Virus record (IMG/VR): IMGVR_UViG_3300022868_000009
Span: 186,001-250,000 of that record
Strand: one strand, 5' to 3'
DNA length: 64,000 nucleotides
The position numbers and the translations under genes were made by a program. This document shows positions 1 through 64,000 of this stretch, piece by piece; the first letter of the stretch is position 1, and each line of letters begins with the position of its first letter. The notes below the pieces were generated by a model. The model was given only the letters and a program-made list of their open reading frames with translations. It had not been told where the DNA came from and did no database searches.

Positions 1-1638
1 ACCTGGTGTGCTTTCTGTACCTTCATATGTTAATATATCTTCTGAACCTTTCAACATATAAACTACATCAACTCTACCTACTGTAGAACCTGTAGTAACC
101 AATGTTAATGGCTCGAATTGAACTGTTGTTGTACCCGTGTCTAATGTTTGTTTTGTGTCTGCAACAAAATATGGATCAGCACCAAATGAAAAGGCTTGAT
201 TATTTATTGTTGCTAAAACATCTGTTGTTATAGTTATTCCAGAAACTGCAGTTCCATTAGGATCTAATAATGTGAAATTATTAATACCAGGAGCAGAAAC
301 TGAAGGATATACTACTGTATATTCTAAAGTAGAATCAACACCAGTGAATGATTTATTGAATGTTATGGTTGCACCATTTATACTTGTGATAGCACTTACT
401 ACTGTAGAAGATGCCAATGTATCACCACTTACAATACTCGTAATGTAAAGATTTTCAAATGATGTATCACCTGTGACAACATCATTAACATACCAGTTTG
501 TGAATCCACCTGTTGTTCTACCGTAACTAGCATTCCATGCAGCTGTTAAATCTGCATCATAATTAGCAAAAACGTTTGATTCTGCATCTAAGAACTTATT
601 AGCCAATGATACAGTTTCTGTAACTGATTGGTTATATGACATAAAATTAATACTATCTAATTGAGTACCAACTAATCCGTCACCAATTATATCAATTTTA
701 CCGTTTGGATAATCTGCACTCATTAATAAATCTTCATTATATGAGCAGAAAATACCTGTTTTATCTGTGTCTGCATTAATATTACTCTTAATGTAAAGAT
801 CTCTATTATTTAAATCTCTAAAGTAAGGTAATAGTGATGTATCATAATATCCTAATATTGTTATGTTAGTTTCAGATATGAAATCACTAACTGTTCCTTT
901 AATTAAACCTGTAGTATCAAAATAAGAACTCCATGTTGTATCAACTGATAATGAATTATAATCTGTCCAATCACCTTCAACTATAATAACTGTAACTAAA
1001 TAATCTGAAATCCAGTCAGTTGGATTAATATAAGTAGGAACTTTAGTTCTACCACCATACCACCATTCGGCAGTAACATCAAATCCTGTTAAACTTGATT
1101 TAAACATAAATACTGTAACAGCCTTGTTGTTAAGGTTTGTAAAATTAAGTAATCTATCATCTGACCATGTTGTTAGACTCTTAAGATAATCTTGGAATGC
1201 AATATCATCTCTTTCCCAGAAATCTTGTCTATTGAATATCTTACTATATGGTATAGTAACTTTTGTACCTTGTGAAGTTGGATAGTTTGCATATTGAGAT
1301 GCAACTGACATTGAATCATATTCAATTAGATCTCTCGTATCATTAGTTGACAGTAAATTAAGTGCCCAAATCGGACCACTCTGTAACATTTTTAAACATG
1401 TTCTGTGGAAATAAGAACCTTTGTTTTCTAATTGTCTATCTAAATCACCGAACACAGTTGCAAACGTAGTTGGATTGTCTATATAAACTGGCTTATTGAT
1501 AGGCCCTTTCTTTGAAAAACCTGGTACTAGATTTATAAGAATATCTTGTACTGGTAACTCAATAGGTGACTGATTTATTTCTTCTATGAAAATGTCAGGT
1601 CTTTTATATTTTCCTAAATCTTTTTGTTGAATTGGCAT
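1..1638 (-). CDS. Contractile tail sheath protein (T4 gp18-like), 5' part; runs off window start
   Basis: Not in ORF track; CAT at 1636-1638 reads MPIQQKDLGKYKRPDIFIEEINQS...LVPGFSKKGPINKPVYI...FATVFG, the typical sheath N-terminus; TTAATATATA late motif at 1661-1670 (minus). Confidence 0.88.
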   Translation of the reverse strand, partial: MPIQQKDLGKYKRPDIFIEEINQSPIELPVQDILINLVPGFSKKGPINKPVYIDNPTTFATVFGDLDRQLENKGSYFHRTCLKMLQSGPIWALNLLSTNDTRDLIEYDSMSVASQYANYPTSQGTKVTIPYSKIFNRQDFWERDDIAFQDYLKSLTTWSDDRLLNFTNLNNKAVTVFMFKSSLTGFDVTAEWWYGGRTKVPTYINPTDWISDYLVTVIIVEGDWTDYNSLSVDTTWSSYFDTTGLIKGTVSDFISETNITILGYYDTSLLPYFRDLNNRDLYIKSNINADTDKTGIFCSYNEDLLMSADYPNGKIDIIGDGLVGTQLDSINFMSYNQSVTETVSLANKFLDAESNVFANYDADLTAAWNASYGRTTGGFTNWYVNDVVTGDTSFENLYITSIVSGDTLASSTVVSAITSINGATITFNKSFTGVDSTLEYTVVYPSVSAPGINNFTLLDPNGTAVSGITITTDVLATINNQAFSFGADPYFVADTKQTLDTGTTTVQFEPLTLVTTGSTVGRVDVVYMLKGSEDILTYEGTESTPG

Positions 1639-1781
1639 AGTTAATACTTTATTTTTTACCTATATATTAAATATATTTTTCGAATTATCTTCAACTATTA
1701 TATATAAAGTTGAAAATGTAACAAATTTCGTAAAATAAAATAGGTAGGATTTTCATTACCATCCGTATTTTTAATTATATA

Positions 1782-2972
1782 TTAAATTAAATTTCTCAAA
1801 TGATAATTGAAAACTAACTTAACCTCTTCTGAATATTTTTTTGGATATACTACAGAATCATGAATAGTAAAGATCTTAATGTGTGGATATTTCTTTGCAA
1901 TATCGCTCACAACCTTACCATAAATAAAATCACTTTCCATTCTCTGCAATTTATGACTCAACGATTTATAAGTATCGTCTAAACTTTTTAATTCTTTTAT
2001 ATACTCTAAAACACTCGGGTATAATTCACCAAAAATGTTATTTTCTCTGTTTCCATTATTATTTCCAAATAAAACCTTAAACATCATCAACTTAGCATCA
2101 GTCCTTGTTTTAAGTTCAAGTGGAAATCTTTCAGTAAATTCATCATATATTAAACCATTTTTAACAATATCAATAAATCTTATAACTTCTTCATTTAATT
2201 CATCTATCTCTTGTTTTAAATATAAACCAAAAAAGAAAGGTTGTGAATTTTTAATATCAACTTCATCAACAGGCTCACCATCAATCTTCAAAAATCTATT
2301 TCTAATTTCTTTTTTAAGTATCGTAAAATTAGTGTGCATTCTACCATAACCATCAAATTTAAAAAATATATTGCCTGTTTGTATTCCATCGACACTATTA
2401 TGATTACGTAAATATTTACTATTCTCCATTTCACCATTTTCCCATAAATCATCAATATAATCTATCGACTTTTGATAATCTATCTGTACATAATATAAAT
2501 AATCAATTAATTTCTTTCTAATTTCAATATCTATTGGACTATTAACATAGGTTGTAAATGATCTCTCTAAATAATCCTTTTGATATTTTTTCATTAAGAT
2601 TTTATCATCAACCACACATTTAGTTATTTCTAAGTCTGTTATATTTAATTTATATGTTTTGGCTTTTTTTGAAACATAATAATTAGAGACCAAAGTCATA
2701 AATCTTTTTTCAATTAAATAATTAATATAATAATTATAATATTTTCCATATTTATTTCTTAATAATACAGACCATAAATTAAATTTAACTTCATTAGTAA
2801 AAAAATATTTTATTACTAACTCATGAATTATATTTATTAAGTAATCTGTTTTTAAATTAATACCATTATATGGTATCTTCTTTATTCCAGTTAAATATTC
2901 ATATTCTTTTGGAATAAATTGATATAAATATTGTCTATCTTTTGGTAAAATTATATTTGTTTTATGGAACAT
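1782..2972 (-). CDS. Minimal family-A (PolA/T7 RNAP-fold) polymerase-like protein
   Basis: GRMHT, motif A-like DIKNSQP, motif B-like RTDAKLMMFKVLFG, LQRMES and motif C TIHDS; no exonuclease domain. Confidence 0.7.
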   Translation of the reverse strand: MFHKTNIILPKDRQYLYQFIPKEYEYLTGIKKIPYNGINLKTDYLINIIHELVIKYFFTNEVKFNLWSVLLRNKYGKYYNYYINYLIEKRFMTLVSNYYVSKKAKTYKLNITDLEITKCVVDDKILMKKYQKDYLERSFTTYVNSPIDIEIRKKLIDYLYYVQIDYQKSIDYIDDLWENGEMENSKYLRNHNSVDGIQTGNIFFKFDGYGRMHTNFTILKKEIRNRFLKIDGEPVDEVDIKNSQPFFFGLYLKQEIDELNEEVIRFIDIVKNGLIYDEFTERFPLELKTRTDAKLMMFKVLFGNNNGNRENNIFGELYPSVLEYIKELKSLDDTYKSLSHKLQRMESDFIYGKVVSDIAKKYPHIKIFTIHDSVVYPKKYSEEVKLVFNYHLRNLI

Positions 2973-3167
2973 TAATGAAATTATTTTTTCTTTTGAATTT
3001 AAATTATTATTTTAGAAAAGTTTATGGTTAAATTCTTAAGATGCATCAAAAGCTATTTCCACATGAAACGAAGATTTGGTGCAAAATTATGATAGTATTC
3101 TAATTAATTAATTTTTTTCTTTAAGAAAATTTTCTTATTTTAGAAGAACATTAAAACGAAAAAAATT

Positions 3168-3758
3168 ATGGATGAAAATATAAAAAAATCATTAGAATCT
3201 TTAAGTAAATCTATTTGTTCAAAACTTGTAGATAAAAATATAAATTTAGATGAATTAATTTCTAATCATTTATCAACTATTAAATTGCTTTATCCTGATG
3301 TTGAAAATTTAGAAAAAATATTTACTGATATTGTTCTTAAAGAATCAAAAAAGTATTATGAATCAAAGAAATTTAAAGTAAGATGTATAAAAACACATAA
3401 TACATTTTCACATAAATATAATAGAGGTTCAATTTATACTGTAATTGATGAATTTAAACAAGTTGGTATACATAATAATGATGATGAAGAACATTATTAT
3501 AAAATTAAAGATGATAATAATAAAATTGTATTAGTTGAGCCAAATCATTTTATTAAAATTGAAGATGAAGAAAGTTTAGCAGATATGAAAATAGAATATG
3601 TAGATGATGAATTAATAATTTCTACTTATGATGGACAAGCATTAAAAATAGAAAGAAAAAATATTGATATTTTTTTAAGAGAATTACATAAATATTCTTC
3701 ATCGTATATTAAAAATGATAAATTAGAAAAAACTTTAATATTTTTTGAAAGTAAATAA
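3168..3758 (+). CDS. Hypothetical protein
   Basis: 196-aa ORF after early-type promoter at ~3135. Confidence 0.6.
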   Translation: MDENIKKSLESLSKSICSKLVDKNINLDELISNHLSTIKLLYPDVENLEKIFTDIVLKESKKYYESKKFKVRCIKTHNTFSHKYNRGSIYTVIDEFKQVGIHNNDDEEHYYKIKDDNNKIVLVEPNHFIKIEDEESLADMKIEYVDDELIISTYDGQALKIERKNIDIFLRELHKYSSSYIKNDKLEKTLIFFESK

Positions 3759-3802
3759 AGACAACAAATTAAAAATAAATAAATTAAATAAATTAAATTA
3801 CT

Positions 3803-4321
3803 ATGAGAAACAGAACAAAATACAAAAACATTTTTATTGCTTTAGGAATAATTTTAATAATTGTTGCTGCTATAGCTGCATTTCAATTTTCATCGTCAAA
3901 TTCGGTTATTACTGATAATAAAACACTAGAATCAAAAAACAAAAAATATGTAAAATTATTAACAAATAATAAAAAACTTGTTGAATCGAAAGATTCAACA
4001 ATAATTTCCCTGAAACAGAAATATAACAAATTAAATACATCATTTGTAGATTCATTAGAAAATTTAGAAACAAAATATGCATCAAGGACAATTAAAAATA
4101 ATCTTAATTTAAATTCAACTTATTGGTATGTATATTTCGAAACATCTAAAATTAGAGGATATGATATAATTAAATTAAAATCTGATTGGAATTTAAATGA
4201 AGCATTTGAAAAAATTAAAAAATCATCAGAATTAAAAGACGACGATTTTATCGGAATCCAAAGTAGATGGCAAACTTCTGAGTGGGATTATATAAAATAT
4301 TATAAAAAATTAGAAGAATAA
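3803..4321 (+). CDS. Membrane-anchored coiled-coil protein
   Basis: N-terminal hydrophobic helix IFIALGIILIIVAAIAAF followed by coiled coil. Confidence 0.65.
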   Translation: MRNRTKYKNIFIALGIILIIVAAIAAFQFSSSNSVITDNKTLESKNKKYVKLLTNNKKLVESKDSTIISLKQKYNKLNTSFVDSLENLETKYASRTIKNNLNLNSTYWYVYFETSKIRGYDIIKLKSDWNLNEAFEKIKKSSELKDDDFIGIQSRWQTSEWDYIKYYKKLEE

Positions 4322-4974
4322 TGAAATCGTACCCACATCTATATTACTGGAATAAAGGCATAATGGGAGAACCTATTTATGCCTTTAATAAATTTGATGG
4401 CTCAAATATTAGAGCCGAATGGTCAAGAAAATTAAGTAAAAAAACTAATTTCACTAATGGTTTTGGTAAATTTGGCACAAGAAAACAATTAATTAACCAC
4501 GTCAATGAACAATTTGGAGAGTCCGTTGATATCTTTATGGATAAATATTCAGAAGATTTAGATAAAATTTTCAGGGAAGATAAACAATTTAGAAATATGA
4601 GAACAATGACTGTTTTCATGGAATATTTTGGTGAAAATTCATTTGCTGGATTTCATGAACCTAGTGATGAAAAAGATGTTGTAATATTTGATGTAATGCA
4701 ATTTCAAAAAGGCTGGGTTAAACCAAAAGATTTTGTTAATACTTTTGGACATTTACATATACCAGAAATAGTTTATCAAGGTAATTTGAATATGGAGTTT
4801 GTAAACAAAGTTAAAGAAGATTATTACAAACTTGATGAAGGTGTTGTAATAAAAGGTATAAGAAAAACTAAAGGTCAAGATATTGTTTGGATTGTAAAAT
4901 GTAAAACAAATAAATGGATTCAAAAAGTTAAAGGAAAATATGGACAAACAGCCATAGACAAAGAATTTAACTGA
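4321..4974 (+). CDS. RNA ligase-like nucleotidyltransferase (adenylation domain only)
   Basis: Motif I KFDGSN, III FMEYFG, IIIa IFDV, IV EGVVIK, V VKCK. Confidence 0.78.
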   Translation: MKSYPHLYYWNKGIMGEPIYAFNKFDGSNIRAEWSRKLSKKTNFTNGFGKFGTRKQLINHVNEQFGESVDIFMDKYSEDLDKIFREDKQFRNMRTMTVFMEYFGENSFAGFHEPSDEKDVVIFDVMQFQKGWVKPKDFVNTFGHLHIPEIVYQGNLNMEFVNKVKEDYYKLDEGVVIKGIRKTKGQDIVWIVKCKTNKWIQKVKGKYGQTAIDKEFN

Positions 4975-5050
4975 GGGAGGCGAAGCCGTATTAAAAAAAG
5001 ATATTTCGAAGGTGATACAAGTCTATTATAAAATATCCATTGATAAACCG

Positions 5051-5122
5051 TTAACAATATAAGAAGTTTCTGAATTCAAATCTTTTAAGATTGATGTCTG
5101 TGAATTGTTCAAAGGTTTTCAT
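5051..5122 (-). pseudogene. Micro-ORF or frameshifted remnant with capsid-targeting-like N-terminus (MKTFEQFTDINLKRFEFRNFLYC)
   Basis: Hand translation; ATG 3 nt after the stop of 5126..5497. Confidence 0.4.
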
Positions 5123-5125
5123 ATA

Positions 5126-5497
5126 TTATCCAGCTCTACCAGGTTTGTGAAGAGTAGTGAAACGTTTCCATTGACTTATGAAATCAGGTTTACTATTAGT
5201 TTTAGCTATTTCCGATTCTTTCTTGTTCTTTTCTCTTTCTCTTCTATTTCTCTCAATGGTTGATTTAGTATCAGATTTTTCTTTTTTATCAATTTTTTCA
5301 TCTTCTTCATCAAGTAAATCTATATCATCTTCATGAAGATCAACTACACCAGCATCACTAACTGTATCTTTACTAGGAGCACCAGTTTGACCTGCACCAA
5401 ACCAATTAGAATTACCATCTAATCTATTATTTGCAGTATTAGATTGATCTAATGGAACATTATGTTGCCATTCTAAATAAAATTTTAAATGTTTCAA
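5126..5497 (-). CDS. Putative internal virion protein (MKHLKFYLE tag)
   Basis: TTG start, TATATA motif at 5516-5525, tag motif. Confidence 0.6.
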   Translation of the reverse strand: MKHLKFYLEWQHNVPLDQSNTANNRLDGNSNWFGAGQTGAPSKDTVSDAGVVDLHEDDIDLLDEEDEKIDKKEKSDTKSTIERNRREREKNKKESEIAKTNSKPDFISQWKRFTTLHKPGRAG

Positions 5498-5560
5498 AAC
5501 TATTTTAATTTTAACTTATATATAAAAAACACACAAAGGAAATTTAAAAATTATTAATTT

Positions 5561-5785
5561 ATGAGTATATTTATTGTTACTTATTTAAGTAAATCAAAAA
5601 AACCTCAAACGAAAAAATTTACAACATCAGCTAATTCTAGTGATGATGCGTCTTTTAATTTTAGAAAATCTGGAATTAAATATTTAAAAGTTTTCAACAT
5701 TAAAGAATCAACATCAAACTGTTTAGGGAATATTTTTCCTGATTTACAAAATCTTAAAGATAAATTAGAAAATGAAGAAAATTAA
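5561..5785 (+). CDS. Hypothetical protein
   Basis: ORF overlapping next gene. Confidence 0.55.
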   Translation: MSIFIVTYLSKSKKPQTKKFTTSANSSDDASFNFRKSGIKYLKVFNIKESTSNCLGNIFPDLQNLKDKLENEEN

Positions 5786-6065
5786 AATCAATTTTACATT
5801 AATAATAGCAATATTAAACACATTTGCTTTTATAATTAATCCACTATCTATTATAGGTCTAGTAAATTTATTTTTTGCAATTTACTTCATAAGAAGCGTT
5901 TATAAACATTATAGGAAAAAATATGTGGAAAAAATTACTATTAAAAAGAAAAAAGAAGAAGAATTTGTGAAAAATTTTAGAAATTCAATAAAAAAACACA
6001 AAAAATTCGAAAAAGAATATGATTATATCAAAATTGATAAATCACCCGTTGAATTTAGAAATTAA
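5772..6065 (+). CDS. Small membrane protein
   Basis: Two N-terminal hydrophobic segments, basic tail. Confidence 0.55.
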   Translation: MKKIKINFTLIIAILNTFAFIINPLSIIGLVNLFFAIYFIRSVYKHYRKKYVEKITIKKKKEEEFVKNFRNSIKKHKKFEKEYDYIKIDKSPVEFRN

Positions 6066-6968
6066 TTTAGTAACTAATTTACTTCCTGAATTTGTCAAAC
6101 TAAATAACTTATTATCATTTTGATCTATTAATCCACGGTGATATAATTCAATTATATTATTAACTAATTCTTTAAAATCTAATTTATGTAAATATAAATC
6201 ATTTTTTAAAAATGATATTTTTCTAGGTTTAATATATAGTTTATATAATATTGCAAATTCTAATTTTGTCACCTTATTTGAACTATACACAAATCTTTCA
6301 TATAGAAATTCTACATGAAATTCTTCATTATTTCTAAATATTTTCATTATTAAATTGTCGAATTTATTTTTAATCTTATTAAAAATATCAGTTCCATAAT
6401 ATTTTAAACCAACTAAAGTAGCACCAACTCCAGTTAAGGTTACAGATTTTAAAAATTCTACTAAATTTATATCATTTATATTTACATCTACTAAAACACT
6501 AATAAAAGGTACTAATAAAATAGAATAAATAAATAAATCTCTTATTCCTTTTATAACTTTACCAAAATTACTAGCTAATATAGAAAATAATTTTTTTACA
6601 TTTTTTATAACATCAATAATCATTTTTAACAATTCATCTAAGCCTTTTTCATTAATAATTAATTTTGCTTTATGAATAGAATTTTTATTTTCTTTTAATA
6701 AAATTGCTAAAGCTGTTATTGTTAATAAAATAATATCAAAAACTCTTAATTCATATCCTGTATTCTTAATAATACTCTCAATAAAAGGGTAAAAAGCAGT
6801 AACGGATGTACCAAAAGTGGCTATGAAATAATAATTTAAACCTATTTCTTTAATTACATTTTTTTGTTCTTTTTGCCAAGTTGAAATTTCTCTTTTTTCA
6901 AATAATTTATACAGAATCTCACTTTCATTATCTTCATTATAACTTTTATAAGAATTAATATGTTTCAT
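6042..6968 (-). CDS. Multi-pass membrane protein with virion-tag N-terminus (MKHINSYKSYNE)
   Basis: About 4 hydrophobic helices; TAATATATAG just upstream. Confidence 0.65.
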   Translation of the reverse strand: MKHINSYKSYNEDNESEILYKLFEKREISTWQKEQKNVIKEIGLNYYFIATFGTSVTAFYPFIESIIKNTGYELRVFDIILLTITALAILLKENKNSIHKAKLIINEKGLDELLKMIIDVIKNVKKLFSILASNFGKVIKGIRDLFIYSILLVPFISVLVDVNINDINLVEFLKSVTLTGVGATLVGLKYYGTDIFNKIKNKFDNLIMKIFRNNEEFHVEFLYERFVYSSNKVTKLEFAILYKLYIKPRKISFLKNDLYLHKLDFKELVNNIIELYHRGLIDQNDNKLFSLTNSGSKLVTKLISKFNG

Positions 6969-7076
6969 AATATCTATATATTATTTTTTTATTTATAAAA
7001 AATTTTCTATATTGAATTAGGAAAATAAAGAAAAAAGGAAAAATTCAACCTTATTTAAATTTAAAAATATAATTAG

Positions 7077-7931
7077 ATGGCAGAAAAATTCAATTTTACT
7101 AAAACATATGATAAAGATAATATTTTTAACACATTAAACAATTTAAAAATATATCAACAAGGCAACTATATTATCACCAATTATAAAGGTAGACCTATCA
7201 GTGAAACAAAGGTGACAAATAAATATCAAATTTTTGACTTTTCTTCATTTGCAAAAGAAATTGTTGGGGAAGTTGAAAATTATTTTACCCCAGAAACATA
7301 TAAACTAAGAATAAGAAAAGGTATTCAAGAACTCAGATTAATTGGCGAAGAAGTTTATATAAACGGTGAACAATATCATAAAATGTTAAATATTTTAAAC
7401 TCAACAGATAAATCAAGAGCATTACAATTAAATATTGGTCTTATTAGATTTATTTGTACAAATGGTGTAATTGCGGCAGTTGAAGACGAATATACAGGTT
7501 TTAAAAATAAACACTATAAATCATCATTGCCTGGTGCTGTTGAAGATTTTATGAAAAACCTTAACAAATTCAATATTATACTTGATAAACAATCAACTAT
7601 AATTGAAAGTTTATCAACAAATATAATTTCATTACAAGAATTAGCTGCAAAGTTAACTTTAGATGAACATGGTGTTATCAAAGAAAACAGACTTCTTAAA
7701 TTGAAATCTTTTACTAAAAAATTATTAACTTCAAAAACAGATAAATTAAATATTAAACTGTTAAACGAAGAACAAATTAAACTATTAAATTATCCTGAAA
7801 TATTTCAATCTACGAAAGTTGATATCGAAATACCAGCTTATCAAGCGTTTAATAACTATACAGAATTATTCAGAGAATATGATAGTTCAGTAATTAAAAG
7901 AGAAACAAATAGAATATTAGAATTAGTATAA
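7077..7931 (+). CDS. DUF932/DUF945-like protein
   Basis: NS.D.S and RFICTNG motifs typical of this family. Confidence 0.65.
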   Translation: MAEKFNFTKTYDKDNIFNTLNNLKIYQQGNYIITNYKGRPISETKVTNKYQIFDFSSFAKEIVGEVENYFTPETYKLRIRKGIQELRLIGEEVYINGEQYHKMLNILNSTDKSRALQLNIGLIRFICTNGVIAAVEDEYTGFKNKHYKSSLPGAVEDFMKNLNKFNIILDKQSTIIESLSTNIISLQELAAKLTLDEHGVIKENRLLKLKSFTKKLLTSKTDKLNIKLLNEEQIKLLNYPEIFQSTKVDIEIPAYQAFNNYTELFREYDSSVIKRETNRILELV

Positions 7932-8072
7932 AGAATTTTTGAAAAAATTTGTATTATTTTCAACTTTTAAATATATTTATAATATATAATAGAATGTTTT
8001 TTAACAAAAAAGAATTATAAAAAATATCATTAATTTTGTTATTGGCATTGTAACTAAAAAACAAAAAGTTTT

Positions 8073-8669
8073 ATGGGAAAAAATAAACATGAAGTCAAAT
8101 TCAAAGAAGCAACTGGACAAGAATTTTCTAAATTTTATCAAGATCAAATGCCTAGATTAACTTGGCATCTTTCAAATTATACAAAAGATTTTGAAGTAGC
8201 AGAAGATTTTGCAAATGACGCATTTGAACAAGCCTTAAAAAAAATTGAAACTTATGATAAAAATAAGTCTCAAATTCAAACTTGGTTATACACAATTGCT
8301 AGACACATTGTTATTCAATCTTGGAATAAAAAGCAAAAAATGCCATCCGTCTCAATTGATAAAGAATATGACGTAAACCTTTCATTAAGTACTTTTTTAC
8401 CTTATGAAGATGGAAAAGAAGATTTAGAAAAGTATAATACTTATGTTGAAAAGGCTAAGATTATAAAAGAAGTTATTAAAAATCTTCCTCCTAAATACAA
8501 AGAAGTCATGGAATTAAGAGAATTAGATAATATGCAATATAAGGAAATTGCGAAGTATCTTAAGAGAAACGAATCTACTGTTAAATCTCAAATTCGAAAA
8601 GGACGTGAATTAATAAGAGATAAAGTGCAGAAAAAATTCGATTACATTGATAAACATGGACTGGAATAA
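8073..8669 (+). CDS. ECF-type RNA polymerase sigma factor
   Basis: Region 2 AEDFANDAF...TWLYTIARH; region 4 LPPKYKEVMELR...YKEIAKYL...STVKSQIRKGR. Confidence 0.9.
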   Translation: MGKNKHEVKFKEATGQEFSKFYQDQMPRLTWHLSNYTKDFEVAEDFANDAFEQALKKIETYDKNKSQIQTWLYTIARHIVIQSWNKKQKMPSVSIDKEYDVNLSLSTFLPYEDGKEDLEKYNTYVEKAKIIKEVIKNLPPKYKEVMELRELDNMQYKEIAKYLKRNESTVKSQIRKGRELIRDKVQKKFDYIDKHGLE

Positions 8670-8678
8670 CCCAATATT

Positions 8679-8706
8679 AAAGAGCCTTGTTTTTACAAGG
8701 CTCTTT
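8679..8706 (+). terminator. Intrinsic terminator
   Basis: AAAGAGCCTTGT-TTTT-ACAAGGCTCTTT perfect 12-bp stem after sigma gene. Confidence 0.85.
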
Positions 8707-8738
8707 CTACTTAAACTTATTAATAAAATTAACATATA

Positions 8739-8948
8739 ATGAGTAATATTTCGAAAGAAAATAAAAAATTAGCTAAAAACTGGTTTATAAAAAACATTGA
8801 TAAATATAATCTATCAACTTGGGATGATGAAGATGATTCATACAAATTATTTGAAGATCTACATAAAGATACAAGCATTAATTATGAAGATAAATTATAT
8901 TATAGAGAAGTTTTTACATTAGCCATGAAAATAAAAGATGAAATATAG
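8739..8948 (+). CDS. Hypothetical protein
   Basis: ORF in overlapping gene run. Confidence 0.55.
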   Translation: MSNISKENKKLAKNWFIKNIDKYNLSTWDDEDDSYKLFEDLHKDTSINYEDKLYYREVFTLAMKIKDEI

Positions 8949-9273
8949 AGTTTTTAAAGAAAGTATAGGATGGAGTGAAGGTTTATTTATATTTCCATTT
9001 GAAATTAAATTTAGTGAAATTAGTAATTTTCCACAAACACATTTTATATGTAAAGATAATTATTTAGGAGAATTTACATTTGATTTAAAATTTTTAAAAA
9101 TTTTAAATCAAGGTAAAATTAATGATAAAACTTTTTGGTTTGAATATTTGTTCGAACATGATTCAGATGATTCAATTAAAAACAAAAAAGAACCTTTAAT
9201 GAGAGAAGAACCTAAAATTGTCCCTAAAATAGTTCCTAAAAAGCAATTACCTGAAAATGAAAGTCTATTTTAA
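8938..9273 (+). CDS. Hypothetical protein
   Basis: ORF, TAATG coupling to next gene. Confidence 0.6.
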   Translation: MKYRVFKESIGWSEGLFIFPFEIKFSEISNFPQTHFICKDNYLGEFTFDLKFLKILNQGKINDKTFWFEYLFEHDSDDSIKNKKEPLMREEPKIVPKIVPKKQLPENESLF

Positions 9274-9614
9274 TGTGTAAAGTTGTTCATTTTAAAAAAG
9301 ACAATTATGATATTTATATTGGTCGTTTACCTAATGATGAATATAATAAATGGTCTTATCCAAAATGTTTATCTGAACAAATGTCAGGTGTTACAAGAAT
9401 AGAGAAAATAAATGCTTATGAATATTATTTAATTAATAATGAAGAATTGATGAATAATTTACATGAACTTAAATATAAAACTTTAGGATGTTGGTGTAAA
9501 GACAAAGGAGGCGGAGGTAAAAAATGTCATGGAGACATAATTAAAAAATACGTAGATAAATTAGAACTTAAAGATAAACAAAAAAATCTTAATTATAATG
9601 ATTGGGATTTTTAA
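9273..9614 (+). CDS. DUF4326-family protein
   Basis: YDIYIGR ... LGCWC ... CHGD motifs. Confidence 0.8.
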   Translation: MCKVVHFKKDNYDIYIGRLPNDEYNKWSYPKCLSEQMSGVTRIEKINAYEYYLINNEELMNNLHELKYKTLGCWCKDKGGGGKKCHGDIIKKYVDKLELKDKQKNLNYNDWDF

Positions 9615-9692
9615 AGAAAAATGATTTGGAATTGATTTTTTTTAACAAAAAAATTTAGTATTTTAGTAATAGGTAAAAAAAAAGAATGATAT

Positions 9693-10085
9693 GTGATGAA
9701 CAAAGATAAAATAATACCTACTCACAATGGTTTAGAAAGAATAAGAACATATACAATAGAAGAAGTTTTTAAATGGATTGACGATAATCCAAGAAAAACA
9801 TACTGGGAAGACGGAGAATATAGGATTAAAATGACACGAGCAAAAATTTTTAAAAAGAAAGGATTAATTTGCTCTATATGTGGGCTCGAAGGACTCTATT
9901 TTATATTAGAAAAAGATAAAGGCGGTGGTATACACTTAGATTTATATGGTTTAGAAAATGAAGTTGAAATATTACTCACAGTTGACCACATAATTCCTAA
10001 ATCTAAAGGTGGTATAAATAATATAATAAATTATCAAACCATGTGTAAATATTGTAATGAATTAAAATCAGATGATAACTTTTAA
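9693..10085 (+). CDS. HNH endonuclease
   Basis: CSIC ... TVDHIIPKSKGG...NYQTMCKYCNELK. Confidence 0.85.
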   Translation: MMNKDKIIPTHNGLERIRTYTIEEVFKWIDDNPRKTYWEDGEYRIKMTRAKIFKKKGLICSICGLEGLYFILEKDKGGGIHLDLYGLENEVEILLTVDHIIPKSKGGINNIINYQTMCKYCNELKSDDNF

Positions 10086-10098
10086 AAATTAAAAAATA

Positions 10099-10350
10099 AT
10101 GAAAAACGAAAAAACAAACAAAGAAGAAATAAAAATTAACGGTAAAGATCTTTTAAGTAAGATTAAAAAGGTAATTAAAGAAGGTAATGTTAAAAAAATT
10201 ACAGTCAAAAATTCAAAAGATGAATCAGTATTAAGTATTCCTGTTACAGCAGGTCTATTAATGTTAGTAATTGCACCTTATCTTATAATTATAGCATCTC
10301 TTACTGCTTATGCTATTGATTATACACTTGTAATTGAAAGAAAAGAATAA
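10099..10350 (+). CDS. DUF4342-like small membrane protein
   Basis: KIKKVIKEGNVKKITVK...IPVTAG plus hydrophobic tail. Confidence 0.75.
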   Translation: MKNEKTNKEEIKINGKDLLSKIKKVIKEGNVKKITVKNSKDESVLSIPVTAGLLMLVIAPYLIIIASLTAYAIDYTLVIERKE

Positions 10351-10353
10351 AAT

Positions 10354-10743
10354 ATGTTATATTTCTTATTAGGATTATTATCAGGAATTATATTAACAAC
10401 ATTTTATCTAATTTACAAATTTAAAAATTCCTTTAAATTTATAAATTACAGAATTGATTCAATTGAACAAGAAATGTATGATGAATCAAATTCAATATAC
10501 AATATGGTTGAAAAAATTGTAGATGATGTTAATAATAATAAAAATGTTATTCAAGATATTGATAAAGATACTAACATATTGGCATCAAATCAAAAATTAA
10601 TAAGTGATTTAATATTAGATAAAAATAATACTAAAAATAACAAATCAACAAAATTAACTATTGATAATGTTTTAGATAAAATTAGTAGTGAAGGATTAGA
10701 AAATCTAACAGATGAAGAACGTGACATTTTAAATAATATGTAA
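10354..10743 (+). CDS. Membrane protein with DUF6576-like C-terminus
   Basis: N-terminal TM; IDNVLDKISSEGLENLTDEER. Confidence 0.65.
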   Translation: MLYFLLGLLSGIILTTFYLIYKFKNSFKFINYRIDSIEQEMYDESNSIYNMVEKIVDDVNNNKNVIQDIDKDTNILASNQKLISDLILDKNNTKNNKSTKLTIDNVLDKISSEGLENLTDEERDILNNM

Positions 10744-11366
10744 TGACAGACTTTGAAAAAATATATAAATTAGAAACTGGAGAATATCCTAGTCGCATAG
10801 ATATGCATTCTGAAAGATCTATATTTACTAGTGAATATGTTGAATGGTTAGAAGAACGACTTGATTCTAGTAAACAAAAACCAATGGTTAGAACAATCAA
10901 AAGAATGTTTAACCATTCTTTTAAAAAAGAATGGTATGAAACATACTGGGGTTTTGATTTGCATGGTACTATTTTAATTCCAAATCATATTAAAGGTCAT
11001 TTAGATACAGAATTTTATCCTTATGCAAAAGAATGTATGCAAATATTATCTAAAAGAAAAGATGTTAAAATGTTTACATGGTCTTCATCACATCTATATG
11101 AATTAGAATCATATATAAATTTCATGAAAGAAAATAACATTGAATTTGATTATATACAAGAAAATCCTGAAATATCATCAAGTAAAGGTTTTTTCGGTTA
11201 TTATGAACAAAAACCTTATTTTAATGTTATGTTTGAAGATAAATCTGGATTCTTTCCAGAAGAATGGAAAGACATATATAAATTACTAAAATACTATGAA
11301 AATAATAATATTTATCCAAATCCCGAATGGGATATGAAAACTGAACCAGGTGGTTCTCTAGAATAA
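10743..11366 (+). CDS. HAD-superfamily phosphatase-like protein
   Basis: FDLHGTI (motif I variant), WSSS, KPYF...FEDK. Confidence 0.65.
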   Translation: MTDFEKIYKLETGEYPSRIDMHSERSIFTSEYVEWLEERLDSSKQKPMVRTIKRMFNHSFKKEWYETYWGFDLHGTILIPNHIKGHLDTEFYPYAKECMQILSKRKDVKMFTWSSSHLYELESYINFMKENNIEFDYIQENPEISSSKGFFGYYEQKPYFNVMFEDKSGFFPEEWKDIYKLLKYYENNNIYPNPEWDMKTEPGGSLE

Positions 11367-11596
11367 TGAGTTTAAACATAAATTATAAAATAAAATGTTA
11401 TACATCTATTAAAACAGAAAGTTTCATAATGGAGTATTCTTCAAATAAATTTGCTGAAAATTTAGATAAATTAATATCTGATATTATTAAAAAAGCAGAA
11501 AATCAAGAAAATGTTGAAGTTTACGATTTTAATATCGCAATTGATGCGGATAATAATTATCATATAATTATCAAATATAAAAAATACGAAAATTAA
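11366..11596 (+). CDS. Hypothetical protein
   Basis: Coupled ORF. Confidence 0.55.
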   Translation: MSLNINYKIKCYTSIKTESFIMEYSSNKFAENLDKLISDIIKKAENQENVEVYDFNIAIDADNNYHIIIKYKKYEN

Positions 11597-11612
11597 AAAA
11601 ATAAATAAAATT

Positions 11613-11987
11613 ATGACAAAACAACTAACAACAGAGGAATTTAAAGAAAAAATATTTGACTTTACTCAATTAAATGAAAATAATCAAAAATGGCATTTTA
11701 AAGGTGGTAAACCTTGTATAATTGATTTTTATGCAGAATGGTGTGGACCTTGTAAAATGGTAGAACCAATTCTTGAAGAATTATCAGATGAATATTCTCA
11801 AATTGATTTTTATAAAGTTAATACTGAAACAGAATCAGAAATTTCACAAGTATTTGGTATTAAAAGTATACCAACAATACTTTTTATTCCACTTGAAGGT
11901 GATCCACAAATTAATATGGGTGCACTTCCTAAAGAAGATTTTATAGAAGGTATAAATAATGTTTTACTAGGAAAGGAGACTGAATAA
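11613..11987 (+). CDS. trxA: Thioredoxin (Bacteroidota-type N-terminus)
   Basis: DFYAEWCGPCK; FKEKIFDF...WHFKGGKP. Confidence 0.95.
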   Translation: MTKQLTTEEFKEKIFDFTQLNENNQKWHFKGGKPCIIDFYAEWCGPCKMVEPILEELSDEYSQIDFYKVNTETESEISQVFGIKSIPTILFIPLEGDPQINMGALPKEDFIEGINNVLLGKETE

Positions 11988-12160
11988 TGAGTTGGCCAGC
12001 CTCACACCCTATCAAAGGACGGATAGATTGGAATGAACTTTCACTAGATGAAATGGTTGAATTCCTAAGAAGCAAATATATGTTTCTATCTTCTGGTGAA
12101 GCTAAATGTGTAATGGAATTGATAGATTTCTATGAAAAACATAAAGAGGTTGACAAATAA
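11987..12160 (+). CDS. Small hypothetical protein (57 aa, MSWPASHPIKGRIDW...)
   Basis: Hand-translated; TAATG coupling to thioredoxin; terminator follows. Confidence 0.65.
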   Translation: MSWPASHPIKGRIDWNELSLDEMVEFLRSKYMFLSSGEAKCVMELIDFYEKHKEVDK

Positions 12161-12175
12161 GAAGTAAATCTTAAT

Positions 12176-12212
12176 AAAAATCCTAATATAATTTTTTATG
12201 TTAGGATTTTTT
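12176..12212 (+). terminator. Intrinsic terminator
   Basis: AAAAATCCTAATATA...TATGTTAGGATTTTT. Confidence 0.75.
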
Positions 12213-12215
12213 CGT

Positions 12216-12240
12216 TATATTTGAGTATTAATAACTAAAA
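12216..12240 (+). promoter_or_regulatory. Bacteroidota-type -7 promoter element (TAnnTTTG)
   Basis: TATATTTGAGTATTAATAACTAAAA; near-identical copy at 22217. Confidence 0.65.
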
Positions 12241-12251
12241 AATATAAAACT

Positions 12252-12548
12252 ATGGATTTTAAAAACGCATTTATTGACGACTTACTTTATAGTATGAATG
12301 AATATTTACCTAAATTAAAAACAATTGCATGGTATCCAGAACCTTTCACAATTATTCTAATTTTAGGAGAAAATGTTTATGATTTTGATTATGAAAATAA
12401 AATGAAATTATACGAAATAACTGAAGAACTTTGTGATGAATATGAATATAATTTCGAAAAAATAAAAGAAAAATTAAATGTTATTGAATCAATTATATCA
12501 GAAGGTAAACACACACTTAATTATAATCATATAGACGAAAATGAGTAA
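12252..12548 (+). CDS. Hypothetical protein
   Basis: ORF after promoter. Confidence 0.6.
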   Translation: MDFKNAFIDDLLYSMNEYLPKLKTIAWYPEPFTIILILGENVYDFDYENKMKLYEITEELCDEYEYNFEKIKEKLNVIESIISEGKHTLNYNHIDENE

Positions 12549-13443
12549 ACAGAAAAAAGTATCAGATAAGTTTGAAGAAGCTTTTGATTACACTCCTCTA
12601 ACCGAAAGGAAAGAAGATATTCAAAGACAATTCTACAAAGTATTTAATGGTGATGGAAAAGACCTTAAAAAAGGAACCGGAAACCTTATTACTTCATTGA
12701 TTGCACTTTGCGAAGAATCAGGATGGGATTATGAAGAACTTGTCGATGATACATTAAATATAATTGATGCAAGAATGGATCAATATAAATCACTTGGTAG
12801 AAAAGTTAGAATTGCAATTTATGGTGGAGCTTTTAATCCAATTACTAAAGGTCATATTGAAGTTGCACAATTTGTATTAAATACAAGTAGATTATTTGAT
12901 GAAGTTTGGTTTATGCCTGCATTTGGTCATATGTATAATAAAGAATTAGAATCTACTAAAGATAGATTAAATATGGCTAATTTAGCTTTAAATGATGGTC
13001 GAATAAAAGTATTTGATTACGAAATTGAAAATCATATGAGCGGTGAAACTTTTAGATTAGTTAAAAAACTAAAAGAAGATATTAAATTTAAAGATAAGTT
13101 TGATTTTTCATTCATTATAGGAATAGATAATGCAAACACATTCGACAAATGGGTTAATTATAAACATCTTGAAAAACTTATACCATTTGTAATAATTCCA
13201 AGGAAAGGATATAAAACAGAAGAAGGTGTTGATTGGTATAGAAAATCACATCACATCTTTTTGGCAGGTGATGTTTATTCTTCTCCAATTAGAGAAATAT
13301 CTTCAACAGATGTAAGAGAAGTCATTAAAAATTATTATGAATCAGATGATATTGAAGAACAATTTGCGTTAATTGAAGATTTAAGAGAAATGGTTGGAAA
13401 TGAAGTATCAGAATATATTATAGAAAACAAATTATATAACTAA
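12541..13443 (+). CDS. nadD: Nicotinate/nicotinamide-nucleotide adenylyltransferase with N-terminal helical (MazG-like) extension
   Basis: YGGAFNPITKGH, FIIGIDN...W, ISSTDVR. Confidence 0.85.
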   Translation: MSKQKKVSDKFEEAFDYTPLTERKEDIQRQFYKVFNGDGKDLKKGTGNLITSLIALCEESGWDYEELVDDTLNIIDARMDQYKSLGRKVRIAIYGGAFNPITKGHIEVAQFVLNTSRLFDEVWFMPAFGHMYNKELESTKDRLNMANLALNDGRIKVFDYEIENHMSGETFRLVKKLKEDIKFKDKFDFSFIIGIDNANTFDKWVNYKHLEKLIPFVIIPRKGYKTEEGVDWYRKSHHIFLAGDVYSSPIREISSTDVREVIKNYYESDDIEEQFALIEDLREMVGNEVSEYIIENKLYN

Positions 13444-13454
13444 AACAAAAAACT

Positions 13455-14195
13455 ATGTTAGGATCTAAAAGAAGAAAAATTAATAAATTAGAAAAAGAAA
13501 ACACAGAACTAAAAGAAAAACTTGAAAAAAAGAACAAGAAAAAAGAGAAAAATGGACCAGGTTTTTGGACAAGTATAGGAAATTCTTTAAAATCTAAGAA
13601 AAGAAAAGAATCTGAAGCTGAAGTTGAAAAATTAAGATTGGAAAATGAAAAATTAAAAGAAAATAAAAAAACTAAACTTGGCGAAGGTATCCAAAATATT
13701 GAAGACAAATCCAACGAAATTACTGGTGATATTTGGACTAAAATTAGTGAAATGTCAGATAAAATGAACTCATCTATTTTTAATGGTGCAAATGTTGCAA
13801 ATGATACAGGTAACAAAATAATTGAAAATCTTAAAGATAAAATTGGTGAATTATCTGATCAAGCAACTGACATGAAATTAGAAGAAATTCTTTCTAATAA
13901 TTTCAATGAAAGCCTTTTTGTGAAGGCTATATTAGAAGGTAAAATAAATTTTACTTTTAAAGGCGAAAGAAATATTTATGATTTTATGACAGTTACTGGT
14001 ACTAAATATATCTGGAAATCAGATTATGAATATTTTGAATTTACATTACTTAGAAAAGTTGATAAAACTGCTGAATTCATATTCAAAATCAATCATATTG
14101 ATGTAAAAGTTACAATGATTCATGTAAATTATAATAGATTGTATAATGCAATTATAAATAAAAAAGATGAAACTCAATTAATTTTAACAAAATAA
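13455..14195 (+). CDS. Coiled-coil hypothetical protein
   Basis: K/E-rich ORF. Confidence 0.6.
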   Translation: MLGSKRRKINKLEKENTELKEKLEKKNKKKEKNGPGFWTSIGNSLKSKKRKESEAEVEKLRLENEKLKENKKTKLGEGIQNIEDKSNEITGDIWTKISEMSDKMNSSIFNGANVANDTGNKIIENLKDKIGELSDQATDMKLEEILSNNFNESLFVKAILEGKINFTFKGERNIYDFMTVTGTKYIWKSDYEYFEFTLLRKVDKTAEFIFKINHIDVKVTMIHVNYNRLYNAIINKKDETQLILTK

Positions 14196-14197
14196 AA

Positions 14198-14323
14198 ATG
14201 TGGTATAAAATAGCAAAAAGTTTAATAGTTGCGGCATTGGCGGTAATATCAACAAAAGTTTCTTTTGATGTGATGAAAAAATCAGATGAAAAGATAGAAA
14301 AAGAAAATAATAAAAATGGATAA
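14198..14323 (+). CDS. Small membrane peptide (41 aa, MWYKIAKSLIVAALAVIST...)
   Basis: Hand-translated; fills the gap between two genes. Confidence 0.55.
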   Translation: MWYKIAKSLIVAALAVISTKVSFDVMKKSDEKIEKENNKNG

Positions 14324-14750
14324 ATCCATAGAAGAATATCAAGAAAGTCTAGAAAATAAAGAAATTATTATAGAATTACTTAAAGAAAAAGTTGATAATC
14401 TAAATATAGAATTAGAAAATTATAGTTTTGAAATGATACAAACCACCAAAAATGGGTATAAAATGTATCGTCTCGATCCATATTTTAAAGAAACTAAAAT
14501 CGAAGAATTACAAGATTTTAGAGATAATATAAAAAATCCCACCATAAAGAAAATTACACAAGAGATAATTTTTTGTATAGACAAGGAAGAAATACCTGAA
14601 ATTGTCCTTCTAAATGAAAATGAGTATCAAATTTTACAGGAATATTTCGATGAAATACTTCAAAATGATAATGATAAAAAAATTCACCTTCCCGAAATAA
14701 GTTTAACAGTATATGTTTGCAAGGATTTGAAAAAATTAATTGTAAAATAA
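14316..14750 (+). CDS. Hypothetical protein
   Basis: ORF. Confidence 0.6.
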   Translation: MDKSIEEYQESLENKEIIIELLKEKVDNLNIELENYSFEMIQTTKNGYKMYRLDPYFKETKIEELQDFRDNIKNPTIKKITQEIIFCIDKEEIPEIVLLNENEYQILQEYFDEILQNDNDKKIHLPEISLTVYVCKDLKKLIVK

Positions 14751-14805
14751 TTTAAACTTGACTATCTAATTAAAATATATAAAGTTGTAGTAGAAAATTT
14801 TGGTC

Positions 14806-14861
14806 TTGTTAGTTTTGAGTCAAATGGCTTTAGAATCGTAAAACGATGAAAAAATTAGCAA
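14806..14861 (+). ncRNA. Candidate structured cis-regulatory RNA (three-way junction)
   Basis: P1 TTGTTAGTTTT/AAAATTAGCAA, P2 GAGTC/GGCTT, P3 ATCGT/ACGAT between promoter (14754) and ATG (14889). Confidence 0.45.
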
Positions 14862-14888
14862 TTCAAAAACAAAAATAAAAAATTAACT

Positions 14889-15863
14889 ATGACACATTAC
14901 AGAATGTCGGACAGAGATCCGAGTGCCGTTATTATGGCAAAAAATCCACGCACTGGTTCCCTAGAGGAACTAAAAATCTACATAGGAAATATAGTATATC
15001 TACAAGATAGACAAGAATTCCAACTTAGATTATTTAATCCAACCCACGAAAAACTTGGTGTACAAATCAATTTAAATGGGAAAATTAATGATCAAGTCCT
15101 AATATTAAACCCAGGACAAGATTACACAATTGATCGTTTTCTTAACGAACAAAAAAAGATGTTATTTGAAACCTATTCAATAGATGGTGGAAATGCATCA
15201 GCTAAAAAAGCAATTGAACTTAACGGTTTAGTTGAAATCAATTTCTTCAAAGAACAAAATCATTCATACACAACTACTACAACTGGTGTGAATAATATTC
15301 AATTCGGATCTAACTTTACTATCACAAATTCAAATTCTAGATGTTATGATTCAGGTACTATAAATTTAGGCGATATGAATCAAATGCGGACGACTACAAA
15401 AGAAACTGATAACTCAATCTTTTTTTCATCAGATTTAGGTGATGTTCAAACAGGTGATTTAACTATAGACGGTGGTGATTTAACTACAGATAGTTTAACT
15501 ACAGATAGTTTAACAATTGAAGGTGATTTAACTGTAACAGGTGACTTAAATCTTACATCTTCACAAAAACTTTCTTCAAAAGGAAAAGGTAAAGGTAAAC
15601 GTAAAAGAATATCTAAATCTATTAAATCTGAAAAAGTTGAAACAGGTAGAGTAGAAAAAGGTAAAATATCAAACCAAAACTTTCAACATGTTGAAGTTGA
15701 ATTTGATACTAATTCACCTATATTAACTCTAAATTATCAACTTAAACCAATAAGTTCTAAGACTTATGAAGTCAAAGAAATTAGAAACTATTGTTTAGAT
15801 TGTGGTTACAGAATAAGAAAACAATCATGGATGTATTGCCCAAAATGTGGTGAAGAATTATAA
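14889..15863 (+). CDS. Beta-sandwich protein with GDLT repeats and C-terminal zinc ribbon
   Basis: CLDCG...YCPKCG; internal repeats 15437-15551. Confidence 0.7.
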   Translation: MTHYRMSDRDPSAVIMAKNPRTGSLEELKIYIGNIVYLQDRQEFQLRLFNPTHEKLGVQINLNGKINDQVLILNPGQDYTIDRFLNEQKKMLFETYSIDGGNASAKKAIELNGLVEINFFKEQNHSYTTTTTGVNNIQFGSNFTITNSNSRCYDSGTINLGDMNQMRTTTKETDNSIFFSSDLGDVQTGDLTIDGGDLTTDSLTTDSLTIEGDLTVTGDLNLTSSQKLSSKGKGKGKRKRISKSIKSEKVETGRVEKGKISNQNFQHVEVEFDTNSPILTLNYQLKPISSKTYEVKEIRNYCLDCGYRIRKQSWMYCPKCGEEL

Positions 15864-15896
15864 TCCAAAAGGATATTAAAAAATAATCTAAAAATA

Positions 15897-16544
15897 ATGA
15901 AAACAACTAAAATAAACAATGAATATACAAAAATTATTTGCATCCTTGATAGATCAACATCAATGGGTGTTATAATTGATCAAGCAATTAATGGATTTAA
16001 TGAATTTTTAATTGGACAACAAAATTGTGAAGGTAAAGCTTCAATGACAACTGTTATGTTTGATTCATCATATGAAAAACTATACGAAAATATAGATATT
16101 CATAAAGTTGAAAAATTCAACAGAAAAACATATTCTCCGAGAGGATGTACAGCGCTTTATGATGCAATAGGTGTCACAATAGATGAAGAAATTGATAATC
16201 TAGGAGAAATTACATTAAAAGATAGACCAGATAAAACATTGTGTGTTATTTTAACAGATGGTGAAGAAAATTCAAGTAAACAATATAATCAATCTAAAAT
16301 TAAAACATTGGTTGATGATATGAAAGAAAACTTTAACTGGGAATTTATTTTCTTAGCCGCTAACCAAGATGCAGCATTAGCCGCAACTTCAATCGGTATT
16401 TCAACTGGAAATTCTATGACATTTGACTATTCAGATGATGGTATTAATGCCGCTTATACTACATTAAATGTTGCTGCTTCTAATTTTAGAAGTGCTTCAA
16501 AAGGTGTAAAAACGGATTCTTTGATAGAAGACATTGAAGAATAA
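15897..16544 (+). CDS. von Willebrand factor A domain protein
   Basis: MIDAS DRSTS, TALYDAI, ILTDGEEN. Confidence 0.88.
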   Translation: MKTTKINNEYTKIICILDRSTSMGVIIDQAINGFNEFLIGQQNCEGKASMTTVMFDSSYEKLYENIDIHKVEKFNRKTYSPRGCTALYDAIGVTIDEEIDNLGEITLKDRPDKTLCVILTDGEENSSKQYNQSKIKTLVDDMKENFNWEFIFLAANQDAALAATSIGISTGNSMTFDYSDDGINAAYTTLNVAASNFRSASKGVKTDSLIEDIEE

Positions 16545-16565
16545 TTTAGAATAATTCTAAATAAG

Positions 16566-16592
16566 AAAGTCCTCAAATTTTTTGAGGACTTT
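16566..16592 (+). terminator. Intrinsic terminator
   Basis: AAAGTCCTCAA...TTGAGGACTTT followed by T run. Confidence 0.8.
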
Positions 16593-16637
16593 TTATTTTT
16601 TAACACATATATTTATAAGAAAAATAAAAGTAAAAAA

Positions 16638-16970
16638 ATGAAAAGATTTGACGAAAAAAAACATATATTAGAACAATATCAACAAATGATAAATAGCTTC
16701 GATAAATTACAAATCATTTCAATTTATCTCAAATATATCATTGATAATGTTGAAACTGATAAAGATCTTTTAGAATTAGACTTAGATTTACCAATCTTAA
16801 ATAATCAATTTTCAATTGATGGAGATAAAATATACAGATTTCAACTTGAAATAGATAAACTGTTTAATAAACTAAAAATAAACAAAAATATAAAAATAGA
16901 TGATGCAAGATTCATCGAAATTAGTAAAAGATTATTAGAATATGCAAAATCAAAAGACGAAGCCGCTTAA
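16638..16970 (+). CDS. Hypothetical protein
   Basis: ORF overlapping next gene. Confidence 0.55.
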   Translation: MKRFDEKKHILEQYQQMINSFDKLQIISIYLKYIIDNVETDKDLLELDLDLPILNNQFSIDGDKIYRFQLEIDKLFNKLKINKNIKIDDARFIEISKRLLEYAKSKDEAA

Positions 16971-18456
16971 TGTTGACTTAAGTAAAATCATTAAGAAAGA
17001 AAACGCACATCCACTACTAGAAAACGCAATTATTAGAATGATATCAACATCACACTTACCATATTACGGTGAGTTTGCTCTTTTTGTTACATTCATTGAA
17101 GCAAAAATAGGAACATGTGGTGTAAGTGTTAATAAAAACGGTAATATGATATTTTATTGGGATCCTGAATGGGTCTCAAAACAATCAATGGGTTCTACTA
17201 TATTTGTAATGGTACATGAAATTTTTCATTTATTATTTTCACATATTAAAAGGACAGTAGGTTATAATAAGAATCTATCTAATGTTGCACAAGATATGAT
17301 TATTAATTCAATTATATATTCAGATCTTATGTTAGGTGAAAAATTGGGACCTGGTTATGAAAATTTTATAGAAGTTCCACTAGATGATGATGGTAAAAAC
17401 ACAGCATTATTTGTACCTAAAGAATATGATGGACCTTGGGTATTTGAATCTTTATATAAATGGTTGAAAGAAGAATATAAAGAATGGAAAGAAGAAAATT
17501 CGGACAAATGTAATGACGGAAAATTAACCATTAATGTTGACAAAGATGGTAATATGACTATGCCTGGAAAAGAAGACGAAGGTGGTGAACAAGAAGAAGA
17601 TGGTGAAAATGGAGATCAAGAAAGTGGAAATGAAAAGGGTAAAGAAAAACTAGATTCAACTGGTAAGCCAATATATGGTCCTTATGCTGAATCAGATTAC
17701 CAAGATCAAAAAAGTGGTGAAAAAAGACACACAGACATTGATTGTTATTCTAAAGAACATATTTTTGAAGGTTTAGAAAGTAGTAAAGGTTTAACATTGG
17801 ATTGTCACTTTGATGATGAAGTACCAGAAGAAATAAGAAGAGAAGTTGTAAATAGTGTAATGCAAAACCTTAAAAATAGAGGTTTAGAAACATCAGATAT
17901 TGCCGAAACATTAAGAAAACTTCAAAAATCTGAAAAAGATTATCTTAAATATATTAAAAGAAGTTTAAGTCACCATGTATTTGGTACTAAAAAAATGAAA
18001 TCTATCACCAAACCAAATCGTAGAGGTATCTGGGGATTAAAAGGCAATAGAAAATATAAAACAAAAATCAATTGTATTTTAGATACATCTGGTTCTATGA
18101 GTGGTGAATTTGAAAAAGCTCTAGCTTATATTTTTCAAAATGATATTTCAGTTAACCTTATACAATGTGATACAGAAGTAAAAGATTTTATTGAAGTGAC
18201 CGACAAAAATCAACTTAATCAAATGGAAATTAAAGGTTTAGGTGGCACAACACTAACACCAGGTATAAAATATATTGCAAATAATAAAGATTTAAATAAA
18301 TTAAATACAGTTATTCTTACAGATGGATATGTTGATCAATTAGATTTTACAGGTGTAAAAGGAAAAGTTTTGATTATATCAAATTCTGTTGAATGTCCTA
18401 TATTAAAATCAAACAATAAAATTAAGCAGATTATTATTGATAAGTCAAATGATTAA
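16942..18456 (+). CDS. Zincin-like metallopeptidase + VWA domain protein (DUF2201-like)
   Basis: HEIFH, N.A.D.IIN, acidic linker, DTSGS, GGT, LTDG. Confidence 0.85.
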   Translation: MQNQKTKPLNVDLSKIIKKENAHPLLENAIIRMISTSHLPYYGEFALFVTFIEAKIGTCGVSVNKNGNMIFYWDPEWVSKQSMGSTIFVMVHEIFHLLFSHIKRTVGYNKNLSNVAQDMIINSIIYSDLMLGEKLGPGYENFIEVPLDDDGKNTALFVPKEYDGPWVFESLYKWLKEEYKEWKEENSDKCNDGKLTINVDKDGNMTMPGKEDEGGEQEEDGENGDQESGNEKGKEKLDSTGKPIYGPYAESDYQDQKSGEKRHTDIDCYSKEHIFEGLESSKGLTLDCHFDDEVPEEIRREVVNSVMQNLKNRGLETSDIAETLRKLQKSEKDYLKYIKRSLSHHVFGTKKMKSITKPNRRGIWGLKGNRKYKTKINCILDTSGSMSGEFEKALAYIFQNDISVNLIQCDTEVKDFIEVTDKNQLNQMEIKGLGGTTLTPGIKYIANNKDLNKLNTVILTDGYVDQLDFTGVKGKVLIISNSVECPILKSNNKIKQIIIDKSND

Positions 18457-18508
18457 TCAGATAATAAGTGATTTTTTAACAGATGGTTTTTAATATATAA
18501 AAATAAAA

Positions 18509-19339
18509 ATGATTATTTGTGAAATTTGTAAAAAAGAATTAAAAAATAGAAAATCTTTAGGATCACATTTGTGTAAATCACATAAAGAAATATCAACTAA
18601 AAAATATTATGACAAATATTTTCTCATAGAAAATGAAAATATTTGTAAAAATGAAAATTGTAATAATACAACTAATCAATTTAAAGGTTTAACTAAAGGT
18701 TATATTAAATCATACTGTTCAATTTCTTGTGCTAGAAAATCAAAAGAAGTTATAGAAAAACAGAAAAAAACATGTTTAGAAAAATATGATAATGAAAATT
18801 ATAGAAATATAAACTCATATAAAAAAACGTGTTTAGAAAAATATGGTAAAGAAAATGCTTTATGTAAAGGCACTAAATCATATAATAAAAAAATAAATAC
18901 ATGTTTAGAAAAATATGGCGTTGAAAATGTATTTAGTGATGATGATATATGTAAAAAAATAAGATTAACAAATGAAAAAAGTGGTTTTTGGCAAAAAAGA
19001 GATGTGTTAAATAATTTTCAACATTATTATGAAGAAGTTAAGAAACTAACAAACAAAAACAAAAAATTATTATTTGAAAAATGGAATGGTGACGATTATT
19101 ATGATAATGAATATATTTTTAATAATTTTGTATTAAATAATAATGATAACAATTATCCTAGTGTAGATCACAAAAAATCAATAAAATATTGTTTCATAAA
19201 TAAAATATCACCAAAAAAGTGTTCAAATATTGACAATTTGTGCATTACTAAAAGAATTATTAATATTATTAAAAATAGTGATGATGAATTAGAATTTAAA
19301 AATCAATTAAAACAAATAGTAATAGATAAAAAAGATTAA
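18509..19339 (+). mobile_element. Free-standing homing endonuclease-like gene (Zn finger, KTCLEKYG repeats, HNH-like C-terminus)
   Basis: CEIC...H...H; three KTCLEKY repeats; SVDHKKS...NLCIT...N; own TAATATATA promoter at 18491. Confidence 0.7.
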
Positions 19340-19343
19340 TTAA

Positions 19344-19736
19344 ATGAAAAATAAAATTAAAAAAGAACGCTTAATAGCGATGAAAAATAAAGAAAACATT
19401 AAAAAGAATGTTCTAGGTGTCTTATTAGGAGAATTAGATAGAGTAGATAAAGATCCTACTAAAGAACAAATTATTAAAACTATTAAAAAAATAATAGATG
19501 CAAATATTGAAGTTGGTTCAGAAATTACACTAAAAGAAAATGAAATATTACAAAAATATATGCCACAATTATTATCAAATTCTGAATTAGAAATTATTAT
19601 TAATACTCAAATATCATATAACGAATATAAAGGTATAAAAGACATGGGTAAAATAATGGGATTTCTTTCCAGTAATTATATAGGTCAATATGATGGTAAA
19701 AAAGCAAGTGAAATAATAAGAATTAAATTAAATTAA
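19344..19736 (+). CDS. GatB/YqeY domain protein
   Basis: AMKNKE ... ENEILQKYMPQLLS ... KDMGKIMG ... DGK. Confidence 0.85.
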   Translation: MKNKIKKERLIAMKNKENIKKNVLGVLLGELDRVDKDPTKEQIIKTIKKIIDANIEVGSEITLKENEILQKYMPQLLSNSELEIIINTQISYNEYKGIKDMGKIMGFLSSNYIGQYDGKKASEIIRIKLN

Positions 19737-19739
19737 AAA

Positions 19740-20246
19740 ATGGAAGTAAAAAAAGTATTAGAAAAAAGAATGTATTTCTTAACAATGTATAATATATCAC
19801 CTATTCAAAAAGGTATTCAGTGTGGTCATGCAGCGTTAAGATATGTGAAAGAATGGAAAAATGAAAAAGATGTCTGGGATTTTATTGAGGATCATGAAAC
19901 ATGGATTATTTTAAATGGTGGAACATCTAATATTGGTGGTTTTGGAAGAGATAAAAACAAATTACACATAGAAGGAACAATGGAAAAACATTTAAAAACA
20001 TTAATTGAATATAGAATTAAATGTACACCTTTTTATGAACCAGATTTAAATAATTCATTAACATCAATTTGTTTTATTGTTGATGAAAGAGTTTTTAATA
20101 AAGAAGATTATCCAGATTTAGATGATTATTTACAAAATGATACTGGTGAATGGAGAGGTAAGACATATGACAAATGGTTAAATATAATAGGTGGTGAAAA
20201 GATAGCTTTCTTAAAAGAATTTTTATCACAATTCAAATTAGCATAA
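19740..20246 (+). CDS. Peptidyl-tRNA hydrolase PTH2-like protein
   Basis: S..QKGIQCGHA, IILNGG, FYEPDLNNSLTSICF. Confidence 0.7.
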   Translation: MEVKKVLEKRMYFLTMYNISPIQKGIQCGHAALRYVKEWKNEKDVWDFIEDHETWIILNGGTSNIGGFGRDKNKLHIEGTMEKHLKTLIEYRIKCTPFYEPDLNNSLTSICFIVDERVFNKEDYPDLDDYLQNDTGEWRGKTYDKWLNIIGGEKIAFLKEFLSQFKLA

Positions 20247-20274
20247 TATTAATTAAACATTAAAAATATACAAC

Positions 20275-21558
20275 ATGGCAAAAAAACAAAATCCAAACAA
20301 TACTAAAAAAATTAGTAAAAAGAAAGTAGAAGATTTAAAGAAAAGATTGGAAAATGAACAAAAACCATTTATACATCAATACCCAATTAAAAATCTAAAT
20401 GAAAAGGAAGAAAATTATTTCAGACAAATGGCATCAAAAGAAGGTGTACTATTTATAATGTCTGAACCTGGTTTAGCTAAATCAGCTATGATGAGGAGTA
20501 TATCAAGTAAACTAAATCTACATTATATTGATCTTAGATTAAGTATGATGGATGAAACAGATGTTGGTCTTTTTCCAGACAAAGACGAAATAGAAGTTGA
20601 AATTAATGGTGTGGTTAGAACAGAAAAATTCCTATCTCACATTATACCAGAATGGGCTTGGTCTGCAAACAATCCACCAAATAATAAAATTGGAACATTA
20701 ATTCACTTTGAAGAATTAAATAGAGCACCATTATCAGTTAGAAATGCATCTTTGCAGATTCTTCTTGAAAGAACCATTGGATTTAGAGGGTTTAAATTCA
20801 ATGAAAATGTATTTATGGTATCAAGTGGTAATTTAGGTGATGAAGATGGTACAGATGTTGAAGAATTTGATGCTGCTCTTTATGGTAGATTAATTGTTCA
20901 AAGACATACATTAAGTTTACCAGATTGGAGAAAATATTATGGTGACGAACATGTACATTCAGCAATTGTAAGTTTTTTAAATGCCAATCCAGAATATTTC
21001 TATGTAAAAAGAAGTGAAAAAGATGAAAATGAAAAAGTATACGCATCACCAAGAAGTTGGACATTCTTAAGTAAAATGATTGATGCTAACTATGGTAAAG
21101 AAGCATCACCACAACTATTCTTAGATTTTGTGGCTAGAGTCGGCCATGGTTATGTAGGCGCAGCTTGCCAACCATTTTTAAGATATTGTAGAGATATTGA
21201 TAAAATTACTATTCAAGATATTTTAGATAAATATAGTCAATATCAAGATGAAGGAAAGGTATTTATTAGAGATAAGAGATCTGAATTACTTCAAAAGTTA
21301 AGAAAAGTTAAAGTTGCAAAACTTAAACCAATTCAAATTGAAAATGCTAAATTATTTTTATTAGATATTAGAGCCGATGAAGTTGCAGCATTTATTATAG
21401 ATATGTTAGATAATGACCTTATATATCATAAAGACCCAACATTAGATGATCAAGATATTCTAGATTTTTTAAGAGACCCAAGATTTGAAAAATTTAATGA
21501 TTTAATATACGAAAATGTAGATGATGATGATGAATTTTTGAATATAAACAAAGATTAA
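20275..21558 (+). CDS. MoxR-like AAA+ ATPase (partner of VWA/peptidase)
   Basis: Walker A variant SEPGLAKS, Walker B FEELNRA, sensor SSGN, SPRSW. Confidence 0.85.
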   Translation: MAKKQNPNNTKKISKKKVEDLKKRLENEQKPFIHQYPIKNLNEKEENYFRQMASKEGVLFIMSEPGLAKSAMMRSISSKLNLHYIDLRLSMMDETDVGLFPDKDEIEVEINGVVRTEKFLSHIIPEWAWSANNPPNNKIGTLIHFEELNRAPLSVRNASLQILLERTIGFRGFKFNENVFMVSSGNLGDEDGTDVEEFDAALYGRLIVQRHTLSLPDWRKYYGDEHVHSAIVSFLNANPEYFYVKRSEKDENEKVYASPRSWTFLSKMIDANYGKEASPQLFLDFVARVGHGYVGAACQPFLRYCRDIDKITIQDILDKYSQYQDEGKVFIRDKRSELLQKLRKVKVAKLKPIQIENAKLFLLDIRADEVAAFIIDMLDNDLIYHKDPTLDDQDILDFLRDPRFEKFNDLIYENVDDDDEFLNINKD

Positions 21559-21572
21559 CTTTTACATTTTTT

Positions 21573-21608
21573 AAAAAAATCCCAAAAACACTTTTTTGGG
21601 ATTTTTTT
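21573..21608 (+). terminator. Intrinsic terminator
   Basis: AAAATCCCAAAAA...TTTTTGGGATTTT. Confidence 0.75.
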
Positions 21609-21681
21609 TATAAATTTTTAAACATTTTTTATAATTGAGACAATATGAAAGTGATATATAATAAAAAATAAATGAAATGAA

Positions 21682-22149
21682 ATGAAAAACAAAGATCTTA
21701 TTACATTAAACACAGCATTACAAGAAGTTTCAAACATAAAAGGTAAAGATTTTGCTTATGCTGTTTTTAAAAATAAAAATTTAATTGAAAAAGAATTAGA
21801 AATTTTTAATAAATTACAAAGAGAACCTCACCCAGAATTTCGAAATTATGAACAAGAAAGAAATATATTGTGTATTACACATTCAGTAAAAGATGAAAAT
21901 GGAAATCCCAATATCAAAGATAATAAATATGAAATAGATGCTGTTCAACAAGTTGATTTTCAAAATGAATTTGAAGACCTAAAAGAAGAATATAAAGAAG
22001 TTATAGAAGATATGCAACAAGCAGAAAAAGATTATAATGATTTTCTTGAAAAAGATTCTTTGATAGTTTTAATTAAAGTTAAATTTAATGATTTACCAGA
22101 AGAAGTTGATGCTGTTTTTTTAGAGAGAATTAAATATATGATTGACTAA
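21682..22149 (+). CDS. Hypothetical protein
   Basis: ORF with TATATA upstream and terminator at 22168-22197. Confidence 0.65.
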   Translation: MKNKDLITLNTALQEVSNIKGKDFAYAVFKNKNLIEKELEIFNKLQREPHPEFRNYEQERNILCITHSVKDENGNPNIKDNKYEIDAVQQVDFQNEFEDLKEEYKEVIEDMQQAEKDYNDFLEKDSLIVLIKVKFNDLPEEVDAVFLERIKYMID

Positions 22150-22252
22150 ATTAATCGATAATTAAATAAAATCCTGCTTTTTTGGTGGGATTTTTTTTAT
22201 TCTTGAATCTTTTCCTTATATTTAAGTATTAATAATTGAAAAATCAAAAACT

Positions 22253-23089
22253 ATGAAACTAAAATCCTTTATGCCAACAATTTGTCCGGAATGCGAAAGT
22301 AAACTCGTTATTGAAGAAGGTAAAAAAGAGGATGTAATTAGACTTATGTGCAAAAATCCTAAATGTAAAGGAACTGCTATTAAGAAATTACAAAAAGGTA
22401 TCAAAGCTTTAGAAATAAGAAATTTAGGACCCTCCACAATAAAAAAACTTTATTTATCAGGGATTGAAAATAGTTTTGATTTATTTAATCCAGAAATATT
22501 TAACGAAGAAAATCTTTGTAATGGATACTTTAAAGAAGGAAGAGCATTAGAAAAAATAATGGATTCAGTTGATAATGTTGAATCAATTGCAATTGAAAAA
22601 GCCATTCTATCACTTCAAATAATGGTTGAAAAAGAAGAAGGTGAAGGTTTTATATCTATTGGTGAATCTTTATCAGAACAAATTGGTAGAATGATGTCAG
22701 GTGTTGATTTTGATTATGATGGTTTAAGTATTCAAGTAAGAGAAGAAGTACAAAACGAAAAGAGTCCACTTTATCTTAAAATTAAAAGTGCTCTCCAAGA
22801 ATTTGAAAATAATGATATTGAAATAGATAAATTTAAAAAAGTTGAACCATTAGATTTATCAAAACTTAAAAAAGTTAAAAAACAAGTAACACTTATTGGC
22901 GAACCAACAACTATTGATATGACAACAGAAGAATTCTTAAACAAATTAGAATGGGGTGTTGTAGATATTAAAAATAGTGATATGTTAATCGTTGAAAATA
23001 AAAATATAGAAAACGAAATTGTTGAATACGCAAAAGACGAAGGTATTAAGATAATGACATTTAAACAAATTAAATTATTATTTCTATAA
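22253..23089 (+). CDS. NAD-dependent DNA ligase C-terminal-like protein (Zn finger, HhH, BRCT-like), no adenylation domain
   Basis: CPECES...CKNPKC; IRNLGPSTIKKL; C-terminal AKDEGIKIMT. Confidence 0.7.
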   Translation: MKLKSFMPTICPECESKLVIEEGKKEDVIRLMCKNPKCKGTAIKKLQKGIKALEIRNLGPSTIKKLYLSGIENSFDLFNPEIFNEENLCNGYFKEGRALEKIMDSVDNVESIAIEKAILSLQIMVEKEEGEGFISIGESLSEQIGRMMSGVDFDYDGLSIQVREEVQNEKSPLYLKIKSALQEFENNDIEIDKFKKVEPLDLSKLKKVKKQVTLIGEPTTIDMTTEEFLNKLEWGVVDIKNSDMLIVENKNIENEIVEYAKDEGIKIMTFKQIKLLFL

Positions 23090-23376
23090 TATTAAGAAAA
23101 AATTAAAATAGTAAAAGAATTTTTTCCAGAATGGGATGGTGATTATGATAATGATGAATTTGAACCAATAAAATGTGTGACATTACACACCGGTGAAATA
23201 TTATTGGGAACATAATGACTATCAAAGATGTTAAGTGGACACCAAAAATAAATATATTAACAATTAAGTGTGATTGTTCTATAGAGTTTTTATGGCCCAC
23301 AAATGTAAGTTCATGAAGAAGCAAAAACATGGGACGAAAATATAAAAGTCGCAAAACTAAAATTAAATAAATAAAT

Positions 23377-23628
23377 ATGGCAAAAGTAATTGAAATGACA
23401 GGCAGCCCTAAATCAGCGGGTTTTAAAACAAAATCTACTTTTTTAGAAAAATTAGCAGAATTTGGATTTACACAATCTAAAATGAAAAAGAAAGATAACC
23501 CAGTAGATATATTAGTAACAAATGATCCTGGATCTACAACATCTAAAATGACACTTGCCAATGAATTAGGTGTTGAAATTATGACTTATGAAGATCTTAA
23601 AGATTCATTCAATTTAGAGGTAGATTAA
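23377..23628 (+). CDS. Stand-alone BRCT domain protein
   Basis: MTGSP...ILVTND....SKMTLANELGVEIMTY. Confidence 0.75.
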   Translation: MAKVIEMTGSPKSAGFKTKSTFLEKLAEFGFTQSKMKKKDNPVDILVTNDPGSTTSKMTLANELGVEIMTYEDLKDSFNLEVD

Positions 23629-23671
23629 AAACTTTTTAACTGTAAGACACTATAATATAAACCAAAAAATT

Positions 23672-24121
23672 TTAATTGTATTTCGTTCTTCGATTTACTT
23701 TTTGAGTTATTTCAAAAAGTAAATCAAGAATATAATTGTCACATTCTTCATTTTTCGTTTCTTCTATTGGAACTGGATTTTCGAAATTTGGATTTTTTTC
23801 CGCTCTTTTTTGATCATCTCTAAACCATTGATCTTCATTAATATAATATTCAAATCTCAAACCATTATCTAAAATAATAATTATCATATCATTTTTACTT
23901 TCACTAGAATCAGATGAATTACTAAGTCTAACATCTTTAATTTTACCACCAGGTAAAGTTTGTAAAACTTTCCCAATATATTCACTAAAATCTAGATCAG
24001 ATCTATTATTTCTTTGAAATTCTGATTTCCAGTCATCAAATTCATGTCTATCATCTTGATTTAAAGAACCATAAATATCTTTAAGTTTATTAAAATTCTC
24101 GAATTTTTTTAAGTATTTCAT
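23672..24121 (-). CDS. Putative internal virion protein (MKYLKKFENF tag)
   Basis: Tag plus late motif. Confidence 0.65.
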   Translation of the reverse strand: MKYLKKFENFNKLKDIYGSLNQDDRHEFDDWKSEFQRNNRSDLDFSEYIGKVLQTLPGGKIKDVRLSNSSDSSESKNDMIIIILDNGLRFEYYINEDQWFRDDQKRAEKNPNFENPVPIEETKNEECDNYILDLLFEITQKVNRRTKYN

Positions 24122-24468
24122 AATCGTTTTTTTTTTTTGTGGTTATTGATATTATATATATTATTAAGTTGAAATATTTTTAGAGAAATTTTTTACAAAT
24201 GGTATATAAATTTCTCTATAAGGTGACTCATTTTTAATTTGAGGGTGTTTATTAACTAGTTTTTTTAACCTATTTAATTGTTCATCTATATCATCTATTT
24301 TAGTAATATCATCTAACATTTCTTCTAAATCTTTTATTTCTAATTTATAAAGACCAAGTTGATCGCTTACTGATTTCCAATCTTTATCATTATTGAATGT
24401 ATCATTCCATTCGTTGAATTTTCTTAAGTATTTCATAATCTTTTTTTTGGGTTATTGATATTATATAT
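24101..24468 (-). repeat. Duplicated ~55-bp promoter/leader/tag cassette (24101-24159 and 24416-24468)
   Basis: TATATAATATCAATAACC..A-run..GATTATGAAATACTTA(A/G)AAAATTC on minus strand in both copies. Confidence 0.85.
24164..24436 (-). CDS. Putative internal virion protein (MKYLRKFNE tag)
   Basis: Tag plus late motif. Confidence 0.65.
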   Translation of the reverse strand: MKYLRKFNEWNDTFNNDKDWKSVSDQLGLYKLEIKDLEEMLDDITKIDDIDEQLNRLKKLVNKHPQIKNESPYREIYIPFVKNFSKNIST

Positions 24469-24503
24469 CAACAAAAAAAAATGGTTTTTAACAAGATTGA
24501 AGA

Positions 24504-24908
24504 TTAAAATAATTCTTTTTCTAATTCTTTCATACATTGAATAACACCAAATTTGGTACCTTCCAATATAAAATCATATAAAGAAAATATATTATTACTC
24601 TTTGGTGAATCATCAAACCAATTATTATCATTACAAATATCATCAACATCACTTTGATATTTCAAATAAAAATTAAAAATATCTCCATTCTCAACAAAAT
24701 CTTGTAATTTACCTGGTTCTGGGTCATTAATGTAATCTCTGATAAAATTTTGAACATTAACCAATTCAGTTGTATTATCAACTGAATTATCTAATAAATC
24801 TAATACTCCTCTCTTTAAAGAAATATATTGTTCGGTTAGTTTATCTTTAAGAGTATCTTCAAGATTCTCTTTTATCATTTTTGAATATTCTTCTGTAAAT
24901 TTTTTCAT
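24504..24908 (-). CDS. Putative virion protein (MKKFTE tag)
   Basis: TAATATATAG immediately upstream. Confidence 0.6.
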   Translation of the reverse strand: MKKFTEEYSKMIKENLEDTLKDKLTEQYISLKRGVLDLLDNSVDNTTELVNVQNFIRDYINDPEPGKLQDFVENGDIFNFYLKYQSDVDDICNDNNWFDDSPKSNNIFSLYDFILEGTKFGVIQCMKELEKELF

Positions 24909-24931
24909 AAGACTATATATTATTATATTTT

Positions 24932-25876
24932 TTAAAAATCTGATGCATTTAATAATGTGTATTGATAAATACCACCTTCCAATTTAGTTCGATATTTTTC
25001 ACATAAAGACATAAATCTTTGAAAATCAGACCAATAATGTATTACTTGACAACCTGCAGACCATGATTTAACACCACTCCCTGGTGATGATTTTTCGGTA
25101 CCTACCTTAGTAGAATGTATATTAATACCTCCACCTTCACTACTATTAATATTATAATGAAAAGTTCCGTTTTTTGTAGGATCTCTATGAACTGGTAAAT
25201 TATAAGTAGGGTTCAACGCTCTATATCTAGCAGAATTAGTTTGTTTATGATATCCAAGTTTATATGTAAATTGTCCCTCTTTTAAAATTGAACAACCTTT
25301 AGAATTTAATAATTTTTTAAGGTAATAAACTCCAGGTTTTGTAGTACATTCAAATTCTTCAACAATATCATCATATACAACTAGCATAGTATCATTCCAA
25401 TTATTCGGTTTATCAGCGTTTCTAACTCCTATTAATTGAAAAGGTTCAATCCATTTGTATTTTTTTAGTTTAAAAATTCGTTTAAGTTGACTAACCGTAA
25501 TATTTGAAGGTTTTGGTGTTGTGTTTGCTGGATTAGAACTACCATTATTTGAAGTTGATATATTTGTTTGACCACCTTGACCTATTGATGAATCTAATTG
25601 TTTAGTAGGTGTATAAGTTCCCCATTCAGGGTTATTATATATAACATCTGATTCTCCAAAAGTATCTCCATCTACATACGGATCATAACTATCATCATCG
25701 GCATTAATATTACTAGAATATTGATTCATTTCAGAATAAGTAAACTCATTTGCGTCACCATATGAACCAGAATCTTCAAAATCATCAACACCACTATAAG
25801 GATCATATTCTTCTTTTATCACAGTCTCCTGTTTTTGTGTTATTGGCTTTGTTTCATCATATTTAGGTATAGCCAT
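24932..25876 (-). CDS. Baseplate-linked putative peptidoglycan enzyme (YkuD/L,D-transpeptidase-like C-terminal domain)
   Basis: CTTKPG ... GINIH ... WSAGCQVI His/Cys signature; low-complexity N-half; coupled to gp5-like gene. Confidence 0.65.
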   Translation of the reverse strand: MAIPKYDETKPITQKQETVIKEEYDPYSGVDDFEDSGSYGDANEFTYSEMNQYSSNINADDDSYDPYVDGDTFGESDVIYNNPEWGTYTPTKQLDSSIGQGGQTNISTSNNGSSNPANTTPKPSNITVSQLKRIFKLKKYKWIEPFQLIGVRNADKPNNWNDTMLVVYDDIVEEFECTTKPGVYYLKKLLNSKGCSILKEGQFTYKLGYHKQTNSARYRALNPTYNLPVHRDPTKNGTFHYNINSSEGGGINIHSTKVGTEKSSPGSGVKSWSAGCQVIHYWSDFQRFMSLCEKYRTKLEGGIYQYTLLNASDF

Positions 25877-27039
25877 TATTTATATCTTATAAATTTTTTA
25901 GTTTTCTTATCAAAAATTGCAATTTTTCCATCTTCTGTTTCTCTATATATAATATCCTTTTTAGTACCAGAAGTTGGTATCGTTTTTATTATTTTAGGTT
26001 CTAAACCACTTGATTTTTTAACATTTAATTTCTTAAAATCTTTATATTGTGCGTATTCAGATTCATCTGTTTCAATTGTCTCACCATCAACAACTTTAAT
26101 ATATGTTATATATTCAGTTCCGTCTTCGTTTTGACTAACAAAAGGAGCGTCATCTATAATAAATTTTGATGGTTGTGATTCTACTTCTTTATCTACAGCC
26201 TTTTCTCTTTCTTCATTAACTTTTTCTTTAAAATCTTTTGAAACATATTCAGATTTTAAAAGTTTTTTAGGTTTTGGTTCATTAAATTTATCAGTTAAAT
26301 CAATTGTAAGATCATCATCATCTTTAATAACAGACGTTTCAGGTGATCTTTTCAATTTCTTAATTTTATTATCATCATTCAAGAAAACATTATCAGAAAC
26401 AAAAGTTTCTCTGATTACTTTATATTCCATTAACAACATATCTAACTCTGGTCTAATAATAGGGGCCGCTAAATTTCCTGTTAATGTTGTAGGAACCAAT
26501 AATTTATTGATAAATTTATCCATCCACGCAAAAAAATTAGTTCCTAAAACAGCTTCTTGATCTGCAGTTTTATCACCTAAATTTATTTTCTGTGAATTAT
26601 CTTTTAATTCAATATTAATAGAATTATTATCTATTCTAATTTTATTATATTTATGATCTATTATAAATTCATCACCATTTGTATATACCTGAGAAGTTTC
26701 ATCAAATAATAAAGCCACAAAATTCAAATAATCATCTTCACTTAAACTCTTTAATTTTCTTTCAAGATTTATATTGTAATTCTCACTATAAATATAATGA
26801 GGATCATATATATCATCATTTAGAAAAATAACATTCACTATTTTACCAATAGCAGGAACCTCAAAAGATTTTCCAGCTAACCCCCTATATGGGGAAGAAT
26901 ATGGCAAATCTTCCATTGGTATAGTATCAAAAACACCTTGTACCCTAACTTTAAGTCTACCTTTTCTATTAGGATCTTTATTATCTTCTACAATACCTAC
27001 AAATATTTTATCTCTAATATCAACATTAATTTGTTGCAT
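25876..27039 (-). CDS. Baseplate hub/spike protein with gp5 OB-fold
   Basis: GIVEDNKDPNRKGRLKVRV...VPAIGKIVNVIF. Confidence 0.8.
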   Translation of the reverse strand: MQQINVDIRDKIFVGIVEDNKDPNRKGRLKVRVQGVFDTIPMEDLPYSSPYRGLAGKSFEVPAIGKIVNVIFLNDDIYDPHYIYSENYNINLERKLKSLSEDDYLNFVALLFDETSQVYTNGDEFIIDHKYNKIRIDNNSINIELKDNSQKINLGDKTADQEAVLGTNFFAWMDKFINKLLVPTTLTGNLAAPIIRPELDMLLMEYKVIRETFVSDNVFLNDDNKIKKLKRSPETSVIKDDDDLTIDLTDKFNEPKPKKLLKSEYVSKDFKEKVNEEREKAVDKEVESQPSKFIIDDAPFVSQNEDGTEYITYIKVVDGETIETDESEYAQYKDFKKLNVKKSSGLEPKIIKTIPTSGTKKDIIYRETEDGKIAIFDKKTKKFIRYK

Positions 27040-27054
27040 ATAATTCTTTTAATT

Positions 27055-28695
27055 TTATAAAATTCCAGAAAGACCAAGAAGATCGATTGTTTCACCTACA
27101 GTTGGAACAACATCTAAAAATTCATCTTCTATGTCTCCACTTAAATCTCCAATTAAATCTCCAATAACATTTTGTAGTGTTAGATCATAATAATCTTCAG
27201 CATAAACATTATTAGGATAAATTTCTGGAATACCAGTAACATCTCTAACTTGATAGACAACTTCTCTTAATAAATCTCCCCTGAAACCTCTCAATTTATT
27301 CATAACATCACCTTTAAAATCTTGAACATTTTCATTCAATGTATTACTCAATGTTTCTAAAAATGTTGGTTGATTATTAACAACATCTTCCCATTCAGTA
27401 GGTGCAGCATTTATAATCCAAGATTCAGTTCTATCCTTAGTACTAAATGACTTATTAACTTTTCTTTCAACTGCTTCTTTTCTAATTTGTTCAACAGATT
27501 TCTTATATCTACTAAATTCAAAGTCAGTTGAAGCCATAGATGAATCCGTCATATTTCTTATTCTATCACCCGATCGTATACGCTTACTGTAAAGTATATC
27601 CTGTGTAATCATCAATGGATTAAATAATCTTTCAACAGATTTATAATAAATATCAAATTTTAAATTCGCAGATGTAGTATTTAAAGTTGAATCAAACCCA
27701 GCCATTGATAAATCAGAACCATGTATTTGTGATTTCTCAAAATCAAAATTACAATCACGTAATATATAATATTGTGATGAAACTTCTGGATTTATTTCAT
27801 AAGAACCAGTAGAATCATTCCATTTTTTAAAACTTCTAAGATCTGTTATTCTGATTACCATGTCAAATCTTAATAAATTTTCAGGAAACATATACTTTTG
27901 TAATCTATAATCATAATTTAAATTATTATATAATTCAGCTAAATATAAAGCAATCATTGTAACATCTTCATTTAAATCAAATGTTATTTTATCTTCTTTA
28001 TATTTTACAATCTTTGCATTTAACTTATCTAAACCATTAATATTCTTAATATAATAAGGTCTATTTCTATCTCTCTTTTTATTTAAAAATACATCTCCTT
28101 CTAAATTAAATAATTGACCAAGTGTTGCAATAAATTTATTATATAATATTTCTCTAACCTTAACATCTGGTATTTCAGAATATTGTGTAATAAAAGATTT
28201 TAACGATTTAGCATCTAATAAACTTGATTTTTGTGATATAAACAAATCAAAACCTAAAAATGTAGGATCTTCGTACTTTAAAAAATCAAAATTTTTCGAA
28301 AAATCAGATAAACCATATTTAAATGTGTCTTCATCATAATTAAACATAGACTGAGTTCTTCTTGGACCATCATCAGGTATTAAAGGATTATAAACATTAC
28401 CTATATTTATATTACCAGTATTGCTAGTATTTAATGAATCAGAATTAGTAGAATTAGGATTATTACCAGCATCAGTGTTTGAATTTGGGTTTGATGTAGA
28501 ATTTAATTCTTTTTCAGTCCACGCAGCACCCTCATTTTTTCTAACATCAATTTCCTCAGCTAATTTTTTAGCCGCATTAGATGACATATCTTTAGATTCT
28601 TTTAATAATGTAGAATCTTTTAATGATTTAACACTAGCTAAATCTTCTGCTACTTTTGTAGGATCTATTTTTGAAATTTCATCTAAATAACCCAT
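27055..28695 (-). CDS. Putative baseplate/tail structural protein
   Basis: Position in baseplate operon; EDPTFLGF motif. Confidence 0.55.
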   Translation of the reverse strand: MGYLDEISKIDPTKVAEDLASVKSLKDSTLLKESKDMSSNAAKKLAEEIDVRKNEGAAWTEKELNSTSNPNSNTDAGNNPNSTNSDSLNTSNTGNINIGNVYNPLIPDDGPRRTQSMFNYDEDTFKYGLSDFSKNFDFLKYEDPTFLGFDLFISQKSSLLDAKSLKSFITQYSEIPDVKVREILYNKFIATLGQLFNLEGDVFLNKKRDRNRPYYIKNINGLDKLNAKIVKYKEDKITFDLNEDVTMIALYLAELYNNLNYDYRLQKYMFPENLLRFDMVIRITDLRSFKKWNDSTGSYEINPEVSSQYYILRDCNFDFEKSQIHGSDLSMAGFDSTLNTTSANLKFDIYYKSVERLFNPLMITQDILYSKRIRSGDRIRNMTDSSMASTDFEFSRYKKSVEQIRKEAVERKVNKSFSTKDRTESWIINAAPTEWEDVVNNQPTFLETLSNTLNENVQDFKGDVMNKLRGFRGDLLREVVYQVRDVTGIPEIYPNNVYAEDYYDLTLQNVIGDLIGDLSGDIEDEFLDVVPTVGETIDLLGLSGIL

Positions 28696-28703
28696 ATCTT
28701 ATT

Positions 28704-30071
28704 CTATTTTTTTGAAGTGTTTGGAGTATACTCCTCATTTAAACTTCTCTTTGCTAATGTTATTTCTTGAACATTACCATCTTTCTTTGAAAATGTGTAA
28801 CTAATGCCAATTATTATCCATTCCCCTGACAATCTTTTATTAATTTTTGCATCATCAACTTTAGGATTTTTTTCAGTTGTTACAGCATCTTGATTAAAAC
28901 CAACATCATCTAATTGTCCTAATGAATATAACTCAAGTAAAACTTTTTGAAATCTATTTAAACTAAAATTAGGTCTAGTTAATGTTATTAACATATTAGT
29001 TTTTTGTAACATTAACATATTATAACTATTCTGTTGATCTGCAAATAAATAATTTTCATGCATATTATCAATATCCAATTTCCCTAAATATCTACCAGAT
29101 ACAGGTGATAATTGTGAATATTTATCTTTATCATTCTCTTTAATAACTTTTAAATGAAAAAATTTATAACTATTTTTTAATTTATCATACCATCTAATAT
29201 ACCTTGAATAACCCTCTTTTAAATGAAAAGATGTTTTCTCATCTAACAAATTAAATTTATCAATATAAGTATTAGTATCATTATAATCTGGATGATTTGT
29301 TAATTTTAATTTTGTTATATTATCTTCTTCTTTAGTAGATGATGTTGTATAAGCAGACTCATTACCAACATTTTGAACTGTTGATATATCGGCTTTTAAT
29401 TCTATTTCAACATTAACAAAACAAAAATTATAATAAAAATCAATATAACTAGATAAAAAACTCGAATCATTTTTAAAAGATTTAATTGTTATTTCTTTCA
29501 TATAATACATTGTATAATCTGCTGGATTTAACCATGTCATTTCATCTTGAGTACCATCTATATTTGTTGCAAATCCTAATTGTGATTCTTCAGATATTTT
29601 TTTTAATATAGAATAACTAGTACCTTTATCAGATCTAAATTCTGTATTATATAAAGTATCTACATTTAATTCACCTTCTAAATAATATATTAATTTTTGA
29701 TTTTCTTTTCCAACTGGTTTAGTTGGATTAAAAACTGTTATCTTAAAATCCATTCTAACTGGCATAGAAGATTCATTTTGTGCTCTTATAAAAATACTAA
29801 TTAAATCATTATCAAGTGGATAAATATCACCAAATAATTTATTACTTTTATCATTAAACTTCATTTCTAATTTAGGTAAAAAATCGTCATTTGTTAATGT
29901 TAAATATAATATGTCATCCGATTCTATACTTAATCCTTTATAATATACCAATGGATATTTACCAACATTATCACCATAATAATCTTTTTCACTATCCTTT
30001 GCATCAGTTCTATAATCATATTCAATATCAACTAATTGTAATTTACTTCTATTTATAATTTCTAATGACAT
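28704..30071 (-). CDS. Baseplate hub protein (gp27-like)
   Basis: Synteny gp53-gp27-gp5; C-terminal LSGEWIIIGISY...QEITL. Confidence 0.6.
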   Translation of the reverse strand: MSLEIINRSKLQLVDIEYDYRTDAKDSEKDYYGDNVGKYPLVYYKGLSIESDDILYLTLTNDDFLPKLEMKFNDKSNKLFGDIYPLDNDLISIFIRAQNESSMPVRMDFKITVFNPTKPVGKENQKLIYYLEGELNVDTLYNTEFRSDKGTSYSILKKISEESQLGFATNIDGTQDEMTWLNPADYTMYYMKEITIKSFKNDSSFLSSYIDFYYNFCFVNVEIELKADISTVQNVGNESAYTTSSTKEEDNITKLKLTNHPDYNDTNTYIDKFNLLDEKTSFHLKEGYSRYIRWYDKLKNSYKFFHLKVIKENDKDKYSQLSPVSGRYLGKLDIDNMHENYLFADQQNSYNMLMLQKTNMLITLTRPNFSLNRFQKVLLELYSLGQLDDVGFNQDAVTTEKNPKVDDAKINKRLSGEWIIIGISYTFSKKDGNVQEITLAKRSLNEEYTPNTSKK

Positions 30072-30072
30072 A

Positions 30073-30519
30073 TTATTCTAATTTGTTTGTTATTCTAATT
30101 CTACCCGCTTTCTTATCATTTGTAACCTGACTTAATCCTTTAGGTTTCATAGTTGGAGATAACTTAGGAGTACCGTCTGGTTTCTTTTCTTGAAATTTTG
30201 TCAATTTATCAAAAGCAGAATCATCATCTTTTCCACCATGTAATATCATAAGATTTTCAGGAGAAAAATATAAGATTTCATCACCTTCTTTAATATTCCA
30301 TGGATTATAAATATTATTAACAACCATTAATTCTTCAATAAAATCCGTGTGAGTATATAAATAATCACATATTAAATCGAGTCTCATTTCATGTTCAGGC
30401 AATACAACATAAACATAAAAATTCTGTTCTATATCATAAATAACAGTTGTTCCGAAAATATCATATAAACCATTACTTGTTCTTTTAAAACCATCTAAAT
30501 CATCTAAAGAATATAACAT
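30073..30519 (-). CDS. Baseplate wedge LysM-like protein (gp53-like)
   Basis: RLDLICDYLY...VNNIYNPWNIKEGDEI. Confidence 0.7.
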   Translation of the reverse strand: MLYSLDDLDGFKRTSNGLYDIFGTTVIYDIEQNFYVYVVLPEHEMRLDLICDYLYTHTDFIEELMVVNNIYNPWNIKEGDEILYFSPENLMILHGGKDDDSAFDKLTKFQEKKPDGTPKLSPTMKPKGLSQVTNDKKAGRIRITNKLE

Positions 30520-30548
30520 ATTAAAATTTAATTTTTAAACATCACCAT

Positions 30549-32186
30549 CTATGGTAAATACTTTTTAGTAAATTCATCAGTTTTTTGAGGATTTGTATTA
30601 AAATCCACTTGCCATGTTTCTGAACCCGATTCACCACCTGCAGCAACATTTGAAGGGTTAGTAACATCACCAACAATAGAACCAACCTTATAAATTCTCT
30701 TATATCCATTATTAAAATATGTCATTATTTCCTGTGCACCCATATTTCTACCCAATCTACAATCTATTTTAACACCAATATTAATTGGAGAATCATTAAA
30801 AGATAATTGGTTTGCAAAATCAATATTAACTTTATCAACAACTATATTGTTAATTGATAATATAGGCATATATGGATTACCAACTGTTATATGCCATGGT
30901 GTTGAAGGTAAACCTGTCATAACAGATACAGACCCTCTTAAAGGCCATTTATATTTATTTAATGTACTTGCTAATAAACTACCAAGAAGACCATTTGCAT
31001 TAATACTATCAACCCTTTTTACTGCATCCAGACCACTTTTCTTCACTTGAATTAACACATCATCAGATGTTAAACCTACTTCATCATTTTTTTCTTCTGT
31101 GATAGTACCAGTTACTGAACCAATCACCTCTTTAACTATTTTAATAATAGCTAATACAAAAGCTCTTACCAATGTTTTAATAAACCCTAACCATGCATCA
31201 ACAGAACCACTATTTGTAGCAGCTAATAATTTTTTTATAACAGAACTATTAGAATTAGATAAAACATATCTAACATCTGATGTACCCATTTTTAATAAAT
31301 TATCAATTATATCATTCATTGCAATACCTGGATCAATATTATTAATATATTTTTGTTCATAAGATGTTTCTAAAGAAATATCTAAATTAGATACTAAACC
31401 AAATGAATTTGCATCACGAGTAGCACCTTCTTGTAAAACGTTAGGATTACCAAAAGGTATTTCTTGAGAATCAAATCCACCAGATGATTTTCCACCTTCT
31501 TCTTTATTTCTTTCTGTCATACCCATAGCCTTTAAAAACCCAAACAATAAACCTTGTGACCAACCAGGTATAGGTATAGATTTACCAGCATCAAAATCAA
31601 ATTCATTTGATAATACTTCACCTAATATTTCATGTACCATTTTTGTTTCTGTTATCCATTTCTCATTAAAAGATAAATTAAATAACTTTTCATCACCATC
31701 TTTAACCCATCCAATAACAGTAGATATAGGTTTTTTGGCATTTTCGGACATTTTCGGCCAATTATTTAAATTAGTAGGAACAATAGTACCTTCTCTATAC
31801 CTTCTCAAAATTACTAATCTATTTATAGGATAAACACCTAAATCTTTTAAATATACAAAATCGGCTGCTTTTAATTTCATAGCATTATTGTCTTTGAAAT
31901 ATTCAATTAATTTTAGATACGGGTTAGCACCTGTATTAGGTTTACTGAAAGAATTAATATTTATCCTATTTGAGATAGCTTTTGTACCAGCCAATTTAGC
32001 ACTAGTGCCTTTAGTTGGTTTATATACATTAACTCTCTCACCACTATCAGATTTTTTATATAAATCACCTGAAACCCAGCCTGATCCCGGGTTATCATAT
32101 ATACTACCTTTATTATCCTTATTATTAAATTGGGATGGATCTAATGAAAATAAAAACTTTAATTCTGTTCCATGACTTCTAAACAT
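30549..32186 (-). CDS. Putative tail tube initiator/baseplate protein
   Basis: First gene of late baseplate operon; WHITVGNPY motif; TTAATATATA upstream. Confidence 0.55.
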   Translation of the reverse strand: MFRSHGTELKFLFSLDPSQFNNKDNKGSIYDNPGSGWVSGDLYKKSDSGERVNVYKPTKGTSAKLAGTKAISNRININSFSKPNTGANPYLKLIEYFKDNNAMKLKAADFVYLKDLGVYPINRLVILRRYREGTIVPTNLNNWPKMSENAKKPISTVIGWVKDGDEKLFNLSFNEKWITETKMVHEILGEVLSNEFDFDAGKSIPIPGWSQGLLFGFLKAMGMTERNKEEGGKSSGGFDSQEIPFGNPNVLQEGATRDANSFGLVSNLDISLETSYEQKYINNIDPGIAMNDIIDNLLKMGTSDVRYVLSNSNSSVIKKLLAATNSGSVDAWLGFIKTLVRAFVLAIIKIVKEVIGSVTGTITEEKNDEVGLTSDDVLIQVKKSGLDAVKRVDSINANGLLGSLLASTLNKYKWPLRGSVSVMTGLPSTPWHITVGNPYMPILSINNIVVDKVNIDFANQLSFNDSPINIGVKIDCRLGRNMGAQEIMTYFNNGYKRIYKVGSIVGDVTNPSNVAAGGESGSETWQVDFNTNPQKTDEFTKKYLP

Positions 32187-32246
32187 TATTTGATATAAAT
32201 TTTAATTATATATTAAAATAATTAAACTGAAACAAAAAGAAAAAAA

Positions 32247-32660
32247 TTAATAATCTCTTATAATCTGTGAAGTATCAAAATTATGAAGCTCACCTAAGAT
32301 TTCTTCCTGTGTTTCAGAATCATCTTGAAAATCTTCATATAAATATAAAGATCCAAACTCAACTGGGAACTCAAAAATGTTCTTTATCTTAAATAAATCT
32401 GCAATATTTAATTCGGGATTTTCAAAATTTGGAATGTAATATATATCTTTTTTCTTTCTTAAAGAATGAACAATTTTAGTGTATACCAATAAATTGAAGT
32501 AATCTCTATATTTTTTAATAGTAAAATCAGGGCCTTCTTCATCTTTTAACTGATCTATTTGTTGTTTTATATCTATAATAACTTTGTTCCTAATTCGATT
32601 TACTTTCACGTATTTATCAAATTTCTTTCTGTTCTTGCAAAATACTATATAAAATTTCAT
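32247..32660 (-). CDS. Hypothetical protein
   Basis: ORF with TATATA upstream. Confidence 0.6.
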   Translation of the reverse strand: MKFYIVFCKNRKKFDKYVKVNRIRNKVIIDIKQQIDQLKDEEGPDFTIKKYRDYFNLLVYTKIVHSLRKKKDIYYIPNFENPELNIADLFKIKNIFEFPVEFGSLYLYEDFQDDSETQEEILGELHNFDTSQIIRDY

Positions 32661-32840
32661 TTAAACATCAATCATTTTTAGTTATATATAAGACACCCCA
32701 GGTCCAAAATTAACCAAAGTTCATGACAAAAAATGTCATTAATTAAAATTAAAAATTTCACCAACTTTTTCACAACTTCAAAATACAAACTTGACAATCT
32801 GTGAAATATAATCTTTCACACAAAAATTAATTCATTATGA

Positions 32841-34085
32841 ATGGCTAAAAGTACAGGAAAATTTGACTTTTCCAAATTAACAAGCGTAGTTGAAGATATT
32901 TCAAAAAAGACCGCTATTATGATTGAAAAAGATAATAAACAAACATCTTTTATTGATACTGGTATTTATACTTTCAATGCACTACTTTCTAAAAATATTC
33001 GAACTGGCGGTATTTCAAAGAATAGAATTACCGTATTAGCTGGACCCCCACAATGTGGTAAATCTTATTTATGTTATAATATTGCTAGAAATGCTCAAAA
33101 AGAAGGATATAATATTATTTATATTGATACTGAATTTTCAATTGAAAAACATGAAATGGAAAAATTCGGTATAAATATTAGCGAAGATAGATTAATGTTA
33201 ATAAGATCAAATAAAGTAGAAGATCTTAAAATAATGTTAACGCAACTTCTAGATAATCTTAAAACACAAAAACAAGATGGTGTTGATATAGGAAAAACAA
33301 TCATATTCCTAGATTCAATTGGTCAATTAGCATCCAATAAAGAAGTAGAAGATGCTTTAGGCGGTAAAATTAAAGTTGATATGTCTAGAGCAAAAGCTAT
33401 CAAATCTCTCCTTAGAATTATTAATAGTGATCTTGGATATTTAGATATTCCATTAGTAGCTACTAACCATGTTTATATGACACAAGATTTATATCCAGTT
33501 GCTGTAATGGGCGGTGGTGAAGGAATCACATATACTGCATCTACTGTAGTTTATATGAGTATAGCTAAACTTAAAACAGGTGAAGAAAATAAAGATTATA
33601 AAATGTATGTGTCTGATATTGGGCAATCTGGTGTTATAGTAACTGCAAAATCTAGAAAGAATAGATTAGCAAAACCAATGAAAATTAAATTCGAAATTAA
33701 TCATAACGAAGGAACAAATCCTTATAGAGGACTTGAAGTATTTTGTACTCCAGAAAACTTTGATAAAGTTGGTATTGCAAAAGTTAAAAAAGTAGAATCA
33801 GGTCGAGGTAAAGCTAAGACAATAGAATATCAAGCTGGTGGTACTAAATATTACGTTAAACATTTAGATCAAAGTTTTTATGAAAAATCATTATTTAATG
33901 GTAAAATTTTCACTGATGAAGTAATTACTGCTCTTGAACCAATCGTTCAAACATACTTTGAATATTCATCATATGATGAACAACAGAAAATCATGGATAA
34001 TTTGGACTCTGAACACGCAAAATTTGAATCAGATACTGATTTTGATATTGATGGTGATAATGATGGGCAACTTTTTGATAAATAA
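32841..34085 (+). CDS. uvsX: RecA-like recombinase UvsX
   Basis: GPPQCGKS, YIDTE, FLDSIG, TNHVY, MGGG. Confidence 0.92.
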   Translation: MAKSTGKFDFSKLTSVVEDISKKTAIMIEKDNKQTSFIDTGIYTFNALLSKNIRTGGISKNRITVLAGPPQCGKSYLCYNIARNAQKEGYNIIYIDTEFSIEKHEMEKFGINISEDRLMLIRSNKVEDLKIMLTQLLDNLKTQKQDGVDIGKTIIFLDSIGQLASNKEVEDALGGKIKVDMSRAKAIKSLLRIINSDLGYLDIPLVATNHVYMTQDLYPVAVMGGGEGITYTASTVVYMSIAKLKTGEENKDYKMYVSDIGQSGVIVTAKSRKNRLAKPMKIKFEINHNEGTNPYRGLEVFCTPENFDKVGIAKVKKVESGRGKAKTIEYQAGGTKYYVKHLDQSFYEKSLFNGKIFTDEVITALEPIVQTYFEYSSYDEQQKIMDNLDSEHAKFESDTDFDIDGDNDGQLFDK

Positions 34086-34117
34086 AAAATAGATAAATTA
34101 CAAAATAAATTTTTTAA

Positions 34118-35455
34118 ATGAGTAAAGAAACCCTAAACACAGGAATGGAAAAAGTATTCTTCCATTATATATTAGAAAACCCTAACCAGTTTTCTAATGT
34201 AGAACCGTATTTTTTCAGAAATGAAAATATACAATTTATCTACACTATTCTCAGAGATAACTATCTAAATAGTAAAAAGAAAATTGTACCAACACCACAA
34301 CAAATCTTTGCAATGACAAAATTGCACGATCCCAATGGTAAGATATCCGACAATTTAATTAAAATGTTACTTAAAGGAGATAATAGTCAATATGAAAATG
34401 ATTGGTTAGACCCTAGATTTAAAGCCTGGAAAATTTCTAATCTTGTTAAAAATAATGTTATGAAATCAATTGACTTTGTCAGAGGAATTGATGATGTAAA
34501 CTATGATAATGTTGTCGAAGTTGCATCAAAAATTAATCAAATGTTTAACGAAGTTCAACTTATTGATACAGACGAAGATGATCTCGGAGATGATTTCGAT
34601 GATCCAGAATCACATAAACAAGATTTTAATAAACATAAAATATCTACAGGTTGGAATTGTTTAGACAATATGATGAATGGTGGATGGGATTATGCATCAC
34701 TTATTGTTCTATTAGGTGAAACCAATGTTGGTAAATCTATGTGGCTAAATAATATAGCAGTTAATATAGCAAACCAAGGTAAAAATGTTGTTTTTGTAAC
34801 TTTAGAAATGGCTTCACATAAATGTATGAAGAGAATGGGATCAATGAGATTAAAAATTCCAGTTGATAGTTATGATGAAAAATCAAAAGATTCAATCTTC
34901 ATGAAAAATAAAATAAATCAACTTAAATCGAGTAACGGTGGTGTTTTTAATTCAACATCAGGCAAAATATATGTTAAAAAATTCCCAACAGGTGCTTGTA
35001 CAGTTACAGATTTAGACAATTATATAACAAAATTAGAACAAGTAAAAAAAATTAAAATTGATGCAGTTTTAGTTGATTATATTAATATTATGGGAATTGA
35101 AAAAGGTCTCGACTTCGCTAATATGCTTTTCCTTAAAGGTAAACATTTAGCTGAAGGTTTAAGATATCTTGCTGACAAACATAACGTAGCATTAATTACA
35201 GCAACACAAACTAATAAATCAGTATGGGGCGCTTCGGATATTTCTCTTAGAGATATTCCAGAATCAAAAGCAGTAGCAGAAACTGCTGATGCAGTGTGGG
35301 CAATCATTAGAAACAGTGAAATGAAAAGACAAAATAAATATAGACTCAAAGTTTTAAAACTTAGAGATGGTGAATATAAAGATGAACAAATAAGATATGA
35401 TTTTAACACTACTTTTCTTTCTATGGAAAATGATGAATTTGTCGGTACTACCTAA
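34118..35455 (+). CDS. Replicative DnaB-like helicase (T4 gp41-like)
   Basis: GETNVGKS, VTLEM, LVDYI, TATQTN. Confidence 0.92.
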   Translation: MSKETLNTGMEKVFFHYILENPNQFSNVEPYFFRNENIQFIYTILRDNYLNSKKKIVPTPQQIFAMTKLHDPNGKISDNLIKMLLKGDNSQYENDWLDPRFKAWKISNLVKNNVMKSIDFVRGIDDVNYDNVVEVASKINQMFNEVQLIDTDEDDLGDDFDDPESHKQDFNKHKISTGWNCLDNMMNGGWDYASLIVLLGETNVGKSMWLNNIAVNIANQGKNVVFVTLEMASHKCMKRMGSMRLKIPVDSYDEKSKDSIFMKNKINQLKSSNGGVFNSTSGKIYVKKFPTGACTVTDLDNYITKLEQVKKIKIDAVLVDYINIMGIEKGLDFANMLFLKGKHLAEGLRYLADKHNVALITATQTNKSVWGASDISLRDIPESKAVAETADAVWAIIRNSEMKRQNKYRLKVLKLRDGEYKDEQIRYDFNTTFLSMENDEFVGTT

Positions 35456-35482
35456 AAATTTAGGTTAAAATATCACAAATAT

Positions 35483-36169
35483 ATGGCTAAAAAGAAATCT
35501 GAAATTAATAATTTAGATGATATTTTTGATGGATTTGAGAAAGAAATAATAAATACAGAATCAGATGCAGAATCAGAATCAGAACTAGATACAGAATCAG
35601 AATCAGAATCAGATATAGAACTAGATGATGAATTTGTAAAAGAGGAAGAAGATGATTTTGAAATTAGATTTAAATCCATTCAAAATAAACATAAATCTGA
35701 AGGTAAACACAGTCTTAATAGAGACACAATATTTAACGGTAAATTAGAAGAAAAAGTTGAAGATGAACAATATTTAACCGATGTGGATTACTATGATGTA
35801 AATCCAGCAAAAATTGAACAAGGTACTCAATTTGAATTTGAATCAAAATTCAATGAAGATTATATTAACCTTAAAGAACTAGAAAAAGATGTCTATGATC
35901 TACTATCAGAAAATACAAAACTAGATTTTACTGCTAATAGAAGAAAACCAAATAGACAAACCTTTAATTCGTACTACCAAATGTTACTTAACGAACTTAA
36001 ATATAAATATACTAAAAGTGAAATTTTTGTAACATTATCGTTTTACTTTACCGATAATATATTTAACATGTTTAAACTTTTAGATAAAAAACATGCAACA
36101 ATAATTATCATTGAATTAAAAAACAAAGGATACCTCGAAGATATTATAGGGGACTTTGATTTTCAATAA
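35483..36169 (+). CDS. Acidic hypothetical protein with 36-bp tandem duplication (ESES repeats)
   Basis: ACAGAATCAG...GAACTAGAT twice at ~35554-35626. Confidence 0.65.
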   Translation: MAKKKSEINNLDDIFDGFEKEIINTESDAESESELDTESESESDIELDDEFVKEEEDDFEIRFKSIQNKHKSEGKHSLNRDTIFNGKLEEKVEDEQYLTDVDYYDVNPAKIEQGTQFEFESKFNEDYINLKELEKDVYDLLSENTKLDFTANRRKPNRQTFNSYYQMLLNELKYKYTKSEIFVTLSFYFTDNIFNMFKLLDKKHATIIIIELKNKGYLEDIIGDFDFQ

Positions 36170-36185
36170 AAAATTAAACTAATAT

Positions 36186-38711
36186 ATGAATTTTTATGAC
36201 AGAAACACAGTCTATGAATCTACATTAAAATATTTTAAAGGTGATCAACTCTCAGCTAATGTATGGATTAATAAATACGCACTCAAAGACTCAAATGGAA
36301 ATATATATGAACTTACACCAGATGATATGCATAAAAGATTATCTAAAGAATTACATAGAATAGAATCCAAATATATAAACCCAATATCAGAAGAAGAAAT
36401 ATATGATCTTATCAAAGATTTTAAATATATAGTTCCACAAGGTGGTTCAATGTCAGGGATAGGAAATAATTTACAAACTGTTTCACTTAGCAATTGTTTC
36501 GTTGTTGGAAATGAAGCAGATTCATATGGTGGAATATTTATGGCGGATCAAGAACAAGCACAACTTATGAAAAGAAGAGGAGGAGTTGGTCACGATATGT
36601 CTCACATTAGACCAAAAGGTTTTCCTGTTAAAAATTCAGCATTATCATCAACAGGTATAGTTCCATTTATGGAAAGATATTCAAATACAACAAGAGAAGT
36701 TGCACAAGATGGTAGAAGAGGTGCTCTTATGTTATCATGTTCAATAAAACATCCAGATATTGAAGAATTTATAGATGCTAAAATGGAACAAGGTAAAGTT
36801 ACAGGTGCAAACGTATCTGTTAAAATTACCGACGACTTTATGAAAGCCGCTTTAGAAGATAGTGTATTTTTTCAACAATATCCAATTGTTAGTGATAATC
36901 CAGTTATCGCAAAAGAAGTAAATGCTAAAAACATTTGGGATAAAATTGTGCATAATGCTTGGAAAAGTGCTGAACCTGGTATAATGTTTTGGGATACTAT
37001 GATTAATGAATCTATTCCAGATTGCTACTCAGATTTAGGCTATAAAACAGTATCAACAAATCCATGTGGTGAGATCCCTTTATGTCCGTATGATTCTTGT
37101 AGATTACTAGCTATTAATCTTTATTCTTATGTTAAAGATCCTTTCACCAAAAATGCTAAATTTAACTATGAATTATTTGGCGAACATGTAATAATCGCAC
37201 AAAGATTTATGGATGATATTATCGATCTAGAAATAGAAAAAATTGATAGTATACTTAAAAAAATTAAAAGTGATCCAGAAAATCAATTAATCAAACAAGT
37301 AGAAATAGATCTTTGGAAAAAGATACAACATAAAGCTAAAGAAGGTAGAAGAACAGGATTAGGCGTAACAGCCGAAGGTGATATGTTAGCAGCTCTCAAT
37401 ATTAAATATGGTACTAAAAAAGGAACCGAATTTTCAGCAAAAATACACAAATTATTAGCTATCGAAGCATATACATCATCTTGTATCATGGCTGAAGAAA
37501 GAGGCGCTTTTGAGATATATGATTTTGATAGAGAAAAGAACAATCCTCTTATTAAAAGATTATTTGAAGCAAAACCAGAACTTGAAGAACTACACAAAAA
37601 ACATGGTAGAAGAAATATTGCATTATTAACTATTGCACCAACTGGAACAGTATCTCTAATGACACAAACAACATCAGGAATTGAACCGGTATTTCAGTTA
37701 TATTATAAAAGAAATAGAAAAGTAAATCCTAATGACAAAGATTCTAGAGTTGATTTTGTAGATGAAATAGGTGATGCATGGGAATCATATAATGTATTTC
37801 ATCCAAAATTCTTCAAATGGCTTAAAATTAATGATTACAATATTGAAAAAGTTAAGTTGATGTCAAATAATGATATTGCTGTAGTAATTGAAAAAACACC
37901 TTGGGCTGGTGCAACATCAGCCGATGTAGATTGGCTTGAAAAAGTTAAAATGCAAGGAGAAATTCAAAAATGGGTTGATCATTCTATTAGTGTAACAGTT
38001 AATTTACCTAAAGAAGTAACAGAAGAAATGGTTTCTAAAGTATATGAAGAAGCATGGAAATCTGGTTGTAAAGGTATAACAGTTTATAGAGAAGGTTCTA
38101 GGAGTGGTGTATTAGTTTCAACAAATGATGATGAAAAGAAAACACTTGAACAAATTATTAAAGAAAACAATGCTCCTCGAAGACCAAAAAATATGGAATG
38201 TGATATTCTTAGATTCCAAAACAAAGGCGAAAAATGGATCGGTTTTGTAGGTTTATTAGAAGGACAACCTTATGAAATATTTACTGGTATTATTGATTCT
38301 TTCAATATTCCAACATATGTAGAAAAAGGTGTGGTTAGAAAAATGAGAGATGAAAATGGTAAATCTAGATATGATTTTGTATATGAAGATAAAGATGGAT
38401 ATGAAGTTATTATGACTGGTTTAAGTAGAGCCTTCAATAGAGAATATTGGAATACAGGTAAATTCATCTCTGCTATTTTAAGACACGGTATGCCATTACC
38501 AAATGTAATTGCTTTAATGGACTCAATTAGTTTAGATGGTGATTATATAGGAACTTGGAAATCAGGTGTTAAGAGAATGCTTAAAAAATACATTAAAGAT
38601 AATACAACAATATCAGCAGTTTGTCCAGAATGTGGACAAGATACATTAGTATTTAATAGTGGTTGTGTACAATGCACAAACCCAGAATGTGTTTATTCAA
38701 AATGTGAATAA
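36186..38711 (+). CDS. nrdJ: Class II (B12-dependent) ribonucleotide reductase, Bacteroidota-type
   Basis: SLSNCF, TNPCGEIPL, APTGT, C-terminal CPECG...CVQC; no adjacent beta subunit. Confidence 0.9.
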   Translation: MNFYDRNTVYESTLKYFKGDQLSANVWINKYALKDSNGNIYELTPDDMHKRLSKELHRIESKYINPISEEEIYDLIKDFKYIVPQGGSMSGIGNNLQTVSLSNCFVVGNEADSYGGIFMADQEQAQLMKRRGGVGHDMSHIRPKGFPVKNSALSSTGIVPFMERYSNTTREVAQDGRRGALMLSCSIKHPDIEEFIDAKMEQGKVTGANVSVKITDDFMKAALEDSVFFQQYPIVSDNPVIAKEVNAKNIWDKIVHNAWKSAEPGIMFWDTMINESIPDCYSDLGYKTVSTNPCGEIPLCPYDSCRLLAINLYSYVKDPFTKNAKFNYELFGEHVIIAQRFMDDIIDLEIEKIDSILKKIKSDPENQLIKQVEIDLWKKIQHKAKEGRRTGLGVTAEGDMLAALNIKYGTKKGTEFSAKIHKLLAIEAYTSSCIMAEERGAFEIYDFDREKNNPLIKRLFEAKPELEELHKKHGRRNIALLTIAPTGTVSLMTQTTSGIEPVFQLYYKRNRKVNPNDKDSRVDFVDEIGDAWESYNVFHPKFFKWLKINDYNIEKVKLMSNNDIAVVIEKTPWAGATSADVDWLEKVKMQGEIQKWVDHSISVTVNLPKEVTEEMVSKVYEEAWKSGCKGITVYREGSRSGVLVSTNDDEKKTLEQIIKENNAPRRPKNMECDILRFQNKGEKWIGFVGLLEGQPYEIFTGIIDSFNIPTYVEKGVVRKMRDENGKSRYDFVYEDKDGYEVIMTGLSRAFNREYWNTGKFISAILRHGMPLPNVIALMDSISLDGDYIGTWKSGVKRMLKKYIKDNTTISAVCPECGQDTLVFNSGCVQCTNPECVYSKCE

Positions 38712-38712
38712 T

Positions 38713-39015
38713 ATGTGGAAACCTAGAATAAAAAAGACAAAAGATGATCTCTACACAGAAATAAATCAAATTCTAATAAAATCTGGTTTATCTGATGGAG
38801 AAAACTTCTATGGTTTAAATCACACAGAAGTTGTTACTATAGTTTACGAATATTGTAAGATATTAGAATTTAAATTATATTTCAAATCTTTTAAAACTTT
38901 AGGAGTACCTCTAAGACAATTATATACTTGTTGTGAAAAACTTAGTATGTTAGAAAAAAAAGAAATACTGGAATTTCGAAAAACAATACCTACAAAGAAA
39001 AAAGATGACAAATAA
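38713..39015 (+). CDS. Hypothetical protein (start revised to MWKPR)
   Basis: ATG 1 nt after nrdJ stop; terminator-like hairpin AAAAAAGATGAC/GTCATCTTTTTT at ~38998-39028. Confidence 0.6.
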   Translation: MWKPRIKKTKDDLYTEINQILIKSGLSDGENFYGLNHTEVVTIVYEYCKILEFKLYFKSFKTLGVPLRQLYTCCEKLSMLEKKEILEFRKTIPTKKKDDK

Positions 39016-39134
39016 AGTCATCTTTTTTGTAAAAATAAATCACATGAAAGTTAAATATAGATTTTATTAAATTATTAAATAAAAAATCCCAAGCTGAATC
39101 AGATTTTATAAAATTTTCTGATAAATTTGATTTC

Positions 39135-39395
39135 ATGGACTATAAAATGTGTGTTGAAATTACTAAAATTATAGAATCTATACATAATTATGATGATTTC
39201 GATGATGATTTCGATGGTGTGTCATGTTTTACAGATATTACAAATCTTGATATATTTTGGGATATTGGTGAATTATCAAAAATAGTAACATTGACTATTC
39301 TTATTGGTAGTTCAGAAATATTTTTATATACTATAAATAATGATGAAATATTTATGAATGAAACTTGTTTCTATGTAATTCAACAATCTTATTAA
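39135..39395 (+). CDS. Hypothetical protein, possibly frameshifted from ATG 39044
   Basis: Frame is open from ~39048; upstream ATG is out of frame by one base. Confidence 0.45.
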   Translation: MDYKMCVEITKIIESIHNYDDFDDDFDGVSCFTDITNLDIFWDIGELSKIVTLTILIGSSEIFLYTINNDEIFMNETCFYVIQQSY

Positions 39396-40101
39396 ACTCA
39401 TCTAATAGTTCTTCACTATTTTCAGAATTATCAATATATTCTTTTACCAATTCCTCTACATCAAAAGATTCATCATTGATAGTTATTGGTTCAGTTATAT
39501 CTTTAGGGTAAGTAATCTTCTTAAAATCAAACTTAGATAAAACAATATCAAGTTTAAGTTTATGTTCAATAGCATTTTCCGTTAATTCTAATTCAATCCA
39601 ATTATTCTTAACCCATTCTTTGTCAATGCCTTCTAACTCATCAACATTATCAATTTTGACTTTACCAAATCTCGGACTAGTTGTATTTTCATAGAATTTG
39701 TGAGTTCCACTATCTTCATCAATAACTACAAAGCCAATTTTTTTATAATCTCTTTTCAATTGATATAATCCATCAATTTCATAATTTGCATCTATTTTAT
39801 CATAATACTCAATATTTGGATAATATTTGAAAATATAATTTTTCTTCGAATTTTCTACTTTTACAGGTAAAATAGTTGATATATTATCTAATATTATTGC
39901 AACATAATATAATATATCTATATTAATGTTTTGTCCATTAAATATGTTGCCAGTTATATGAAGTGTGTCTTCTTTATTTGCATTTTTATGTAATAAAGGA
40001 ATGAAAATATTATTAAAATAATCTTGCATCATTTTAAAAATATCAGAATCATTATTTTTCCATCCAAACAAGGGATTAGATATAACAAAGTTTTTAGACA
40101 T
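39352..40101 (-). CDS. Degenerate Mre11/SbcD/gp47-like metallophosphoesterase
   Basis: VISNPLFG and HITGNIFN align to ISDxHFG and GDxFD; YQL..D...GF...YEN..SPRF matches the gp47 C-terminal pattern. Confidence 0.6.
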   Translation of the reverse strand: MSKNFVISNPLFGWKNNDSDIFKMMQDYFNNIFIPLLHKNANKEDTLHITGNIFNGQNINIDILYYVAIILDNISTILPVKVENSKKNYIFKYYPNIEYYDKIDANYEIDGLYQLKRDYKKIGFVVIDEDSGTHKFYENTTSPRFGKVKIDNVDELEGIDKEWVKNNWIELELTENAIEHKLKLDIVLSKFDFKKITYPKDITEPITINDESFDVEELVKEYIDNSENSEELLDEFNKIVELHRNKFHS

Positions 40102-40118
40102 GTCTTTTATATTAAAAA

Positions 40119-40586
40119 TTAACCAGAAAGTTTACTTTTACAAATATTACCTAATTGTCCTAATGCTTTATAATTAATATTTTCAAACATTTCCCAAGTG
40201 ACTACTTCTACATCTTCAAATCTTTGTGTTTGTGGTCCTTGTAAATTATGAATTTGTTGTGGTTTAGGGTATGATATAACTTCATTTAAACTATTTTCAC
40301 CAATAAACTGGTTTAATCCGTTTGGATCATTGGCAGGTTTTCTTTTTTTATTTTGTTGAATATAAGGATTGCTGTTTGTTTGTGGAACACCATTAACTTT
40401 AATCTCACAATCTATATTCCATCCATCATTAAGATTTTCATTGATTTGATATTGACTCAAATCTGGAGTCTCATTTAATGATTCCATATCATCATACTGT
40501 GGAGTTTCATTTAAAGGTTTTAATTCCTCTTCACTATTATTGTTTTCTTGTACTTGTTTAAATGCTTTTAAATATTCCTCATTCAT
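40119..40586 (-). CDS. Hypothetical low-complexity late protein
   Basis: TATATA upstream; repeated LNETP. Confidence 0.6.
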   Translation of the reverse strand: MNEEYLKAFKQVQENNNSEEELKPLNETPQYDDMESLNETPDLSQYQINENLNDGWNIDCEIKVNGVPQTNSNPYIQQNKKRKPANDPNGLNQFIGENSLNEVISYPKPQQIHNLQGPQTQRFEDVEVVTWEMFENINYKALGQLGNICKSKLSG

Positions 40587-40619
40587 GACAAAATTTGTTA
40601 TTTTTTCTATATATAAAAA

Positions 40620-40641
40620 AAACCAGTTATAAACTGGTTTA
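40620..40641. terminator. Hairpin terminator
   Basis: AAACCAGTT-ATA-AACTGGTTT. Confidence 0.65.
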
Positions 40642-41238
40642 ATTCAATGTATCTGTAAACTTAACAGTGGAAAACTTTTTATTAAGTTGATTCTTTATTT
40701 TGTTCTTAAATGTATCATCCCATTCACCATCATATTTCAAATCATTAACAACAGATTTTTTAAAATCATTAAATTGTCTTTGAATAACTTCATAAGGTAC
40801 ATTTGATCTAATTTCACCATTATCAATTTGACTTCTTATTCTATGATTAGATATTTCTACACCAGGTCTAAAAACAATAGCTGTTTTCTTAACATCAAGA
40901 AACTGTTTAATAGAGCTATTTCTTGTTGTACTATTTGTATTAATAGCATCTAAAACAGCCACACCATATTCTTTTAATAATACTTTAATTCTAGCATATG
41001 CAACTTCCCATGCTTTTTTAGATCTCCACCAATCTCCACTGTTTCCAGCATTTATGTCACCGTATAATTCTAATCTAATATCATCTGGCGCAATTCGAAT
41101 ATCATCAATTGTTAAGCCGTTCTTATCTAATATTTTTTTAACTTCTGGAAAATCATTTAAAAATACATTATTAAAATAAGTTGATTTTCCGGAACCTGAA
41201 ATTCCAATTGGAAAATATAGAATTGGTTTATTTGCCAT
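40639..41238 (-). CDS. P-loop kinase (polynucleotide kinase/AAA_33-like)
   Basis: GISGSGKST, PDDIR, LDAIN, R...R..VP.EVI.RQ. Confidence 0.82.
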   Translation of the reverse strand: MANKPILYFPIGISGSGKSTYFNNVFLNDFPEVKKILDKNGLTIDDIRIAPDDIRLELYGDINAGNSGDWWRSKKAWEVAYARIKVLLKEYGVAVLDAINTNSTTRNSSIKQFLDVKKTAIVFRPGVEISNHRIRSQIDNGEIRSNVPYEVIQRQFNDFKKSVVNDLKYDGEWDDTFKNKIKNQLNKKFSTVKFTDTLN

Positions 41239-41297
41239 ATTATTACGTTTTTTGATTTAACTTTAATTTATATATAAAACAAATATAATAAATTTAT

Positions 41298-42158
41298 ATG
41301 AAAGAACCTGATGAAATTGAAAATTTTTTTACTTTTGAAAATGAAGATGAAGATGAAGAAAATAAAAAAGAAGCAAAAGAAGTTAAAAAAAGAATTGAAG
41401 AAGATCATATTAAAGAAGTAAAATCTAATATCTCTGAACTTGAAGATAATATTCAAAATATACTTGATGAAATAGAAGAACCCGTCGAAAACCTTTTTCC
41501 TACCAATGATTTATTACCAGATCTCGATATGGAAATTGATATTCATGATTATGAAAAAGATATTCAAATGGTTAAAATTGCAGCAAGTGAAACAATTACT
41601 TGTTTAGCTAATCTTTATCTTGATGGAGAAACAATGAAAAATAAAAATATTAATAGTATTATTAAAGACGACGCTAATAAATTATCAGAACTTAATTTTA
41701 ATGTAACTCAAACTAAAAGAGCATTAATAATGTGTATGAGACAATTAGATTTAGGTATAAATGATCCTGAAATGTTTCAATCTGTTACTATGTTTCAAAA
41801 AGAAATGAGGGAAACAATCAAAATGGCGTATGGATTACAAATTCAAATGAAAGACTTCTATAAAGGACTTAAAAGTGAATTAGATGAACTTAATAAAGGT
41901 GACGATTTAGAAGATGAATTAGGTGTAAGTGAAATGAATATTATAGGTGACCCTAAAGAACTTAATAATATACTTGAAGCAATGCAAAATGATAGAACAC
42001 TTTTAACTTATAATGAAGAAAGAAAAGAAAGAGAAGAAAGAGAAAGGCTAGAAGATGAAGAGTTCGAAGAAAATAGAAAAAGAAGATTAAAAGAAAAAGA
42101 ATCTGAAGAAAAAGAAACTAAAAAAGAAAATATACCTAAAGAAGAAAATCCTGATTAA
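41298..42158 (+). CDS. Acidic coiled-coil protein (possibly packaging-related)
   Basis: Long ORF behind palindromic TTTATATATAAA; function not recognised. Confidence 0.6.
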   Translation: MKEPDEIENFFTFENEDEDEENKKEAKEVKKRIEEDHIKEVKSNISELEDNIQNILDEIEEPVENLFPTNDLLPDLDMEIDIHDYEKDIQMVKIAASETITCLANLYLDGETMKNKNINSIIKDDANKLSELNFNVTQTKRALIMCMRQLDLGINDPEMFQSVTMFQKEMRETIKMAYGLQIQMKDFYKGLKSELDELNKGDDLEDELGVSEMNIIGDPKELNNILEAMQNDRTLLTYNEERKEREERERLEDEEFEENRKRRLKEKESEEKETKKENIPKEENPD

Positions 42159-42172
42159 AATCAGGATTTTCT
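42143..42172. terminator. Bidirectional terminator between convergent genes
   Basis: AGAAAATCCTGA-TTAAAA-TCAGGATTTTCT perfect 12-bp inverted repeat. Confidence 0.75.
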
Positions 42173-43609
42173 ATTTTGTAATTCCGTTAATTTAAAATAA
42201 AAATCTCGAGCTATTTTCTTTAAGTAATATGTACCCATTCCTTGCATGCCTGTTTTCTCGTTATCTGGATCTGGTACTCTTTTACCATTTAAGTAGTTTA
42301 AACCACTAACATTTGTAATAAATTTATGACCCCCTGAATTTGATTGAATAATATCCCATGCCGTAACATACATATCATTTAATATCTTTTTATCATTTTC
42401 ACTTAATTTTATAAAAGGAACAGTCATCACAGCATCTAACACATTTTCAGATTGCTGATCTAAACCAACAATTTGATCTTTAAATAAAGAAACTAAATCT
42501 TTAAATCTAAAACCAAATTCATTTGAAATATCTTTTGGAGCTTTATTTCTTGTACCTTTAGCAGCTCTGACCATATCTTGTTCAGATATTCTCTTAATAT
42601 TTTTAACAGTTATTTTAACGTTTTGTAAATTAGTTTTGAAATTATTTAATACATCTTGTGCAATATCGCCCAAGTTAATATGTTCAAATTTTGGATCTTT
42701 CTTTTTAAAAGGATTTGTTGAAACTTGAACTAATCCCATTGGCCAAGCCATAATAAAAAAATTAGCATCTGGATATAATTTAAATGAAGCATATCTATCA
42801 TATGAACCAGTATCAAACATTCTAGGACCACCATATTGCATCATTATATCATTCTTAACAACTAATTTTTTAAAATTTTTAAGATTGTCAAAATATGTAT
42901 TTGCATGTTTTTCAATTGATTCAGCAGGATCTAAACCTAAATCTTTAGCTAATTTCTTAATTTCTAAAAACATACTAACTAAACTAGGTTTTGAATTTTC
43001 AACTAAACCTACTAAAAAACCAGGTTTATTTTTATAAGCCAATAATAGTTTATTTACAACAAATCCTAATTTCATTCTATTTGATTTAGTTGATATATCT
43101 TTATTGGTTTTATAGAAAAATTGAATTACATCAGAAGGAGTTATATCTTGACTTGCATAATCTGCACTATCAACAGTATCAATCATATTAACATCTTCTG
43201 CTGAAAATATATCATTAGGTGAAATTTCACCGGAAATAGTACCAGCATTTGATTTAGCTTTCTTAAAATGTGCAGACATAGTTTCTACGCCTATTTGCAT
43301 ATCATGGTGGTCTGTATGAATAACAAATTCTGTTTTACCGTGAGCAAAATCTACTAAAACAGCTAATGTACCGGGTTGTGGTTTATCTAAATGATATTCC
43401 ATACCACCATATTGAATAGTATGATATCTTACTGTTTTAATACCATATTGTTTCAAATATTCTCTCATAGCAATAGCTGATGTAACACCATCTAAATCTA
43501 CATGAAAATATATTTCAGCTTCATCAAAAGTTTTAGATATTTTTTTAATATCACGTATGCCAGATTCATTTAATTTCAGAAACTGATTATAACTTTCTAA
43601 TAAACGCAT
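42161..43609 (-). CDS. DHH-family phosphoesterase with virion-tag N-terminus
   Basis: HVDLDG, VDF, TDHH, SGGH; start revised to MRLLESYNQFLKLNE. Confidence 0.8.
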   Translation of the reverse strand: MRLLESYNQFLKLNESGIRDIKKISKTFDEAEIYFHVDLDGVTSAIAMREYLKQYGIKTVRYHTIQYGGMEYHLDKPQPGTLAVLVDFAHGKTEFVIHTDHHDMQIGVETMSAHFKKAKSNAGTISGEISPNDIFSAEDVNMIDTVDSADYASQDITPSDVIQFFYKTNKDISTKSNRMKLGFVVNKLLLAYKNKPGFLVGLVENSKPSLVSMFLEIKKLAKDLGLDPAESIEKHANTYFDNLKNFKKLVVKNDIMMQYGGPRMFDTGSYDRYASFKLYPDANFFIMAWPMGLVQVSTNPFKKKDPKFEHINLGDIAQDVLNNFKTNLQNVKITVKNIKRISEQDMVRAAKGTRNKAPKDISNEFGFRFKDLVSLFKDQIVGLDQQSENVLDAVMTVPFIKLSENDKKILNDMYVTAWDIIQSNSGGHKFITNVSGLNYLNGKRVPDPDNEKTGMQGMGTYYLKKIARDFYFKLTELQNRKS

Positions 43610-43613
43610 GAAA

Positions 43614-44171
43614 TTAAACATTTTTTAACAGATTCATTAAATCATCATTTAATATCTGTAACACTTTTTTACCATTTAGTTCAATTTGTGGGACATTCTT
43701 AATTATAGAAAAAACATCATTGCCCTCAACAACTATTTCACTAAATAATTTATCAAGTTGTGGATTTCTTCTATAATAAGAAACTAAATTATCAACAAAC
43801 TCTTTTAATTTTAATTCATGATTTTCATTATATTTCAAAACTAATAAAGATTTATCAGTTTGCTCTATTATCATGAAATGTAAATCATCTTTAGAATGAT
43901 TATTTGATTCTAAAAGAGAATAAGCATCAGAAGGTTTATAATTATCTAAAAATTTAGCGACTTTGCCATTAAGTTTAAACCTAGGTTTTTTCCTACTAAC
44001 ATTTGGATCTCTGTTATCTCTTCTTGGAGGTTTAGATAACTCTTGAGCCATTGCAGCCAAATTAGCCTTCTTAATCGGAATTTCCTTTGGAATTTCAGGA
44101 ACAGAACTAGTAATAGTTTTTGAACTACCACCACCTGTTGATGCAAAATCACTATATTTTTTTAAGCCCAT
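43614..44171 (-). CDS. Putative virion protein (MGLKKYSDF)
   Basis: Late operon, tag-like N-terminus. Confidence 0.6.
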   Translation of the reverse strand: MGLKKYSDFASTGGGSSKTITSSVPEIPKEIPIKKANLAAMAQELSKPPRRDNRDPNVSRKKPRFKLNGKVAKFLDNYKPSDAYSLLESNNHSKDDLHFMIIEQTDKSLLVLKYNENHELKLKEFVDNLVSYYRRNPQLDKLFSEIVVEGNDVFSIIKNVPQIELNGKKVLQILNDDLMNLLKNV

Positions 44172-44181
44172 TTTTTAATTT

Positions 44182-44703
44182 TTAAATTTCTTGACTACCT
44201 TGTTGTAACTGTTGACCTTGTTGTTGTAATTTCTGGCCTTGTTGTTGTAATTGCTGCCCTTGTGTTTGTAGATTTTGACCTTGTGCTTGTAAACCATCAT
44301 CCTGTGCAGGAATATCCTGTGCAGTTTGTTGAGCTTGAGTTTCATCTGGAACATCTTGTAATGGTTGAACTTGTTGCGTTTGAGCTTGTTGCATTTGAGG
44401 TTGAACTTGTGCACCTTTTGCATAATTAGAACCCATTGCCATTGTAACAGGCAAATTCTCAATGTTCATATATGATGAAGCGATATAGTTAACAATCATT
44501 TCAGCCATTTGTTCTGCACCATAAAGATCTTTAACATCTCTACCTGTCTCATCTTTAACTTTTTTAGTAAAAGCGTTAATTAATGATTTAGGTACATCAA
44601 CGTTTGGTAATACTCTATAAACATCATCAATAGCAAATACAGTTTCTTGAACTTTATTTCCTTTTGAATTTTTAAAATCATTTAGATTTGTTAAATGTTT
44701 CAT
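44182..44703 (-). CDS. Putative virion protein with Q-rich tail (MKHLTNLNDF)
   Basis: TTAATATATA upstream; QGQ heptad repeats. Confidence 0.7.
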   Translation of the reverse strand: MKHLTNLNDFKNSKGNKVQETVFAIDDVYRVLPNVDVPKSLINAFTKKVKDETGRDVKDLYGAEQMAEMIVNYIASSYMNIENLPVTMAMGSNYAKGAQVQPQMQQAQTQQVQPLQDVPDETQAQQTAQDIPAQDDGLQAQGQNLQTQGQQLQQQGQKLQQQGQQLQQGSQEI

Positions 44704-44756
44704 AATCGGATTTTTTATTTTTTATTATATATTAAACTTTATTTCTCATTTTTCTT

Positions 44757-45584
44757 TTAGAATATATTCTTAATATCCTGCCATGTGGTTCTTCTAGTAA
44801 TTCCTAAACCTATACCAATATAAGGACCTACTCCTTTATTCATAGGATTATACATAAAACCAACTGAAAACGTTGGACCAATTCCCCATCTATATTTAGG
44901 CATAATAGCTTTTAATACTTTAGATTTTTGTGGATCTATCAAAGCACCATCCAAATTAGCAATACTGAAACCTGGATAATCAGATTTAATAAATATTTTT
45001 AATTGACCTTTTTCTTCAATTAAACCAGTTGTTAAACCTAAACTAAATTCATCTTTTAATAATGTTGTTATAATAGGTTTTACAATTTTACCACTATCTA
45101 TCATAAATCTAGATTCACCAACTAATGTTCTACTATTATATTTATCAAACTGTTTAAAATAATCCCATTTCAACCCATTTGAACCATCAGGATAAACAGT
45201 ATCAGTAGTGTGTATTATAATAGGTTCTTTATTTTTAATCTTAGCTAAAGCAGTTGCTAGATAAATAACATCACCCCTTTGTTTTTTAACTTCATCATAT
45301 AATTCTTTATTCTTTTCTTTTAGTTCTTTCTTATCAGCAATTAATACAGCTCTCTCATATTGTAATTCATTATTCTTATTATAAACCTTTATTAAAGTAT
45401 CTTTATAATATGATTCATTTTGTTCTTTAATTATTAATTTATCTTGTAATTTTCCAACTTTATCACATTTCTGAATAAAAAGTAATATTACAATCGCACC
45501 AGCAATTAATAAAACTGTTCTTTGATTTTTAGGATCTGAAATAAAACCCCATATTTTCTTTAATATTTCCCAAAATTTACCCAT
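44757..45584 (-). CDS. Membrane-anchored coiled-coil protein, possible spanin-like lysis protein
   Basis: TM ending LLFIQKC, coiled coil, C-terminal Gly/aromatic beta hairpin. Confidence 0.5.
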   Translation of the reverse strand: MGKFWEILKKIWGFISDPKNQRTVLLIAGAIVILLFIQKCDKVGKLQDKLIIKEQNESYYKDTLIKVYNKNNELQYERAVLIADKKELKEKNKELYDEVKKQRGDVIYLATALAKIKNKEPIIIHTTDTVYPDGSNGLKWDYFKQFDKYNSRTLVGESRFMIDSGKIVKPIITTLLKDEFSLGLTTGLIEEKGQLKIFIKSDYPGFSIANLDGALIDPQKSKVLKAIMPKYRWGIGPTFSVGFMYNPMNKGVGPYIGIGLGITRRTTWQDIKNIF

Positions 45585-45586
45585 TC

Positions 45587-47539
45587 TTATAAACTATTTT
45601 TTGACGAATCTATTGGTGGTGTACCATCTCTAGAAGTTTTATTACTTGGATTAAACACCGCACTCATAGAACTATTTGGTATTGAATTATCACCAGTAAT
45701 TTTATTTTCACCTAGTACCCAATAACCTTTATTCCAAATTCCATTATACCAATTACCAAGATAAAATTTTCCATTAATAAAAGTTCCATTATACCAATCA
45801 CCAGACCAAAAATATCCATCATTAAATGTACCACCACTCCATCTACTAAAAAATATATTAGTTTTTGTTGATGAACCATTTTTCCAATCAGCATATATTA
45901 TATCGCTATTTTCTGCTATACCATTTTCCCAAATTGTATTTGTTGTTCCTGTCATGCCTAAAATCGGATCATAAATATTCTCTGTTTCAGAATTGAAAAA
46001 TTTACCATTTTTCCATGTACCATGACTCCATGTTGAATTATTAAACTCGCCTTGATACCAAGTACCAGAACTCCATGTAGAATTTATCATTTTTCCATTA
46101 TACCATGAACCATCTCTCCAACCACCATTATTAAAAGTTCCACCATACCACACACCGTCATACCACGTACCAGTTTCAAATATTCCATTATTCCAGATTC
46201 CATTATTCCATGTAGATCCACTACCTTTAAAAGCACCATTATTAAAAATTCCATCATACCATGTAACATAATTAATTATATTACCATTATTAAAAGTTCC
46301 ATCATACCAGTATATTTTATAATAATATATCAATAATTTTAAATCTCCACTCATATCACCACCATTAAATGTACCACCTGACCACATACAATCTATATTA
46401 TCTGCATTAAAATTGCCATTATTAAAAACACCATTATACCATTGTGAATCTACAAATGTTCCATCATTAAAAGTACCACCAGTCCAATTTGATCTATAAA
46501 AATACCCATCATTAAAAATACCATTTAACCAAGTTTTTGAACTATTAAAATAACCAAATATCCCATTATTCCAAATACCATCATACCAAACACTTGGTCC
46601 AAATTTTTGACTTTCTTCACTTAATAAAGAATAATCTTCACCTATATCATATTCCCATGTACCATAACTCCAAATACAATTATTTTCCACCGTACAATTT
46701 TTAAAATATCCACCAGTAATTATGTAATCACTTATCACACATTCTTCAAAATATCCACCACTTATAATATGATTAGAGCCATTAAAAACTCCATTATAAT
46801 AAATACCAGATTCTATATTAGTTATATAAATATTTGAACTAATTGAATTTTCACAACCAATATAACTATAACCATTATTATTATTATTTTTACTTATAGA
46901 TAAAGATAATATATCATCTTCAGTATTAACTAATGTAGGATACATATAATCATATTTTAATTCAAATGTTGTACCAGTAGAATTACAAACAAAAAAGATA
47001 CCTTGATTTACATTAACATCACCAATCAAATCACATTCTTTTATAATAGCTGCATCTATATAACCATCATTTATTGTGATATTTTCACATTTAACCAAAC
47101 TAATATAATGATTTGTTAAATTAACATTTGAAGGTAAATCTTCATATTTTTTATTAATAATAATTAGATTTCTATTACTATCTACATATATTACTTTATA
47201 TCCATTATCTTTAACATAAGGAAAATTTAAATCATATCTTCTTTCATAAAATGTATCAATATTACCAGTTGCATCATCAAAACTTGAAATATAAACTATA
47301 TCTCCTATTTTAATATTAGAATCTAACATTGTATAAAACCCAAGATATTCATTATATCTTTCTGGTATGTTTACAATCTTAACAGAATTTCTTGTTTCAG
47401 GATATTTTGCAAGTTCTCTTTTTCTAACAGGATCAATAGGATCTGATAAATTAACATTAATACCCAATTCTAATGATAGACCCTTTATAATTCCATTTGA
47501 ATTTAATGTGTCAACAGGTATGTTTGTTATTCTAGCCAT
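45587..47539 (-). CDS. Late protein with W-x-x-G-x-F-x-x-G beta-solenoid repeats
   Basis: Start revised to MARITNIP; many WYDG/FNNG pentads; TATATA upstream. Confidence 0.75.
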   Translation of the reverse strand: MARITNIPVDTLNSNGIIKGLSLELGINVNLSDPIDPVRKRELAKYPETRNSVKIVNIPERYNEYLGFYTMLDSNIKIGDIVYISSFDDATGNIDTFYERRYDLNFPYVKDNGYKVIYVDSNRNLIIINKKYEDLPSNVNLTNHYISLVKCENITINDGYIDAAIIKECDLIGDVNVNQGIFFVCNSTGTTFELKYDYMYPTLVNTEDDILSLSISKNNNNNGYSYIGCENSISSNIYITNIESGIYYNGVFNGSNHIISGGYFEECVISDYIITGGYFKNCTVENNCIWSYGTWEYDIGEDYSLLSEESQKFGPSVWYDGIWNNGIFGYFNSSKTWLNGIFNDGYFYRSNWTGGTFNDGTFVDSQWYNGVFNNGNFNADNIDCMWSGGTFNGGDMSGDLKLLIYYYKIYWYDGTFNNGNIINYVTWYDGIFNNGAFKGSGSTWNNGIWNNGIFETGTWYDGVWYGGTFNNGGWRDGSWYNGKMINSTWSSGTWYQGEFNNSTWSHGTWKNGKFFNSETENIYDPILGMTGTTNTIWENGIAENSDIIYADWKNGSSTKTNIFFSRWSGGTFNDGYFWSGDWYNGTFINGKFYLGNWYNGIWNKGYWVLGENKITGDNSIPNSSMSAVFNPSNKTSRDGTPPIDSSKNSL

Positions 47540-47957
47540 TAATAATCTTAATTTAGTTTTATATATAAAATATTGATTAGTGATAAAAAAATTTTTCAAA
47601 AATTTCCTTGAATTCTCTAAGATGTTGATTTTATTGTATTTGAATTTTCAACAAATCCTTTAAATATAATAGTTTTAGAAATTTTAAAAAAGTGAAAAAT
47701 TTTTTAAATATATAAATAGTGTAGTATTTAAACAGAATTTAGATTGAAAAGTATTAAAAAAATTAAAAACTTTTATTTGAATTCGTTTTATATGATTTAA
47801 GATAAATTTTAAAACGCTTTAAAGTTTTTCAGTTGAACTAAACAACATTAAAAATTAGTATTATGAAGATTCAAATAATTCAAAGGCAATTAATAGCAAT
47901 CAAAGGATTTTTTAAGAATTACAAGAATTTTCATACAAAAAAAGGCAATTATAGGCA

Positions 47958-48914
47958 ATGAAAGAATTAGAAAACGTTGATCTTTTCAACATGACAGCTG
48001 ACGACGAATCGTTAAATGTCTTCGACAAACCGACTACAAATCAAGACGGAATTTACAGACCAAAATTAGATGAGGCAAAAGATAAGAAAACTGGATATCG
48101 TTCAGTTATTAGATTTTTACCTAACCTCTTCGAAAATGGTAAAATAGGACCTAGTGCAATAGAAAAACATGTACATTACGCTGACCTAAAAAACGAACCG
48201 GGATTAGCTAATTATTACGACTGTGCAAAAAACTGGGATCCTAAATGTCCACTCTGTACAATATATTGGAAACTTAAAAATTCCAAAAATCAAGCAGATG
48301 TTGAGAAATCTCAACTCATCAATAGAACAACTAAGTATTATTCTTATGTTCAAATTATTGAAGATGACCAAAACACCGATTTAATAGGAAAAATTTTAGT
48401 ATTCCCTTATGGATATACTATTAAAGAAAAAATTAACAGTGAACGTAATGGTGATGTTACTGGGGAACCCTGTAATGTGTTTGACTTAGCAACAGGCAAA
48501 GATTTTGTTCTTATTATCAAAGAAAAAGGTGGATTTCCAAATTATGAAGGATCACAATTTAAAGATAGTTCACCTATCAAATTGTATGATGCTAATAAAG
48601 CTAAATTCCTATCAGCTCCTGTAGATGAGAATGGTAGAATAACAAATGCTAAAGTGCAAAAGAAAGTCAAAGATTTCTTACTTGAAAGAACTGTAACACT
48701 TGATGAACATGCACCAGTACAATGGAATGAAGAAGTAAAAGGTAAAATTGAAAACATTTTAGCTATACTTAATGGTGAAGAAATAGTTAAAGCAGAAAGA
48801 TCTTCTAATAAGGCAACAACTGATTCAACAAATGATAACAAAGATCTACCAACTGACTTTGGTGGTGATGAAACAGACGCTGAAGATTTCTTTAGTATAG
48901 AAGATGAAGATTAA
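47958..48914 (+). CDS. Single-stranded DNA-binding protein (T4 gp32-like)
   Basis: IRFLP, CPLC, YY..V.II.D....GKI, FD...GKDF, acidic tail. Confidence 0.88.
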   Translation: MKELENVDLFNMTADDESLNVFDKPTTNQDGIYRPKLDEAKDKKTGYRSVIRFLPNLFENGKIGPSAIEKHVHYADLKNEPGLANYYDCAKNWDPKCPLCTIYWKLKNSKNQADVEKSQLINRTTKYYSYVQIIEDDQNTDLIGKILVFPYGYTIKEKINSERNGDVTGEPCNVFDLATGKDFVLIIKEKGGFPNYEGSQFKDSSPIKLYDANKAKFLSAPVDENGRITNAKVQKKVKDFLLERTVTLDEHAPVQWNEEVKGKIENILAILNGEEIVKAERSSNKATTDSTNDNKDLPTDFGGDETDAEDFFSIEDED

Positions 48915-48936
48915 TCCTCTTTTTATATGATATTTA

Positions 48937-48965
48937 AAAGCCTCGCAATAATGTGAGGCTTTTTT
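48937..48965 (+). terminator. Intrinsic terminator
   Basis: AAAGCCTCGC...GTGAGGCTTTTT. Confidence 0.85.
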
Positions 48966-48991
48966 ATTTTAAAATATTAATATATAGGTGC

Positions 48992-49966
48992 ATGAAAATA
49001 TATAAATTTAATTCTTTTATATTTGAAAAAAGTTCTCTAACTTCAATTGGAATACCAAATGAAGTTCTTAAACAAATTCAAATAGATTACGAATTACCAC
49101 ATAATATAAAATGGGAAGAACTTACATTTTCAAACACCATCAAATCATCACTAGAAAATGATGACAAAAATCTATATATTGAAATAAATAAAGAAGGCAC
49201 TAAAGTAAACGTAATAACATCAATAAGAAAAAATAAAAAGAAAATCTACATATTAGACGAATATAAATATAATTTCGGATGGGAAAAATCAGAAAGAATT
49301 GATATAACATTCGCACCAATTGTACAAAAAATGTCATTTAAAAGTATATATTATCACTGTGAATCTAAAAACTTTAAACTCACATCCAAAAAAGAAAGAT
49401 CACTTGAAAATATAAATGTCCAATATGAAAATTTTAATACACAATTTAAAAAAGACTTTACTAACAAATTCATAAGTATAATTAAAAAAGATAAATATAA
49501 TCTACTAGACAATACTATAAAAGAAAACGGTCTAACAACATTTGATGAATATTTATATGATTTTGAATCACAATGTTCAGAAGAATTAAAAAGATATTTA
49601 ACAATTAAAGAACTTATTTCTAGATATGGTAAAGATAAAATATTTAGATCATTTATGTATTTCATTAAAACAAATAACTTAAAATTATTTGAATCAAATA
49701 CTTCATTAAAACAAACAATAAGTTTATTCGTTGACGATTATTGGTATGCAATGGACGAATTAGAAGGAGTATTACATGACTTAGGATATAAAAGAATGAG
49801 TGATAGTGGTAAAGATGTTCTTTTTGTAGAAAAAGAAGGCGAAACTAGATTATATTGGTACGGAAAAGCTTTTGAAATTAAAAATGAACCACATTATAAA
49901 ATGCCAGAAGACTGGGCAACTTTTGTTAAAGAAATAACACAAAATTTTGAAGATATAAAAATATGA
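48992..49966 (+). CDS. Putative virion protein (MKIYKFNSFIFE tag; internal LKLFES)
   Basis: Start revised; TTAATATATAG a few nt upstream. Confidence 0.65.
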   Translation: MKIYKFNSFIFEKSSLTSIGIPNEVLKQIQIDYELPHNIKWEELTFSNTIKSSLENDDKNLYIEINKEGTKVNVITSIRKNKKKIYILDEYKYNFGWEKSERIDITFAPIVQKMSFKSIYYHCESKNFKLTSKKERSLENINVQYENFNTQFKKDFTNKFISIIKKDKYNLLDNTIKENGLTTFDEYLYDFESQCSEELKRYLTIKELISRYGKDKIFRSFMYFIKTNNLKLFESNTSLKQTISLFVDDYWYAMDELEGVLHDLGYKRMSDSGKDVLFVEKEGETRLYWYGKAFEIKNEPHYKMPEDWATFVKEITQNFEDIKI

Positions 49967-50175
49967 AACATATAAAAACTTTTGAACAACATGCTGCAGA
50001 TTATTATGAAGGAGAAACTTCATCTTCACCTTCAGGACCAGTTAAAATGAACTGTCCTAATTGTGGTAATGAAATGAATGTAATGTTCCATGAAATTAGT
50101 CCAAAACCAATCACTTGTGAATTTTGTGGTGATAAAATAGAATATCCATATGGTCAAAGTTGGCGTTGGGCATAA
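49963..50175 (+). CDS. Zinc-ribbon protein with virion tag (MKHIKTFE)
   Basis: CPNC...CEFC. Confidence 0.7.
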   Translation: MKHIKTFEQHAADYYEGETSSSPSGPVKMNCPNCGNEMNVMFHEISPKPITCEFCGDKIEYPYGQSWRWA

Positions 50176-50176
50176 T

Positions 50177-50662
50177 ATGAAACATTTAAAAACATATAAT
50201 GAAAAATTTTCTTTTAGGAAAGATGATCAAAGAGAAATTAGAAAATGGCTTTTTAATTATATATGTAATGAATATTTTGGCGAAAAACAAGAATCATTAA
50301 AAAAATATGATAGAAAAATTCGTTTTTCACCAGGTTCTAATGGTAACGATATATATAAAATATATAAAATATTTAATGATAATAGATATAGATTTGACAT
50401 TATATGTGAACTAACAGACGAAGAAATTAAAGATGATATCTATCTCAGTGCAAGTATTGTAAAATTCAAAGATATGTATGATATCTCACTTAGACAGACA
50501 TACAATGAAACAGAAAAACAAATAGAAATTAAAGGTATTGCTTTTGAAGTAAGAGCAATATTAAAAAAGGGAATGGACAAATCAAAATTTAAATCTGAAT
50601 TATCTGATAAATTAAGAGAAACTGTTGAACATGAATTCAGCATTATGACTCATTATTTATGA
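50177..50662 (+). CDS. Putative virion protein (MKHLKTYNE tag)
   Basis: Start revised to ATG 50177. Confidence 0.65.
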   Translation: MKHLKTYNEKFSFRKDDQREIRKWLFNYICNEYFGEKQESLKKYDRKIRFSPGSNGNDIYKIYKIFNDNRYRFDIICELTDEEIKDDIYLSASIVKFKDMYDISLRQTYNETEKQIEIKGIAFEVRAILKKGMDKSKFKSELSDKLRETVEHEFSIMTHYL

Positions 50663-51111
50663 AATATTTCGGTCCGGGTAAGTGGAAGATACCAGAAAAT
50701 GATCGTTTTAAAAATTTTTATAACCTTAAACATTACGAACCACTTTTACTTGACCTTATGAAGGGTTGTGTAATAGATGATAATTATATACCTAAAGATT
50801 TAAAAAAAATTATTTTAGGTGATTATCCATATGGTATCACTAATGATGAAATTAGAAAATATTTATTTAAATTAATACATCCAGATGAGGTTAAAGCATA
50901 CCTTAGAGGATGGTATAAAGTAAGTAAATCTAAAAAGTTAGATTTCACAAAACAAATCTATAAAGATCTTGAATATCAAAAAAATAGTAGATTCGAATCT
51001 AAAAAAGATTTTAAACCTTTAACTGAAAAATATCCAGAATTTTGGAATGATGTCAAAAAATTATATATCGGAACAGCTAAAGATATGTTCCAAAATTTAA
51101 AATGGAATTAA
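50659..51111 (+). CDS. Hypothetical protein
   Basis: ATGA overlap with upstream gene. Confidence 0.6.
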   Translation: MKYFGPGKWKIPENDRFKNFYNLKHYEPLLLDLMKGCVIDDNYIPKDLKKIILGDYPYGITNDEIRKYLFKLIHPDEVKAYLRGWYKVSKSKKLDFTKQIYKDLEYQKNSRFESKKDFKPLTEKYPEFWNDVKKLYIGTAKDMFQNLKWN

Positions 51112-51169
51112 AAATAATTGTTTTTTCTTGAAATTTTTAGTATATTAATGTAAATTAAAACTAAAAATT

Positions 51170-51934
51170 ATGAGAATAGGATACCATACTTCAATCTCCG
51201 AAGGACTTAAAAAAACTGCAAAATATATTAAAGATACAGGAATGAGCGCAACACAAATTTTCGCAGGCTCACCTAGAACATATTATGTATCAAAAAACCA
51301 ATCAGAAAGACACTACATAAAAGAACTAAATTGTTATAAAGTAGTTCATATAAATTACCTAGTAAATCCAGCAAAATCAAGACCAGCCATACCTAAATCT
51401 ATTATTGATAATATTAGATTTTGTAGAGACATTGATGCTGATGGTATTGTAATTCATTGGGGTTCAAATGAAAATCTTAAAGAAGCATTGCACTATTCAT
51501 ATGAAAACTTTTTAGCAGTAAGAAATAAAATAGGATTAGAAACAAAAATATTAATAGAAACAACAGCCGAAGGTGGAAACAAATTAAAATTTAATACACT
51601 AATAGACTTTTATGACAAATATAAAGATGAATTAAACTTAGGATTATGTTTTGACACCGCTCACCTTTATGCAGCAGGTTATAACGTATTTAAATTAATT
51701 GAAAAACATGGAAAAAATATAGATGTAATGCATTTAAATAACCCAAGTCCAGATGTAGTTTTCGGAAAACATCTAGATAGACATAATATGTCTCTTTTTG
51801 ATGAAGCAGGAAAATTTACAAGAGAAGAAATATATGAATTAATGAGACTTGGCACAAAATATGATATACCAATGATTTTAGAAACAGGAGAACCACATAA
51901 TGATTTCATGATTTGTGAATCAATAAAACTATAG
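51170..51934 (+). CDS. nfo: AP endonuclease IV-like (TIM barrel)
   Basis: IGYHTS, QIF..SPR, H..YLVN, IETTA, CFDTAH, HLN, DRH, ILET. Confidence 0.88.
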   Translation: MRIGYHTSISEGLKKTAKYIKDTGMSATQIFAGSPRTYYVSKNQSERHYIKELNCYKVVHINYLVNPAKSRPAIPKSIIDNIRFCRDIDADGIVIHWGSNENLKEALHYSYENFLAVRNKIGLETKILIETTAEGGNKLKFNTLIDFYDKYKDELNLGLCFDTAHLYAAGYNVFKLIEKHGKNIDVMHLNNPSPDVVFGKHLDRHNMSLFDEAGKFTREEIYELMRLGTKYDIPMILETGEPHNDFMICESIKL

Positions 51935-52009
51935 ATCTTTTTAACTCATTTGAATTAAAAAAATTCACATTTAATTTTTAATTTTTGAAAAAATTCACTA
52001 TATTTATAG

Positions 52010-52100
52010 TAGATAAAAAAGAAAAAAAGGTTAACAAAAGTTCATAGTTTAGTAGTTTAGTGGTGAAAGGGCGGACAGATAGTTCGCCTTTTCTATTTTA
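52010..52100 (+). ncRNA. Candidate small RNA (own promoter and terminator, no ORF)
   Basis: TATATTTA at 51999-52006; TTCATAGTTTAGTAGTTTAG core; 12-bp hairpin 52065-52093 plus U-rich tail. Confidence 0.5.
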
Positions 52101-52145
52101 CTGTTTTTCGTAATTAAACTAATCATTTATTTTTTAGTAAATATT

Positions 52146-52571
52146 ATGTTTGAAAAATTTAACGAGAAAATGAAAATTGATTTTATAGAAGTAATTAATA
52201 GATTATTTAAAAACAAAATAGATTATAAATTACTGATAGATAAAGATAAAGAAGATAATTTCTTTATGGTTAATAGAAAAATTGCAACCAAATATATTAA
52301 AGGTGCACAATTTTTTAATTCTAGATATGTTGATAAAGCAACTGCTTTAGATATTTGGAAATATTTTTTTAGAAATGCTCAAGGGATACCTTCTTGGTAT
52401 TGGGCTCCAAAAAATAGAACAAAAACACCCAAAACAAAAACTCCTAAAAAAGATATTGAAAAAATAACATCATTTTATGATTTAAATAATGATGATTTTT
52501 TATTTTTAGAAAAATATTTCAAGGATAACGTTGATTACGAGATTAAAAAACTAAAAAGATTTGAAGAATGA
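52146..52571 (+). CDS. Possible clamp-loader small subunit (gp62-like)
   Basis: FFMVNR...AQFFN pattern resembles T4 gp62. Confidence 0.4.
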   Translation: MFEKFNEKMKIDFIEVINRLFKNKIDYKLLIDKDKEDNFFMVNRKIATKYIKGAQFFNSRYVDKATALDIWKYFFRNAQGIPSWYWAPKNRTKTPKTKTPKKDIEKITSFYDLNNDDFLFLEKYFKDNVDYEIKKLKRFEE

Positions 52572-52621
52572 AAATTTGGATATTTCAATAGAAATATATA
52601 AATAAAAATAATTCAAAAAGA

Positions 52622-52912
52622 ATGGCAAAAATAAATACAGAATATATTCATTTTATACTAGAACAGTTTGAAAAAACATTTGAAGAAAAACTTTATGATG
52701 TATATGTAGGACATAAAAAAACCAGTGATGATGACAAGGATGTCAAAATCTATACTGCAAAACCAGAAGAATGGGAACAAGTCATTGATACATTATTAGA
52801 AAAAGGTGTAAATCTAGAAGAATATGAACTATGTTCAAAAATACAAGGATTAAAACCTAAAGTATTGGAAGAAGCAAAGAAAAGACTTGAACAAAAAGAA
52901 AATATAGATTAA
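52622..52912 (+). CDS. Hypothetical protein with UVR-like motif
   Basis: LEEYELCSKIQ. Confidence 0.55.
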   Translation: MAKINTEYIHFILEQFEKTFEEKLYDVYVGHKKTSDDDKDVKIYTAKPEEWEQVIDTLLEKGVNLEEYELCSKIQGLKPKVLEEAKKRLEQKENID

Positions 52913-53566
52913 TTATCTACTTAATAAACCTATTTTAGAATAAACATTTTTCCAATCATCCTCATTGTTTATTATATATTCAGGTTCTCTGGAATCTAAA
53001 ATAGTTTCAGCATTTTCAATTGTTACATAATCAACGGCTTTTATTTTAATTCCATCATTAATTCTAACTCTATAAGTTTTAAATGTTTCACTCAAAATTT
53101 GTGCTATATATAAAGGAAAAGTACCATCATCAATATACATAACAGCAGAAAGTTTTGCATTTGGCATCTCAACGTACAACTTATTCTCTGTATCTATCAA
53201 ATGATATTTGGATAAGCTTTCTTTAATTCCGTTATGTTTAATAACATCACTATTCTTAACATAATAATAAGAATCTGTAGAAGTTTCTTTAAAAACTAAT
53301 GATGCATCAATTTTTTTACAGAATTGATTTAACATTTTTCTTTGAAAATTGCCTTTATCTAATAAATTACTATTAATTAATCCACTAAACTTATATTTAT
53401 CTTCTAATATAACAACAATTTTTCTATTTGCATTATCATAATACAAACAATCTATATCCAACATATAATTAGATCTAGATAAACTTCTATGTCCTTCAGA
53501 AAAGACATTACTTTTACCCCATTTTCTTTTATAATCTTCAAATATGTTTTTAATTCTTTGTATCAT
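52913..53566 (-). CDS. Hypothetical protein, possible PD-(D/E)XK fold
   Basis: DID...ILEDK; overlaps the 3' end of the CCA gene. Confidence 0.5.
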   Translation of the reverse strand: MIQRIKNIFEDYKRKWGKSNVFSEGHRSLSRSNYMLDIDCLYYDNANRKIVVILEDKYKFSGLINSNLLDKGNFQRKMLNQFCKKIDASLVFKETSTDSYYYVKNSDVIKHNGIKESLSKYHLIDTENKLYVEMPNAKLSAVMYIDDGTFPLYIAQILSETFKTYRVRINDGIKIKAVDYVTIENAETILDSREPEYIINNEDDWKNVYSKIGLLSR

Positions 53567-54857
53567 TACTCATATATTCATTTTTAAATCTTTCGTATTC
53601 TATTCTTCTCATTTCTTCACCTAAAGCCTTTCCATGAAATCCCTTTTGCATTAACTCTTGTGAATTTTTTAAAAAACCATCACTACAATATTTAATGAAA
53701 GCTTCAGTTATATTTGAATATAATCCCTGAGACTTAGTATATAATCTTAATATATTATCATCAATACCAAATCTAGTCTTATTTTTAGCTAACTGATAAA
53801 TATTTGTCATCCACATATCACCTGTAGATTCTTCTATTATCTTTTTCTCATAATTAAATAGAAAAATAATATAATCAATCAAATTATTTTGCAACTTACA
53901 ATCAATTAATTTGTTGGTTAAATTCGAATCATCTGAACTTGGAGTCATCAAAATAGGTAAAATTATCCTATTATCGAAAAGTGAAAAATTCACCCAAGGA
54001 ACCTCTATTTTAATTCCAGGGAAAATCTCATCAAACATATCAAATTCATCAAGTAATCTTAAATATTTAATAAACATAGACATATCATTTGCATCTCTCG
54101 CATGACCTAACATTTTATTCCATTCACCATTTTTAGTGTCAAATATTCTTTCAAATGAAACATCATCTTTCTCAGATATTCCATGTAATCTATGATCCAT
54201 AGTTAATGCATTCTTTACATTTTCACTTATTTTACCATTAGTTCTTGCACAAAATCTAAACAATCTTAATATTCTCAATCTATCTTCATTAAACCTTTCA
54301 TAAGGTTCACCAACAGTTTTAATAAGTCCTTTCTTTAAATCTTCAATACCACCAACATAATCAATGATTTTCTTACTACCAAGATCATAAAACATTGCAT
54401 TAATTGTTAAATCTCTTCTTAAAACATCATCTTGTATTGTAACATTTGAACCAATTTCTACTTTTTGATCATCACCTTTAACATCTCTACCTTTAGCAAT
54501 ATCTTTTCTATAGGTTGCTAATTCATGACCTAATGGTTCTAAATCTGTATAAATTCTTAATACTCCAAAATTTTGTCCTTGCTCTTCTTCAGAAACATAA
54601 CCACCATTCCAATCTTCTAATATCTCTTTAGATTCATCTGGCATTGCATCTGTAACTAAATCAAAATCTTTAGGTTTTTTTCCTTGTAAATAATCTCTAG
54701 GAGCGCCACCTACAACATATAATTCCTTACCATACTTTTTAAATCTTTCATATATTTCTACAATATCTTCGGGTATGAACATATCTTTAGCTTTAACAGT
54801 TTTCTTTTGCATTTTATTTTCATTTAAAAATTCAGAATATTTATACAATTTATTCAT
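53550..54857 (-). CDS. cca: tRNA nucleotidyltransferase (CCA-adding, class II) with virion-tag N-terminus
   Basis: VGGAPRD, DFDLVT, RRDLTINA, EDRLRILR; MNKLYKYSEFLNE; TTAATATATA upstream. Confidence 0.9.
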   Translation of the reverse strand: MNKLYKYSEFLNENKMQKKTVKAKDMFIPEDIVEIYERFKKYGKELYVVGGAPRDYLQGKKPKDFDLVTDAMPDESKEILEDWNGGYVSEEEQGQNFGVLRIYTDLEPLGHELATYRKDIAKGRDVKGDDQKVEIGSNVTIQDDVLRRDLTINAMFYDLGSKKIIDYVGGIEDLKKGLIKTVGEPYERFNEDRLRILRLFRFCARTNGKISENVKNALTMDHRLHGISEKDDVSFERIFDTKNGEWNKMLGHARDANDMSMFIKYLRLLDEFDMFDEIFPGIKIEVPWVNFSLFDNRIILPILMTPSSDDSNLTNKLIDCKLQNNLIDYIIFLFNYEKKIIEESTGDMWMTNIYQLAKNKTRFGIDDNILRLYTKSQGLYSNITEAFIKYCSDGFLKNSQELMQKGFHGKALGEEMRRIEYERFKNEYMSNDTKN

Positions 54858-54877
54858 GACAATATATATTAAATTAA

Positions 54878-54906
54878 AAAACCATCGTTTAAATTACGAT
54901 GGTTTT
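54878..54906 (-). terminator. Intrinsic terminator after phoH
   Basis: AAAACCATCGT...ACGATGGTTTT. Confidence 0.8.
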
Positions 54907-54924
54907 ATTATAAGACATTATTTA

Positions 54925-55671
54925 TTAATCTTTTAAATCATATCTTTGTAAAATTCCTGCAATTATAGGATTTCTAACAATATCTTCAGGTCTATCTACT
55001 ATAAATTCATAAACTCCAACACCTTTAGCACCTTTCATTAAAGTGAATGCGTCATATAAACCACTACTATTCTTTTTATTATACCTATCAGTTTGTTCTA
55101 AATCACCACTAATAATAAATTTACTATTAAAACCAATTCTAGTTAAAACAGTTTTCATTTGTTTTGGTGTACAATTCTGTGCTTCTTCAAATATTAAAAT
55201 ACTATTATCTATATTCCAACCTCTTAAATAAGCTAAAGCTAAAGGTTTAATTATTTCAGATTCAACTAATTTTTTTCTATTTTCAATGCCTATTATTTTG
55301 TCAATAAGTTTATAAGTTGAATATAAATAAGGTTCTAATTTATCTTCTAAATCACCAGGTAAATAACCTAATTTCTCTTCTGATTCAACAGCTGGTGTAA
55401 TAATATAAATATTATGATAATTGTTAGAAGAATCAGCTAATAATTGTAATGCCTTAATTATACTAATATAACTTTTTCCTACACCGGCAGGTCCTATACA
55501 AATTGATATTTGATTACTATCAATTATTTTTATAAAATCTTTTTGTTTTTCATTTTTACATCTAATCTTAACTTTTTTGCCATATAATATATCTGCAAGT
55601 TGTTTATTATTTAACAACTCTTTATCTTTACTTTTTACATTTAATTTTGTTGTTATTATTGGTTTTCTCAT
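54925..55671 (-). CDS. phoH: PhoH-family ATPase
   Basis: GPAGVGKS, LGYLPG, RG, EEAQN, LTRIG, GDLEQ. Confidence 0.93.
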   Translation of the reverse strand: MRKPIITTKLNVKSKDKELLNNKQLADILYGKKVKIRCKNEKQKDFIKIIDSNQISICIGPAGVGKSYISIIKALQLLADSSNNYHNIYIITPAVESEEKLGYLPGDLEDKLEPYLYSTYKLIDKIIGIENRKKLVESEIIKPLALAYLRGWNIDNSILIFEEAQNCTPKQMKTVLTRIGFNSKFIISGDLEQTDRYNKKNSSGLYDAFTLMKGAKGVGVYEFIVDRPEDIVRNPIIAGILQRYDLKD

Positions 55672-55874
55672 ATAAATATTTTATTTTTAACCAAAAACAA
55701 AAAAACCACTCGTTGCAATATCGCATTTTAAGTGGCTTAAAAAAATATGTTTTTAGTATTCTTAATTTTCATTCATTATTATATATTTTTAAAAATAGAT
55801 GAAATTTTCACAATATTTTTAAAATAGTTTAAACAAAAAGTTTAATATATAAATAATATAATAACAAAAAATAT

Positions 55875-56108
55875 ATGAAATATTTAAAGACATACGAAGA
55901 ATTAACCGATTCACAAAAAGAATCTGAATATAATAAAAAATTAGAAGAACTAGAAGATAAAAAAGAAAGACTTCAGAAAAAACTCCAATATTCAGAAGAT
56001 GTAAGAGATCCAGAAAAAACAGAACAAATAAGAAAAGAAAAGAAAGAAGAAATTGAAAAGAATAAAAAGAAAAAGAGTTCTGAAGATCAAAACTCTTTTG
56101 TATCCTAA
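55875..56108 (+). CDS. Putative internal virion protein (MKYLKTYEE tag)
   Basis: TTAATATATA upstream; charged coiled coil. Confidence 0.65.
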   Translation: MKYLKTYEELTDSQKESEYNKKLEELEDKKERLQKKLQYSEDVRDPEKTEQIRKEKKEEIEKNKKKKSSEDQNSFVS

Positions 56109-56749
56109 TTTTTACATAATAAATCTGCAGCACTAGTAGAAGCATATGCTTTAGGTTTACATTCAACCTTAAATCCATAACCACACAACATACCCATCAT
56201 AGCTTTATAAACTTTATTAGATTTATTTCTACCATTTCCATCATCTGAATTAAAATCAACATGTAATACAGGTAATCTATAAGGCATAGAACCATCATAT
56301 TCATTTAATTCATGATCTTTAAAATATTTACCTTTTAATTTTTCATCTAAATATAAAGCAAGTTCAAGTAAATATAAACCTTCTGTATATAATCTATTAA
56401 AAATTGCTTCATTAGAACCTGAACTAATTAATTTTGAATTATCTGGTTTATTTTCTTTATACCATTGATCAAATTTATAACCTCTAGCAGCTAAATATTT
56501 AGGTATATTAATTCTTTTAAAAATACAATGCGCACCATTATGCTTAAAATTATCATAAAATACGATAGTTATAGCATATTGTGTTTTTCGTCTCTTATTT
56601 TTAGAATCACAACCAACAGAAATTGTAACATCACTTGGTACTGAATAATTACCAGATTTATCCCCTAAATATTCCATTATGTAATCAATTTCATTATCAA
56701 CGAAATCACCACCAAACCTTTTAAAGTAAATTTTATTTTTCATTTTCAT
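56105..56749 (-). CDS. RNase H-like YkuK (DUF458) family protein
   Basis: VGCDS, RLYTE, HVDFN, KPKAYASTSAAD. Confidence 0.82.
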   Translation of the reverse strand: MKMKNKIYFKRFGGDFVDNEIDYIMEYLGDKSGNYSVPSDVTISVGCDSKNKRRKTQYAITIVFYDNFKHNGAHCIFKRINIPKYLAARGYKFDQWYKENKPDNSKLISSGSNEAIFNRLYTEGLYLLELALYLDEKLKGKYFKDHELNEYDGSMPYRLPVLHVDFNSDDGNGRNKSNKVYKAMMGMLCGYGFKVECKPKAYASTSAADLLCKN

Positions 56750-56780
56750 TATTTTACAATTTTTAAAAAATTATATATTA

Positions 56781-56808
56781 AAAAATCCCACTGAGAGTGG
56801 GATTTTTT
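56781..56808 (-). terminator. Intrinsic terminator after S1 gene
   Basis: AAAAATCCCACT-GAG-AGTGGGATTTTT. Confidence 0.85.
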
Positions 56809-56810
56809 AT

Positions 56811-57962
56811 TTAATTAGGAAAGTCTAAATAAATCTTTCTATCGTCCCGTATAACAGAAATCACTTTAACTTTCACCTCTTTTCCCACTTCCAACTTTTT
56901 ATCAGCCTTCTGTATATAAGTGTTCTGAATTAACCCTGTTGTCTCTGGATCCAATTCTACTAAAACACCAAATGACTTGATAGATTTAACCTTGCCATCT
57001 TTAATTTGTCCAACTTTAATCTTATCCCACAAAGATTCTCTCAAAAATTGAGATAAAATAATCTTATTACCTTTCAAAATATCTCTAACATAGAATGTTA
57101 CTTCCATACCAGGTTGAACTTGATCAATCTTCCATTCAGGATTAAGATTGACTTTATGTATCATACCAGTTAAACATTCATTAAACTGAACAAATACACC
57201 GTAAGCCATTGTGCCTGTTACTGTTCCTTTATAAGCAATTGTTTTCTTAAGTTTACTAATTTCTACTGGAATTAGAGTTTTAAGATATTTCTTGCGTGAA
57301 ACAACATATACACCTTTCTCTTGTTGTAAAGATTCTAATAACACATTAATTCTACTACCAACTAAATTACTAGATTGTTCATCTGTTAATTTATTAATTC
57401 CAGCCAAAATATTTGGCATAAAAGATTTAATAGTTATATTATCCAACTCAATATCCAACATGAAACCTGCTGGTATTCTTTCAATAACTTTTACAACTAA
57501 CTGACGATTTTCTTTATAATAATCTTTCAATTTGTGCGAAACCTTCGCTTTAATAAGATCTGTTATTGAACCTTTAATTTGAAACGGATTATCTATCACC
57601 TTTATTATCATAACATCAATTTCATCACCAACCTTCAAATTTTGAATAATTTTAAAATCAGATAACTTATTCTCAACATAAATACTATCTTTATAATTTA
57701 TATTAATCTTAAGTTCCCTTTTAGAAATCGTTTCAATTTGACCAGTAACAATGTCACCTATTTTCACCTCATTATATGAAGATTCATTTTCAGACATCAT
57801 ATCTAACATCTCTTTATACTTATCATTAAAAGCTGATGTATCCATATCATCAGTCCACTTGATAATTTTATTATCTTCTTTCTCTAATTCATTCCAAAAC
57901 GCATCATCATCAATAATCGATGTATAATCTAAATTTTCTGGATTTTCTGAATTTTCTTTCAT
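56811..57962 (-). CDS. rpsA: Ribosomal protein bS1 homolog (about 4 S1 domains)
   Basis: GDIVTGQI; VVSRKKYL; GTVTGTMAYGVFV...GMIH; GKVKSIKSFGVLVEL...GLI. Confidence 0.82.
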   Translation of the reverse strand: MKENSENPENLDYTSIIDDDAFWNELEKEDNKIIKWTDDMDTSAFNDKYKEMLDMMSENESSYNEVKIGDIVTGQIETISKRELKININYKDSIYVENKLSDFKIIQNLKVGDEIDVMIIKVIDNPFQIKGSITDLIKAKVSHKLKDYYKENRQLVVKVIERIPAGFMLDIELDNITIKSFMPNILAGINKLTDEQSSNLVGSRINVLLESLQQEKGVYVVSRKKYLKTLIPVEISKLKKTIAYKGTVTGTMAYGVFVQFNECLTGMIHKVNLNPEWKIDQVQPGMEVTFYVRDILKGNKIILSQFLRESLWDKIKVGQIKDGKVKSIKSFGVLVELDPETTGLIQNTYIQKADKKLEVGKEVKVKVISVIRDDRKIYLDFPN

Positions 57963-58017
57963 AAATTAATTTTTTTGGTTAAACTTCTTTTATCTTTACA
58001 TATACTTAAACAATAAA

Positions 58018-58046
58018 AAAAAGTTGTTAAAAAAATTAACAACTTT
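58018..58046. terminator. Perfect inverted repeat overlapping the S1 promoter
   Basis: AAAAGTTGTTAA-AAAAA-TTAACAACTTTT. Confidence 0.6.
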
Positions 58047-58068
58047 TCTTAATTATATTAAAAATGTT

Positions 58069-58464
58069 TCAATAACTAATTTCTAGTTTTTGTAAATAAT
58101 TATTTAATACTGATGCCCTTTCATAATCTTCAATTTCTAAATAATATTTCATTTTTTTGATAAGATCCTGTTCGCTGTCATTATATGAAAAAACGTTATT
58201 TTTTGTAATGTCTACAACATATTTCTTTCTTTTTTTGTTGTAAGTAACATCATAGTCTTTTAATTTTTGTCTGACATCTTCTATCGTATAATTATAGTCA
58301 GAATTTTCATCAAGTTTATTTAAACTCTCCGATTCTATCAACATTAACATAAACTCTTCTGAGAATGCCTTTTTCTCACATAAAAAATCACACAGAATTT
58401 CAGGATCTGTGCCAATAATCTTTAATAGTGAGTTGAAATTTTCCTTAAATCTTCTTGTAGCCAT
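58069..58464 (-). CDS. Hypothetical protein with UVR-like C-terminus
   Basis: EIEDYERASVL. Confidence 0.6.
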   Translation of the reverse strand: MATRRFKENFNSLLKIIGTDPEILCDFLCEKKAFSEEFMLMLIESESLNKLDENSDYNYTIEDVRQKLKDYDVTYNKKRKKYVVDITKNNVFSYNDSEQDLIKKMKYYLEIEDYERASVLNNYLQKLEISY

Positions 58465-58511
58465 GATAATATGGTTATTTTCTGCCCAATAAGAAACTTA
58501 TTAGGCAAATA

Positions 58512-58808
58512 TTAATCATCAAATTGTGTGTACTCATTAGGTTGATTCAATAAACCTAAACTTTTGTAAATACACACTTTATTATTATCAATATAATATT
58601 TATCATAAGACGTAAAATTACATAAACTTATAAAAGATTCAAACCAAACCTCTTTTCCTGTAATAATATCATTTAATTCAATTGTTATCATCTGATTTTC
58701 TTCAATTAAATTAATATCAATGTCAAGATCTTCAAAAAAATTATATAAATTTGATTTCAATGAAACATACTGTGTTTCATTTATAAATTGATTAAATTTT
58801 GTTTTCAT
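58512..58808 (-). CDS. Putative virion protein (MKTKFNQFINE tag)
   Basis: Tag; coupled to upstream genes. Confidence 0.6.
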   Translation of the reverse strand: MKTKFNQFINETQYVSLKSNLYNFFEDLDIDINLIEENQMITIELNDIITGKEVWFESFISLCNFTSYDKYYIDNNKVCIYKSLGLLNQPNEYTQFDD

Positions 58809-59500
58809 TATCTAAATGTTTTATAAAATTTACCTAAATTGTTCTTCTTATATATTAATTCTTTTTCTCTTCTATCTAATTCTTCTAAAAATTCTTCATC
58901 ATTAGAAACACCAAAATCTTTATAATGTTTCTCTCTAGAAGGCGCGGATGTCGTATAACTACCGTAAGTCGCAATTGAGTCTGGTTTTGTAGTTTCAGGT
59001 AAATTTCTTTTTATAATTAACCCAGCCATTCTATTATCAATTTGATTAATTATTGGATCTTTTAAATGTTTAACAATTTTCTTATTATTTTTAGTTTCTG
59101 GATAAAATGCAATAAATTCATCAAAAACGCCAATATCAAAAAGTCTACTTTTATTACTAGATTTAGTACTCGTTATTCCTTCACTATATTCATAATCTGC
59201 AATTAAAGGAAATATATCATTAATATCTTTTGATTTTGAATTCATAAAATCATATAGAGGTTGTATGGCTTTTTTATAAGCTTTTTGATTTTCTTCTTCT
59301 ATACCAACTTTATTTCTTTCATACCAATTCGTACTCAAAGATCTCCATTTATCCTTGATCTTATCATATCCTTGATAAGTACTATAATCTTTTTTAAGTT
59401 TTTGAAGACTTTTTAATACAACATCATCATCAACAATATTTTCAATTTCTTCCAATCTAATTTCAAGATCTTCAAGATCATTACTACAATATATTTTCAT
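58808..59500 (-). CDS. Hypothetical protein
   Basis: Coupled ORF. Confidence 0.6.
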   Translation of the reverse strand: MKIYCSNDLEDLEIRLEEIENIVDDDVVLKSLQKLKKDYSTYQGYDKIKDKWRSLSTNWYERNKVGIEEENQKAYKKAIQPLYDFMNSKSKDINDIFPLIADYEYSEGITSTKSSNKSRLFDIGVFDEFIAFYPETKNNKKIVKHLKDPIINQIDNRMAGLIIKRNLPETTKPDSIATYGSYTTSAPSREKHYKDFGVSNDEEFLEELDRREKELIYKKNNLGKFYKTFR

Positions 59501-59922
59501 TAAAATAAACCTAATTTATTTGATTCAGTTGAATATTTGTATTGTGGATATTTATCCAAAAACTCATCTAATTCAAAATTGTTTTTTGTTTTAGTTTTTT
59601 GTAAAATTTCATTAAGACTATCTTCAACACTAACACCTAAAACTTCGAAATCTTTGTAGATACCAGTTGATAGTTTATTCTTATATTCAGAATTAGGATT
59701 ATAAGATATATAACCTTTATTTTCAGAAGGTTTAAAATTCTTTTTATCATTAACAAAATCTAACCATTCTATATTAAATTTTTCATCACCATTATAAATA
59801 TCACAAAAAATAGTGTAAATAATTTTCAATTTATCAGGTTTAATATTATATAATGTTAAATCGTTCCCTGTATAATCAAGATTAATGTTTTCAAACATTT
59901 TATATAAAACTAAATATTTCAT
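59500..59922 (-). CDS. Putative virion protein (MKYLVLYKMFE tag)
   Basis: AAATATATA just upstream. Confidence 0.6.
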   Translation of the reverse strand: MKYLVLYKMFENINLDYTGNDLTLYNIKPDKLKIIYTIFCDIYNGDEKFNIEWLDFVNDKKNFKPSENKGYISYNPNSEYKNKLSTGIYKDFEVLGVSVEDSLNEILQKTKTKNNFELDEFLDKYPQYKYSTESNKLGLF

Positions 59923-59978
59923 AATATTATATATTTAAATTAAATTCTAACTTTTTGTTTTTTCTTTTGTAAGGTTTT

Positions 59979-60683
59979 TTAGATATTCACATCACCTTGT
60001 TCCTTAATATAACTAATTAAATCAGGTCTTCTTTCACCGCCACGAGGATATGGATCATTTCCAAATGCTTTATCTAAAGTGCCTTGTTGGAAATTTATAG
60101 GAATATCATAAATTGAAGTACTAGTCGCAACATCATCATCGTCAATTTCCCAAAATATATCAATCCAATTAAATCTAAATGTTATAGTAAATGTAATTTC
60201 TTGAACCTCTTGAATTTGATATGCTAAACTAATAGAAGATATATTTTTTAATAAAACATCCCTAAATGATACAGTATAAATCAAATCCCCATCTTTATTC
60301 AAAACATGTAATAAAAATAAGGGTAAATGAGTCTTCTTAGGGTTTAAATAACTCTCAATTAATACCTGTAATAATATAAAATAATTTAAATGAGAATCAA
60401 CAGATCTAAAAGTTATATCTAAATCATTACTAAATTTATCCTGTACATTTTGAGCCTCTCTCCATGAATATTTCTTACCATATTTTAATCTCTGCTCTGG
60501 ATTATCTAATGTAAAAGAAGGAAAAGATATTTCCTTTATCGTAGAATTAACATAATCAATAACAGAATCATATGCTACAAAATTTTTATCCATTAACTTC
60601 TTAAAATCTCTGTATAAATACTCTTCGATAAAATCAACCGGTAAGTTGAATATAAACTGATTGTTTTGTGAACTTAATCTCAT
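59979..60683 (-). CDS. Tail-tube-like (gp19-fold) structural protein
   Basis: LDITFR...LHVLNKDG...VSF....TFTITFRF pattern. Confidence 0.55.
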   Translation of the reverse strand: MRLSSQNNQFIFNLPVDFIEEYLYRDFKKLMDKNFVAYDSVIDYVNSTIKEISFPSFTLDNPEQRLKYGKKYSWREAQNVQDKFSNDLDITFRSVDSHLNYFILLQVLIESYLNPKKTHLPLFLLHVLNKDGDLIYTVSFRDVLLKNISSISLAYQIQEVQEITFTITFRFNWIDIFWEIDDDDVATSTSIYDIPINFQQGTLDKAFGNDPYPRGGERRPDLISYIKEQGDVNI

Positions 60684-60687
60684 AATT

Positions 60688-62868
60688 TTATGTTAATATT
60701 TCATATGCCTTATCAATACCACCTTCACTACTAATACCTTCAAGTTTTAGTATTTCATCTTTCATTGCATTTGTAATGTTTTCTATTATATAGGTGAAAT
60801 TATACATTGTCTTAACTTTAGAAAAATCTCCAATAATTTGTTCCAATTGTGAATTAAATGATGTTTGATTATAAGTACTTTTCACAAATAAAACAAAATA
60901 TCTAATATTAGAACTTGTACCATCACTTGCACCACCTTGTCCAGATTCTGCAGCTATACCACCTTGTTTATAACCTTCATCATAACCTGCATCATAATTT
61001 ACATTAACTTTAATATCATTATAATTTCCAACAACACCATCATTATAACCAGCTAAAAAACCATCAGCATAATCAGCAGAAGCACCACCTCCACCTCCAG
61101 TAACATCATTAATACCAGGTCCGGTATTTGGTTTTAAATTAGAATATACAGGTGATGTTACTCCAACATTTATTTGATCTTGTAAACTTGAACCAACAGC
61201 AGCTTGACTAGACGCACTATCTAAAAAAGTAACATTTTCATAAATAGCAAACTTACCAGAATAAATAAGAGTCTTAGTTCCACTAAACTGTCCGTTTAAA
61301 GTAATATAAAAATTAGTATTATTTTCACTTATAGTTTTTAATGTTTGTACATCTCTTTGACTAACCTTAAATACTATTTGACCTTTATCATATAAATTTT
61401 GATCTGTTTCATAAAATATATCCTTCTCTAAAAACTCCTCATCAGATTTAAATGATAATACTATTTTTGAATTAAACATTAATTCTGATAAATCATAAGG
61501 GGCTACACTAGCATCCGCTGATAATATACCCATAGAAAATTTAATAATATTATCAAATGGAGTAATCATTATCTCTAATAAACCATTGCCCTTATAACCG
61601 GAAACAGACTTAGAACTACCAACCATTATTTTATACTTATCTATTAATATAGGATAATTAACCTTACTAACAGATAAATCAGGTAAAAATTTACTTGTAA
61701 TATTACCTCTATTCAAACTTTCAACTGGGTTTGAATTATATAAAGTAGGCAAATAAGCATCCGCAATATCTATCCTAGTTAAATTAATACCATATTTAAA
61801 TAAATTAGTAGTTAAACCCAATGAAGCACTTCTTTCAATTTGACTTAAATCTGTTAAATCTATAACTTTCATTAATACATCTATAGCTGCAGTAGTATTA
61901 GAAAATGTAATAACAGGTCTGTAATAAACCTCCTGTGCAAAATTTTCAGTCACAGTAAATGTTTGTGTTCTCTGTCTTATATTTTCTTCATATAATGTAA
62001 CATCATATTCTAATCTTATAATTTTTCCTTTAGCTCTTAAATCAGCAACAAAATCATCCATATTTTCATTTGAACCATTATAAGTTCCCTGAATTATGAA
62101 AAAATCTCCAACATCAGACTCTGCAATCTCACAACCCAATGTTTCATATTCTGGTGATTGAGACAATGAAGCGGTATACCAATTATCAGTATAATAATAC
62201 TTAGTTCCAAATGTTGTTTCAGTATCAGTTATATATGTAAATTGAATAAATATAGGAGCAGTCTCACTTAAACCAACACCATTAGTTAAATTGTAATTAA
62301 TAGTATCTGGTAACGCAGCGTTATTTTGATTTAAAAATGTTGTTCTTTGTGGTGATAAAACTCTCACTGAAGGTACATCTAACTCAATATATTTAATCCA
62401 AACTTGTTCGTCATAGTATTGAGGCACTCCAAATTGTACTTCATTTTGTCTATTAGGATCTTCATTATCAAAGAAATAATTAGATAATTCATATACATTA
62501 TTATTATTATAATCATAAGTATAAACCTTAATTAAAAAACCTTTATAAGTTCCATCATCTATTGTGTTATTTTGAGATAATTTAATTTTTATTTTATCAT
62601 ATAAAACTGGACTAGAATTATATGTTTGTGATTTTATAAAATTGTATGTTGTACTTAATTGAGCATATTTTCTAGATATAGGATCAATATTAATTAATTG
62701 GTTATTTGGAATATTAATAGCAGTTGCTCTATTAGATGTGAACAACCTTTTACTATTATCATTTAGATTAGTGTATACTTGATATTGCTCAGATATATTG
62801 TTATCATTATCATAAGTCCATTCAAGTAGAATATTAGTATCTAATTTTAAATATTTGTTCAACGACAT
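60688..62868 (-). CDS. Large late structural protein
   Basis: TTAATATATAG upstream; beta-rich with GYxxG repeats near C-terminus. Confidence 0.6.
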   Translation of the reverse strand: MSLNKYLKLDTNILLEWTYDNDNNISEQYQVYTNLNDNSKRLFTSNRATAINIPNNQLINIDPISRKYAQLSTTYNFIKSQTYNSSPVLYDKIKIKLSQNNTIDDGTYKGFLIKVYTYDYNNNNVYELSNYFFDNEDPNRQNEVQFGVPQYYDEQVWIKYIELDVPSVRVLSPQRTTFLNQNNAALPDTINYNLTNGVGLSETAPIFIQFTYITDTETTFGTKYYYTDNWYTASLSQSPEYETLGCEIAESDVGDFFIIQGTYNGSNENMDDFVADLRAKGKIIRLEYDVTLYEENIRQRTQTFTVTENFAQEVYYRPVITFSNTTAAIDVLMKVIDLTDLSQIERSASLGLTTNLFKYGINLTRIDIADAYLPTLYNSNPVESLNRGNITSKFLPDLSVSKVNYPILIDKYKIMVGSSKSVSGYKGNGLLEIMITPFDNIIKFSMGILSADASVAPYDLSELMFNSKIVLSFKSDEEFLEKDIFYETDQNLYDKGQIVFKVSQRDVQTLKTISENNTNFYITLNGQFSGTKTLIYSGKFAIYENVTFLDSASSQAAVGSSLQDQINVGVTSPVYSNLKPNTGPGINDVTGGGGGASADYADGFLAGYNDGVVGNYNDIKVNVNYDAGYDEGYKQGGIAAESGQGGASDGTSSNIRYFVLFVKSTYNQTSFNSQLEQIIGDFSKVKTMYNFTYIIENITNAMKDEILKLEGISSEGGIDKAYEILT

Positions 62869-62941
62869 AAATTTTTACTATAATTTTAAACTATATATTA
62901 AAATGACAAATATGAAACTAGAAAATTTATAGATTATTAAA

Positions 62942-64000
62942 TTAAATTGTAATAGTTAATTCATCATATGGATATTCCTGTTTTTTATAAATATTATCCC
63001 TTCTCGATAAATAGTGATTATATAATGTATTAGTATATTGCTTTGAAAATCTATCAACTATATCAAATACAATTAATTTACTTTTTTCAGAATGTAATCT
63101 TAATCCACGTCCAATAGACTGACGTATAATTTGATCAGATTTAAAAGAATCAGCAAATACAATATTAACAATTGATTTTATATTAACACCTGTACTTAAT
63201 GTACCATAACTCGCTACAAGTATTTTTGGATTACCACTTGTAATCTCCATATATTTTTTAATTTGTATTCTAACATCCGATTTAACAGAACCATCTATAT
63301 AATAAAAATCTTTTCCCTGTATATTATTTCTAAAAAAATCATATAATTGTGTACCATAGTCAATACTATGAAACAAAACTAACGAATTTTGTTTAAATTT
63401 AGTAACCAATTTAGTTAAAAATAATTTTCTTTTTTCTGAATTATGAATATATTGTTTCTCTAATTCAAAAGCTTTCTTACCACCGCCCCTCTTCTTAATC
63501 ATAAAAACATTTTCTGCAAATTCATGATCATCATAATTTAATTGTAAAGACTTTATTTTTAAATTACTTATAACACCAATCTCCTGTAGTTTTTTAGCTC
63601 TCACAGTTAAAAGTTTAGGACCCATTAATGATTCAATAGTCATTAATTCTGAAGTTCCATTTAATGGATATGTACCAGACATACCAAATCTATATCTAGC
63701 ATAACCAAATGTTCTTTCTAGAATAGTATTAATAGTTTTAGCTTTAGCTTTATGTGCTTCATCAGTACCTATTAAATAAAATTGTTTGAAAAATTCTTTT
63801 GGATATTTCTCTAAAGATTGATATGTGCCAATATAAATATTCGGTTCAACATTATCTCTATTTTTTCTTGGTTTATCAGACATAATCTCTTGTATCTTAA
63901 TATCTAAAGGTTCTTTTTGTTCTTTATTATAACCCTCATTATAATCTAAAATATCATCATAAAATTGTGTCACCAAAGATATATTAGGAACAATTAACAA
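62942..64000 (-). CDS. uvsW: UvsW-like SF2 helicase (5' end beyond window)
   Basis: DEAH, GMSGT, STGVNIK, QSIGRGLR. Confidence 0.9.
   Translation of the reverse strand: MLIVPNISLVTQFYDDILDYNEGYNKEQKEPLDIKIQEIMSDKPRKNRDNVEPNIYIGTYQSLEKYPKEFFKQFYLIGTDEAHKAKAKTINTILERTFGYARYRFGMSGTYPLNGTSELMTIESLMGPKLLTVRAKKLQEIGVISNLKIKSLQLNYDDHEFAENVFMIKKRGGGKKAFELEKQYIHNSEKRKLFLTKLVTKFKQNSLVLFHSIDYGTQLYDFFRNNIQGKDFYYIDGSVKSDVRIQIKKYMEITSGNPKILVASYGTLSTGVNIKSIVNIVFADSFKSDQIIRQSIGRGLRLHSEKSKLIVFDIVDRFSKQYTNTLYNHYLSRRDNIYKKQEYPYDELTITI

What the first reader, a model, noticed from the sequence alone, without database searches (positions are those of the whole stretch)
56811..58046. Phage ribosomal protein S1 with its own ECF-type promoter overlapped by a palindrome
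Seen: a 383-aa protein with about 4 S1 domains, expressed as a stand-alone unit (CAACTT-N16-TATATG promoter at 58026-57999, terminator at 56781). The -35 element lies inside a perfect 12-bp inverted repeat. Known: bS1 recruits A/U-rich leaders, and S1 homologs have been reported in huge phages. Inference: a shortened S1 replaces host S1 and biases ribosomes toward the A-rich SD-less phage leaders seen throughout this window; the palindrome may be an operator or upstream terminator.
Basis: partly seen in the sequence, partly recalled or inferred. Interest (0 to 1): 0.65.

Follow-up and report, generated by a model that had tools for sequence, protein, structure and literature searches.

The report
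Huge-phage ribosomal protein S1 gene
A very large bacteriophage carries its own shortened, four-domain copy of ribosomal protein S1 as a self-contained gene with its own conserved promoter and terminator; this kind of gene was already reported in huge phages, so it is a well-documented new member, not a new kind of thing.

Summary
Window 56811-57962 (-) encodes a 383-aa protein with four OB/S1 folds after an N-terminal helix-loop-helix. Its first two domains match only the ribosome-binding domains d1-d2 of bacterial bS1. The uS2-contact residues Asp39 and Lys43 of E. coli bS1 have conserved equivalents (D/N87; K91 invariant in 42 homologues).

The window lies in a 345-kb fragment (about 48% complete) of a salt-lake huge phage. 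Its nearest relatives are the 634-735 kb Mahaphage genomes of Al-Shayeb et al. 2020, which already reported phage rpS1 together with SD-less leaders.

The proposed promoter, CAACTT-N16-TATATG, looks like chance on its own. However, 14 of 15 diverged orthologous loci have AACTT-N16-TA(T/C)A at -50 to -87. In this genome the 16-nt spacer is specifically enriched before genes. The downstream terminator is conserved in 14 of 15 loci.

The 12-bp palindrome is real but not conserved. It sits 22 nt after the upstream gene's stop codon and belongs to a genome-wide class of A-tract/stem/T-tract terminators, so terminator is the better reading than operator.

"ECF-type" is only partly supported: the -35 has an AAC core and the phage encodes an ECF sigma, but the -10 is not ECF-like and the link is untested. 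Ribosome binding and preference for phage mRNAs remain inferences.

The parts
56811..57962 (-). Coding sequence of the phage bS1 homologue (383 aa, P0001), ATG 57962-57960, TAA 56813-56811
57768..57962 (-). N-terminal region, aa 1-65: acidic, predicted helix-loop-helix (helices 13-27 and 47-58). It carries the family motifs F22-W23 and F45/Y49/L53. This is the least conserved part of the protein.
   Evidence: no significant match to any PDB N-terminus
57564..57767 (-). S1 domain 1 (aa 66-133). It matches only the d1 position of rpsA models. K91 (invariant) and D/N87 align to E. coli bS1 K43 and D39, which are uS2 contacts.
   Evidence: PMC10123108
57294..57512 (-). S1 domain 2 (aa 151-223). 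It matches only the d2 position of rpsA models and is the most conserved domain (19 invariant columns of 73).
57045..57245 (-). S1 domain 3 (aa 240-306): canonical RNA-binding S1 fold with the G-x-F-V and G-M-I-H motifs
56820..57026 (-). S1 domain 4 (aa 313-381): canonical S1 domain and the best Pfam stretch. Closest single-domain models are GSP13/CvfD and PNPase S1.
58021..58026 (-). -35-like element CAACTT (family consensus AAACTT)
57999..58004 (-). -10-like element TATATG, 16 nt after the -35 (family: TA[T/C]A[A/T]n). Predicted transcription start about 57991-57993, giving a 5' UTR of about 30 nt.
   Evidence: the transcription start is inferred, not measured
58019..58047 (-). Perfect 12-bp inverted repeat with a 5-nt loop, flanked by an A tract and a T tract, 22 nt after the stop codon of gene 58069..58464. 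Best read as that gene's intrinsic terminator, possibly bidirectional. Its right arm overlaps the -35 element.
57978..57983 (-). Leader motif TTTAAC at -21 from the ATG. TT[T/A]AAC or TTAAC sits at the same distance in 11 of 16 S1 loci, against 12 of 443 genes genome-wide. Possible gene-specific leader element.
56779..56809 (-). Intrinsic terminator of the S1 unit: 14-bp stem, -16.7 kcal/mol, then a U run. It starts 2 nt after the stop codon.
56771..56782 (-). Copy of the genome's main promoter motif TTTAATATATAA, directly after the S1 terminator and 31 nt before the ATG of the next gene (56105..56749). It marks the start of the next transcription unit.
8073..8669 (+). Phage-encoded ECF-type sigma factor (198 aa; Sigma70_r2 + r4_2). 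Candidate, unproven, reader of the AACTT-N16-TAyAAt promoter class.

Best explanation
The gene encodes a phage version of ribosomal protein bS1, cut down to four domains. It belongs to a large, well-conserved family (about 370-430 aa) carried by huge Mahaphage/Lak-like phages.

Shown:
- Domains 1-2 are of the specialised bS1 ribosome-anchoring type and keep the equivalents of the uS2-contact residues.
- Domains 3-4 are canonical RNA-binding S1 folds.
- The gene is a monocistronic unit, bracketed by a conserved promoter of a minor phage class (AAACTT-N16-TAyAAt) and a strong intrinsic terminator.

Inferred:
- During infection the protein docks on the host 30S subunit at the uS2 site, in place of or in addition to host bS1. 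Domains 3-4 then capture A/U-rich, SD-less leaders, which keeps or boosts initiation on phage messages.
- The promoter belongs to a non-host, probably middle or replication-phase class. It is shared with the topoisomerase II, AAA ATPase, exonuclease and RecA-like genes. The phage's own ECF-type sigma may read it.

The 12-bp palindrome is the intrinsic terminator of the upstream gene. In this genome it happens to be packed onto the -35 element.
For: Identity as bS1:
- All top PDB sequence hits are bS1, aligned collinearly to d1-d4: E. coli 10-347, F. johnsoniae 29-372, M. smegmatis 28-364.
- The Foldseek top hit is E. coli bS1 at E = 7e-23.
- Domains d1, d2 and d1+d2 each hit only rpsA models, at the d1/d2 positions.
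- K91 is invariant and position 87 is D in 32 and N in 9 of 42 sequences. These align to E. coli K43 and D39 (PMC10123108).
- The first three OB folds suffice for S1 activities on the 30S subunit in E. coli (PMC3858243), so a four-domain protein could be fully active.
- Complex prediction of aa 1-135 with F. johnsoniae uS2 scored 0.58 against a best control of 0.11. The tool rates this as weak support; at 0.60 or under, 7 of 80 solved complexes and both of the 2 mismatched pairs that passed fall in that range.

Phage origin:
- The window is part of a 345-kb virus record.
- More than 120 homologues of 50-77% identity lie on contigs of up to 614 kb.
- 22 IMG/VR loci carry the gene, including a complete 640-kb genome with terminal repeats.
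- The family signature peptides occur in only 1 of 185,579 species genomes.

Transcription unit:
- Promoter architecture in 14 of 15 loci and terminator in 14 of 15 loci.
- Spacer-16 enrichment: 11 sites near gene starts, against 1-5 for other spacers.

Host context:
- A-rich leaders without SD and with A at -3.
- TAnnTTTG-type promoters.
- The nearest relatives are predicted to infect Bacteroidetes (PMC7162821).
Against: - No measurement of ribosome binding, expression or transcription start. No RNA runs hold this sequence.
- All rpsA equivalog models score far below their cut-offs (best 112.7 against 624; 96.9 against 368).
- The N-terminal 65 aa have no detectable similarity to any solved bS1 N-terminus.
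- The complex score is in the weak range and may only reflect resemblance to solved bS1-uS2 complexes.
- Domains 5-6 are missing.
- The leaders do not differ visibly from what is expected of host leaders.
- Many phage genes appear leaderless or short-leadered, which limits what an S1 swap could achieve.
- The -10 is not ECF-like. The sigma homologues of relatives lack the motif upstream.
Confidence: 0.6

Rival explanations
1. The protein descends from bS1 but works off the ribosome. It could be a phage RNA chaperone, an mRNA protector, or a cofactor of a phage enzyme. Host S1 serves T4 RegB and Q-beta replicase in this way.
For: - S1 has documented extraribosomal roles in phage biology (reviewed in PMC13157829, as read).
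- Q-beta replicase binds exactly d1-d2 of S1; the PDB hits 4q7j and 4r71 appear.
- The N-terminal 65 aa are family-specific and unmatched in the PDB.
- The genome is T4-like in its portal and RecA/UvsX-like genes.
- Al-Shayeb et al. themselves left open "on or off the ribosome".
Against: - The uS2-contact residue equivalents are conserved (K91 invariant) and d2 is the most conserved domain. Both fit a conserved ribosomal partner.
- The weak positive complex score with uS2.
- No partner enzyme was identified.
Confidence: 0.25
2. The palindrome is an operator for a dimeric repressor that gates the S1 promoter, as the first reader suggested as one option.
For: It is a perfect 12-bp inverted repeat covering the -35 hexamer. 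One other locus (L006) also has a palindrome overlapping its AAACTT; I saw this by eye in the output and did not test it.
Against: - Only 3 of 15 orthologous loci have any strong hairpin upstream, and elsewhere it does not overlap the -35.
- The element has the A-tract/stem/T-tract form, and the position (22 nt after a stop codon), of 28 other long inverted repeats in this genome that sit just after gene ends.
- No second copy of the arm sequence was looked for or seen as a regulon.
Confidence: 0.1
3. The AACTT-N16-TATATG match is not a functional promoter. S1 is transcribed by read-through from the upstream operon, whose promoter motif lies at window ~62900.
For: The upstream hairpin is AT-rich (2 GC pairs) and could leak. 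Sigma-70-like matches occur at chance level in this AT-rich DNA. A main-class promoter motif precedes the upstream gene block (genome 248900).
Against: The motif has identical spacing in 14 of 15 diverged loci. In several of them it lies inside or right at the end of the upstream ORF. Spacer 16 is specifically enriched before genes in this genome.
Confidence: 0.1
4. The gene is cellular (host) DNA joined to phage sequence by misassembly or contamination.
For: Ribosomal protein genes on viral contigs have historically raised this worry (PMC6375957). One homologue sits on a contig binned into a bacterial MAG (L035).
Against: - Same GC (~25%), promoter and terminator grammar as its neighbours.
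- Orthologues lie in many independent huge-phage contigs, including complete genomes.
- The stretch is held by runs of about 20 studies.
- The family is absent from 185,578 other species genomes.
Confidence: 0.01

Closest known systems
Putative rpS1 genes of huge phages (Al-Shayeb et al. 2020, Nature; Mahaphage clade, LR756501-LR756504, LR745206; Lak phages)
   Same: Orthologous ORFs of 40-46% identity over 81-95% of the length in the 634-735 kb genomes, and partial matches in Lak phages. Both show the same association with SD-less leaders and predicted Bacteroidetes hosts.
   Different: That paper noted that "true" rpS1 is hard to confirm, and mentions proteins with up to six S1 domains. Here the family is consistently four-domain, with bS1-specific d1-d2 and conserved uS2-contact residues. 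The conserved dedicated promoter, terminator and leader motif were found here; I did not search whether they have been described elsewhere.
Bacterial ribosomal protein bS1 (E. coli RpsA, 557 aa; Flavobacterium johnsoniae bS1, PDB 9zcd)
   Same: Collinear d1-d4. The d1-d2 pair is of the ribosome-binding type. D39 and K43 equivalents are present. A helix precedes d1, carrying hydrophobic/aromatic residues at i and i+4 (F/L45, Y49).
   Different: Lacks d5-d6. About 20-25% identity. Fails every rpsA equivalog cut-off. It has a family-specific acidic N-terminal extension (FW motif) with no detectable match to the F. johnsoniae helix-loop-helix that contacts uS8 and uS2 (PMC13000457).
Four-domain S1 of Firmicutes (NCBIfam PRK06676, 391 aa)
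   Same: Same length and domain count. The alignment covers model positions 2-345 of 391.
   Different: Only 97 bits against a cut-off of 368. No evidence of descent from Firmicutes.
bS1 of Microcystis jumbo phage PhiMa05 and other virus-encoded ribosomal proteins (bS21 and others)
   Same: A virus-encoded small-subunit protein acting at the initiation step. This genome also encodes bS21.
   Different: PhiMa05 bS1 clusters with Vampirovibrio proteins and sits next to other ribosomal protein genes (PMC13157829). Here S1 stands alone. bS21 is 55 kb away under a host-type promoter and is absent from 5 related S1-bearing genomes.
ECF (group 4) sigma-dependent promoters, e.g. SigW/SigM/RpoE type
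   Same: AAC core in the -35, a 16-nt spacer, and an ECF sigma encoded by the same genome.
   Different: The -10 is TAyAAt-like, not CGT-like. Sigma-promoter pairing is untested and autoregulation is not conserved.

Membership tests
Ribosomal protein bS1 | Tandem array of 4-6 S1/OB-fold domains | tested here: met
   Four OB folds in the AF2 model (pLDDT 81); Pfam S1 67 bits
Ribosomal protein bS1 | N-terminal two domains of the divergent, ribosome-anchoring d1-d2 type, in that order | tested here: met
   aa 62-135, 136-238 and 62-238 hit only rpsA models, at the d1, d2 and d1-d2 positions. The family profile aligns collinearly to bS1 d1-d4 of three phyla.
Ribosomal protein bS1 | uS2-contact residues of OB1 (E. 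coli Lys43 at the Zn pocket; Asp39) | tested here: met
   K91 is invariant in 42 of 42 sequences. Position 87 is D in 32 and N in 9 of 42. Both align to K43 and D39 (PMC10123108).
Ribosomal protein bS1 | N-terminal helix with an aromatic pair (E. coli Phe5/Phe9) that stacks on uS2 | tested here: inconclusive
   A predicted helix at 47-58 precedes d1, with F45 (F/L/I) and Y49 (Y in 32 of 42). HMM alignments do not place these residues on F5/F9, and the N-terminal profile finds no bS1 N-terminus.
Ribosomal protein bS1 | Scores above the curated rpsA equivalog cut-offs | tested here: not met
   Best 112.7 bits against 624; PRK06676 96.9 against 368; TIGR00717 80.6 against 577. It is a divergent homologue, not an equivalog by NCBI's criteria.
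Ribosomal protein bS1 | Physical, exchangeable association with the 30S subunit through uS2 | not testable with these tools
   Only a prediction: ipSAE 0.58 against a best control of 0.11, which the tool rates as weak support
Huge-phage rpS1 family (Mahaphage/Lak-like) | Orthologue in the published huge-phage genomes and location on large viral contigs | tested here: met
   tblastn hits at 40-46% identity in LR756501-4 and LR745206. Homologues lie on contigs up to 614-676 kb. The window itself is part of a 345-kb virus record.
ECF sigma-dependent promoter | -35 element with AAC core and a spacer of about 16-17 nt | tested here: met
   CAACTT-N16 here; AAACTT-N16 in 13 other loci
ECF sigma-dependent promoter | -10 element with CGT core | tested here: not met
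   The -10 is TATATG here, and TATAAT, TACAAT or TACAAG in relatives. The ECF consensus itself is from my own knowledge.
ECF sigma-dependent promoter | A cognate ECF sigma that reads it (usually autoregulated) | tested here: inconclusive
   The phage ECF sigma is at window 8073-8669. An AACTT-N16 match lies 111 nt upstream of it but overlaps a main-class motif. The sigma homologues of relatives have no such motif.
Intrinsic (Rho-independent) terminator, for the palindrome 58019-58047 | Stable stem-loop followed by a U run, shortly after a stop codon | tested here: met
   -14 to -17 kcal/mol, z = -5.1, U run follows. It lies 22 nt after the stop of 58069..58464 and has the same build as 28 other long inverted repeats near gene ends. 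The stem has only 2 GC pairs, so the consensus scan missed it.

The most novel reading that the evidence does not exclude
The four-domain S1 is a dedicated ribosome-retuning module of huge phages.

- It is made from its own phage-specific promoter.
- It is kept in check through a conserved leader element (TT[T/A]AAC at -21) that could act as an autogenous operator.
- It displaces host bS1 on SD-blind Bacteroidota ribosomes. In this phage it would do so together with a phage bS21, which in host ribosomes stabilises the bS1 N-terminus and sequesters the anti-SD.
- The result would be phage-specialised ribosomes that prefer phage messages.
Probability: 0.15. Interest if true: 0.75.

Novelty: new member of a known kind. 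Interest (0 to 1): 0.4.

Why it matters
Virus-encoded ribosomal proteins blur the line between viruses and cells. They also suggest that phages remodel the host ribosome rather than just feed it mRNA.

For S1 the published caveat was that "true" rpS1 cannot be told from other S1-domain proteins. This locus and its family pass three specific bS1 tests: d1-d2 type, collinearity, and conserved uS2-contact residues. They also come with a conserved promoter, leader and terminator. That gives a concrete, clonable candidate for direct tests in Flavobacterium or Bacteroides translation systems.

It does not by itself change what is known: phage rpS1 and its link to SD-less leaders were reported in 2020.

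Tried and rejected
- PHROGs: no family for the S1 protein.
- Megablast of 8 kb around the gene against GenBank phages: no match.
- N-terminal profile (A2) against the PDB: only weak, repeat-driven Rrp5 hits and nothing for the F. johnsoniae bS1 N-terminus. The FW-motif resemblance to the FLANFNWHNF helix (PMC13000457) therefore stays anecdotal.
- Cellular relatives for a domain-by-domain tree. No phylogeny against host bS1 could be built, and the origin of the family is unresolved.
- Sigma autoregulation: the motif upstream of the sigma gene is ambiguous here and absent in relatives.
- S1-bS21 co-occurrence: bS21 is absent from 5 related S1-bearing genomes, 2 of them complete. The pairing is not a family trait.
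- MotA-like activator: no hit, but the control genomes were also silent, so this is uninformative.
- RNA evidence: all 20 runs that hold the stretch are DNA (salt-lake and marine). I therefore did not use read laying, since contigs cannot show transcript ends.
- Rfam: nothing near the gathering scores.
- TAG or TGA recoding: no gain in ORF coverage despite two CTA-anticodon tRNAs.
- Complex prediction gave "weak support" only. I report it with its control and do not treat it as evidence of binding.
Full report
**What is there**

The minus-strand ORF 56811..57962 (ATG to TAA) encodes 383 aa. Pfam finds S1 domains (67 bits, three stretches, best 314-379). PHROGs has no family for the protein. 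NCBIfam's rpsA models align along the whole protein, for example PRK06676 positions 2-345 of 391 and PRK06299.1-2 positions 12-371 of 580. All of them score far below their equivalog cut-offs.

An AlphaFold2 model built on 42 homologues has mean pLDDT 81. It shows two N-terminal helices (13-27 and 47-58) followed by four OB folds at 71-132, 155-222, 243-304 and 320-380.

**Where it comes from**

The window is bases 186001-250000 of a 344,634-bp IMG/VR virus record that CheckV rates 48% complete. GC is about 25% throughout. The held genome carries 35 tRNA genes, a T4-like portal, a RecA/UvsX-like protein and a type II topoisomerase.

The best GenBank phage matches to the protein are the 634-735 kb genomes LR756501-LR756504 and LR745206 (40-46% identity). 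Lak phages give partial matches. These are the Mahaphage genomes of Al-Shayeb et al. 2020, which were predicted to infect Bacteroidetes.

The word-index protein search returned more than 120 proteins of 354-426 aa at 49-77% identity, on contigs of up to 614 kb. IMG/VR gave 22 loci, one of them in a complete 640-kb genome with terminal repeats. Runs that hold the stretch are salt-lake and marine metagenomes, all of them DNA.

Two signature peptides of the family occur in only one of 185,579 species genomes. That one is a 26-kb MAG contig with a 52%-identical copy, most likely phage DNA that was binned with the MAG. This is a phage family, not host contamination.

**Is it bS1 or just an S1-domain protein?**

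- Every top PDB sequence hit is bS1, aligned collinearly to d1-d4. With the family profile, the matches are E. coli 10-347 (111 bits), F. johnsoniae 29-372 and M. smegmatis 28-364.
- The Foldseek top hit is E. coli bS1 in the 30S mRNA delivery complex (E = 7e-23, 365 columns).
- Split by domain, aa 62-135, 136-238 and 62-238 hit only rpsA models, at the d1 and d2 positions. Domains d3 and d4 also hit GSP13/CvfD, PNPase and RNase R.
- In E. coli, d1 anchors bS1 on uS2 through the Phe5/Phe9 helix, through Lys43 at the Zn pocket, and through other OB1 residues (PMC10123108).
- In the profile alignment the family's invariant K91 falls on K43, and position 87 (D in 32, N in 9 of 42) falls on D39.
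- A helix directly before d1 carries F/L45 and Y49 (Y in 32 of 42), spaced i and i+4 like F5 and F9. The HMM alignments do not superpose them, so I rate this feature inconclusive.
- Domain d2 is the most conserved part of the protein (19 invariant columns of 73). The N-terminal 65 aa are the least conserved.
- The N-terminal profile finds no solved bS1 N-terminus. The likeness of the family's FW motif to the FLANFNWHNF helix of F. johnsoniae bS1 (PMC13000457) is unproven.
- A complex prediction of aa 1-135 with F. johnsoniae uS2 scored 0.58 against a best control of 0.11. The tool rates that as weak support: at 0.60 or under it counts 7 of 80 solved complexes and both of the 2 mismatched pairs that passed. 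Contacts agreed at 94% or more between runs, and partner pLDDT was 71-72. It may only reflect resemblance to solved bS1-uS2 complexes.
- In E. coli the first three OB folds retain all S1 activities on the 30S subunit (PMC3858243). A d1-d4 protein could therefore be fully functional.

My reading is that this is a genuine but divergent bS1 homologue. Ribosome binding is likely but not shown.

**The transcription unit**

In this AT-rich DNA, sigma-70-like matches occur at chance level (25 found, 26 expected). Two results lift this site above chance.

- In 14 of 15 non-redundant orthologous loci, whose flanks are otherwise unalignable, AACTT is followed after exactly 16 nt by TA(T/C)A. The motif sits 50-87 nt before the ATG. 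From base composition I expect about 0.03 such matches per 100-nt region.
- In this genome AACTT-N16-TA[TC]A[AT] occurs 11 times at 30-110 nt before a gene start. Spacers of 12-15 and 17-21 nt give 1-5 each.

Other genes behind this motif include the topoisomerase II, an AAA ATPase, a PolB-type exonuclease, a CNNM/CBS protein, the portal gene and the sigma gene. A RecA-like gene has nearby matches with 15- and 16-nt spacers.

This motif is distinct from the genome's main upstream motif, TTTAATATATA(A/G). That motif has TAATATATA 54 times in upstream intergenic regions against 4.7 expected, and 118 copies genome-wide. It is also distinct from a host-like class, TTTGaa...CCGTATATTTGTAT, which fits the Bacteroidetes TAnnTTTG -7 element.

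**Is the promoter "ECF-type"?**

The phage encodes one sigma factor in the held DNA, at window 8073-8669 (198 aa, regions 2 and 4 only). It passes the sigma70-ECF superfamily cut-off (80.6 against 42.9) and is most similar to the SigW, SigM and Bacteroidetes ECF models.

An AAC-containing -35 with a 16-nt spacer fits ECF promoters, but the -10 (TAyAAt) does not have their CGT core (consensus from my own knowledge). Homologues of the sigma exist in 4 of 5 related genomes. None has the motif upstream, and two are fused into ORFs of about 500 aa. The label is a reasonable lead and not a finding.

**Terminators and the palindrome**

The hairpin at 56779-56809 (14-bp stem, -16.7 kcal/mol, z = -6.3, then a U run) starts 2 nt after the stop codon. 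An equivalent strong terminator follows the S1 gene in 14 of 15 loci. A copy of the main promoter motif follows it directly and starts the next unit. The gene is therefore a conserved monocistronic unit.

The upstream palindrome (58047-58036 and 58030-58019, 5-nt loop) is perfect and folds well (-17 kcal/mol with flanks, z = -5.1). Several facts point to a terminator:

- It lies 22 nt after the stop codon of gene 58069..58464.
- It is flanked by an A tract and a T tract.
- It has the same build as 28 other perfect inverted repeats of 12 bp or more, most of which sit within about 30 nt of a gene end.
- Inverted repeats of 10 bp or more number 62 in the genome against 12-22 in shuffles, and 37 of them lie in the 12.7% of the genome that is intergenic.
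- Only 3 of 15 orthologous loci have a strong hairpin upstream of S1, and elsewhere it does not overlap the -35.

Terminator of the upstream gene is therefore the better reading. The overlap with the -35 looks like tight packing. A leaky terminator could still allow some read-through into S1.

**The functional inference**

Leaders in this genome are A-rich (55-63% A at -20 to -10, against about 42% background). They have 65% A at -3 and almost no SD (GGAG in 12 of 443 genes). This matches what is described for Bacteroidia (PMC6847099, PMC13000457) and the correlation reported for rpS1-bearing huge phages.

Because host messages are expected to look the same, these leaders give no handle for selective translation of phage mRNA. 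The main promoter motif also lies either 14-16 nt (16 genes) or mostly 25-35 nt before the start codon. If the motif is a -10 element, that implies leaderless or roughly 15-nt leaders, on which an upstream-binding S1 has little to hold.

Supplementing or replacing host bS1 is plausible. A bias toward phage leaders is not supported by anything I could test.

**Comparison with what is known, and novelty**

Phage-encoded rpS1, its link with SD-less leaders, and the idea that it hijacks initiation were published in 2020 (PMC7162821). A cultivated cyanophage with bS1 was reported in 2026 (PMC13157829).

What this analysis adds:
- The Mahaphage-type protein is a uniform four-domain family with bS1-specific d1-d2 and conserved uS2-contact residues.
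- It carries a conserved dedicated promoter, terminator and leader motif.

That makes it a new member of a known kind, of moderate interest.

**Limits**

- No expression data exist for this sequence.
- No cellular bS1 set could be fetched for a tree.
- The host is inferred, not known.
- The genome is about half complete, so absences (a second sigma, MotA-like factors) carry little weight.

Noticed in passing
G000 genome 35981-42442, 112614-115601, 140629-140701, 164529-165911, 313725-322525 (outside the window): 35 tRNA genes in five clusters, including two with anticodon CTA (TAG suppressors). Reading TAG or TGA as sense barely raises ORF coverage (72.0% to 73.5% and 73.8%), so this fragment shows no sign of recoding.
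   Followed up: partly
genome-wide; e.g. window 56771-56782 (-), 62900 (-), 4491 (+): The main upstream motif TTTAATATATA(A/G) has 118 copies; TAATATATA occurs 54 times in upstream intergenic regions against 4.7 expected. Its distance to the start codon is bimodal: 14-16 nt (16 genes, with a sharp peak at 14) and about 25-35 nt. If it is a -10-like element, many phage mRNAs would be leaderless or have leaders of about 15 nt.
   Followed up: partly
G000 genome 309184-319640 and 270373, 341168 (outside the window): A third, host-like promoter class, TTTGaa-N-(T)CCGTATATTTGTAT, fits the Bacteroidetes TAnnTTTG -7 element. Several of the genes behind it carry strong SD sequences (AAGGAGGA, 9 in intergenic regions against 0.8 expected). 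That is odd for a phage of presumably SD-blind hosts.
   Followed up: no
G000 genome 298494-298652 (-), locus L034: A phage bS21 gene (about 62 aa; Pfam Ribosomal_S21 36.5 bits) behind a TTTG...TATATTTG host-type promoter, with no SD. It is absent from five related S1-bearing genomes, two of them complete.
   Followed up: partly
window 8073-8669 (+): An ECF-type sigma factor (198 aa) is the only sigma in the held 345 kb. In two complete relatives (G004, G005) the homologous part is the C-terminal portion of an ORF of about 500 aa.
   Followed up: partly
window 57978-57983 (-) and the same position in L005-L008, L010, L011, L013, L015, L022, L035: TT[T/A]AAC or TTAAC sits about 21 nt before the S1 start codon in 11 of 16 loci, whatever the promoter distance. 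Only 12 of 443 genes genome-wide have it. It could be a gene-specific leader element, for example an autogenous operator like that of E. coli rpsA.
   Followed up: partly
L035 (JBBAEW010000027.1, 26-kb contig of a Saccharofermentanales MAG): Carries a 52%-identical copy of the phage S1 family. Probably a huge-phage fragment that was binned into a bacterial MAG.
   Followed up: no
window 54925-55671 (-), 59979-60683 (-), 32841-34085 (+): Neighbouring genes: PhoH-like ATPase (phrog_170, 1e-60), a tail-tube-like protein (phrog_45), and a RecA/UvsX-like recombinase. The two genes flanking S1 (58069..58464 and 56105..56749) have no informative family match.
   Followed up: partly
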